From sequence record DRR723986_24382: a stretch of DNA of 34,033 bases; one strand, given 5' to 3'. Below, one piece after another: positions 1-34,033 of this stretch (position 1 is the first letter of the stretch; each line of letters begins with the position of its first letter). A program made the translations under genes and the position numbers. A model generated the notes under the pieces. The model saw nothing but the letters and a program-made list of their open reading frames with translations, made no database searches and had not been told where the DNA came from.

Positions 1-2
1 TA

Positions 3-746
3 AAGGAATTATCGGGAGATGTTGTTTTTGAAGGTGTGTCTTTTTCATATCCTCAACGTAAAGAGATAAAAGTGCTTAAAAACGTCTCGTTTAAATGTGG
101 GGCTGGTCAAACCATTGCTCTAGTTGGAAGCTCAGGGGCAGGTAAGTCTACTATTTCTTCACTCTTATTAAATTTTTATTCCATAGATGCTGGTCATATC
201 TTGTTTGATGGTAAAAGCATTTCGACTATCTCAAAACAATCCTTACGTGATCATATTGCTGTTGTTCCTCAAGAAGTGATGCTGTTTGGCGGTACAGTGA
301 GAGAGAATATTTTATATGGAAATGTGAATGCTACTGAAGAAGAAGTAGTTGCTGCAGCTAAGAAGGCAAACGCTTTCGATTTTATTTCATCTTTTCCTGA
401 CGGAATGGAAACCTTGGTAGGTGATAGAGGTATTCAATTATCAGGGGGGCAAAAGCAAAGAATAGCCATTGCAAGAGCCATATTGAAAGATCCTAAAATT
501 CTGATTTTAGATGAGGCTACATCAGCATTAGATTCTGAATCAGAACAACTGGTTCAAGATGCGCTTGAAAAGTTAATGGTTGGAAGAACTTCTTTCGTAA
601 TTGCGCATAGATTATCGACCATAAAAAATGCCGATAATATACTTGTTCTTGAAAATGGACAAATAGTAGAGCAAGGAAGTCACAATGATTTAATTGCTAA
701 TGAAGACGGTGTTTACTACAAATTGAACAATATTCAATTATCCTAA
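3..746 (+). CDS. ABC transporter (MsbA/ABCB-like exporter), C-terminal nucleotide-binding domain; 5'-truncated by window edge
   Basis: Walker [11 protein letters not shown]-loop VPQE, signature LSGGQKQR, Walker [20 protein letters not shown]. The frame is open back to position 3 ([17 protein letters not shown]). Confidence 0.93.
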
Positions 747-1607
747 ATAAGCCCGTAGCATTTTACTTCTAGAGGTATTCTTTAATTTGCGGATTCCTTT
801 TTCTTTAATTTGTCTAACACGTTCTCTGGTTAAGTCAAATCGTAATCCAATTTCAGCTAGTGTCATTGGAGGTTGTCCTGCAAGTCCAAAATATAAACGA
901 ATAACATCAGCTTCTCTCAGTTTAAGAGTGCTCAATGACCTTTCTATTTCTGAACGCAATGATTCAGCTATTAGATCTTTTTCAGGATTGTTACTTTCCG
1001 GATTCTGCAAGACATCATACATGCTAGACGAACCTTCATCTCCTTCTTTCAAAGGCGCATCCATAGATACATGGCGACCAGTGTTTGCAAGTGATTGTTT
1101 TACATCATTGTCTGAAACCTCCAGAACTTCGGCCAATTCATCAATTGTCGGAGTTCTTCCAAACTCTTGCTCTAATTTGGCGAATGCTTTATTCACCTTA
1201 TTGATAATACCTATTTTATTTAATGGTAATCTTACAATTCTGGCTTGTTCTGCTAAGGCTTGTAATATAGATTGTCTGATCCACCAAACCGCGTATGAAA
1301 TAAACTTAAATCCACGCGTTTCATCAAATCGTTGCGCCGCTTTAATTAATCCTAAGTTACCCTCATTGATCAAATCAGGAAGTGATAATCCTTGATTTTG
1401 ATATTGCTTTGAAACCGAAACAACAAAACGTAAATTCGCTTTAGTTAATCTATCTAAAGCTTTCATATCCCCTTCCTTAATTCTTTTCGCCAACTCAACT
1501 TCCTCTTCCGCTGAAATAAGGTCAACCCTACCAATCTCTTGTAAATATTTGTCTAATGATGCTGTTTCTCTGTTTGTGACCTGTTTGGTAATTTTTAGTT
1601 GTCTCAT
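738..1607 (-). CDS. rpoD: RNA polymerase sigma-70 factor, RpoD/SigA family, short Bacteroidota type lacking region 1.1
   Basis: [14 protein letters not shown] start, [44 protein letters not shown], region 4 [12 protein letters not shown]. Cannot tell whether this is the primary sigma or a paralog. Confidence 0.9.
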
Positions 1608-1643
1608 GTTCTGTTAGTTTTAAAGGTGTGGTATACAATATAG

Positions 1644-1671
1644 TAGACGATAAAAATCACGGTCTGGTTGG
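1644..1671 (-). promoter_or_regulatory. Putative ECF-sigma-type promoter upstream of the rpoD-like gene
   Basis: Minus strand CCAAC-N17-CGTCTA fits the generic ECF AAC-N16/17-CGT pattern. Confidence 0.35.
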
Positions 1672-1988
1672 TGAGATGTTTATCTCACATTTTTCCTTGC
1701 CTTCTAATACTACGAAATTATCGGCAATTTTCCTAGTGATTTTAGCGTAATTAATTTTAACAATTTATGATCGTGATTGATATGTAGACTTGCATAATTA
1801 GATGTTGATTAATACAGATAAATGATTTAGGAAACCAATTGTAAAGGTACTGGTAATGCAGTATGCATAGTGTGTTTCAATCAATATTGACAGAATAGGT
1901 TCAGTTAAGATTGCTACTTGAGAACAATTTTAAACCCGTTTTTTGGCAGGTATTCTCTGAATAGATTTTTATAAAAAAATAGATTGTT

Positions 1989-1996
1989 TACATTTG
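1989..1996 (+). promoter_or_regulatory. Bacteroidota -7 promoter box for the Rrf2 gene
   Basis: TACATTTG matches TAnnTTTG and ends 9 nt before ATG 2006. Confidence 0.55.
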
Positions 1997-2005
1997 AAAC
2001 GCCTA

Positions 2006-2425
2006 ATGCTATCTAAAAAGACAAAATACGCCTTTCATGCCCTAACTTATCTTGGTAAACAAGAGGAGAGGGTCCCAGTTCTGATTTCAGAAGTAGCAGA
2101 AAAAACAAAAGTTCCCAAAAAATTCCTTGAATCGATTCTTTTAGATTTAAAAAAGGCAGGAATTTTAACGAGTAAAATGGGTAAAGGAGGTGGCTATTAT
2201 CTACTTAAGGATCCAAATGATGTTCAGTTAGCTGATGTCATTAGAATGTTTAATGGACCGATCGCTTTACTTCCATGCGTCTCATTAAACTATTATGAGC
2301 CTTGTGATGAATGTGTTGATGAAGAAACTTGTGGCTTGAATAAAATTATGATTGAGGTGAGAGATGAAACGCTAAAAATTGTTGCAAACAAAACCCTTCA
2401 GGATATCCTCAAAGCAGAAAATTAA
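2006..2425 (+). CDS. Rrf2 family transcriptional regulator (CymR/IscR-like)
   Basis: MLSKKTKYAFHAL, KKFLESILLDLKKAG, SKMGKGGGYYL, Cys-rich PCVS..CDEC...C. ATG 2006 is preferred to TTG 1994, which overlaps the promoter box. Confidence 0.92.
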   Translation: MLSKKTKYAFHALTYLGKQEERVPVLISEVAEKTKVPKKFLESILLDLKKAGILTSKMGKGGGYYLLKDPNDVQLADVIRMFNGPIALLPCVSLNYYEPCDECVDEETCGLNKIMIEVRDETLKIVANKTLQDILKAEN

Positions 2426-2440
2426 ATTTTTTTTAATTAA

Positions 2441-2475
2441 TAATCTAGTAATTCGATAGATTAAGTATATATTTG
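2441..2475 (+). promoter_or_regulatory. Palindromic operator candidate plus -7 box for the cys operon
   Basis: TAATCTA-N9-TAGATTA (2441-2463) lies immediately before TATATTTG (2468-2475). Confidence 0.6.
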
Positions 2476-2489
2476 TCAAAATTTTTGTC

Positions 2490-2720
2490 ATGTTAATCGA
2501 TCAATTCTTACATAAAAGAGGAGTCAGAAGAGGAGATTCTGCAGCGAAAAGCCTACTAAAAACGGTTAGTTGGAGAGTTGTGGGTACTTTAGATACTATG
2601 GTGATCGCTTACTTTTTAACTGGCGAAATCACAGTAGCGGTTTCGATCGGATCTGTAGAAGTTTTTACAAAATTGGTCTTGTATTATGTCCACGAAAGGG
2701 TATGGAATAAATTTATTTAA
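2490..2720 (+). CDS. DUF2061 family small membrane protein
   Basis: KSLLKTVSWRVVGTLDT...TKLVLYYVHERVW, a pattern typical of this family in cys clusters. Confidence 0.85.
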   Translation: MLIDQFLHKRGVRRGDSAAKSLLKTVSWRVVGTLDTMVIAYFLTGEITVAVSIGSVEVFTKLVLYYVHERVWNKFI

Positions 2721-2721
2721 G

Positions 2722-3360
2722 ATGGAAAGTAAACCGATAACTTTTAATCAAGAAATAGTAGATGAGTACAACGCTTATCTCAGAGGTAAAACTCCTGAAG
2801 AAATTGCAGAATGGGCGGTAGAAATAGCCGATCATCCAATTGTCACTACGAATTTCAGACCTTATGAAGCAGCCATTTTAAATGTTTGTGTTCAAGCCAA
2901 ATCTGACATTCCGGTAGTTTGGTGTGATACAGGTTATAATACCCCTAATACTTATCGTTGCGCTGAAAAAATCATTTCACTTCTAAATTTAAATGTGGAT
3001 TTGTATGTGCCAAAACAAACCGTTGCCCATAGAGATACAGTTATGGGTATTCCATCTATAGATGATGAAAATCATGCAGAATTTACGCGTCAAGTAAAGC
3101 TTGAGCCTTTTAGCAGAGCTATGAAAAATCATGCGCCTGATGTTTGGTTTACCAACCTTCGTCAAGGTCAAACTGAACTTCGAGACGGATTAGATATTTT
3201 GAGTTTATCAAATGATGGAGTGCTTAAGGTTTCCCCATTTTATTATTACTCAGACCAAGAATTAGATCAGTATATGGAGGCGAATCAACTTCCAAATGAG
3301 TTTAAATACTTTGATCCAACTAAAGCACTTGAAAATAGAGAGTGCGGTTTACACGCTTAA
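2722..3360 (+). CDS. cysH: Phosphoadenosine phosphosulfate (PAPS/APS) reductase family protein
   Basis: DTGY motif, KLEP, C-terminal ECGLH; position in the cys cluster. Start moved to ATG 2722 to avoid overlap. Confidence 0.88.
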   Translation: MESKPITFNQEIVDEYNAYLRGKTPEEIAEWAVEIADHPIVTTNFRPYEAAILNVCVQAKSDIPVVWCDTGYNTPNTYRCAEKIISLLNLNVDLYVPKQTVAHRDTVMGIPSIDDENHAEFTRQVKLEPFSRAMKNHAPDVWFTNLRQGQTELRDGLDILSLSNDGVLKVSPFYYYSDQELDQYMEANQLPNEFKYFDPTKALENRECGLHA

Positions 3361-3371
3361 AAATTATTCTT

Positions 3372-4262
3372 ATGGATTATTTAGATGAATTAGAAAATGA
3401 AGCCATTTATATATTGCGAGAGGTGGCGGCCCAATTTGACAAGCCAGTCTTGCTTTTTTCAGGAGGTAAAGACTCAATTACCTTGGTGCATTTAGCAATT
3501 AAGGCTTTTTACCCAGCACCGGTACCTTTTCCTTTAATGCATGTGGATACTGGTCATAATTTTCCAGAAACTATTGATTTTAGAGATGATTTGGTCAAAA
3601 AGCATGGCTTGAATTTGTATGTTGAACATGTGCAAGACGCTATTGATGCCAATCTGGTAAAAGAAGAGTCTGGTAAATATGCCAGCAGAAATGCCCTGCA
3701 AACAATATCCCTTTTAGGAGGAATAGAAAAGCATGGTTTTAATGCATGTATTGGTGGAGCAAGAAGAGATGAAGAAAAGGCCAGAGCTAAAGAAAGAATA
3801 TTTTCAGTAAGAGATGATTTTGGACAGTGGAATGCCAAAAACCAACGTCCTGAGGTGTTTGATATTTTAAATGGAAATATTCACCCTGGTGAAAATGTAA
3901 GGGCTTTTCCTATTTCAAATTGGACCGAGTTGGATGTTTGGAATTATATCCGAAGAGAAAAAATTGAGATTCCATCAGTCTATTTTGCGCATAAACGCAA
4001 TGTTTTTATGAGAGATGGATTGATATGGTCAGATTCTGAGTTTATCAATAAAGAAGAAAACGAAGAAGTGTTTGAAGAAACCGTTCGATTCAGAACAGTA
4101 GGAGACATGACCTGTACTGCTGCTGTTAAGTCAGATGCAACGCATATTGATGATGTGATTGGTGAAATTCTAGCTGCCGAAATATCAGAAAGAGGCGCTA
4201 GAATTGACGACAAGCGTTCAGAAGCAGCAATGGAAAAAAGAAAAGAAGTAGGATATTTTTAA
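3372..4262 (+). CDS. cysD: Sulfate adenylyltransferase subunit 2
   Basis: LFSGGKDS, HVDTGHNF, GGARRDEEKARAKERIFS, RFRTVGD, C-terminal MEKRKEVGYF. Confidence 0.96.
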   Translation: MDYLDELENEAIYILREVAAQFDKPVLLFSGGKDSITLVHLAIKAFYPAPVPFPLMHVDTGHNFPETIDFRDDLVKKHGLNLYVEHVQDAIDANLVKEESGKYASRNALQTISLLGGIEKHGFNACIGGARRDEEKARAKERIFSVRDDFGQWNAKNQRPEVFDILNGNIHPGENVRAFPISNWTELDVWNYIRREKIEIPSVYFAHKRNVFMRDGLIWSDSEFINKEENEEVFEETVRFRTVGDMTCTAAVKSDATHIDDVIGEILAAEISERGARIDDKRSEAAMEKRKEVGYF

Positions 4263-4271
4263 AGCATTATT

Positions 4272-5516
4272 ATGAATATTATAAGAATTACAACAGCAGG
4301 ATCGGTTGATGATGGTAAAAGCACCTTAATCGGTCGATTGTTATACGACACAAAGTCTTTACCTAAGGATAAAATAGAGAACATTGAACAACTCTCTCGG
4401 CAACGTGGATTAGCAGATTTAGATTTATCATTAATTACGGATGGTCTAACTGCAGAAAGAGAACAGGGTATCACGATTGACGTGGCGCACATCTATTTTA
4501 ATACACCAAAAAGAAAGTATATCGTAGCTGACACGCCTGGCCACGTAGAATATACGCGTAATATGATAACGGGTGCTTCAAATTCCAAAGTGTTTATGAT
4601 TTTAATAGACGCACGAAACGGAATAATTGAGCAAACTAAACGCCACTTGTTTATTGCGTCATTGATGGAAATTCAAAATATTGTTTTTGTGATTAACAAA
4701 ATGGATTTGGTGGCTTATCAGCAAGAAGTTTATGATTCAATTTTACTGGATATCAAACTATTAACAGAAAAGTTTGATTTGTCGAATAGAAATTTGGAGT
4801 TTATCCCTGTTTCGGCAAAATTGGGAGATAATGTGGTTAGCCCATCAACTGAAATGGATTGGTTTACAGGACCTACTTTATTGGATTACTTAGAAAATGT
4901 ACAAATTCAACCGGTGGCAGAAGATCAATTCAGATTTAATATTCAGTATGTGATTCGACCACATTCTGATGAATTCCACGATTTTAGGGGATATGCGGGA
5001 AAAGTTAAGTCAGGAACAATTTCAGTAGGTGATAAAATTTCGGTCCTGTCATCAGGTCAAGAAAGTACAGTTAAAGCCATCCACCGCTATAGAGAACCTT
5101 TGTTAAAAGCAAAAGCAGGTGACTCTGTTAGCATTGAATTGGCAACTGATATTGATATTTCAAGAGGGGACACCTTAACTTCTTCAGAAGAGAAGATCAC
5201 GGGTGAACGCCTTATTCAATCTAAGATTTGCTGGTTAGGGCAGGAGGATTTAGTGCCACAAAAAAGATATGTTTTACAGCACGGTGCAAGCAAAGTCCCA
5301 GTCAAGATTTCTGCCGTAAATAGTCAATTAGATTTTGATTCTTTGGGATTTGAAATCAATCCTGAAAAAGTAGGAGTTAATTCGATAAATAATATTGAAA
5401 TTAAGTCAGCATCTCCTGTTTTTATTGATGCTTACAAGGTAAATCCATCAAACGGTTATTTCATACTAATTGATGAGTCCACTAATGCTACGGTTGCGGT
5501 AGGATTTAAAAATTAA
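4272..5516 (+). CDS. cysN: Sulfate adenylyltransferase subunit 1 (GTPase), without a fused APS kinase
   Basis: GSVDDGKSTLIGRLL, EREQGITIDVA, DTPGH, NKMD. 414 aa, ending after domain III. Confidence 0.95.
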   Translation: MNIIRITTAGSVDDGKSTLIGRLLYDTKSLPKDKIENIEQLSRQRGLADLDLSLITDGLTAEREQGITIDVAHIYFNTPKRKYIVADTPGHVEYTRNMITGASNSKVFMILIDARNGIIEQTKRHLFIASLMEIQNIVFVINKMDLVAYQQEVYDSILLDIKLLTEKFDLSNRNLEFIPVSAKLGDNVVSPSTEMDWFTGPTLLDYLENVQIQPVAEDQFRFNIQYVIRPHSDEFHDFRGYAGKVKSGTISVGDKISVLSSGQESTVKAIHRYREPLLKAKAGDSVSIELATDIDISRGDTLTSSEEKITGERLIQSKICWLGQEDLVPQKRYVLQHGASKVPVKISAVNSQLDFDSLGFEINPEKVGVNSINNIEIKSASPVFIDAYKVNPSNGYFILIDESTNATVAVGFKN

Positions 5517-5535
5517 GATTTTTTCGTTTAGTTAT

Positions 5536-5572
5536 AAGAGGGCTCGCCAATTTGGTGGGCCTTTTTATTTTT
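5536..5572 (+). terminator. Intrinsic terminator after cysN
   Basis: GGGCTCGCCA/TGGTGGGCCT stem (with G-U pairs) followed by a T tract. Confidence 0.75.
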
Positions 5573-5617
5573 ACAGATTTAAGCTAGCGATAATTGGCAT
5601 TAGCCATCTGAAAGCCT

Positions 5618-5625
5618 TAAATTTG
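5618..5625 (+). promoter_or_regulatory. Bacteroidota -7 promoter box
   Basis: TAAATTTG, 19 nt before ATG 5645. Confidence 0.45.
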
Positions 5626-5644
5626 GATTTCAATTGAAATAATT

Positions 5645-8287
5645 ATGAAAAAAATTCTACTCAGTGCCGTGTTAATTCTTACTGCAGAATTAATGTTTGC
5701 ACAATTTTCGGTTAACATTAATCCTGACAAAGACAACTCAATTTTCTCAGAAAGCAATAATTCCAGTGGGGCTGGAAAATTATATGCAGGAAGAACTTGT
5801 CAAAACAATAACAGGCGTGCTTTAATGCATTTCGATATAGCAGGAAGTGTGCCTGCAGGGTCTACCATAACTGGAGTTTCTTTGATGCTTAATGTAGATA
5901 ATCAGGGTAGTGGAGCAGGAGCACAGACCTATACTTTACATGAAATAAGTACAGATTGGGGTGAAGGAACTTCTTCAGCCTCAGGACAAGGAGCAACAGC
6001 TGTTGCTCCTGATGCAACTTGGAATGACGCAATGTTAGGTACAGTTGCATGGACCACTTCTGGTGGAGATTTTAATGCGAGTCCTTCGGCTTCAACAACA
6101 TTGAATGGAGTAATAGGTAATTATACTTGGATGAGTGCTACAATGGTGACCGAGGTTCAGTCATGGTTGGATACACCAGCAGGAAATTTAGGTTGGATGT
6201 TGATTGGGGATGAGACAGCCGTGTGTTCTGCCAGAAGATTCGGAAGTAAAGACCAGGGCACAGCTCCCATATTAACTATTAATTATACTTGTGCAATGGC
6301 ACCTAATCCAGTTTGCCAAAATATTATTGCCTATTTGGATAATTCAGGTGTATCGGTAATCAATCCTAATGATTTTGATAATGGATCCGTTGCAACATGT
6401 GGTGGAAACTTAAATTTCACAGCAAGTACAACAACTTTTACTTGTGCTGAAATAGGTTCGTATGCACCTACTGATTCACTTCTAATCTCTGCTGTATTTG
6501 ATGGGCCTCTTTCTGGAGGAACGCCTAAAGGAGTAGAATTATATGCGGTAGGAGATATTGCTGATTTAAGTGTTTACGGATTAGGTTCAGCTAATAATGG
6601 TGGTGGAACTGACGGCGTTGAATTTAATTTCCCTGCTGTAGCAGTTACTGCCGGTACATACATTTATGTTGCTTCAGAAGCTCCTCAATTTACAAGCTGG
6701 TTTGGTTTTGCTCCTGACTACACAGATGCTGCTTTAAATGTTAATGGGGATGACGCCATTGAATTATTTAACGGTTCTGTTGTGATTGATGTTTTTGGTG
6801 ACCAAAACGTTGATGGTACAAATGAACCATGGGAATATCTAGATGGTTGGGCTTATAGAAATAGTTCTACTGGGCCTACATCTTCATTTATTTTAAACGA
6901 TTGGACATTTTCTTCACCAGATGCATTGGACGGTGAATTAACTAACGCAACTGCTGTAACACCCATTCCAGTTGGAACCTATGTTGATGGCTTTTCAAGT
7001 TCAACTACTGTAACAGTTACCATTACGGATGATGGCGGTAATTCTGCAGTTTGTGATGCTTATGTGACTGTGATGGATACTTTACCTCCAGCAGTGCAAT
7101 GCATTGGCTCAGGAACATTTTTGTTAGATGGAACGGGGAATTTGACTTTGACGACTGGTGATATTGATAACGGAACTACGGATAATTGTGGATTGCAAGG
7201 ACTTTCATTATCTCAAACGGCTTTTGATTGTTCAAATTTAGGTGCAAATGCAGTGACCTTATATGCTACTGATATATATGGCAATATTGATTCATGTGTT
7301 GCTAATATTACCATTCAAGATGCCGGCGGAATGAGCATTACTGAAGATAATGTCGGGCATTTAGGTTGTTATGGAGATACAGATGGAACCATAAGCGTTT
7401 CTGTTTCTGGTGGAACACCTGCTTATACCTATGATTGGGATAATGATGGTACTGGAGATAATGATGATCTTGAAGATTTGACAGGATTAGCCGGAGGAGT
7501 TTATACCTTGACAGTGACTGACAATTCAGGCTGTATTGCCAGTATTGTGGTTACAGTGAATGAACCTGATTCTTTAGAGGCGGGAGCAACTTTTACTAAT
7601 TCAACTTGTTTTGGCACTAATGACGGTACTGCAAGTTCTACTGTCACGGGAGGTACTGGGCCATTTACCTATGACTGGGATAATGATGGTACAGGAGATT
7701 TTGATGATAACGCGACCATTTCATCATTGACTCCTGGTAATTACACTGTTGTTGTGTTAGATGCAAACGGATGTTCAGTTACTGAATCGGTTACAGTTCT
7801 TGATGGTACACCAGTTGACGTTTCAGTTACATTGTCAGGAGATGTATTAACTGCTAATGCCAGTGGTGCGGGTTACTCTTATTTATGGTTGAATTGTCCT
7901 GGCTTTGATCCTGTTGGATCTAATACTGATCAAAGTTTTATAGCTCCTTTTAATTATCAATATGCAGTGCAGGTTACAGATCCTAATGGATGTATTGACA
8001 CTTCGGCATGTACGCAGGTTACTGAAGTAGGCTTTGACGAGTTCAATCCAATTGAGATTGTAATTTATCCGAATCCAACAAGTGATGAATTTTTGTTAGA
8101 TGTAGATGCTCAGGGTACTCAATATTCAGTGACAATAGCTGGCATAAACGGACAAATTATTTATTCGAAAAATAAGCAAATAGGTGTTATAAGTATTGAT
8201 TTGTCAGAAAACGAGGCTGGAATTTATTTTGTGACAGTAATTTCTGATAATTATAGTAGAACTGAACGCATTCAGTTGATAAAATAA
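5645..8287 (+). CDS. T9SS-secreted multidomain protein: DNRLRE-like domain, lamin-tail-like domain, HYR/Ig-like and SprB-like repeats, type A CTD
   Basis: Signal peptide; RRALMHFD...W.EG; GGTPKGVELY...GSANNGGG; DNC repeats; SGGTPAYTYDW repeats; IYPNPT...GIYFV C-terminus. Confidence 0.8.
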   Translation: MKKILLSAVLILTAELMFAQFSVNINPDKDNSIFSESNNSSGAGKLYAGRTCQNNNRRALMHFDIAGSVPAGSTITGVSLMLNVDNQGSGAGAQTYTLHEISTDWGEGTSSASGQGATAVAPDATWNDAMLGTVAWTTSGGDFNASPSASTTLNGVIGNYTWMSATMVTEVQSWLDTPAGNLGWMLIGDETAVCSARRFGSKDQGTAPILTINYTCAMAPNPVCQNIIAYLDNSGVSVINPNDFDNGSVATCGGNLNFTASTTTFTCAEIGSYAPTDSLLISAVFDGPLSGGTPKGVELYAVGDIADLSVYGLGSANNGGGTDGVEFNFPAVAVTAGTYIYVASEAPQFTSWFGFAPDYTDAALNVNGDDAIELFNGSVVIDVFGDQNVDGTNEPWEYLDGWAYRNSSTGPTSSFILNDWTFSSPDALDGELTNATAVTPIPVGTYVDGFSSSTTVTVTITDDGGNSAVCDAYVTVMDTLPPAVQCIGSGTFLLDGTGNLTLTTGDIDNGTTDNCGLQGLSLSQTAFDCSNLGANAVTLYATDIYGNIDSCVANITIQDAGGMSITEDNVGHLGCYGDTDGTISVSVSGGTPAYTYDWDNDGTGDNDDLEDLTGLAGGVYTLTVTDNSGCIASIVVTVNEPDSLEAGATFTNSTCFGTNDGTASSTVTGGTGPFTYDWDNDGTGDFDDNATISSLTPGNYTVVVLDANGCSVTESVTVLDGTPVDVSVTLSGDVLTANASGAGYSYLWLNCPGFDPVGSNTDQSFIAPFNYQYAVQVTDPNGCIDTSACTQVTEVGFDEFNPIEIVIYPNPTSDEFLLDVDAQGTQYSVTIAGINGQIIYSKNKQIGVISIDLSENEAGIYFVTVISDNYSRTERIQLIK

Positions 8288-8362
8288 TTTCTTAATAAAA
8301 TAGTAACCCAAAACTAAAGCACCGATCGTTTTCGGCAGCTTATTTTTACCCAAATTTTAAAT

Positions 8363-10984
8363 ATGAAAAAGACATTTTTATTTCTTGCATTATTGGCAGG
8401 TTCGTCATTATTTGCACAAACAGCAGTCATCAATCCTGTTCAGGATAATTCAATTTTTTCTGAAGGAACTAATTCCAACGCCCTTGGAAAATTATATTCC
8501 GGATCGAATGGTGGAGGAGCCTTTAGAAGAGCTTTAATTCAATTTGATATTGCAGCAGCTATTCCAGCAGGAGCAACAATTACTTCAGTATCCTTAGATT
8601 TGAATGTTGATCAGGTTGGTGCGGGAGCAGGTGCTGATGTTTACAGTATACATCCCGTAACAACAGCATGGGGTGAAGGTACATCAAATGGAATGGGGGC
8701 AGGTGCCCCAGCTACAACTAATGATGCTACCTGGGTAGATGCCATGTTTGGTTCTACAACTTGGACTGCTAGTGGAGGTGATTTTGGACCGGCATCAGCA
8801 AGTACGACTTTACCAGCTGCGGTAGGAACTTACAATTGGAATGCCGCCAACATGATTACTGATGTGCAGAATTGGCTGGATAGTCCAGGTTCAAATAATG
8901 GGTGGATATTATTAGGGAATGAATCGCTTGTTCAATCAGCAAGACGCTTCGGTTCTAAAGATCAAGGAACCATGCCTGTGTTAACCGTTAATTATACGGC
9001 GGCTTGTACAACACCTCCTAATGCGGTTTGTCAAAATGTAACGGCTTATTTAGATGGGGCAGGTAGTGCAACGATTTTAGATGCCGATTTAGACAATGGG
9101 TCAACCTTAGTTTGCGGAACCAGTTTAACTTTCTCGGCTTCTCAAACAATATTTGATTGTAATGATATTGCTAGTGGACCTACGCCAACAAGTTTGGTGA
9201 TTTCTGCAGTTTATGACTGTCCTTTAACTGGTGGAACGCCTAAAGGTGTTGAATTATATGTTATCAATGATATTCCAGATTTAAGTATCTACGGTATTGG
9301 GTCTGCCAATAATGGCGGCGGCTCTGACGGAGTAGAATTCACTTTTCCGGCGGTTTCGGCCAATGCTGGAGATTACATTTATATTGCTTCTGAAGCAACA
9401 CAATTCGCAGCTTGGTTCGGATTTGCTCCTGACTACACTTCAGGCTCAATGTCCGTAAATGGTGATGATGCCATTGAGTTATTCGAAAATTCAACTGTGA
9501 TTGATGTTTTTGGAGATATTAATTTAGACGGAACTGGCCAGCCTTGGGATTATGTAGATGGTTGGGCATACAGAAATGCATCTACGGGACCTGATGGTTC
9601 AACTTTTACTTTAGGAAACTGGAGTTTTAGCGGTGCTGATGCGCTAGATGGTGAATCTGATAATGCAACAGCAACAACACCAGTACCAGTTGGTACGTTT
9701 ACAACGCCTTCAACACAACCAGGTGTGAGCGTAACTTTAACGGTTACAGACGATTTAACGAATTCTTCAACCTGTATGTCAACAGTTGTTGTTGTAGATA
9801 CTCTACCACCAACGGTTGCTTGTCAAGGAACCTTTACCTTGATGTTAGATGCAGCGGGAAATGGTACTTTAACAACAGGAGATATTGATAATGGATCCAC
9901 TGATAATTGTGGAATCGCAAGTATGTCTTTATCACAAACTGCTTTTACATGTGCTGATATTGGGACGCAACAAGTGACTTTATATGTTACTGATAATAAT
10001 GGCTTAATTGATTCATGTACGACAGCTGTTACAGTTGATGGATCGGCAGCGGTTACAATTGATAATATTTCTTTTACGGATCCTACATGTAACGGTGATT
10101 GTGATGGGACTATTAGTGTTACTGCCACAAATGGTGTGAATTTTTCAAGTAATAATGGAATAACATACCAGGCAACAGGTAATTTTACTTTCAAATGTGG
10201 CGATACCTATGATATTTTAGTGAATAATGGTGCAGGTTGTGAGGTATCTACTCAAGTTGTTTTAACTGAACCAACACCAGTGATTCTGAACTTCGTAAGT
10301 TTTGATACGGTTTGTGAAAATGAATTGGGGGAAGTTGAATTTGTTGCAATGGGTGGTATTCCACCTTACACCTACACAGTTAGTGGTACATCTCAATCAA
10401 GTCCCGTGTTCTCTGGTTTAACACCTGGCACTTACAATTGTATAGCTACAGATGCTAACGGATGCACATCCATGGGGGCTTCACCTCAAGTTATCCAAGC
10501 CCCAGCAATTAATATTGCTGTTGACTTGGTAAGTTGCGTTTACACTTGCCAGCAAGCTAATGCTACCTATCAATGGATTGATTGTTCAGATTCTACCGCA
10601 ATTGCTGGAGAAACAAATCAATCAATTGACTTGGCAAATGGACCTTATCCATCAATGATTGCCTGTATAATAACAGATGTACATGGCTGTTCGGATACGA
10701 CAGACTGTTATGGAACAGAATTCGTGTCAATGTTAAACTTAAATGGAGTTGAACTTTCAATTTTCCCTAACCCGAGTGCAGATTGGATTAACGTAATGTT
10801 GCCTGGAAACTCATCAACGGTTTCAGTTGTTTTAAGAGATGTAAATGGTAAAGTAGTGTTGGCAGATGAGTTTTTAGCGAGTACCTATGAAATTGATGCT
10901 ACAGACTTTGAAAATGGAATTTACTTCATTGAATTAATTTCTGGAGAATCAAAAGTGATGCAGAAAGTTATAATGCAGAAGTAA
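8363..10984 (+). CDS. T9SS-secreted multidomain protein, paralog of 5645-8287
   Basis: Colinear shared motifs (DNSIFSE, SARRFGSKDQGT, GGTPKGVELY, WFGFAPDYT, DTLPP); IFPNPS...GIYFI CTD. Confidence 0.8.
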   Translation: MKKTFLFLALLAGSSLFAQTAVINPVQDNSIFSEGTNSNALGKLYSGSNGGGAFRRALIQFDIAAAIPAGATITSVSLDLNVDQVGAGAGADVYSIHPVTTAWGEGTSNGMGAGAPATTNDATWVDAMFGSTTWTASGGDFGPASASTTLPAAVGTYNWNAANMITDVQNWLDSPGSNNGWILLGNESLVQSARRFGSKDQGTMPVLTVNYTAACTTPPNAVCQNVTAYLDGAGSATILDADLDNGSTLVCGTSLTFSASQTIFDCNDIASGPTPTSLVISAVYDCPLTGGTPKGVELYVINDIPDLSIYGIGSANNGGGSDGVEFTFPAVSANAGDYIYIASEATQFAAWFGFAPDYTSGSMSVNGDDAIELFENSTVIDVFGDINLDGTGQPWDYVDGWAYRNASTGPDGSTFTLGNWSFSGADALDGESDNATATTPVPVGTFTTPSTQPGVSVTLTVTDDLTNSSTCMSTVVVVDTLPPTVACQGTFTLMLDAAGNGTLTTGDIDNGSTDNCGIASMSLSQTAFTCADIGTQQVTLYVTDNNGLIDSCTTAVTVDGSAAVTIDNISFTDPTCNGDCDGTISVTATNGVNFSSNNGITYQATGNFTFKCGDTYDILVNNGAGCEVSTQVVLTEPTPVILNFVSFDTVCENELGEVEFVAMGGIPPYTYTVSGTSQSSPVFSGLTPGTYNCIATDANGCTSMGASPQVIQAPAINIAVDLVSCVYTCQQANATYQWIDCSDSTAIAGETNQSIDLANGPYPSMIACIITDVHGCSDTTDCYGTEFVSMLNLNGVELSIFPNPSADWINVMLPGNSSTVSVVLRDVNGKVVLADEFLASTYEIDATDFENGIYFIELISGESKVMQKVIMQK

Positions 10985-11001
10985 TCTAATTTAATAGAAT
11001 T

Positions 11002-11040
11002 AAAAAAGCCCAATCACTTCATAGTGAAAGGGCTTTTTTT
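11002..11040. terminator. Probable bidirectional intrinsic terminator
   Basis: AAAAAAGCCC..TCACT/AGTGA..GGGCTTTTTTT between convergent genes. Confidence 0.8.
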
Positions 11041-11091
11041 ATGATCGCATTTTACGTTGGACAAAGCTTTTTAAGAGAATTTCTAAATCTC

Positions 11092-11226
11092 ACTGAGCTT
11101 GTCGAAGTACTGCTAGGGACCTGTCTGCCGACAGGCAGGTAGGAGCGGCAGCTCTTTTGCTCATTGAGCGTACCTGCCGCCGGTTGGCAGGGTCGAAATG
11201 AGCAAGAGACTACAGCGGATAGCCCG
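11092..11226. repeat. Composite nested REP-like palindromic element
   Basis: GC-rich patch containing ACTGAGCTTGTCGAAGT, CCTGTCTGCCGACAGGCAGG, TTGCTCATT/AATGAGCAA arms and an inner CCTGCC...GGCAGG. Confidence 0.65.
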
Positions 11227-11242
11227 TTAAAGCAGCCAAATT

Positions 11243-12421
11243 CTATTCCATAATAATCTCTACTTCTTTTTGAATTTCACCTCTAATGAGTGAAATACTC
11301 ACCTTGTCACCAGGATTGTACATGGCTAACTTGGCTTGCAACTCAGAAGTTGAGTTTACTTTTTTGCCTCCAACAGATGTAATAATGTCTTTTATTTTCA
11401 TGCCGTTGTTGCTGGCATTGCCGCCTTTCACGACTCCTGTAACAACAACCCCTTTGTTGGTAGACAAATTGTTTAATTCTTGTACTTCTGAATTGTTATC
11501 CATGATGTTGATGCCTAATTGCACGCGCTTCACTTCACCATATTTAATAAGGTCGTAAGCCACCTTCTTGACAATGTTAGACGGAACAGCAAAAGAATAA
11601 CCCGTGTAATAGCCGGTTCCAGACGAGATGGCCGTATTGATTCCTATCAATTCTCCTTGTTTATTAACTAAGGCTCCTCCAGAATTTCCAGAATTCACAG
11701 CAGCATCTGTTTGAATGAATGATTCAATTGGAAAAACTTTTTCGTCTGGGTTATAGCTAGAAGTTAAGAGATCAATATTTCTGTTTTTAGCTGATACGAT
11801 TCCTGCAGTAACAGTTGATTGAAGGTTTAATGGATTACCCACGGCCAATACCCATTCGCCCAACTTGAGCTCATCTGAATTCCCGAATTCTGAATAGTTT
11901 AGACCGTGTCCTTCAATTTTAATGACAGCAATATCTGTTGATGGGTCTGTACCGATAATTGTTCCTGGGTATGCCTTCTGGTCAATATTGACTGTAATTT
12001 CTTGAGCGTCTTGCACCACATGGTTGTTGGTGACAATATATCCTTCTGGGGAAATGATCACCCCAGAACCGGCCGCTTCACCATGTCTTTGGCGTTTTCG
12101 GTATCCATCTTCTCCGTAAAAGAGTTTGAGAAAAGGATCGTAGGTTACTTCTTCTGTTACGAAATGGGTTTGTATGTGCACGACTGACTCAACCGTTTTT
12201 TCGGCAGCTAGTGTCAGATCGGTATATTCTGCACAATCGGCCGTTTTCTTGATATCGTCATCATCATTTAAGCCTACTTGAAAAATTGATGCTTGATCAT
12301 ATGGCTGCTGATCGTTGACGTTTACTTGCTCAGGTTGATCAACAAATTGAAATGTTGCCGAAACACCAATGATCGCTCCAATGGTTCCTGCGGCAAAAGT
12401 TGCTAAAATGGATTTGTTCAT
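11243..12421 (-). CDS. HtrA/DegP-family serine protease with one PDZ domain
   Basis: GSGVII, TNNHVV, DIAVIK, IQTDAAVNSGNSGGAL; C-terminal PDZ; N-terminal membrane anchor. Confidence 0.93.
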   Translation of the reverse strand: MNKSILATFAAGTIGAIIGVSATFQFVDQPEQVNVNDQQPYDQASIFQVGLNDDDDIKKTADCAEYTDLTLAAEKTVESVVHIQTHFVTEEVTYDPFLKLFYGEDGYRKRQRHGEAAGSGVIISPEGYIVTNNHVVQDAQEITVNIDQKAYPGTIIGTDPSTDIAVIKIEGHGLNYSEFGNSDELKLGEWVLAVGNPLNLQSTVTAGIVSAKNRNIDLLTSSYNPDEKVFPIESFIQTDAAVNSGNSGGALVNKQGELIGINTAISSGTGYYTGYSFAVPSNIVKKVAYDLIKYGEVKRVQLGINIMDNNSEVQELNNLSTNKGVVVTGVVKGGNASNNGMKIKDIITSVGGKKVNSTSELQAKLAMYNPGDKVSISLIRGEIQKEVEIIME

Positions 12422-12536
12422 GTGTATGTGTTTTTGGTTTTATTATTAGAACGCTTTACCATTAAAAAAGTATCAATAAAAAGGTTTAAAAAATGTTAAT
12501 GTGATGTTAAAAATTTGAACTAAAAAATTAATTCAG

Positions 12537-12564
12537 TGCAACCATGACTTATTTCATTACGTCT
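12537..12564 (+). promoter_or_regulatory. Putative ECF-sigma-type promoter for the LRR protein gene
   Basis: TGCAAC-N17-CGTCT, 25 nt before ATG 12590. Confidence 0.4.
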
Positions 12565-12589
12565 GAGTGCTAAACCTTAACACCACCCT

Positions 12590-15133
12590 ATGAAAACTCT
12601 AAAATTGATCTTAATCTCTATATTCATGACTGGTTCTGTAGTATCGAACGCACAGTTTGTGAACATACCAGATGCTGCATTCGTCAGTTTTTTACAATAC
12701 TATTATCCGACTTGTATGTCGGGCAGTATGATGGATACTACTTGTGCCGATATTGTCAACGAAACGGTAGTTGATATTCATTATTCATATGCAATTGCAG
12801 ATCTAACTGGAATAGAATATTTTGATAATCTGGATGAATTCAAAATGGAGCATAATACTACTATTACATCTATCCCACATTTTCCTATGGATTTAATAGA
12901 AATGAATATTCGTTTTTGTTCTCAAATCTCAAGTGTTGCAAACTTACCTTCGACATTAGAAGTTTTGTGGATGGATAGCAATAATTTAACCAGTCTTCCG
13001 CCATTACCGGCGGGATTGAAAGATTATGAAAGAGGACATATGCCAGGTTTACCAATTGAAACGTCTTTGCCAGTGACTTTAGAAAAATATTCTCTTATAG
13101 ATTGTAACGCTATTAATTTACCGCCATTACCAGCTGGATTATTGCATTTAACAATTGACGATAATGTTGGGGTCGTAATTCCACCAGTTTTACCAGCTGG
13201 ATTGATAGTTTTGAGAATTAACGGTTTAAATTTAAATAATTTGCCGCCTATGCCTAATTCGTTATACTATCTGCATGCGGGTAACAACAATTTAACTAAT
13301 TTGAATTCTTTTCCTCCGAATATTGTGCAGTTATATTTACACAATAATCCTAATTTAAATACAATTCAAAACCTACCAGGCAATCTGCAGCAATTATGGG
13401 CATTCAATTGTGGTTTAACATCAATTGATTTTTTCCCTAACTCAATGATGCATGCTCTTTTAAATGATAATAATCTGACTACCATTCCTAATTTTCCAAG
13501 TTTAAGTGATCACTTTAACTTGGAGAATAACAATCTTACTAGTATACCAACACCACCTCAGAACATTAATTATTTAAAGTTGAGTAATAATTCACTGAAT
13601 TGCTTACCTGTTTTACCTTCTGGTATTTTTCAGATAACATTAGATAATAATCCCTTTACTTGTTTAGCGAATGTTATTCCAGCTATGAATGCGACTTACC
13701 AAGCCTATCCGTTATGTGTTGATAATGATCCAGCAAACAATCCATTCGGATGCTTAGGAGCTGAGGGTGTTGAAGGTTATACCTATGTAGATCAGAATTC
13801 TAATTGTTCTTTCCAAGCGACAGATTCAACTTTAATAAATATTCCTATTACTGTTTATGACAACCTAGGAAACACGGTGTCACAAGCTTCATCATTCAGT
13901 ACAGGTAGATATTATTTTCCTTTATCTTCTGGACAATATGATGTGGTTGTTGATACAGTAAATAAGCCTTATACTTTTGATTGTCAATATCCTGGTGTGG
14001 ATTCAACGATCACCTTAAACTCTGGTAATCCTCTAGCAGATAATGTTGATTTTGCTTTAACCTGCAAGCCTGGTTTTGATATTGGAACTAAAAATATTCA
14101 CACTTCAGGTTGGGTTTTTCCGGGGCAAAATCACACTTTAACTGTTAAAGCAGGGGATATGTCAAATTATTATAATCTGCACTGCTCGAATGGTGTATCA
14201 GGCACTGTCACGGTGACGGTAACAGGACCGGTGACTTATCAGAATGCTGCTCTAGGTAGTTTAACTCCTAGTGTTGCAGGCAATGTTTATACCTATTCAG
14301 TTGCTGATTTTGGATCTGTAAATATGAACACTGATTTTGGATTGGTTTTTTCTACGGATACAACAGCAGTTTTTGGTGATCAAATTTGTGTTTCTACGGT
14401 GGTAACTCCTAATTCAGGAGATAATAACTTGGCAAACAATACTTTTTCAACATGTTATCCTGTTGTCAATTCATACGACCCGAATAACAAATTAGCATTT
14501 CCAACTTCAGTTGAACCTGGTTATGATGATTATATAACTTACACCATTAACTTTCAAAATACAGGTTCGGCACCGGCCTTTAATATTAGGTTAGAAGATA
14601 CCCTTTCGTCATATTTAGACTTGTCTACCTTTGAGGTAGTTGATTACTCACATGATATGCATTATAACTTAACCAATAATAAGCTTACTGTTTACTATCC
14701 AAATATCATGCTGGTTGACTCAACAACTTCTGAACCTGATTCTAAAGGGTATATTACTTACAGAGTAAAATCTAACGGAAACGTTATTGATGGTGATCAA
14801 ATTGAAAACACAGCTTATATTTTCTTTGACTTTAATCCTGCAATCGTGACAAATACGATTGTAACTGAAGTAGAGGTTGATGATTCTGGGATTGAAGGGC
14901 ATTTTGATACTGAGATGTCGGTATACCCGAATCCTTCATCAAATGAATTCAACATTCGTATTGACGAAAATATCTTAGATATTCGAGTTTTCAATCAGCA
15001 AGGTCAATTGGTGTCGTTTGACTATGATGCTGACTTAAATCAAATAGATCTGATTGACAATGACAAAGGCATCTACTTTTTGCATGTGGTTTTAGCAGAT
15101 CAAACCATCACTAAAAAGTTGATAAAGAAATAA
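12590..15133 (+). CDS. Leucine-rich-repeat T9SS-secreted protein with C-terminal Ig-like (SYDPN..K / YTINFQNTG) domain and type A CTD
   Basis: About 20-aa LxxLPxLPxxL repeats; NSYDPNNK, FQNTGSAPA, NTAYIFFDFNPAIVTN; VYPNPS...GIYFL. Confidence 0.85.
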   Translation: MKTLKLILISIFMTGSVVSNAQFVNIPDAAFVSFLQYYYPTCMSGSMMDTTCADIVNETVVDIHYSYAIADLTGIEYFDNLDEFKMEHNTTITSIPHFPMDLIEMNIRFCSQISSVANLPSTLEVLWMDSNNLTSLPPLPAGLKDYERGHMPGLPIETSLPVTLEKYSLIDCNAINLPPLPAGLLHLTIDDNVGVVIPPVLPAGLIVLRINGLNLNNLPPMPNSLYYLHAGNNNLTNLNSFPPNIVQLYLHNNPNLNTIQNLPGNLQQLWAFNCGLTSIDFFPNSMMHALLNDNNLTTIPNFPSLSDHFNLENNNLTSIPTPPQNINYLKLSNNSLNCLPVLPSGIFQITLDNNPFTCLANVIPAMNATYQAYPLCVDNDPANNPFGCLGAEGVEGYTYVDQNSNCSFQATDSTLINIPITVYDNLGNTVSQASSFSTGRYYFPLSSGQYDVVVDTVNKPYTFDCQYPGVDSTITLNSGNPLADNVDFALTCKPGFDIGTKNIHTSGWVFPGQNHTLTVKAGDMSNYYNLHCSNGVSGTVTVTVTGPVTYQNAALGSLTPSVAGNVYTYSVADFGSVNMNTDFGLVFSTDTTAVFGDQICVSTVVTPNSGDNNLANNTFSTCYPVVNSYDPNNKLAFPTSVEPGYDDYITYTINFQNTGSAPAFNIRLEDTLSSYLDLSTFEVVDYSHDMHYNLTNNKLTVYYPNIMLVDSTTSEPDSKGYITYRVKSNGNVIDGDQIENTAYIFFDFNPAIVTNTIVTEVEVDDSGIEGHFDTEMSVYPNPSSNEFNIRIDENILDIRVFNQQGQLVSFDYDADLNQIDLIDNDKGIYFLHVVLADQTITKKLIKK

Positions 15134-15152
15134 TTTAGTTTATCGTTTAATT

Positions 15153-15190
15153 AAGAGCCGATAGTATTGATTTACTATCGGCTTTTTTTT
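15153..15190 (+). terminator. Intrinsic terminator
   Basis: AGCCGATAGTA/TACTATCGGCT perfect stem plus T tract. Confidence 0.88.
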
Positions 15191-15227
15191 GGCATTCGGT
15201 TTGCATTGATGTTTAAAAACTAAAGCT

Positions 15228-15617
15228 ATGAAATCTATCTTCTTAACATTATCACTAATTATTGGATCATTGAGCTTTGCTCAAGAAATTACAAAGCCTG
15301 TAACACAAGTTGCTTTTAACGGAGAGGTATGGGAAATAGAAGAGGGCTTAACGCATGCCGGAATAAGTGACTCTGATCGTTTTGATGATTTGTTAGCTCT
15401 TGAAATTTATAATGGAACTGATCAAATTGAGTATTTCTATGCCGATAAAACCAAATTGATTCATGGAAATAAAACGGTTGTTCTCGGCATTCCGTTTTTA
15501 AGTTGTGGAATTGGATATGACTATTACCAATTAGTGTATTCAACAGACAATTATATGCTTTTTGAAGCTCTAAATGGCAGCGAACGCGCCGTTGTTTTGA
15601 ATAAGCTGCAACATTAA
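15228..15617 (+). CDS. Hypothetical secreted protein
   Basis: ATG start, signal peptide MKSIFLTLSLIIGSLSFAQ. Confidence 0.65.
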   Translation: MKSIFLTLSLIIGSLSFAQEITKPVTQVAFNGEVWEIEEGLTHAGISDSDRFDDLLALEIYNGTDQIEYFYADKTKLIHGNKTVVLGIPFLSCGIGYDYYQLVYSTDNYMLFEALNGSERAVVLNKLQH

Positions 15618-16498
15618 AACCTCCAGGCGAGAATTCTGGATTTTTTATTGCCAAAATTCATGGCTACAATTTTATAAGAACTCACTTCGGTTTCTTTTAG
15701 AACGTGTTTGAATTTCTTCAGGTGATCTTCTTGTGAAACGAGACAGGTAAACCAGGTACAGTTTTTGGCGTATTTTTTACTCTGCTTGATCATTTTTGAA
15801 ACGAATTTTAATTCGCCTCCTTCACAGAACAACTCTTCATTTTGACCACCGAAGTTTTTGCCAATCTCAGCTGCTTTTGATTTGTGCAGATTTTTGTTCT
15901 TTCTTCTGTTTGCTGCTTCAGCGTCTTCTCGCGATTTGTAAAAAGGCGGATTGCAAACCGAAACATCAATTCGTTCATTTTTTTTAATGATTCCCGCAAA
16001 AAGATTGTCTTTGTTGGTTTGATGTCTTATTTCAACTTTATTACTTAAAACAGGATTCTTTTCTACAATGAGATTTGCAGATTCAAATGCACGTTCATCA
16101 ATTTCAGAACCAATGCAATTCCATTTATACTGGCTGGCAGCAACTATTGGGTAAATACAATTGGCTCCAACGCCTATATCTAAACAAGTCACTTTGTTTT
16201 TATGATTAACATCATCTCGAATTAAATCTGCAATTTGATGAATGTATTCAGCTCGTCCTGGAATGGGAGGACACAAATATCCTTCAGGAATATCCCAATA
16301 TTCAAGGTCGTAATGTAATTTAAGAAGTGCCGTGTTCAAACTCTTTACCGCCGCTGGATTGGAAAAATCAATTGATTCGTCTCCAAATTTATTCCGGTGG
16401 ACATATTGTCTGAGTTCGGCATGCGCTCGAATAAGAGGTGTGAATTCATAACGCCCGTGGTGCTTACTTCTTGAATGAAACTGAGCTTCTCTTTTCAT
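15614..16498 (-). CDS. rlmF: 23S rRNA (adenine1618-N6)-methyltransferase
   Basis: LCPPIPGRAEYIH, LDIGVGANCIYP, CNPPFY, NFGGQNEELFCEGGE, SRILAW. Confidence 0.93.
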   Translation of the reverse strand: MKREAQFHSRSKHHGRYEFTPLIRAHAELRQYVHRNKFGDESIDFSNPAAVKSLNTALLKLHYDLEYWDIPEGYLCPPIPGRAEYIHQIADLIRDDVNHKNKVTCLDIGVGANCIYPIVAASQYKWNCIGSEIDERAFESANLIVEKNPVLSNKVEIRHQTNKDNLFAGIIKKNERIDVSVCNPPFYKSREDAEAANRRKNKNLHKSKAAEIGKNFGGQNEELFCEGGELKFVSKMIKQSKKYAKNCTWFTCLVSQEDHLKKFKHVLKETEVSSYKIVAMNFGNKKSRILAWRF

Positions 16499-16556
16499 AT
16501 TCGTTGGAAATCTTAAACGAAGTTAGCCTTTAATTCTTTACCCCGCCTTTTAATTG

Positions 16557-16564
16557 TAGCTTTG
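16557..16564 (+). promoter_or_regulatory. Bacteroidota -7 promoter box for the helicase gene
   Basis: TAGCTTTG matches TAnnTTTG. Confidence 0.5.
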
Positions 16565-16581
16565 CATAAAAATTGATTGGC

Positions 16582-17706
16582 GTGGGAAATTTTAAGGATT
16601 TAGGAATACAGCAAGGATTCGTTAAGAGTTTGGATGAAATGGGGATCAAAAATCCTACTGAAATTCAAGAAAAAGTCATTCCAATTTTATTAAATGGTGG
16701 GGTAGATTTGGTTGGTCAAGCGCAAACGGGTACCGGTAAAACGGCAGCGTTTGGATTGCCATTATTGGATCAAATAGATCATAATAATGATCAAATTCAA
16801 GGATTGATTTTGTGTCCTACAAGAGAATTGGGAAAGCAAATTGCCAAGCAACTATTCAAGTTTACTAAGTATTCTGATAAAATTTTTACTGAAGCCGTTT
16901 ACGGTGGAGAACACATTGAACGTCAAATCAGCAGATTATCTCGCGCAACGCATATCGTTGTAGCTACACCGGGAAGGTTGATTGATTTAGTGAATAAAAA
17001 TGCGATTGACCTAAGCTCAGTAAAAACAATAGTGTTGGATGAAGCAGATGAAATGTTGAGCATGGGTTTTAAAAAAGAACTGGACCAAATATTGGAGTTT
17101 TCAAATGATGTTCAAAATAAATGGTTGTTTTCAGCAACTATGCCAGATGATATTGAAAAGATGATTGCAACGCATTTATCGCCAGATGCGGTGAGATTAC
17201 AATTAAGTGGAGGAAACGTAGTAAATGATCAAATTGAGCATCAGTATTTAGTTTGTGAGCCAGAAGAAAAGTTGTACATCTTGATGCAGTTTTTGAACTC
17301 AGAAAGAAAGAATAGAGGAGTGGTGTTTTGCAAAACAAAGAATACCACTAAGAAATTGACTAAACAATTGATTGCGAAAAATATTCTGGCTGATGCGATT
17401 CATGGCGATTTATTGCAAAAAGAACGTGATAAAGTAATGCGTGCTTTTAAGAATGAATCTGTCAATATTTTGGTGGCGACTGATGTTGCGGCAAGAGGTA
17501 TTGATGTGGAAGGTTTGACCTATGTTGTTCATTTTGAATTGCCGCAAGACGAAGAGTATTATACGCATAGAGCGGGTAGAACGGCTAGAGCAGGGAAACA
17601 GGGTACATCATTGTGCATAGTTACGCATGCTGAATCAAAGCAGTTAAAGTACTATGAAAGAAATTTAGGAATTAAGTTTTCTAGAATTCAGAAGCTGAAC
17701 AACTAG
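16582..17706 (+). CDS. DEAD-box RNA helicase (core only)
   Basis: Q motif, AQTGTGKT, PTREL, TPGR, DEAD, SAT, ARGID, HRAGRTAR. Start is GTG 16582 or TTG 16573. Confidence 0.93.
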   Translation: MGNFKDLGIQQGFVKSLDEMGIKNPTEIQEKVIPILLNGGVDLVGQAQTGTGKTAAFGLPLLDQIDHNNDQIQGLILCPTRELGKQIAKQLFKFTKYSDKIFTEAVYGGEHIERQISRLSRATHIVVATPGRLIDLVNKNAIDLSSVKTIVLDEADEMLSMGFKKELDQILEFSNDVQNKWLFSATMPDDIEKMIATHLSPDAVRLQLSGGNVVNDQIEHQYLVCEPEEKLYILMQFLNSERKNRGVVFCKTKNTTKKLTKQLIAKNILADAIHGDLLQKERDKVMRAFKNESVNILVATDVAARGIDVEGLTYVVHFELPQDEEYYTHRAGRTARAGKQGTSLCIVTHAESKQLKYYERNLGIKFSRIQKLNN

Positions 17707-18083
17707 TCTCGGCATTCGAATTCGAACTTACAACAAGTTGCTTGATCATCATAACAATCTCCTGTAGGGCACATAGTTTTACAACCATAAGTTACTCCTT
17801 CTTTGTTCCAATATTTAACCAAGGCGATCGTTGTACCGTTCTTTAAATACTTCACATACCCTTCAGTAATACAGCCTTCTGCATCATATTTGAAATCTTC
17901 AAGCACGTATTTCGTGATTCCTTCTCCAGTGAATTCTGGATCTTGGTAATCTTCACTTGAACAAGCAACGCATTCTTGCTTTTCACAATCAGACTTTTCT
18001 TTATCCCAGTCTTTTTTGAAATCTGCTTTTCCGCATGAGAAAATAACTAGAGAACAGATTAAAATGCTTGCAATGTTTTTCAT
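17703..18083 (-). CDS. Cysteine-rich hypothetical lipoprotein
   Basis: Lipobox IFSC; many Cys in the mature chain. Confidence 0.7.
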   Translation of the reverse strand: MKNIASILICSLVIFSCGKADFKKDWDKEKSDCEKQECVACSSEDYQDPEFTGEGITKYVLEDFKYDAEGCITEGYVKYLKNGTTIALVKYWNKEGVTYGCKTMCPTGDCYDDQATCCKFEFECRD

Positions 18084-18114
18084 ATCGGTTGTATGAGGAA
18101 CTCAAGGTACGAAT

Positions 18115-18561
18115 TTAATCTTTGCTTTCAAAAACCCCCAGTTCTTCAATATGAGCAAGAGCTGAATCATTGATGAATTTAGTGGTTGATATTGAAGGGA
18201 CCCATCCATTTGCAATGTGAAAGTCAATTAATTTGACAATTGTTTTAGGGCTGTTAAGGTCAATGGATTTTACAGATTTATTGATAGTTTCGTTTAATTC
18301 TGTTGAATACCATATCACACCGGATTCTGGATGCCCAACTATCCATTTTCCAAAAGTTTCTTTCAATAAAAGATTGTCATCTTCTTTAAAGCTTATTTGG
18401 ACAGGGCTGTTCTTGTAATTTTCTAAGTAGATAAGTACTTTTTCGCTGCAAGGTGAAATTTGATTTTCTTTTAAATGCACATGGCTTCTTTTCCACAAGT
18501 AAGTTTTTCCGCGGTGCTTCAATTTTCTTAATGGTATTTTATTAAAAGATTTATTGGCCAT
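18115..18561 (-). CDS. Hypothetical protein
   Basis: 148-aa ORF whose start overlaps the end of the upstream gene. Confidence 0.6.
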   Translation of the reverse strand: MANKSFNKIPLRKLKHRGKTYLWKRSHVHLKENQISPCSEKVLIYLENYKNSPVQISFKEDDNLLLKETFGKWIVGHPESGVIWYSTELNETINKSVKSIDLNSPKTIVKLIDFHIANGWVPSISTTKFINDSALAHIEELGVFESKD

Positions 18562-19306
18562 GCGAAGAGTTGTATAATGAATTGTCCTCTAACATAAATT
18601 CAAGAATTGGCCGACATTTATTTTTACATGCGGGATAAAAAGCTAAATGTTCTCTTTGTTCTGATTTAGGAGATTTACCCCACCAGAATTCGGCTATTGC
18701 TACGGGTTTTAAACTATTACTCATGGCAAATTGTAAGAGTTTTGGGGCGGCACATTCACCTGCTGCTGAAGGAGGCGCATCAAGATCGGCCGCTTTGAAT
18801 ATCTCTAAAACATTTGCTGAATCTCCAGATAAATTTCGAAAAGTATAATTCCGAAACAACTGCTGTTGAAGTTGAAATGATTTATTTTTTCGTTGAGCAA
18901 TCAGATCATCTTTTTCAGTTCGTGATTGACTTGCTGTAATTTGATGACTCATTAGGGTCAGTTCTTTCATGCCTTTATTAATGAAAAAATCATCAGTCGC
19001 ATCATCAAAAACAGAAGGAATAAACCTATCGCATTGAATTTTTCCCATTAGTTTGCCTGAAATGGTTCCAAGGTAAAAGAGCTTATCATCATTATTCTGT
19101 ACCACTAAAACACCAAACATTTTTCCTTTGTTAAGGTTGAAGTTATGTTCCCAATTGTGCTGTTCTGATGCTATATATGCTTGGAACTCTTTGGCAGCAA
19201 TTTTTGCTATTTCAGAGGGCGAATTTTTAAAAGGGTTATTCAACTTTAAGGAAACGGGAATATCCTCCAGGTTAGATTTAAAGGAAAATAAATAATGCGG
19301 CAACAT
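18551..19306 (-). CDS. Stand-alone homolog of the N-terminal region of long RluA-family pseudouridine synthases; catalytic domain absent
   Basis: GKMFGVLVV, SGKL, AGECAAPKLLQFA, AEFWWG, FYPACKNKCRPIL. No HRLD motif. Confidence 0.7.
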   Translation of the reverse strand: MLPHYLFSFKSNLEDIPVSLKLNNPFKNSPSEIAKIAAKEFQAYIASEQHNWEHNFNLNKGKMFGVLVVQNNDDKLFYLGTISGKLMGKIQCDRFIPSVFDDATDDFFINKGMKELTLMSHQITASQSRTEKDDLIAQRKNKSFQLQQQLFRNYTFRNLSGDSANVLEIFKAADLDAPPSAAGECAAPKLLQFAMSNSLKPVAIAEFWWGKSPKSEQREHLAFYPACKNKCRPILEFMLEDNSLYNSSHGQ

Positions 19307-19311
19307 TGTAT

Positions 19312-20043
19312 TTAATACTGAATGATAAATCCGAACAAAGATACGATTCCGATTATAAGTATTAGGTAGAGTGAAATTCGCTTGAACTTTTCTTGAGGAA
19401 TTTTTTTCAAAATTAATTTCCCCAGATAAGAACCTACAAGCCCAATAACAAGCAAGAAAGGGATGTAAATAAAATCCTTTTCTTGAATAAATCCATTTTG
19501 ATAATAGATGACTGTTCGTGCGGCATCTATGACGAAATCAATGAAAGCAGAAGTCGCAATAAAAACACTTTTTTCAAGGTTGAAGGCAGCCATTGTCAAT
19601 CCTCTAATCGCACCGCCTGTTCCTAAAAAACCCGAGAAAAATCCTGATAAGGAACCTCCAATAATTGACTGTTTCTTTTCTGGCTTGACAACTAAATCTC
19701 GTTTTACCAGAAAAAGCAAACTGAATGCAATTAGAAAGATGGCTAATGACAGACTTAGTACTAATCCATCAAAGTATTTAGACAAGATACCACCAAGGAT
19801 GACGAAAATGAGAGAAGGAATTCCAATTCTTAGAATTAAAGTTTTATCGAGCCCCTTTTTGAAAAGGACAATTTTACTCAGATTACTCGATAAGTGAAAT
19901 ATGGCCACTAATCCCAGTACTGAATGAAAATCTAAATAGAAATTGGCAATGGGAACAAAAAATACTGATGAACCAAAACCACCGATTGTACCTGCAACTT
20001 CAGCTACTAAAATCAGAACTATGAAAATTGCGCTTATGTTCAT
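19312..20043 (-). CDS. Sulfite exporter TauE/SafE (TSUP) family protein
   Basis: GTIGGFGSSVFFVP and GFLGTGGAIR repeats; multiple TM segments. Confidence 0.82.
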   Translation of the reverse strand: MNISAIFIVLILVAEVAGTIGGFGSSVFFVPIANFYLDFHSVLGLVAIFHLSSNLSKIVLFKKGLDKTLILRIGIPSLIFVILGGILSKYFDGLVLSLSLAIFLIAFSLLFLVKRDLVVKPEKKQSIIGGSLSGFFSGFLGTGGAIRGLTMAAFNLEKSVFIATSAFIDFVIDAARTVIYYQNGFIQEKDFIYIPFLLVIGLVGSYLGKLILKKIPQEKFKRISLYLILIIGIVSLFGFIIQY

Positions 20044-20066
20044 TTTACTGATCCAAATTTAGTGGC

Positions 20067-20297
20067 TTAACGCACCATTTTCTTAATGGGCTCAAGAATT
20101 TTCTCTAATCCGTTGAGTTTGATTTCATAGATAGAAGCCAACAACATCCCTATTTTTCCATCTGGAAAGCCTTTTCCACGGTACCACACTAAATAATATT
20201 CAGGTAAATCACAGATTAATCTCCCTTTGAATTTACCGTAGGGCATTCGTGTGGTGACCAATTCAATGAGGTGCTTACGTTGGGCTTCTTGATCCAT
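20067..20297 (-). CDS. DUF3820 family protein
   Basis: MPYGKFKGRLICDLPEYYLVW..KGFP.GK.G; start moved to ATG 20297. Confidence 0.85.
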   Translation of the reverse strand: MDQEAQRKHLIELVTTRMPYGKFKGRLICDLPEYYLVWYRGKGFPDGKIGMLLASIYEIKLNGLEKILEPIKKMVR

Positions 20298-20299
20298 GA

Positions 20300-20755
20300 T
20301 TAAGGATTGATTTTCCAAATTTTATCTGAATCTTCTAAATAGGCTGGTAATGCTGCAGAACCGTACCATTCATATAAATCAGCAGCTAACAAGCCTGAGC
20401 TAATGGCTGGATCACCTTTTAGTAATTCAAGTGCTTCTTCTTTGGTTTTAACGTCTAGAATGAAAATTCCTCTGTAGTTATCGTCATTGGGTCCCATTGG
20501 TCCTGCTACAATTAGTTTTCCTTGTTCAACCAACAAGTTAATATTGCTCATGTGTCCGACAAAACAGCTGTCTGTAAAAGCTTTGTCGTCACTTTTATTT
20601 TCGCCTGACTTTAGCATCACGAAAATGTAGCTCTTCATTCCATAATCATCAGCTTCATACTTTTTGGCCAGTTCAGGATCGTAATTTTTATTTTCTTCTT
20701 GGGCAATGACGTTACTCGTAATTGCTATTAAAAGGACGAATAGATACTTCTTCAT
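20300..20755 (-). CDS. YciI family protein, exported
   Basis: GHMSNI, GKLIVAGP, RGIFIL, DPAI; signal peptide. Confidence 0.8.
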   Translation of the reverse strand: MKKYLFVLLIAITSNVIAQEENKNYDPELAKKYEADDYGMKSYIFVMLKSGENKSDDKAFTDSCFVGHMSNINLLVEQGKLIVAGPMGPNDDNYRGIFILDVKTKEEALELLKGDPAISSGLLAADLYEWYGSAALPAYLEDSDKIWKINP

Positions 20756-20765
20756 GATTTAGTTA

Positions 20766-21404
20766 TTAAAGTTTTATTGCTTGATCTATGGTAGCTTCAA
20801 CCATTTCTGCCTCTCGATAACCATTGGCAATTAGCGTATATTTCCCGTCTTTTTTTAAGACTAAAGACGGAAAACCTTTGATGCCCATTTGCTGTGACAA
20901 AGCGAAGTCTTGTTTGGTTTGGTATTTGGCCTCATCAGAATGAAAAACAGCTTCGTATTTTTCAAGATCAAATCCGAATTTATCGGCAATTTCTATGAAT
21001 GTTTTCGGGTCATTGGTGTTTTTGTTTTCAGCATAAAAAGCCATTTGAACTGCTTTAAAAAAGTCAAATTCTTTGCTCTCGTCTAACATTCTTGCTGAAA
21101 CTATAGCTCGTGAAGCGGGCTCTGTATCATAAACAAAGTCCATGTCTTCAAGGATGTCATATTTAAAGGGTTGACCCGTACGCTCGGCAATCTCTACCCA
21201 ATGCGAGCGAAGAAAATCTGCCATGGTGGCATTGGTTTCGGTTCCATGTGGTCTCAAGCCACCATTTACCACTCTAAATTCAAATTCAGGATGATTGCTT
21301 TTTAGTTTATCTAACTCAGGAGACATGCCGTGGCACCATGAACACATGGCATCACCAATATAAATTAGCGCGTCATTATCGTTGTTTATCCAGTGATTGC
21401 TCAT
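20766..21404 (-). CDS. DsbA/FrnE-family thioredoxin-fold protein
   Basis: DAMCSWCHG CxxC, GGLR, YDTEPASRA, GIKGFPSL; probable start ATG 21404. Confidence 0.85.
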   Translation of the reverse strand: MSNHWINNDNDALIYIGDAMCSWCHGMSPELDKLKSNHPEFEFRVVNGGLRPHGTETNATMADFLRSHWVEIAERTGQPFKYDILEDMDFVYDTEPASRAIVSARMLDESKEFDFFKAVQMAFYAENKNTNDPKTFIEIADKFGFDLEKYEAVFHSDEAKYQTKQDFALSQQMGIKGFPSLVLKKDGKYTLIANGYREAEMVEATIDQAIKL

Positions 21405-21433
21405 TCTTTTTGTTAATCTTTTATGATAATGAA

Positions 21434-23476
21434 TTATACGGTGACTCCAATTATGCAAACATCATCAAGTTGCTCAAGAGAGCCTTTCCAGTTGTTAAAG
21501 GCTTCTAAAATGATGCGTTTTTGTTCCGTCATGGGCTTGCCCTGAACAGACAGTATTAACTTTTTAAAGTTTGCCGCTTTCAGCTTCTTTCCCTTGTCAC
21601 CACCAAATTGGTCGGTGTAGCCGTCAGTAAAAATATAAACGCTATCTCCTTTATTTACTTGCAATTCATGACTCGTAAAATCGGAAGGATTGTCAAAGAC
21701 ACCTACTGGTTGCTTATCACCTTTAATTTCTTCTATTTCATTAGAGTTTTTACGAATGATCCAAAGCGGATTGTGGGCTCCTGCATATTTCAAAGTAGAA
21801 CCTTCTAAACTGCATAATGCCATGTCCATCCCATCTTTTACTTCGTCATCAGACTTCTCGAATTCTTCTATTATCAGCTCTCTTGTTTTATCGATAATTT
21901 CACCAGGGTCTGATAATCCAAACTCTTTTACGCTTCTGTTTAAACCGTTATTGCAAACAACTGAAACCATAGCGCCTGGTACGCCATGTCCAGTACAATC
22001 ACATGCCGCAAATAAGACTTTGTTTTCAATTTTATCCATCCAATAAAAATCGCCTGCAACAATGTCTTTTGGTATGTATAGTATGAAATTATCAGGTAAC
22101 AAAGTATTTACCTTTTGTGAGGATGGTAAAATGGCTGATTGAATGCGTTTAGCGTAGGTAATTGAATCGGTAATTTCTTTGTTTTTAACTTCTAATGTGG
22201 CGTAGGCAAGGTCAACAGTTTCTTTTTGTTCAGCAATTAGTTTTTTCTGTCTTTGAGATATTTTTAATCGATTCAAAATAAAACCGCCGAGTAAAAGAGC
22301 TAGTGCAAGCCCTGCATAGAGGATATAAGATTGTTGTTTACGTTTTGATGACTCGGCTTTTTCTGCCAATAGTTCGGCTTCCTTTACTTTAACAGCTTCT
22401 GCTGCGGCAATACTGTCTTTAGCTGATTTTAAACCGTATTCAAAAGCGTATTTTTGATCAAGCATTTCTTTTCGATCGTTTTCATCCTCTAAAGTGTCTT
22501 GATAAGCGATAAAGTTCTCGAAAGCATCCAGGGCTTTTCCTTTATTATTTAAATTCTTGTGCGCCAAATATTGGAGGCGATATGATTCTGACAGAATTCC
22601 TATCATACCATAACTGACGCCTATTTCGCTCGCTCTTTTCGCAAAAGAAATAGAAGGCGCATATTTATTTTGAAGCTGTAGCGTTGTTGCTATGTTGTTT
22701 AAACTGTTCGCTAAAACAGAGAAATTACCAAACTCTTCGCAATATTTAACGGACAACTGAAAATGTTCAATTGCTTTTTCATGTTCTCCAAGATCTTTAT
22801 AAATCAAGCCTTGGTTATTATAAATAGCAGCGTATTTGGGACCTGCATTTATTTCATTGTAAATGATTATACACTCGTCAAAATAAAACATGGCTGAGTC
22901 GTATGAAGCAAGCTCCATATAGGCGAGACCCAGGTTATTGTAACACATGGCGGTGCCATCCAAGTTTTCGTGTTCTATGTAAATATTAGCCGCACTATCA
23001 AGGTATGTAATTGCGGTATGGTATTCTTTTTGGGTATTGTAAAAAATACTCAAACCATTAAGCGCTCCAGCAATTCCAATAGGGTCACCTAATTCTTCTC
23101 TTATTTTCAAGCATTCAATCGAGTACTTTTGAGCCGCTAGCATATCACCTTTATGGTTACTCACTCCTGCAAGTATGTTGAGGGCTTGAGCCTTCCGATT
23201 CAAGAAAAATTGACGTTCAGTTTCAGAGAGCTCCTTTTTAAGATTGACCCCAGCTAGACTATCTATTCTCCTATTTAAGTCAAAATCCAAATTCGGATCA
23301 AAAGGGTAAATGATGTCGTCCCATTTTTTCCAAGCTTTAATAACTGTTGAATCATGGGTGGCTTCTGCAATTTCCTTTTGCAATAGGGTTATTTCTTCTT
23401 CCTGTTCAGGAGATAACTGACCATAACTGAATAATGATGTGAAAAATAGAAGGAAGAATAGACTTTTCAGGCTCAT
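21434..23476 (-). CDS. Membrane sensor: periplasmic TPR repeats, TM helix, SpoIIE/PP2C phosphatase domain
   Basis: YNNLG TPR units; YAKRIQSAILP, PKDIVAGDFYW, DCTGHGVPGA, DGMD, TDGYTDQFGG, DDVCIIG. Confidence 0.88.
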   Translation of the reverse strand: MSLKSLFFLLFFTSLFSYGQLSPEQEEEITLLQKEIAEATHDSTVIKAWKKWDDIIYPFDPNLDFDLNRRIDSLAGVNLKKELSETERQFFLNRKAQALNILAGVSNHKGDMLAAQKYSIECLKIREELGDPIGIAGALNGLSIFYNTQKEYHTAITYLDSAANIYIEHENLDGTAMCYNNLGLAYMELASYDSAMFYFDECIIIYNEINAGPKYAAIYNNQGLIYKDLGEHEKAIEHFQLSVKYCEEFGNFSVLANSLNNIATTLQLQNKYAPSISFAKRASEIGVSYGMIGILSESYRLQYLAHKNLNNKGKALDAFENFIAYQDTLEDENDRKEMLDQKYAFEYGLKSAKDSIAAAEAVKVKEAELLAEKAESSKRKQQSYILYAGLALALLLGGFILNRLKISQRQKKLIAEQKETVDLAYATLEVKNKEITDSITYAKRIQSAILPSSQKVNTLLPDNFILYIPKDIVAGDFYWMDKIENKVLFAACDCTGHGVPGAMVSVVCNNGLNRSVKEFGLSDPGEIIDKTRELIIEEFEKSDDEVKDGMDMALCSLEGSTLKYAGAHNPLWIIRKNSNEIEEIKGDKQPVGVFDNPSDFTSHELQVNKGDSVYIFTDGYTDQFGGDKGKKLKAANFKKLILSVQGKPMTEQKRIILEAFNNWKGSLEQLDDVCIIGVTV

Positions 23477-23865
23477 TACGCGTTATTTTTCTTTTTAAAA
23501 TAAAAATGATTGACAAGATGACCTGCTCCAAATCCTGCAAGCGCAATCAGAAACGTGATTCCCATGCCGCGGTCTTCAATTAAAACCATGGGCGGAACCA
23601 ATACCAAAATGGTAACAATTATTCCTGGACCTTTTAGCAAGCTCTTTGGTTTATTGTCTTGAGCTTCTTTTTGGATACGCTCTCGCTCTTGGATTTTTTC
23701 TTGGATCTTTAATTTTTCTGCAGCTGAAATATCACGTCCATCCAATACTATTTTAGCGGCTTGTAGCGCCTCATCTTGAAATCCATCTTTGTCAGTTGTC
23801 AAAATGTAGATCAGCTTTTCATTAGAATGCTGCTCCATTTTTGCTATGAACGGGTTTTCTGACAT
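23476..23865 (-). CDS. Hypothetical membrane protein
   Basis: Two C-terminal TM segments; stop overlaps the next start. Confidence 0.65.
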   Translation of the reverse strand: MSENPFIAKMEQHSNEKLIYILTTDKDGFQDEALQAAKIVLDGRDISAAEKLKIQEKIQERERIQKEAQDNKPKSLLKGPGIIVTILVLVPPMVLIEDRGMGITFLIALAGFGAGHLVNHFYFKKKNNA

Positions 23866-23881
23866 GCTGTAAAGATAGGCA

Positions 23882-24304
23882 TTAATTTACGCGAAGAAAA
23901 TTGGCCGCACCAGCATTTAATGAAAATTCAAGGTCGGAAATTTGACTATCAATATCTCCCAAAATGGCTTTTACTTCTTCCAGAACTTGATGGCTCGTTT
24001 CATAATAACTACGAGCTATGCCAAGCTCTGGATTGATGCCTGTTGATTGACACCAGTGTTCAAAACTCGTTGCGTCTTGCAACTCTTCTAAGCTCCTTAA
24101 TACTAGGCAAAGATTCAATATTTCTGATTCAATCTTCAGATCTTGATACTCGTCATCCACATGAATTCGAAAGGTTTTATCCTGAAATTGGAAATTAACT
24201 TCAAACCAATCTGTATTGAAACCACTTGGTTTTACTACCTGAATTTTGGGCTTGAATTTATCTTGTAATGCCTTTAAGGCAGCTATTGAAGGATAGCTTG
24301 ACAT
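23882..24304 (-). CDS. Hypothetical protein
   Basis: 140-aa ORF abutting the stop of the NYN gene. Confidence 0.62.
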   Translation of the reverse strand: MSSYPSIAALKALQDKFKPKIQVVKPSGFNTDWFEVNFQFQDKTFRIHVDDEYQDLKIESEILNLCLVLRSLEELQDATSFEHWCQSTGINPELGIARSYYETSHQVLEEVKAILGDIDSQISDLEFSLNAGAANFLRVN

Positions 24305-25054
24305 TTATTTACCGCGTTTTTGCTTTTGTTTCTCTTTGTTTTTGACAAAGATTAATTTATGCCTGCTTTTAGTGTTTTCTCGTTGTTCTAAGTCAAATGC
24401 TCCTATAGATTTTATTAAAGGAGTGAGCTTTTCAAACCCGTAATTTCTAGAATCAAAGTTGGGTTGTTTTTTCTGCAGTAAACTCCCTACATCTCCTAAA
24501 AAAGCCCATCCGTCATCATCTGATAAATCGGAGATGGTTGAAGAAATTAATTTGATTTCTTTTTGTGTAATAGGGTCAACGCTTTCCTTGTTGGATTCTT
24601 TTTCGTCAGGTTTTTTTGTTGATTGCTTTCTGATAATCTCAATGTAAATGAACTTGTCGCAGGCAACAATGAAAGGATTTGGCGTTTTCTTTTCGCCAAT
24701 GCCGATTACCTGCATGCCAGCTTCTCTGAGTCTAGTTGCTAATCGGGTAAAATCACTGTCACTTGAAACGATACAAAATCCATTTACTTTTTGTGAATAC
24801 AGAATATCCATAGCGTCAATAATCATGGCCGAGTCGGTCGCATTTTTGCCAATGGTATATGCGTATTGTTGGATAGGGGTTATTGCATTTTCTAGCAATA
24901 GGCTTTTCCATTTGTTGAGGTGTGGTTTTGTCCAGTCACCATAAATTCGTTTAATTGTTGGATTACCGTATTTGGCAATCTCTTCCATCATCTCTTTTAC
25001 ATGAGCTGAGGGTATGTTGTCGCCATCAATTAGGACGGCTAAATTTAAATTCAT
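24305..25054 (-). CDS. NYN domain (LabA/DUF88) protein with C-terminal OST-HTH/LOTUS domain
   Basis: AVLIDGDN, KRIYGDW, GKNATD, SSDSDF; C-terminal DGWAFLGDVG...FDSRNYG. Confidence 0.9.
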   Translation of the reverse strand: MNLNLAVLIDGDNIPSAHVKEMMEEIAKYGNPTIKRIYGDWTKPHLNKWKSLLLENAITPIQQYAYTIGKNATDSAMIIDAMDILYSQKVNGFCIVSSDSDFTRLATRLREAGMQVIGIGEKKTPNPFIVACDKFIYIEIIRKQSTKKPDEKESNKESVDPITQKEIKLISSTISDLSDDDGWAFLGDVGSLLQKKQPNFDSRNYGFEKLTPLIKSIGAFDLEQRENTKSRHKLIFVKNKEKQKQKRGK

Positions 25055-25176
25055 ATTGTATTTTTATATGCTTCGAATTTTTTATGAAGCGTTGTAGTTG
25101 CGGACAAGAATCGTCCGTCTGTTCACTAAATATACGGATTATAAATCGATTGGTAGCTTTTTGGTCACCTTAACTG

Positions 25177-25608
25177 TCATTTAGAAAGAGTCGCTTCTCC
25201 GGATTCTAAGATACTTTCACCGTTTAAAATTTCATAATCTAGTACAATTTGGGCTTTGCTAGGTCTGTAAGTTCCGTTAGCTTTTAAAACATGATTTATT
25301 ACTGTTACTGTACCATCACCCATATCAAAATTGCCTTGACCGTTATTAGAATAAAAGCTTGAAATTACCTGTCCTTCAACACTAATTTTTTTTCTATCCA
25401 AAGAAAATCTTATTTTTTCTTCATTCGTTTGATTGCGCCAATTGTCAAAATATAGGCCTTTCTCATCTTTTGATGCGTTTATTGTCAAACTACCATTTCC
25501 ACCATGCGAATATTTAGCATTGTAAGGACCTAAAATGTCCTGTTGGAACTTGGCTTTATCGCAAGACGTTAGAAAGAACGTGAATACAATTAGGTAAACT
25601 GTTTTCAT
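25177..25608 (-). CDS. Hypothetical lipoprotein
   Basis: Lipobox LTSC. Confidence 0.68.
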   Translation of the reverse strand: MKTVYLIVFTFFLTSCDKAKFQQDILGPYNAKYSHGGNGSLTINASKDEKGLYFDNWRNQTNEEKIRFSLDRKKISVEGQVISSFYSNNGQGNFDMGDGTVTVINHVLKANGTYRPSKAQIVLDYEILNGESILESGEATLSK

Positions 25609-25616
25609 AAGTTGGA

Positions 25617-26093
25617 CTAATAGTATCTCTTTTCTAGTGAAGCCTCTCCATCAATCGAATATTCAAAGGGACCGTAATCAATGGACTTATAAACGATAAA
25701 ATTGAAATTAATTTTCTCCCATTTAGGGTCGTATTTGCCTTGAGCAATCACTTTATTCTGAAAATAATAACTTGGGTCAACATAGCCAGGGTAGCTACCT
25801 AAGCCAGCTGAAAAATATCCAATTTCACTCAATTTTTCGGTAACTATAATTTCCTTACCCTTGAGTTCAATTTGTACATCTCCTGAAATTCCTGGAAAAT
25901 TATCAAAAAACAACTCACTTCCTATAGCAAAAACTTCTAAATCATAATCGGCAAAGTACACACCACCATAAGTTATTTCACCGATATAGTTTCCTTGAAT
26001 TTTTTTATTCAGTCTTTGATCTACTTTTTGGCAAGAATTCAATGATGAAATGGTAAAGAGCCCCATAAATAGGAGAAGGAATGCTTTGGACAT
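25617..26093 (-). CDS. Hypothetical lipoprotein, probable distant paralog of 25177-25608
   Basis: Lipobox LNSC; probable start ATG 26093. Confidence 0.65.
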   Translation of the reverse strand: MSKAFLLLFMGLFTISSLNSCQKVDQRLNKKIQGNYIGEITYGGVYFADYDLEVFAIGSELFFDNFPGISGDVQIELKGKEIIVTEKLSEIGYFSAGLGSYPGYVDPSYYFQNKVIAQGKYDPKWEKINFNFIVYKSIDYGPFEYSIDGEASLEKRYY

Positions 26094-26145
26094 ATAAATA
26101 AGTTTTGGTACAATCAAACACGCGCAATCTGTATTGAAGGTTGGC

Positions 26146-26928
26146 TTAATTATTAATTAAATGTATTTGTTGATAGACTTTTCGTTGTTTATCGTACATG
26201 ATACTCAAAGCAATTTCAGGAGTAGGGGTACGATTAGGAATCATAATTCTGTCATTATTGTCAATAAAGAATAATTCAAAATTGTTTTCAGCTCGGTAAA
26301 TGCTGTAAATTTTCATGTAGGCCGGATTCGATTGATCTAAATTGTTGGTCATGCTGAAAGAAGTGTCTGTGAGTACGACATGATATCCCAAAGTATAGCT
26401 GGAATCCTGCACATATTCGCCTTGTTGTAAAGAGTAAGTATCGATTTTACCAAAATCAAAATCCCTTCTGAAAAAAATGGGTCCTTGCCATTCATTGAAA
26501 TTAAGTACGTGAATTTCGAACCGATAGAGCTGACGAACACCATCCATTATTTTGATTTCATAATAATTGTCAAGCGGAATGAAGGCAAAATGAAAAATGG
26601 CTGCTTCGGCATCTTTGAAACTGGCGCCCGAAAAACTGAATAAGTTCATCTCAGTATAGCCCCAACGTTCATAGTTAGATGTGTATATCTCGTTATCCTC
26701 AAAACTAAACTTTTCAAATTTCACCGGATCGTTGATCAATTCAGGAATGCCAATAATTTTAAATGATCCTGAAAAATCTTTGTTCACCGTGAACTCTAAT
26801 TGATATTCTGCTTGAATCAATGAATCACCCAATTCGAGCCCATAGCCTGTGCCTGTAATTTTACCTTGAGACCAACTGAGGGTGGGTAAGGTTAATAATG
26901 GAACAATTATGGCGAATATGAACTTCAT
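26146..26928 (-). CDS. Hypothetical secreted protein
   Basis: Signal peptide MKFIFAIIVPLLTLPTLSWSQ from ATG 26928. Confidence 0.62.
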   Translation of the reverse strand: MKFIFAIIVPLLTLPTLSWSQGKITGTGYGLELGDSLIQAEYQLEFTVNKDFSGSFKIIGIPELINDPVKFEKFSFEDNEIYTSNYERWGYTEMNLFSFSGASFKDAEAAIFHFAFIPLDNYYEIKIMDGVRQLYRFEIHVLNFNEWQGPIFFRRDFDFGKIDTYSLQQGEYVQDSSYTLGYHVVLTDTSFSMTNNLDQSNPAYMKIYSIYRAENNFELFFIDNNDRIMIPNRTPTPEIALSIMYDKQRKVYQQIHLINN

Positions 26929-27038
26929 ACAATCAAGTTTACTTTGGTTAAATTTAGTACGAATTTTATTAATCCAAAATTGAGCCAAATTGTAAGTTTC
27001 ATTCAATGAACACGACTTTCTATCAAATAGTTAGCATT

Positions 27039-27812
27039 ATGAAAAAACAGTTATCCATAATATTTCTCTTTTTAGGGCTGTCATTTACAGCGAGCGCTCA
27101 ATTACCCAATGGTTCAATTGCGCCAGACTTTACTTTAACCGATAGAGACGGAGTGACGCATCATTTATACAGCTATTTGGCTGAAGGCAAGGTGGTATTC
27201 ATTAAGTTTTTTGCTTGTCATTGTCCTGGATGCTGGTCTTATCATCAAACTGGAAAATTAGAATCGCTACATCAAACTTATGGACCTGACGGAACCGATC
27301 AAATAGTGGTAATCATGTTAGAGCATGATCAAAATAATCCGGAGGCATTTTCAGGAGGTGGAACCTATACTCAGGGCGACTGGGAGGCCGGAAATACGGT
27401 GCCAATGGTGGATGTTGAAGGAACGGATAGAACAGTATTTGATGATTATAATTTGAATTATTATCCCATGGTGATGAAAGTGTGTTCAGATAAAACCACA
27501 GAATTGATGTCGACCAATTATACGGTGCAAGAGTTGTTTGATGAAGCAGATGATTGTGCTGGAAATTTGAGCCTTAATCCAAATGAATTGAGCGGTGCAA
27601 TTTATTTTAATGCGTCACTTCAGCAAATTGTATTGGATGGGTTTGATCAAATTGAAAGTGTTAGTGTTTACAATTCAATTGGACAACGGGTAATGTATAA
27701 ACAGCTTCCAGAAAATCAAACTCTGAATACATCAGAATTGACTTCCGGACTGTTTATCGTAAAAGTTAATTCTCAGAATGGAACTTTGACTGAGAAAATC
27801 ATTATTAATTAA
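27039..27812 (+). CDS. Redoxin/thioredoxin-fold protein with T9SS type A CTD
   Basis: APDFTLTD, CHCPGC, YYP cis-Pro loop; YNSIGQRV...SGLFIVKV...EKIII CTD; signal peptide from ATG 27039. Confidence 0.82.
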   Translation: MKKQLSIIFLFLGLSFTASAQLPNGSIAPDFTLTDRDGVTHHLYSYLAEGKVVFIKFFACHCPGCWSYHQTGKLESLHQTYGPDGTDQIVVIMLEHDQNNPEAFSGGGTYTQGDWEAGNTVPMVDVEGTDRTVFDDYNLNYYPMVMKVCSDKTTELMSTNYTVQELFDEADDCAGNLSLNPNELSGAIYFNASLQQIVLDGFDQIESVSVYNSIGQRVMYKQLPENQTLNTSELTSGLFIVKVNSQNGTLTEKIIIN

Positions 27813-28756
27813 TCCAAAAAGAAAGGATTCCCATGGCGTTGATGTGGCTTAGGCGGAGGGAAAACACAAACGTTTAGCATCAATTCATGTGTTCCTTTAC
27901 CGTAAGTGCGCAAAGGGTTGGTCATGATGTCAAATGAGTAGCCGATCTTAATCATATTCACACGTGTACTTTCTGCTGGAGAAAAGGCGTATCCCATATT
28001 AAATGCAACCGCGTCAGACATTCTGTAGGATAATCCACCCCAGAGGTACGAGTAACTATTCAGCCAAATATCACCGGCAATATTAAAGTCAAATACCATG
28101 GAAGCGCCATCTGCTTTTAATAAGATGCTTGGTTTTAGATCTATTTTTCGTTGCGCTCTAATGCTGATGTTATAACCCGCTAATACATAGTAATGTCTAG
28201 CCACATTAAAATTGACAGCTTGAACCTCTTGCGGAACCAGGTGAGTGGTTGATATACCAACATAAAGTGGAATAGAAGAGCCGTGAAAATAGATACCCAT
28301 ATTGGCATCCATGATGGTGCCTGAAATTGGATCTGGCAAAATGGGATCGTCATCTGTTTGAGGTGGGATCCATACCGGAGAGAAGCCGACATTGACAATA
28401 CCAAGACCAATTCCTGCGCTAAAGTGCCCAATATTGGTTGGTAAATGATAAGCTCCGTTTAGTGTTAGGGTATTGTTCCGTTGAAAACCAATGGCATCAT
28501 TTGTAAATGATAAACCTACACCCAAATTTTGACGGGGAATATTGGCTTGTACGTTCAGTAAAGATGTGTTGGGAGCATCTTGTACGCGATCCCATTGATT
28601 TCGATAAATGAAAGTGCCACAAATTCCTTTGAACCCTGTTGTAGCCGGGTTGTATGACATGCGATCAAACATGTAATGAGTGAATTGTTTGTCTTGCTGT
28701 GCATGGATGCTGCTCAAAATTAAACAGCTGAATAAAAAAGTTAAGGTTGTTTTCAT
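27809..28756 (-). CDS. PorP/SprF family T9SS outer-membrane protein
   Basis: QQDKQFTHYMF...NPATTG...YRNQW...AP, IGYSFD, GTHELML. Confidence 0.9.
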   Translation of the reverse strand: MKTTLTFLFSCLILSSIHAQQDKQFTHYMFDRMSYNPATTGFKGICGTFIYRNQWDRVQDAPNTSLLNVQANIPRQNLGVGLSFTNDAIGFQRNNTLTLNGAYHLPTNIGHFSAGIGLGIVNVGFSPVWIPPQTDDDPILPDPISGTIMDANMGIYFHGSSIPLYVGISTTHLVPQEVQAVNFNVARHYYVLAGYNISIRAQRKIDLKPSILLKADGASMVFDFNIAGDIWLNSYSYLWGGLSYRMSDAVAFNMGYAFSPAESTRVNMIKIGYSFDIMTNPLRTYGKGTHELMLNVCVFPPPKPHQRHGNPFFLD

Positions 28757-28924
28757 AGTGCTAGATTTGTTTCTAACACTTTATGTTTTGAATTTTAAAA
28801 GGTAACCAGTTGTAATAGAAAAAAATGATTGTAAATGGATGAACTACTTGATAATGAATCCTAAAAAATCCTAATAATTTGAGTTGTTATAGGTGAATAG
28901 TAAAGCGATTATTAAATTAGAGAT

Positions 28925-29344
28925 ATGAAGTATCTAAGTTTTACTTTTTTAATCATGATGATGGTGTCTTGTGGTAACAGCAAAGACGTTAATTTGGATG
29001 ATGATACCGAGCGCAACCCTGAATGGACATTTGAAAATATTGCATTGATCATTCATGATGAATTCCCTGAGGCTTATGACAATTTCATCAATATTTCTTT
29101 CAGTAGAGTAGAGATGAGTATTACCCCAGAGAAAGCCAGTTTTTTAATTCCGACTAAGTATTTTGAAAAGAAACTGACACAAGAAGTGTGTAAAGAAAGA
29201 ACCGACAATGTGGTTGAAAAAATGACTGGATTTAGGGATGGTTGCCAAGAAGTTGAAATAGGGGAGTCGCAAAAATATGCTTGGCACAGTTGGGAAGATA
29301 AGGTAGTGACTAAGGTCACGATTTATTTTGCGATTGGTTGTTGA
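28925..29344 (+). CDS. Hypothetical lipoprotein
   Basis: Lipobox MVSC; converges on the distal end of the cassette array. Confidence 0.65.
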   Translation: MKYLSFTFLIMMMVSCGNSKDVNLDDDTERNPEWTFENIALIIHDEFPEAYDNFINISFSRVEMSITPEKASFLIPTKYFEKKLTQEVCKERTDNVVEKMTGFRDGCQEVEIGESQKYAWHSWEDKVVTKVTIYFAIGC

Positions 29345-29350
29345 GGTATT

Positions 29351-29449
29351 GAAGAAGTATTCGTGATAACCGTAGGGATTTTTTAGGGCTAAGGATAATT
29401 GGGTGAGAGTCTGGAGGCGTTTTAGAATGGTTTTTTGTTAGGTGCTGTT
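29351..29449. repeat. attC-like site 1 (truncated, left arm missing)
   Basis: Ungapped match to 32701-32794 (69/94 identical by hand count); ends GTTAGGTGCTGTT. Confidence 0.75.
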
Positions 29450-29451
29450 TT

Positions 29452-29955
29452 CTACTTTGAGTTGACTTTTGAGTCTACACCAAAATAATTCACTTCCTTA
29501 AATGATTCAGAGAGGGGTAGTTGAATTATGGATTGCATTTTCACATAAGCACCAAGACCGCAACCCTCACTAGTGTCTTGGGCGTATACATTTAGATCTC
29601 CGTTTTCAAAAGAGTAACTCGATTTAATTTCAAGACAAATTCCCCAAGCGAAGAAGTATTCATCAATTATAAGGCTGTCAGAATTCCTGAAGATTTGAAT
29701 TGAATCACGCTTTTTATTGTTTTTTCCGTAGGTAGAACTGAACTGTTTTGTAAACTTTGAGTCATTCCAAATGGAATCTTCTAAATAAATGCATTTAGTT
29801 GATATCCCGTCTGAATTCCTGATTTTCTGAACATCTAAATCCAATATTGATTCTAATGTATCTTGGTCTTGAATAGTTATAGATTTCTCATTATTATTCG
29901 GGCCGCAAGAACTTAAAATTAGAAGCGCATAAATAAAATTCAGAGTTCGATTCAT
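29452..29955 (-). CDS. Cassette E: hypothetical lipoprotein
   Basis: Lipobox LSSC. Confidence 0.7.
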   Translation of the reverse strand: MNRTLNFIYALLILSSCGPNNNEKSITIQDQDTLESILDLDVQKIRNSDGISTKCIYLEDSIWNDSKFTKQFSSTYGKNNKKRDSIQIFRNSDSLIIDEYFFAWGICLEIKSSYSFENGDLNVYAQDTSEGCGLGAYVKMQSIIQLPLSESFKEVNYFGVDSKVNSK

Positions 29956-29967
29956 TTGTCAAATTGT

Positions 29968-30137
29968 AATAGCACTCAACGTTTGAGTAAATATAATGCT
30001 TTCGAATAAGTTCCAGCATAGACGTTATGCAATTTTTAGATGCCGCCCTCGCTTTTGCATAGCTTCAGCGAAGCAAGGCGTTAGTGCGTTGACCATGCCG
30101 TATTGCCTTTTAGCATAGTTCTATGTAAGGTGTTGTT
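29968..30137. repeat. attC-like site 2
   Basis: AACGTTTGAGTAAATATAATGCTTTCG...AATTTTTAGATG...TTTTAGCATAGTTCTATGT, shared with 33439-33580. Confidence 0.8.
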
Positions 30138-30161
30138 TTAAGCTTATGTAGAACTGTTCTT

Positions 30162-30902
30162 CTATTGAAAAGTCAGATAATTCTTTTTCCAATAGTTTTC
30201 AATGAATTCCCACTTATCACCATAAAAACCGGGTGCTCTCGGTTCAGAGTAAACTTCTATTTCCTTTGTGCCAATATTATTAAATACAAATATACCGTTG
30301 CGTTCTTCATCTTCACAGCCAATTCCTTCGATAAAGCCTAATTGAACGACTTCGAAATTTTCAATAATGAATAATTCACTGCCCCAGTTGAAATCGGAAC
30401 ATCCACTTCTATGATATGAATAATAGAAATTGGTATTCCCTATTTTATTTGGTTCGGGATAGTTGTCGAAGGCTTTTATGTTATTGAAAGCATTGTTTTT
30501 TTGATCAAATACTATCAATTGACTTATACCACCAATATTTGTCATTTGATGAACTCGAATATCTAATATTCCATTTCCAGTGAAGTCTTCGAATTGAAAA
30601 CCAGCAGTGGCATAATCGAAATGTGAATAAAGAGTGTCGAGCAAATGATTAAGGATGGTCAGTTTCATATCACATTCATTGTCTTCCATGTTTTGAAAAA
30701 CGTAAAAGTTTTCTACTCCGATTTTCAGGGTGTCAGAATCATAAATACAGTCGTATGTGGAAACAGTCGGAGATTGAGAAGTAATTGTGTCCGAAATGGT
30801 TAATGGTTGGTCAATTTCATTGTTAATTTCATTGCTGATTTCAGACTTTGATGAACATTGGACGAACAATACTAAAATGATAATATACTTTATGGACTTC
30901 AT
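30162..30902 (-). CDS. Cassette D: hypothetical lipoprotein with a DxxGxGxxD (FG-GAP/XAC2610-like) motif
   Basis: Lipobox-like FVQC; EDFTGNGILD. Confidence 0.68.
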   Translation of the reverse strand: MKSIKYIIILVLFVQCSSKSEISNEINNEIDQPLTISDTITSQSPTVSTYDCIYDSDTLKIGVENFYVFQNMEDNECDMKLTILNHLLDTLYSHFDYATAGFQFEDFTGNGILDIRVHQMTNIGGISQLIVFDQKNNAFNNIKAFDNYPEPNKIGNTNFYYSYHRSGCSDFNWGSELFIIENFEVVQLGFIEGIGCEDEERNGIFVFNNIGTKEIEVYSEPRAPGFYGDKWEFIENYWKKNYLTFQ

Positions 30903-31005
30903 TTTGTCAATCTACAGATTGTTAGATTCGAAAGCACATTAAAAGAGTGAAATAAGATATTCCAATTATTATTTGTTGGTCAAGAGTGATTATGAGATTT
31001 CAGGT

Positions 31006-31173
31006 AATAACGCCTAATGTTTGAGCAAAGCTAGCAATTTATTGTGGTGTCAAGTAGGAGGGAAACCCTAATTCTCGGCGCACGTGTCGGCCATCCGGAT
31101 TTGGACACGTCATAAGAGGTCTATGTGTGGATCCGGGTGGCGATTAACTGTAGATACTGTGTTGTGTTTAGTT
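31006..31173. repeat. attC-like site 3 (divergent interior)
   Basis: Same end geometry as the other sites (AATAACGCCTAAT-GTTTGAG ... GTTGTGTTTAGTT) but an unrelated GC-rich interior. Confidence 0.6.
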
Positions 31174-31194
31174 TTTCACCACTCCCTTAAGTTC

Positions 31195-32601
31195 CTACAG
31201 ATTGTTTAGTTCTTCTTTCAATTCCGAGAGTGTAATTTCTTCAAAAGCAATGTCTTGAACTTCCTTTTCCGAAATAAGTTTCTTTTTAAAGAATGTTTCA
31301 ATTTTACCATCAGTATTTTTCATTCCAAAAATGGTTACCCATTCACCGTTTGGCACGTTCGGGAAATAATACTTTCCATCTTCATTCCTTGCTTGAATAA
31401 CTGAGTTAATTTCTGAGAAGATCATTTTGAATTCGATTTGATCACTCACTTTATAATCTACAAAAAGGTCTGTTTTATCTTCTTCTTCTAAATAAAGGAA
31501 TCGATCACAGTTGATCCAGCCAAGTTGGGCAACATTGAAGATGTAATATTCTGCTTCAGCTTTGTCCATACTCGTAATCGGCACATCTTCAAATTCGGCA
31601 TATTTTTCATCAAAAGATTTCATATAATTTTCTCGTTTTTCAAATTTCTGCACCGCTCTACCTTCAGTAATTAGCATGTATCCTTCTCTCTCAATTATTT
31701 CTCCGTGCATGTTTTTACCTGGTTCAAGTTGTGGAATGTTGTATAAAAAGCGTTTGACTTCTGCTTTAGTAGAATCAGAAATTGGGGTATGAATTCTTAC
31801 ATTCTTTATGTAGCCTTCTTTCGTTATTTTCATGGCACATTCAATTCCAAAAGTATTCCAGTCATCAAATACATTAGGATTAAGATTAGATAGTTTGGTT
31901 TTGTTCTCAGTTGTTGTTATCTCTGAAATTGCTTTTTCCGACCAATCAAATGATTTTACATAGAAATCAATAGGATTCCAGTAGTAAACATCTTTATCTC
32001 CAAAATCTTTTGGTTGGAAGTCGTATTCGGTTGAGTCGTCATGTTCAGGATATAGCCATCCATAATTACCTAATGTAAGTGTCTTTTGCATTACATTTCC
32101 TGATTTATCAAGATTCCAGTCCATAACGGCATCATCAGATGATTGCTCTCCTGCGTAGAATAGCTGCATATCATCTTTTTTGTAAGATTTTGTAGGAAAA
32201 TGAACTACCAAATCATTGCCATTAACAATTTCAACTTCGTTTCCGTTTGATTCTGCAGCGATATAGAGCATACCTCCAGATTCGAGTAGTTCATCACTTG
32301 AAGATGTTGAGAGATCTGCAAGGGCAATTTCTGTTTTAGTGTAATATTCCTCAAGTTGAATAGTTACAGTTTCTGTAACTGGGGTACCATCATGAAATTG
32401 AAAAGAGTTTGATTCGATAAATATTCGAGTTCCTGATTCTCCAAAAATTGTGGTATCCCTAGTTGGGTCAATATTAAACTCAGAAGACATAACATTTTCT
32501 TCCAGCTCTTCAGAAGATAAAGAGGTGTCTGAAATTGATGAGTTACCTGCACAGGCCGAAAGGAAGATTATTAAGGGTAAAATAAAATGATACTTAGTCA
32601 T
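31195..32601 (-). CDS. Cassette C: Bacteroidota lipoprotein (LESGGM / LGWINCDRF family) with a possible TonB-C-like central insert
   Basis: Lipobox LSAC; motifs LLESGGMLYI and YIFNVAQLGWINCDRF. Confidence 0.72.
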   Translation of the reverse strand: MTKYHFILPLIIFLSACAGNSSISDTSLSSEELEENVMSSEFNIDPTRDTTIFGESGTRIFIESNSFQFHDGTPVTETVTIQLEEYYTKTEIALADLSTSSSDELLESGGMLYIAAESNGNEVEIVNGNDLVVHFPTKSYKKDDMQLFYAGEQSSDDAVMDWNLDKSGNVMQKTLTLGNYGWLYPEHDDSTEYDFQPKDFGDKDVYYWNPIDFYVKSFDWSEKAISEITTTENKTKLSNLNPNVFDDWNTFGIECAMKITKEGYIKNVRIHTPISDSTKAEVKRFLYNIPQLEPGKNMHGEIIEREGYMLITEGRAVQKFEKRENYMKSFDEKYAEFEDVPITSMDKAEAEYYIFNVAQLGWINCDRFLYLEEEDKTDLFVDYKVSDQIEFKMIFSEINSVIQARNEDGKYYFPNVPNGEWVTIFGMKNTDGKIETFFKKKLISEKEVQDIAFEEITLSELKEELNNL

Positions 32602-32664
32602 AAGCTTTTGGGTTAATAACGTGGCGTTTATTTGAAGATGAAAGACCTGTTAAAAGGTAATCTC

Positions 32665-32799
32665 AATTAAATACAAGGTTTGGTTAAATATAATGCTTTC
32701 GCTGAAGTATTAATTTTGATGGTGAGAAATTTTTGGGACTAAGGATAATCGGTGGAGAGCTTGGAGGCCTTCTTGCATGGTTTTATGTTAGGTGGCGTT
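32665..32799. repeat. attC-like site 4
   Basis: GTTTGGTTAAATATAATGCTTTCG left arm; right arm GCATGGTTTTATGTTAGGTGGCGTT overlaps the TAA stop of 32788-33438. Confidence 0.8.
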
Positions 32800-33438
32800 T
32801 TCATTCAAGTACTGATCAACTGCCATAGGCTCTGATAGGTACACAAGTTCAAGTGAATTCCAGTCCATCAGAACGAGATTCCAGTTCTTTCCTACTTGAT
32901 TTAAAACCTTTGAAATTCCTGCGTCCTTGAGATTACTAATGTTAGTTAACCAAATTTGGTCAATGATCTGTTCAGAAGTGAACCCATAATAGATTGCAGA
33001 ATAATCTTTTCCATAGGCACTCGTGTTTTCACTTAAAACCCGATAACTTTCGCCATAACCAGTTGATACTATATCGTGCCTTGTGGTGTTCAGTTGACCA
33101 ATCACAAATTCCAATTCAGATTTAGTTATTTGCAACTTATTTAAAGGGTATTTTTCTTCATCCCGGACAGTAATCTTTTTATAACCGGGTTCATCTGGAG
33201 TTGAATCTTTCTGACCAAGTATAACTTCTGCTTGTCCTTTTAAGAATTGTAGATTTTCATGAGGTAAAATTTGAATTTGACAGTAATCGTCTTCATGGTA
33301 AAATATAGTTGCCGAAGAAACATTGAAATTTGGTTTAGGTGGGCCATCACCGGGATTCTTCTGCGGTTTACCAAACATTTTGTGCAGAAGTATTGCTAAG
33401 AGCAAGAGTCCAGTAAGAGCTGCATAAGTTAATCCCAT
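32788..33438 (-). CDS. Cassette B: hypothetical protein with an N-terminal membrane anchor
   Basis: Hydrophobic N-terminus; ATG directly follows the 13-bp cassette end and TAA lies inside the other end. Confidence 0.7.
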   Translation of the reverse strand: MGLTYAALTGLLLLAILLHKMFGKPQKNPGDGPPKPNFNVSSATIFYHEDDYCQIQILPHENLQFLKGQAEVILGQKDSTPDEPGYKKITVRDEEKYPLNKLQITKSELEFVIGQLNTTRHDIVSTGYGESYRVLSENTSAYGKDYSAIYYGFTSEQIIDQIWLTNISNLKDAGISKVLNQVGKNWNLVLMDWNSLELVYLSEPMAVDQYLNENAT

Positions 33439-33580
33439 AATGACACCTAACGTTTAAGTAAATATAATGCTTTCGCAGCAGCTTCAATATGGGCGCTAGG
33501 AATTTTTAGATGATGCTCAGTAAGCGCACGAGATGGTTGAGCCTCCAGCATTTTAGCATAGTTCTATGTTATGAATAGTC
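33439..33580. repeat. attC-like site 5 (best preserved)
   Basis: ACCTAAC ... GTTATGA ends; imperfect long palindrome (TATAATGCT/AGCATTTTA, GCTTCAA/TTGAGC, GCGCT/AGCGC). Confidence 0.82.
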
Positions 33581-33588
33581 TTTTACTC

Positions 33589-33999
33589 CTATAAACTGCG
33601 TGATATTCTTGCATTTCTTATTAAATAGTACTGTGGAATATATTGAGGAATAACTGAAGAATCCTTTAGAGTTGTGGTGCGTTCAAACAATTGACCTTTT
33701 ACTCTTACTTTTTTGTGTTCCATCTTATCAGGAAAATCATAAAGTCCTTCTATATAATAAGAACCTTTTTTTGCAATTATCAGTACACCTCCCTTTGCTG
33801 ATTCTGCTATACCTACAACATTTATTTTTCCTTGATAAATTATACTTGTCGACCAAGCTGGATAATCATAAAGTGTATCAGAGTATGAAATATTTTCATT
33901 TTCAACTAGTATTGTTTTACAACTACTTATAGATGAGGCTAACCACAGAAATAGAATAAATGTAGATAATTTAATGCTAGCTCTAAGTGAATTATTCAT
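33589..33999 (-). CDS. Cassette A: hypothetical lipoprotein
   Basis: Lipobox ISSC; the ATG lies inside the cassette end GTT-ATG-AATAATT. Confidence 0.68.
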   Translation of the reverse strand: MNNSLRASIKLSTFILFLWLASSISSCKTILVENENISYSDTLYDYPAWSTSIIYQGKINVVGIAESAKGGVLIIAKKGSYYIEGLYDFPDKMEHKKVRVKGQLFERTTTLKDSSVIPQYIPQYYLIRNARISRSL

Positions 34000-34033
34000 A
34001 ACTTTCGTGTAAAATTAGGCAATTTTTAGATTG
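33990..34033. repeat. attC/attI-like site 6, cut by window edge
   Basis: AATTATTCATAAC-N7-TAAAATTA then GCAATTTTTAGA, a motif also at 30029; its AATTTTTAGA core is also at 33501. Confidence 0.55.

Follow-up and report, generated by a model that had tools for sequence, protein, structure and literature searches.

The region from 29345 to 34033 of the 34,033-nucleotide stretch of DNA analyzed here (the window) is very probably the end, distal to the recombinase, of an integron-like array of gene cassettes on the chromosome of a member of the Crocinitomicaceae (Flavobacteriales); the host is a marine Flavobacteriales bacterium. The window holds only a distal, partly degenerate piece of one such array, which goes on rightward past the window edge, with the window ending inside a sixth site. 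An initial annotation made from the sequence had proposed an integron-like array of mobile one-gene cassettes, and this central proposal is borne out by the complementarity between cassette starts and their own sites, by the presence of other cassettes in the nearest genome, and by a recombinase-linked array of 31 sites in a complete genome of the same genus (G005). The non-canonical component is the enzyme, which is without the IntI insertion, rather than the site ends.

An integron cassette consists of an open reading frame (ORF) and a downstream site; its boundary lies in the R' box at G/TT, and its first bases complement its own R''. In the window, the sense strand of the array is the minus strand. 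Five minus-strand ORFs had been reported and five are present between 29452 and 33999 (Table 1), with their stops in or next to one site end and their starts next to the other, also as described; the ATG of cassette 5 lies inside R' of site 6 (GTTATGaata). The spacers between the ORFs had been put at 135-170 bp, and measure 107, 206, 292, 186, and 150 bp from the ORF coordinates. None of the five cassette ORFs has a Pfam family. Relatives of cassette 3 in the genus are distant or partial, the best scoring 87.5 bits at 26% identity and none exceeding 37% identity. At the left end of the array, the stop codon of the flanking gene overlaps the degenerate outer end of terminal site 1; this gene also adjoins the array in the nearest genome (G001), where one of its 139 residues differs when the translations are compared by reading.

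Table 1. Cassettes, sites, and flanking gene at the right end of the window.
Feature	Coordinates	Strand	Remarks
Flank gene, 139 aa	28925..29344	+	no Pfam family; convergent on array
Site 1, terminal (array-distal), own site of cassette 1	29345..29446	-	R'' agcacCTAAC at 29437-29446
Cassette 1 ORF, 167 aa	29452..29955	-	no Pfam family; lipoprotein-like N-terminus, judged by reading
Site 2, own site of cassette 2	29971..30134	-	R'' aacacCTTAC; R' GTTGAgtgct, beginning cassette 1
Cassette 2 ORF, 246 aa	30162..30902	-	no Pfam family
Site 3, own site of cassette 3	31006..31173	-	R'' taaacACAAC; R' degenerate (ATTAGgcgtt)
Cassette 3 ORF, 468 aa	31195..32601	-	no Pfam family
Site 4, own site of cassette 4	32668..32796	-	R'' gccacCTAAC over ORF stop; R' degenerate (CTTGTattta)
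Cassette 4 ORF, 216 aa	32788..33438	-	no Pfam family
Site 5, own site of cassette 5	33439..33580	-	R'' tattcATAAC; R' GTTAGgtgtc, beginning cassette 4
Cassette 5 ORF, 136 aa	33589..33999	-	no Pfam family
Site 6, 3' end only, cut by window edge	33990..34033	-	model R1 match

The window sites have the AAC-like and GTT-like ends originally described, and these are fairly near the textbook arrangement of integron sites, RYYYAAC...GTTRRRY with an R box, an unpaired spacer, and an L box. The R'' cores are ATAAC (site 5), CTAAC (4), ACAAC (3), CTTAC (2), and CTAAC (1), and the R' starts are GTTAT (site 6), GTTAG (5), CTTGT (4), ATTAG (3), and GTTGA (2), two of which deviate at the first base. Site 1 has AAC at the position of the R' GTT in the other sites, that end being degenerate, and a gap of about 66 nt (32602-32667) separates R' of site 4 from the ATG of cassette 3. 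The loss of the outermost R' and the start of two of the five cassettes with CTT or ATT instead of GTT suggest decay.

The sequence TAAATATAATGCTTTCG is common to sites 2, 4, and 5, as had been noted, with exactly three copies on the plus strand (29988, 32685, and 33459) and no additional match at up to 3 mismatches (0.31 expected); three or more occur in none of 100 shuffles. The relationship of site 3, left unlinked in the initial annotation, had been missed. The shared right arm (GCnTTyTwGmATrGTTyTwTGTw) recurs in sites 1, 2, 4, and 5 as four copies of 35 nt, each non-reference copy being 80% identical to the reference, and sites 1 and 4 align without gaps at 75% over 99 nt, similar to the 69/94 first reported. 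These motifs are restricted to the array, all copies lying in one co-oriented series with none scattered singly, and a repeat family of the REP/MITE type, scattered without relation to gene-unit boundaries, describes neither the copies in the window nor most of the matches listed for G005. An Rfam search over 28500-34033 gave no match.

A cassette opens with 10 nt (GTTAG and then 5 variable nt) that recur in reverse complement at the start of its own site (5 nt followed by CTAAC). For the window, the register was taken from the GTT/AAC triplets, with the model alignment used for site 3. Cassette start and own site are complementary there at 22 of 25 variable and 20 of 25 core positions, and no other of the 120 partner permutations does as well as the true pairing (permutation mean 13.2); R' of site 6 and R'' of site 5 are complementary at 10/10 positions. 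Between the two neighboring ends of a single site, only 9/20 positions match. The rule also holds in G005, where complementarity extends to 119 of 130 variable positions and is complete in 19 of 26 pairs, against a mean of 52.4 and a maximum of 75 in 5000 permutations, and 51/140 for the array context. These counts, and two GTT-bounded duplications, conform to the cassette boundary of integrons.

The G005 array consists of a tyrosine recombinase gene followed by 31 co-oriented related sites over 29 kb. The sites are 161-187 nt long, and the AAC and GTT triplets do not vary in any of the 28 that were aligned. Two duplications in this genome are about 100% identical exactly from the G of one R' to the G of the next R', with identity at background level outside. 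As these duplications extend from one GTT to the next and take in the downstream site, they contradict two other models of the unit, an ORF plus inverted repeats only and an ORF plus its upstream site, both of which we reject. At least two further G005 arrays have no adjacent recombinase.

A covariance model made only from G005 sites (R1) has 133 matches in that genome, and among the matches listed most cluster in arrays whose units are exactly bounded; sites were found in all eight of the genus genomes. On the minus strand of the window, R1 matches site 3 with 78.1 bits (E 1.3e-19), site 5 with 19.2 bits (E 0.0012), site 2 (29968-30144) with 14.6 bits (E 0.022, falling to 0.0074 when filters are off), and the cut site 6, whose match lacks the 5' end, with 13.9 bits (E 0.033; 8.4 bits with filters off), placing sites 2, 3, and 5 under E 0.01. 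Sites 1 (7.6 bits, E 0.56) and 4 (7.2 bits, E 0.71) are at noise level, and with filters off an off-array match at 23415-23494 (13.1 bits) is as high as site 2. Site 3 is the window copy closest to the G005 family, and several of its L-box pairs are non-standard. R1 has no match on 80 loci of other genera; the site sequence is lineage-specific and arrays in other genera were therefore located via direct repeats instead.

The G005 recombinase is a Xer/IntI-like tyrosine recombinase of 380 aa, co-oriented with the array. It has 34 residues where VchIntIA (2a3v) has 76, and its TIGR02249 score of 202 bits falls short of the cut-off (265 bits), with model positions about 180-240 unmatched; the additional domain near patch III that marks the IntI clade is absent from the array-linked enzyme. 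Its best matches are the XerA structures 4a8e (151.8 bits) and 5hxy (134.6 bits, and Foldseek E 5.8e-18), and it exceeds the NF040815 cut-off with 233 bits. It also carries an extra N-terminal domain of about 105 aa that is Bacteroidota-specific, has no Pfam family, and yields only unnamed Bacteroidota clusters in the Atlas. Separate Xer-like genes of about 300 aa are present in G001 and the other genomes searched. We also considered as an integrase the 329-aa protein P0001 that neighbors the array in another genome (G074), and set it aside as its translation, by reading, has no recombinase motifs.

These features bear on whether the array is an ordinary integron or CALIN, with standard attC sites recombined by a canonical I2-bearing IntI encoded elsewhere. 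The site ends and the attC-like order of R box, spacer, and L box would fit such an array, and reviews count Bacteroidota among the integron-bearing phyla (PMC8618304, PMC9668308). However, we consider this highly improbable: no TIGR02249 match at cut-off was found in the eight genus genomes, the best being to the insertion-less family and in two pieces that skip model positions about 180-240, the array recombinase has less than half the VchIntIA residues at the insertion, and the sole complete integron named for Bacteroidetes in the IntegronFinder 2.0 report is that of Salinibacter ruber (PMC9024848).

In four genomes (G005, G056, G105, and G033) an attI-like junction of the form GAATAAA-stem-TTTATTC-N3-4/GTT (the slash marking the junction) lies 40-52 nt past the recombinase stop codon, and the sequences directly beyond its GTT are unrelated. 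The attI-like point is seen in these relatives, the junction lying outside the window. Recombinase homologues with downstream AAC/GTT-ended arrays are present in Winogradskyella eckloniae and Flavobacterium sp. SM15, start-to-site complementarity having been read in one cassette of each, and further homologues occur in Cytophagales, Chitinophagales, and Marinilabiliales-like genomes.

The sites of attC type have an R box, an unpaired central spacer, an L box, and a variable terminal structure, with extrahelical bases marking the recombined (bottom) strand. Site 5 had been described as folding into an imperfect long hairpin, which is not upheld: at a minimum free energy (MFE) of -8.9 kcal/mol (z = +1.44), the site is equalled or bettered by 185 of 200 shuffles. 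In none of the five complete window sites is the fold more stable than in shuffles (z from -0.74 to +1.44; both strands for sites 1, 4, and 5, plus strand only for sites 2 and 3), with an MFE of 0 to -1 kcal/mol for site 1, and we have rejected thermodynamic folding as evidence for the window sites because shuffles fold as well. The TAAATATAATGC site subtype is present in the window in too low a copy number for covariation. The G005 sites have a modest mean folding z of -1.25, with mean MFEs of -21.8 kcal/mol (top strand) and -26.4 kcal/mol (bottom strand), and the structure that RNAalifold recovers from them comprises an R box, an unpaired spacer of 6 x 5 nt, and an L box of 8 bp; five of the eight L-box pairs show compensatory changes, and the consensus L box has no single-base bulge. 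Only the spacer is asymmetric: it measures 6 x 5 nt on the top strand, against 2 x 3 nt when the bottom strand is folded by MFE.

The poor folding of the window sites is what would be seen if the spacers were non-mobile regulatory or REP/MITE-like repeats (terminator plus promoter modules) and the gene differences ordinary indels. So too is a TAnnTTT(A/G) box in the 3' arm, about 20-45 nt ahead of each ATG, which has some likeness to the -7 promoter box of Bacteroidota, and the abundance of R1 matches in G005 would fit this reading too. However, such repeats would not predict that the 5 variable nt before each ORF complement the 5 nt after it, that duplications are bounded exactly by successive GTTs, or that a conserved recombinase-side junction is followed past its GTT by unrelated sequence in four genomes, and the window motifs occur nowhere outside the array. 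We therefore regard this explanation as having very little chance of being correct.

The initial annotation had suggested comparing cassettes among close strains. In the nearest genome, the G001 flank is 97% identical to that of the window up to site 1, with different cassettes beyond. None of the five window cassettes lies beside the same flank in G001, and its terminal cassette protein is unrelated to that of window cassette 1 (E 43). The sharing of none of five cassettes with a genome having a 97% identical flank implies recent turnover. The break between the two sequences is in mid-site 1 (about 29401) and not at GTT, an outcome that simple cassette exchange does not predict. Five other genus genomes retain only pieces of the flank synteny, at 67-87% identity, and are thus uninformative.

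A mid-site break is as expected from homologous recombination between similar sites, and it is conceivable, if on balance unlikely, that the window array is a decaying, CALIN-like relic that is no longer mobile, with the G001 differences arising in this way. The recombinase gene is absent from the 34-kb window, and no orthologue was found in G001 (93% complete, 400 contigs) or G074 (98% complete), both of which have sites; the R' triplets of sites 3 and 4 are degenerate and that of site 1 is lost, the window folds are weak, and the L box of site 3 is broken. However, complementarity persists at 22 of 25 positions, so that decay is slight, and none of the five cassettes recurs beside the G001 flank. 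Moreover, 22 of 40 loci with near-full-length recombinase matches have under 1 kb downstream, and as contigs often end right after the recombinase gene and G001 is fragmented, its absence there is weak evidence. Relic status bears on the present activity of the array and not on its identity.

A 17-mer scan of 201 family genomes at up to 1 mismatch found 18 with matches, nearly all single, at a rate near that of a reversed-pattern control and thus uninformative. A metagenome scan with the 17-mer gave 113 stretches with one match apiece; among 80 of these loci fetched, only one (L137) closely resembled the extended left arm, and R1 had no match on L137, L127, or L110. Single matches, one similar locus in 80, and the lack of R1 matches together indicate that most metagenome 17-mer matches arise by chance.

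Each mobile unit begins at the GTT in the R' box of one site and extends to the corresponding GTT in the following R'. It comprises 5 nucleotides specific to the cassette, a single ORF, and then the site belonging to that cassette, 100-190 nt long, in which R'' (nnnnnYTAAC), an unpaired spacer, L'', a variable middle, L', and a spacer ending in AAAC follow in order. The proposed mechanism is that a dedicated tyrosine recombinase would excise the unit in circular form, the first bases of the cassette then pairing with its own R'', and would re-insert it at the attI-like site 40-52 nt downstream of the recombinase gene. The array may be active in the window's own strain, and the recombining substrate is likely a folded single strand.

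Among the closest known systems are the sedentary chromosomal integrons, such as the Vibrio cholerae superintegron with its VCR attC sites. In common with the G005 array, they hold mostly orphan cassettes of one ORF each in long co-oriented series, every ORF having behind it an imperfectly palindromic AAC...GTT site with R box, unpaired spacer, and L box. They also share a boundary at GTT and a cassette start complementing its own site, sites that are homogeneous per genome and lineage-specific, duplicated cassettes within the array, and an attI-like insertion point next to the recombinase gene. In contrast, the recombinase here lacks the I2 domain, falls below the TIGR02249 cut-off, has an extra N-terminal domain, and is co-oriented with the cassettes, the host belongs to the Flavobacteriales, and the sites are long (161-187 nt in G005), with a consensus L box lacking the single-base bulge. 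The 'inverted integrase' integrons of the Treponema denticola type share a recombinase co-directional with the cassettes and an insertion site 3' of its gene, but their enzymes are true IntI proteins with the additional domain, which the array recombinase here does not have. The Xer recombinases (archaeal XerA, and XerC/D at dif) provide the best sequence and fold matches to the array recombinase. However, this enzyme is a separate paralogue tied to cassettes and to structured repeats of 100-190 nt, whereas dif is a single short site, about 28 bp in length and with two arms of 11 bp, on which the housekeeping XerC/D act.

CALINs, clusters of attC sites without an integron integrase (as defined in a portion of Cury et al. 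2016, PMC4889954), resemble the window array, the small array of G074, and the at least two further G005 arrays in having no adjacent recombinase, but are defined by matches to the IntegronFinder attC model. In the portion of the same survey that deals with them, recombinases without intI_Cterm near attC always had fewer than 3 sites and were judged not to be IntI; 31 sites follow the I2-less enzyme in G005. Among the publications that the literature searches brought up, none describes such arrays, although the per-genome lists of the integron surveys may include Flavobacteriales CALINs.

What defines integron integrases is an additional, IntI-specific domain near patch III (Messier and Roy 2001, cited in PMC4889954 and PMC9668308). 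PMC9668308 treats it as necessary for cassette recombination, and the abstract of PMC7790495 attributes the shift of IntI from double-strand to single-strand recombination to the acquired I2 helix. Here, tens of cassettes obeying the integron boundary rule lie behind an I2-less enzyme. Such arrays would bring a major marine and environmental phylum within the range of gene-cassette capture, show that searches based on domains under-count such platforms, and make the minimal needs for recombining hairpin sites testable. We raise tentatively the possibility, short of an even chance, of a second integron-type gene-capture lineage widespread in Bacteroidota, in which a Xer-like I2-less recombinase would act on folded hairpin sites at G/TT, perhaps with the N-terminal domain replacing I2, and whose sites may carry a -7-type promoter expressing every cassette; it could be an ancestral intermediate or an independent invention. 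If this reading holds, such a lineage certainly covers the Flavobacteriales. As the cassette proteins are orphans and apparently secreted or lipid-anchored, the arrays may serve to diversify the cell surface.

The array occupies the right end of the window, and the features in and beside it are listed in the table together with the related arrays of a complete genome of the same genus (G005). A Pfam scan of the five cassette ORFs and the 139-aa flank ORF assigned none of the six to a family; by inspection, five of the six have lipoprotein-type signals and the other has a membrane anchor. The type IX secretion genes in the flank fit the Bacteroidota. Spacers between the ORFs of cassettes 1 to 5 are 206, 292, 186, and 150 bp, with a 107-bp spacer (29345-29451) between the cassette 1 ORF and the convergent ORF, and 34 bp of further spacer left between the start of the cassette 5 ORF and the window end, instead of the 135-170 bp first proposed.

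Features of the array in the window, its flank, and the related arrays of G005
Feature	Coordinates	Strand	Basis
Flank redoxin with Por_Secre_tail (type IX secretion sorting domain)	27006-27812	+	Pfam
Flank PorP/SprF gene	27809-28756	-	Pfam
Flank ORF, 139 aa, convergent on array	28925-29344	+	Pfam: none
Cassette 1 ORF	29452-29955	-	ORF call; Pfam: none
Cassette 2 ORF	30162-30902	-	ORF call; Pfam: none
Cassette 3 ORF	31195-32601	-	ORF call; Pfam: none
Cassette 4 ORF	32788-33438	-	ORF call; Pfam: none
Cassette 5 ORF	33589-33999	-	ORF call; Pfam: none
17-mer copies	29988-30004, 32685-32701, 33459-33475		exact matches
G005 site-family arrays (at least 3 separate arrays), contig C1	about 1771107-1780446; 2144229-2158495; 2331558-2356462

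The spacers contain related sites, numbered here from the flank rightward. The 17-mer noted in sites 2, 4, and 5 is present in three exact copies, with no others at up to three mismatches in the whole window; 0.31 copies are expected, and three or more were seen in none of 100 shuffles. All four copies of the right arm shared among sites 1, 2, 4, and 5 are present, and sites 1 and 4 are alike over 99 nt at 75% (initially 69/94). The AAC-like and GTT-like spacer ends are likewise seen when the minus strand, the sense strand of the array, is read: a YTAAC-like core, located on the preceding stop or shortly past it, opens every spacer, which ends ...AAAC|GTTAG-like directly ahead of the next ATG.

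Two further features of the sites were observed. The 3' arm of every site contains TAnnTTT(A/G), approximately 20-45 nt ahead of the ATG that follows; the box reads TATATTTA in window sites and TAGCTTTA in those of G005, and is located within the window 17-mer copies and in columns 195-202 of the G005 site alignment. This resembles the consensus -7 promoter box of Bacteroidota, and by analogy each site might therefore be a candidate promoter driving the following cassette. Separately, about 66 nt at 32602-32667, with an ACGTTAT-like remnant, separate the end box (R') of site 4 from the cassette 3 ATG, and may be the leftover of a lost site or a lost cassette.

The relationship between a cassette's start and its own site is the most informative feature of the array. 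Each cassette opens with 10 nt (the GTT core plus five variable nucleotides) that form the reverse complement of the opening 10 nt of the site 3' of its ORF, with complementarity in the window at 22 of 25 variable and 20 of 25 core positions over the five cassettes; the GTT/AAC triplets fixed the register, together with alignment to a covariance model, R1, in the case of site 3. The true pairing of starts and sites is the single best among 120 partner permutations (mean 13.2), and the two ends of one same site match each other at only 9/20. In the early integron literature, complementarity of this kind is the classical argument for gene cassettes. The cassette unit would comprise an ORF and the site downstream of it, with the cut at G|TT, so that once the unit is excised as a circle its first bases would complete its own R box.

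G005 contains a 380-aa tyrosine recombinase gene followed by 31 core motifs on the same strand over 29 kb at spacings of 323-3122 bp, with two further core-like matches on the opposite strand of this stretch, and no core motif in 20.7 kb upstream or roughly 70 kb downstream. Three of the 31 sites were excluded because their 5' ends were unmatched by the search pattern. Among 26 consecutive scorable pairs, 119/130 variable positions are complementary and 19 pairs are perfect, compared with a mean of 52.4 (sd 5.9, maximum 75) in 5000 permutations; in array context 51/140 are complementary. Core variants covary, GTTAT with ATAAC and GTTGT with ACAAC. The consensus of 28 aligned sites has an R box of 4 bp, a 6 x 5-nt spacer that is unpaired, and an L box of 8 bp, with compensatory changes in five of the eight L-box pairs (for example, GC in 15 sites versus CG in 8, and CG in 16 versus UA in 7). 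The array also contains two internal duplications that are approximately 100% identical from one R' G precisely to the next R', with background identity beyond these GTT-to-GTT limits, and unit models other than an ORF plus its downstream site are therefore rejected. G005 has at least three separate arrays of the site family but only one recombinase orthologue, adjoining the third of those in the table; the first two, without an adjoining recombinase, resemble CALINs (attC clusters lacking an integron integrase).

The R1 model, built from G005 sites only, finds site 3 on the minus strand of the window with 78.1 bits (E 1.3e-19), followed by site 5 (19.2 bits), site 2 (14.6), and site 6, truncated by the window edge (13.9); sites 1 and 4, scored with filters off, do not rise above noise (7.6 and 7.2 bits). 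A match far outside the array, at 23415-23494 on the plus strand (13.1 bits, E 0.019, filters off), has ATAAC and GTTAT ends separated by about 80 nt and is probably due to chance. R1 matches are present in all eight genus genomes, numbering 133, 90, 64, 37, 27, 13, 10, and 8.

Several results count against the reading as an integron-like array: those on the window sites that follow here, and the break from G001 and the recombinase search described below. The L box of site 3 is partly mismatched in the R1 alignment, two cassettes start with CTT and ATT, and the outermost R' of site 1 is AAC in place of the expected GTT. None of the five complete sites folds better than shuffled sequence, with z of +0.97 and +1.17 for site 1 and +0.03 and +0.89 for site 4 on the two strands, and -0.33 and -0.74 for sites 2 and 3 on the plus strand, the only one scored for these. 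The long hairpin suggested for site 5 also does no better than shuffles (+1.44 and +1.41); the motifs, shared arms, and ends of the initial annotation stand, its spacer lengths do not, and folding does not support this hairpin.

Comparison of cassette content with the nearest genome, G001 (42% of the window's 31-mers in common), shows the same flank with none of the five cassettes. Window positions 27000-29440 are 97% identical, followed by different DNA; none of the five ORFs was found in G001, where the array region recurs only as short site fragments. The G001 contig beyond the flank has other sites and other ORFs, with a terminal cassette protein unrelated to that of the window (E 43). By inspection the break lies at about 29401, in the middle of site 1 and not at GTT; the flank-side half of site 1 (29345-29446) is about 90% identical to G001 contig C281 at about 1020-1125 (L007), and the other half far less so. 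Such a break is not expected from exchange of whole cassettes at GTT; it would fit homologous recombination between related sites, which might lie behind it. No recombinase is present in the window, and no orthologue of the G005 recombinase was found in G001 (400 contigs, 93% complete).

The G005 recombinase has Phage_integrase and SAM-like Pfam domains, and scores 233 bits against NF040815 ('tyrosine recombinase/integron integrase', XerA type; cut-off 220) and 202 bits, below the 265-bit cut-off, against the integron integrase model TIGR02249, where the match is split in two and model positions of about 180-240 are left out. Among solved structures it matches XerA (4a8e, 151.8 bits; 5hxy, 134.6) ahead of VchIntIA (2a3v, 127.4), and in the split alignment with 2a3v 34 query residues lie opposite 76 of IntI4, at the location of the IntI-specific domain, just as part of TIGR02249 goes unmatched. 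Foldseek with the predicted structure (mean pLDDT 83.7) places XerA first and IntI4 second, and the model has an extra N-terminal alpha/beta domain (residues 6-73) with no Pfam family and look-alikes only in unnamed Bacteroidota clusters. Full-length orthologues (57-100% identity) are present in five of the eight genus genomes and were not found in G001, G074, and G119; none of the eight has a TIGR02249 match above cut-off. An identical protein is entered at NCBI under Paracrocinitomix mangrovi, and the best 120 relatives among the NCBI matches listed, with names including Crocinitomicaceae, Crocinitomix, and Vicingus, have at least 54% identity across 94% or more of the length.

Four genomes (loci L047, L258, L259, and L045) have in common a junction, GAATAAA-(covarying stem)-TTTATTC-N3-4|GTT, located 40-52 nt past the recombinase stop. 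The sequences past the GTT are unrelated among the four, which is the behavior of an attI-like insertion point. The outer arms of the palindrome are conserved, and the inner stem varies yet stays complementary; it may be a terminator of the recombinase gene, a binding site, or both. Recombinase relatives are found in 112 stretches of a species-representative collection. Among 40 examined loci with near-full-length matches (from L172-L251), 22 have less than 1 kb past the recombinase gene, a contig end wherever the contig range was checked, as expected of downstream repeat arrays in short-read assemblies. Strongly repeated 12-mers are present downstream in three of the 18 loci with longer sequence. 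The repeats in Winogradskyella eckloniae and Flavobacterium sp. SM15 open ...YAAC and close ...CGTT, and the one cassette read in each has complementary variable bases. The remaining long loci have no exact repeats downstream, and association of arrays with the recombinase is therefore not established as universal.

The system shares its layout and boundary rule with sedentary chromosomal integrons, as it does, in G005, the site architecture and, in four genomes, the attI-like junction. In 'inverted integrase' integrons the enzyme gene and cassettes are co-oriented, as they are in these relatives. It differs from integrons in that the array-linked enzyme lacks the IntI additional domain (I2), by which IntI is defined in two reviews that also place Bacteroidota among the integron-bearing phyla (Ghaly et al. 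2022, PMC9668308; Ghaly et al. 2021, PMC8618304). Cury et al. 2016 (PMC4889954) use intI_Cterm to recognize IntI, and judged recombinases without it near attC, which had fewer than three sites, not to be IntI. Acquisition of I2 is presented as the step to single-strand recombination in PMC7790495. For Bacteroidetes, IntegronFinder 2.0 (PMC9024848) gives a single complete integron, that of Salinibacter ruber, where only In0 had been recorded before. In the literature searched we found no description of Flavobacteriales arrays of cassettes linked to a recombinase that lacks I2; survey supplements may list CALINs in this order. Because integrons are defined by an IntI that has the additional domain, we file the system as integron-like and not as an integron.

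The initial reading of an integron-like cassette array is thus supported, by cassette starts that complement their own sites (22/25) and by the GTT-to-GTT units in G005. What the element is, as opposed to whether it still moves in this strain, is well supported: it is an integron-like cassette array of the Flavobacteriales type, and the window contains its distal, somewhat degenerate end.

Follow-up and report, generated by a model that had tools for sequence, protein, structure and literature searches.

Putative gene cassettes and attC-like spacers in the window

The window is the whole stretch of DNA that was analysed, 34,033 nucleotides of sequence record DRR723986_24382. Toward its right end lie five co-oriented ORFs, read on the minus strand, together with conserved attC-like spacers (109–144 nt for the four complete ones). 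At least five attC-like sites are present. As part of a joint explanation that we consider quite likely, positions 29345–34033 form the distal end of an integron-type array of gene cassettes, located in the chromosome and read on the minus strand, in a Bacteroidota (Flavobacteriales-like) genome. Each cassette would consist of a small gene and, after it, an attC-like site, with GTT-N7-ATT at the 5′ end and AAC-N7′-AAC at the 3′ end, after which the remaining attC would follow. This signature, including A and G at position 11 of the two ends, was seen in the window, and units A, C and D carry variants of it.

The features, all on the minus strand, are described here in the direction of reading. 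S5 (34003–34033) is the 3′ part of the next attC-like spacer and is cut by the window end. It contains a 17-nt block common with S1, and resembles the 3′ modules of contig C99 from G001, the nearest genome. Unit A (33568–34002) has its 13-mers at 33568–33580, with GTC at positions 11–13, and at 33990–34002, which overlaps the start codon of a 136-aa ORF (33589–33999). Its downstream site is S4 (33452–33567, 116 nt). Unit B (32787–33451; 13-mers 32787–32799 and 33439–33451) carries a 216-aa ORF (32788–33438) with the stop codon inside the 13-mer 32787–32799, and its downstream site is S3 (32678–32786, 109 nt). Unit C (31161–32677) has the 13-mers 31161–31173 and 32665–32677, the latter an AAG variant on the plus strand, and an ORF of 468 aa (31195–32601). 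It is followed by S2 (31019–31160, 142 nt), whose 3′ module was of the G005 type in an alignment with the attCs of G005, a complete genome of the same genus. Unit D (30125–31018; ORF 30162–30902, 246 aa) possesses variants at both ends, GTA in the 13-mer 30125–30137 and AAT (plus strand) in that at 31006–31018. Its downstream site S1 (29981–30124, 144 nt) has conserved modules common to S3, S4 and the G001 spacers. Unit E (29437–29980; 13-mers 29437–29449 and 29968–29980) encodes a product of 167 aa (29452–29955) with a lipoprotein-like N-terminus. The array ends at the downstream site of cassette E, the truncated attC-like spacer S0 (29345–29436), of which the middle part aligns with S3 and the L′-CAAAC-GTT end is missing.

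Neither Pfam nor PHROGs gave a usable family for the flank ORF or any of the five cassette ORFs; the one PHROG match among the window ORFs had an E-value of 0.005, with no single stretch passing by itself. No Rfam family was found in positions 28700–34033 at E-values up to 1. In positions 27000–34033, from which the array runs past the window end, no recombinase ORF was found. Further array DNA, with any recombinase gene, would lie to the right. Since the window ends inside the array, the window alone does not demonstrate a recombinase-less array.

The window array looks like a decaying remnant: it keeps the R-stem partners but has lost the L boxes, and its last site is truncated. Taken alone, it is a modest result, a decaying array end with small lipoprotein-like genes of unknown function. 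G001 is near-identical to the window up to 29367 and dissimilar from about 29401. Among public runs, two contained 6–7% of the sampled words, and their contigs were of low depth. An X2 contig shares the array flank only up to 29350, and a copy of 29420–29716 (the unit E region) lies in another context on an X2 contig. Short X1 contigs cover 32141–32699 at 99–100% identity. One refuting outcome named in the original prediction, strain breakpoints away from the GTT, was partly seen: those near 29400 (G001) and at 29420 and 29350 (X2) sit inside or at the edge of an attC-like spacer. Recombination between the repeated spacers could explain these off-GTT breakpoints. In the covered parts of the low-depth public-run contigs, neither an excision joint nor an inversion joint was detected at the GTT.

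Pairing of the cassette ends

The ten 13-mers of the original prediction were found at their positions, and all of its match counts were reproduced to the base. When the left end was compared with the reverse complement of the right end, the N7 of a unit's own ends matched at 7/7 (A), 6/7 (B, C and D) and 5/7 (E), whereas the ends across one spacer matched at 4/7 (E/D), 2/7 (D/C), 1/7 (C/B) and 3/7 (B/A). Over the whole 13-mer, own ends matched at 11/13 in A and B, 10/13 in C and E, and 9/13 in D. At position 11, all five units had G in the plus-strand left end, and A once the right end was reverse-complemented, as had been described. The true pairing gave 30 of 35 N7 matches, the best of the 120 left/right pairings (mean 18.0, runner-up 28), and thus p = 1/120, the minimum reachable with five units. 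In the control region, window positions 1–29300, there were 24 left-type and 20 right-type sites, of which one pair had two or fewer N7 mismatches. The evidence from the window alone is weaker than it appears, since units B, D and E have N7 of the AGGTG type and cross-match at 4–6/7. The decisive support for matched ends is given by the arrays of relatives, not by the window.

The G005 array comprises a recombinase ORF and, downstream of it, 29 attC sites oriented the same way. The comparison of N7 within cassettes and across attCs, which had been suggested as a test, gave 181/196 matches for own ends (28 cassettes) and 97/203 across attCs. None of 100,000 shuffles equalled the own-end value. 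Identity at positions 4–10 was 0.79–1.00 within a cassette and 0.28–0.86 across an attC. For positions 8, 9 and 10, the values were 0.89, 0.79 and 0.96 within cassettes and 0.38, 0.28 and 0.45 across attCs. In 28/28 cassettes, position 11 was A at the 5′ end and G at the 3′ end, and the within-cassette identity there was 0.00; past position 13, it was at background level. Judged by covariation in sequence, pairing is established for positions 4–10 only. Positions 1–3 and 11–13 are invariant; thus, the "13" may consist of 10 paired bases and conserved flanks. For positions 11–13, pairing is inseparable from plain sequence conservation. The 3′ end in G005 also has a conserved AAAAC, and the complementary GTTTT is absent from the 5′ end.

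These positions bear on the reading that the array is an ordinary integron remnant (CALIN) with a canonical 7-bp R box, in which positions 8–13 match by descent or sequence preference. Such a remnant would agree with the lack of pairing information in the invariant positions 11–13, the similar N7 of window units B, D and E, and the identical 13-mer that occurs in three unrelated G005 cassettes. However, positions 8–10 co-vary within G005 cassettes and far less across attCs, and N7 is highly diverse in many genera. In addition, canonical R boxes are defined as heptanucleotides in the available parts of two reports (PMC2727003, PMC7439510), and no canonical IntI scored over the cut-off in any of the 151 genomes of the family. 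We therefore regard an ordinary remnant as unlikely.

Even where the ORF of a G005 cassette is reversed, as at locus positions 28282–28878 and 36698–37252, the asymmetry at position 11 (A array-proximal, G distal) is kept. It thus tracks the array and not the gene. This result argues against the possibility that each gene is an inverton, turned over singly by a DNA invertase with respect to spacer-borne promoters, with the inverted repeats as the sites of that enzyme. Whole genes are indeed flanked by inverted repeats, Bacteroidota are rich in invertases, and the 3′ module of the spacer may resemble a Bacteroidetes –7 promoter box. Nevertheless, all five window genes and nearly all G005 genes have one orientation, and the missing inversion joint in the low-coverage contigs points slightly the same way. 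Invertons are therefore a very improbable explanation.

Two duplicated G005 cassettes, which stand in differing contexts, move together with the whole downstream attC. With the G of GTT as the reference, their identity extends from after –6 or –12 to before +6, and the junction is confined to between –5 and +5. These cassettes support the proposal that the units were inserted as circles with crossover at the GTT. The accompanying statement that complementarity follows the gene is also correct; however, it is a known consequence of a G^TT crossover and not a new principle. Since the junction is placed near the G of GTT, the arrangement is that of an ordinary integron, except that the R stem is longer and cassette-specific. 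Both in the window and in G005, the attC boundaries were of the form R″...AAC / GTT...R′ with complementary own ends, and in G005 the junction was confined to the surroundings of the GTT.

RNAalifold modelled the G005 attCs with R pairs, an L box of 8 bp and, left unpaired, a spacer of 6 and 5 nt; compensatory changes occurred in five pairs. When the own ends were rejoined, the bottom strand folded with a mean of –34.0 kcal/mol and an R stem of at least 10 pairs in 27/28 cases, and the top strand with –28.7 kcal/mol and an R stem in 22/28. In array context, the R stem formed in 3/28 and 2/28. A G-T pair was present at position 3 from the outer end in 27/28 bottom strands. The L box had at least 7/8 pairs in 25/29 sites. 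It paired 8/8 at fixed offsets in 19/29, and these 19 had no unpaired base inside.

Folding after circularisation in silico, also suggested by the original prediction, gave a longer stem in G005 and in window units A and B, but not in C and D. On the bottom strand, S3 with the own ends of B formed a 12-pair R stem (–8.8 kcal/mol versus –5.8 in array context), and S4 with the own ends of A formed 10 stem pairs (–14.8 versus –8.9 kcal/mol). The minimum-energy fold of S1 had no R stem when the own ends of the cassette were included, and S2 formed a strong internal hairpin and no R stem. Folded as they stand in the array, the window spacers gave weak structures (–2.8 to –18.4 kcal/mol) with no long-range R stem. 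L-box complementarity at the G005 offsets was 2/8 in S1, 3/8 in S2, 1/8 in S3 and 2/8 in S4; no L box was detected in these four complete spacers, because the best offset gave 4–5/8 and the shuffled mean was 4.5. By eye, the 3′ module of one spacer does not pair with the 5′ module of the next spacer, and longer terminal repeats were not seen in this way.

Array recombinase and spread of the signature

The array recombinase of G005 scored 232 bits with NF040815 (XerA type; cut-off 220) and 189 bits with TIGR02249 (IntI), below the cut-off of 265. It is closest to XerA (4A8E, 5HXY). Against IntI4 (2A3V), query residues 272–305 stand opposite chain residues 171–246, with about 42 residues fewer where IntI's own insertion sits. 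The protein has about 108 extra N-terminal residues. Nothing credible was found for the N-terminal 110 residues in Pfam; one listed match (E 0.031) was below its cut-off. The array-type recombinase is absent from G001 (93% complete, 400 contigs), where the best match was a 308-aa Xer-type gene with 37% identity. In G005 and at eight further loci, 82–183 nt separate the recombinase gene from the first cassette end, which lies downstream on that strand.

Because the attC sequence motifs of the genus (CAAAC-GTT and others) showed no enrichment in other genera, a wider survey across Bacteroidota relied on the structural signature. Within the genus, the window-type 3′ module is rare (0–4 matches per genome in 8 genomes, with at most 3 mismatches). 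Of the occurrences of the strict signature in 96 loci, 48 were on the strand of the recombinase and 4 on the opposite one. Signature matches numbered 43 downstream versus 2 upstream of the recombinase gene (80 loci). At least 3 kb of downstream DNA was available at 42 loci, of which 15 had the strict pair and 27 did not. Position 11 in the 96 qualifying pairs was (A,G) in 45, (G,A) in 4, (G,G) in 2 and (A,A) in 5, and 44 distinct N7 were found among the 45 (A,G) pairs. A strand-symmetric scan distinguishes the strands only from position 11 on, and only its position-11 counts were used: 65 (A,G) versus 14 (G,A) of 265 pairs. These results suggest, by association in sequence, that the signature GTT-N7-ATT / AAC-N7′-AAC follows a XerA-like recombinase without the IntI insertion. 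The idea that the longer core is tied to a distinct recombinase specificity gains support from this association in many Bacteroidota genera.

The diversity of N7 also bears on a reading in which small transposable units (MITE- or IS-like) were each inserted separately in a repeated spacer and the matched ends are their terminal inverted repeats. An inverted repeat with 9–11/13 matching bases lies at the two ends of every window unit, as it would in such elements. However, the repeat differs per unit, as the 44 distinct N7 in 45 pairs show, and thus no transposase could recognise it. Neither a transposase nor a target-site duplication was found. Furthermore, the mobile unit in G005 is a gene with its whole downstream spacer rather than the stretch bounded by the inverted repeat, and polar arrays begin close after a tyrosine recombinase gene at the eight loci described above. 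We consider transposable units extremely improbable.

Proposed mechanism and relation to known systems

We hold with good confidence that the locus is an integron-type array, in which the own ends of each cassette pair as an extended R box with a fixed mispair, and that in relatives such arrays go with a XerA-like recombinase. In the free circular cassette, both ends would adjoin the attC and pair as this extended R box, with 10 pairing bases and two possible A-T pairs beyond the mispair. Crossover in the conserved CAAAC-GTT stretch on insertion would split the R stem; thus, in the array, the gene rather than the spacer would lie between the partners. On the bottom strand the fixed mispair amounts to a G-T wobble, and on the top strand to an A-C mismatch, so that the folded bottom strand makes the better hairpin. 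The arrays of relatives are headed by a co-oriented XerA-like tyrosine recombinase without the IntI-specific insertion. This enzyme would carry out cassette recombination and may require a long double-stranded arm of about 12 bp, and the wobble may aid strand selection. Xer and Cre have long double-stranded arms of 11–13 bp.

More tentatively, the cassette-specific stem of 10–13 bp and the invariant bottom-strand wobble might together select substrate and strand, in place of the extrahelical-base/I2 mechanism, for a recombinase that never gained the IntI insertion. We are inclined to doubt this proposal. Since N7 is cassette-specific, only an excised circle with rejoined ends would form the full stem (27/28 in G005, versus 3/28 in the array). 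If the proposal is true, insertion would be favored and integrated cassettes would be locked in place, a possible reason for their stability.

A XerA-like enzyme and a double-stranded arm of 12–13 bp beside the cleavage point would fit Xer/dif and Cre/loxP. In contrast to those systems, the arm sequence is not conserved: it co-varies with its partner, from which more than 100 nt separate it in the circle. This points to recognition of a folded strand rather than of a duplex sequence. Recombination of folded single-stranded attC is attributed to the I2 insertion of IntI in the available parts of PMC4792948 and PMC7790495. The recombinase differs from that of canonical integrons in being XerA-like, with an extra N-terminal region and without the IntI-specific insertion, and in being co-oriented with the cassettes, whereas canonical intI is divergent from them and has attI and Pc in between. 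Unlike the canonical heptanucleotide R box, as the accessible part of PMC2727003 gives it, the R stem shows covariation over 10 bp, conserved ATT/AAC flanks and the position-11 mispair. The 8/8 L boxes of 19/29 G005 sites, without an unpaired L″ G, are likewise unlike canonical attC. Integrons are nearly absent from Bacteroidetes according to the part of PMC9024848 available, with one complete integron, in Salinibacter ruber.

In the published literature, supplementary files aside, we found no description of these arrays or of the long stem. The sequence rule, own-end pairing over 10 bases with the position-11 mispair and ATT/AAC flanks, marks arrays beside an insertion-less recombinase in many Bacteroidota genera. 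It is a testable handle on structure recognition by a recombinase without the insertion. It can also serve to search for arrays that tools demanding an IntI-specific integrase domain, the criterion of IntegronFinder, may miss.

A CALIN, in the terms of IntegronFinder, is a cluster of two or more attC sites with no integron integrase nearby. The window resembles a CALIN in its five or more attC-like sites and no recombinase gene in the window, and G001 is without the array recombinase; it differs from a CALIN because the window ends inside the array and its sites have no detectable L box. As in sedentary chromosomal integrons, small co-oriented ORFs are each followed by a repeated recombination site, the sites are bounded by a conserved AAC/GTT, and the junction falls within the GTT stretch, so that the gene is flanked by its own R″ and R′. 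The G005 sites, with covariation, share an R box, an unpaired spacer and an L box with the folded bottom-strand attC of those integrons. They are about 160–185 nt long and alike within the genome; the species-specific attC families of chromosomal integrons are likewise long and alike within a genome.

Matched ends of the cassettes in the window and in a complete genome

Five cassette ORFs, all on the minus strand, occupy positions 29437-34002, with conserved spacers of 109-144 nt between them. No Pfam or credible PHROG family was found for the five ORFs. In the gene sense, each unit reads GTT-N7-ATT, a short leader, the ORF, (A/G/T)AAAC-N7'-AAC, and then the spacer. The stop codon of cassette B lies inside its own 13-mer (32787-32799), and the start codon of cassette A overlaps its own. 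In the left flank, there are a lipoprotein-like ORF (28925-29344, plus strand), a PorP/SprF gene and a gene for a redoxin with a type IX secretion sorting domain. The host is therefore a Bacteroidota. Judged by eye from the translations, cassettes A, C, D and E and the flank ORF begin with a lipoprotein-like signal (a hydrophobic stretch followed by Cys), and cassette B with a hydrophobic, membrane-helix-like stretch.

The original prediction was that the two ends of a cassette match each other, and not the end across the spacer. All ten 13-mers and every count on which it was based were reproduced. At the seven variable positions (N7, positions 4-10), the own ends match at 7/7 in A, 6/7 in B, C and D, and 5/7 in E, against 3/7, 1/7, 2/7 and 4/7 across the four spacers. 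Position 11 is G in the left end on the plus strand and A in the reverse-complemented right end in all five cassettes. The own-end pairing totals 30/35 matches, more than any other of the 120 combinations of left and right ends (mean 18.0, next best 28). Since the N7 of B, D and E are alike (cross-matches of 4-6/7), the evidence of the window by itself is suggestive, not compelling. As a control, positions 1-29300 of the window contain 24 left-type and 20 right-type sites, which give one pair with at most two mismatches.

The original prediction holds strongly in a complete same-genus genome (G005), where a 380-aa tyrosine recombinase gene precedes an array of 29 very similar sites (approximately 160-185 nt) that lie on its strand between small ORFs. 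RNAalifold analysis of the 29 sites gave AAC/GTT pairs, an unpaired spacer of 6 and 5 nt, and an 8-bp L box, five pairs of which show compensatory changes. This architecture is the same as that in published descriptions of attC sites (PMC2727003; PMC7439510). Own ends match at 181/196 N7 positions and ends across an attC at 97/203; 100,000 shuffles never exceeded 126. In the identity profile of 28 G005 cassettes, positions 4-10 reach 0.79-1.00 within a cassette and 0.28-0.86 across an attC. Position 11 is 0.00 in both comparisons (always A versus G within a cassette), positions 12 and 13 are 0.93 and 1.00 in both, and positions beyond 13 are at background in both. The 3' cassette end conserves AAAAC, and the 5' end only ATT. 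Thus, the observation of cassette-specific matched ends is confirmed as real, and the interpretation of the window array as cassettes inserted as circles is supported.

The N7 is not conserved, yet it co-varies with its partner; therefore, selection acts on pairing. Pairing is demonstrated by covariation at positions 4-10 only, as positions 1-3 and 11-13 never vary. Of the proposed 13-nt core, 10 pairs are proven; the rest consists of conserved flanks, in which two further A-T pairs could form past a wobble. The covariation would favour recognition of a cruciform or a folded single strand over a duplex whose sequence the protein reads.

Only 20 distinct N7 occur among the 29 G005 sites; within one genome, the N7 thus comes from a restricted pool. 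The same 13-mer opens three cassettes, at 22322, 36680 and 41727 of the concatenated array locus (L028:2322, L028:16680 and L030:1727), which are unrelated in content (114-119 of the first 401 compared positions identical).

The cassettes are extremely compact (all 29 G005 sites, L028; window 29449-29454 and 32787-32799): the stop codon touches or runs into AAAAC-N7'-AAC, and the start codon follows ATT by 3-15 nt. TA-nn-TTT(A/G) occurs in the L' arm and its neighbours, a few bases ahead of the cassette start (L028, L030; window 29981-30010, 32678-32705 and 33452-33480); it was not obvious in the Winogradskyella sites. The -7 promoter box of Bacteroidetes is TAnnTTTG. The motif resembles this box, and the sites might act as promoters of the cassettes that follow them.

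Folding of the rejoined ends and the point of crossover

The ends were folded in silico with DNA parameters, either rejoined as own ends or in the array context, and at least 10 pairs were scored as an R stem (G005, n = 28). On the bottom strand, own ends gave a mean of -34.0 kcal/mol and an R stem in 27/28, versus -28.7 kcal/mol and 3/28 in the array context. The top-strand values were -28.7 kcal/mol with 22/28 and -24.3 kcal/mol with 2/28, respectively. In all 28 cassettes, the bottom strand folds more stably than the top strand; at the fixed position, it has a G-T wobble in 27/28, and the top strand has an A-C mismatch. The expectation that circularised cassettes would form a longer stem thus holds in G005, and also in window cassettes A (-14.8 versus -8.9 kcal/mol) and B (-8.8 versus -5.8 kcal/mol), but not in C and D, where the own-end stem is absent and the GTT or AAC carry variants. 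The full stem would be formed by excised circles only, and the wobble may select the strand.

Two G005 cassettes are present twice, behind different attCs. Identity between the copies starts past position -12 (pair 1) or -6 (pair 2) and continues through the gene; in pair 1, it covers the whole downstream attC and ends at +6, where the following cassettes differ. Therefore, what moves is the gene together with its downstream site, and the G of GTT marks the junction to within -5 to +5. Such a junction fits the G^TT crossover of integrons, as had been proposed for the insertion, and rules out a crossover in the middle of the spacer. Own ends flanking a gene are the textbook consequence of such a crossover and are already known.

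In pair 2 (attCs at 30886-31045 and 41020-41177 of concatenated L027, L028 and L030; L028:10886-11045 and L030:1020-1177), the copies share the first ~110 nt of the attC and differ in the last ~50 nt, including L'. Thus, attCs are also reshuffled among themselves, presumably by exchange between similar sites. At the mosaic site, L'' and L' no longer match.

The visible strain breakpoints lie in the repeated spacers and not at the GTT, although the original prediction had put them at the GTT. The nearest genome (G001) shares 97% identity with the window over 27000-29440, after which a different cassette follows; identity falls after an almost perfect stretch up to 29367 and has disappeared by ~29401, 36 nt ahead of the GTT. 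In a public sequencing run, one contig joins cassette E from 29420 onward to unlike sequence, and a second shares the flank to 29350, followed by 708 other bases and then spacer-like matches (both low-depth, 85% likeness). Three related genomes carry different cassettes at one locus. Recombination between repeated spacers would explain such breakpoints.

An L box was not found in the four complete window spacers (1-3/8 at the G005 offsets); the best offset gave 4-5/8, with a shuffled mean of 4.5, compared with at least 7/8 in 25/29 G005 sites. The last window spacer has no 3' end, and the array recombinase was not found in G001. Our interpretation is that the window shows the far end of an array of this kind in decay, or else an orphan array.

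The recombinase and the distribution of the arrays

NF040815, a XerA-type model, was the only one for which the G005 recombinase passed the cut-off (232 versus 220); the integron-integrase model gave 189 against a cut-off of 265. Its closest solved relatives are XerA-type proteins, with an unbroken alignment. Against IntI4 (2A3V), residues 272-305 stand opposite chain residues 171-246, with ~42 residues fewer at the place of IntI's own insertion. For the N-terminal extension (residues 1-110; L027:18888-19217), no credible Pfam match was found over ~108 residues, the sole listed match being below the cut-off (E = 0.031). The N-terminal half was matched at E <= 1e-30 in 75/151 genomes of the family and 0/14 control genomes, and the recombinase occurs in 4/5 further genus members (57-76% identity). 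IntI was above the cut-off in none of the 151 family genomes.

Published accounts describe canonical R boxes as heptanucleotides (PMC2727003) and present the I2 insertion of IntI as the adaptation to the folded attC (PMC4792948; PMC7790495). In contrast, the arrays here have a longer, cassette-specific stem, and the array recombinase is shorter by ~42 residues at that insertion. The long double-stranded arm may suit a Xer-like enzyme. In the IntegronFinder 2.0 report, the count for Bacteroidetes is one complete integron (PMC9024848), whereas we find arrays in many Bacteroidota genera. Thus, the long stem, the recombinase without I2 and the occurrence in Bacteroidota differ from published descriptions. 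A literature search, supplements excluded, found no paper describing these arrays or the long stem.

The 80 loci found with the protein include Flavobacteriales, Pontibacter, Marinifilum, Saccharicrinis and a Melioribacteraceae MAG. A strict pair was defined as GTT-N7-ATT followed, 150-3500 nt apart, by AAC-N7'-AAC with at most one mismatch. In these 80 loci, 43 strict pairs lie downstream of the recombinase gene and 2 upstream; by strand (96 loci), 48 are on the recombinase strand and 4 on the other. At least one strict pair was present in 15/42 loci with at least 3 kb of downstream sequence, and the first cassette end lies 82-183 nt past the gene in 8 loci. When position 11 was left free, the 96 qualifying pairs included (A,G) 45 times, (G,A) 4, (G,G) 2 and (A,A) 5, with 44 different N7 among the 45 (A,G) pairs. 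The canonical RRRY is relaxed, as the original prediction had it: position 4 is a purine in 43/45 and position 5 is G or T in 39/45. Direct inspection showed arrays, with attC types of their own, in Winogradskyella eckloniae, Saonia flava and a Vicingaceae genome.

Relatives of the recombinase also occur outside Bacteroidota, in MAGs of Melioribacteraceae (L065), Clostridia (L070) and Hyphomicrobiales (L102). The strict signature begins 139 nt past the gene in L065 and 113 nt past it in L070; in L102, the only strict pair is on the strand opposite to that of the recombinase gene. In many draft genomes (L033-L036, L038, L039 and others), the contig stops within ~0.1-1.8 kb past the recombinase gene; assembly breakage at a repeat-rich array would have this effect.
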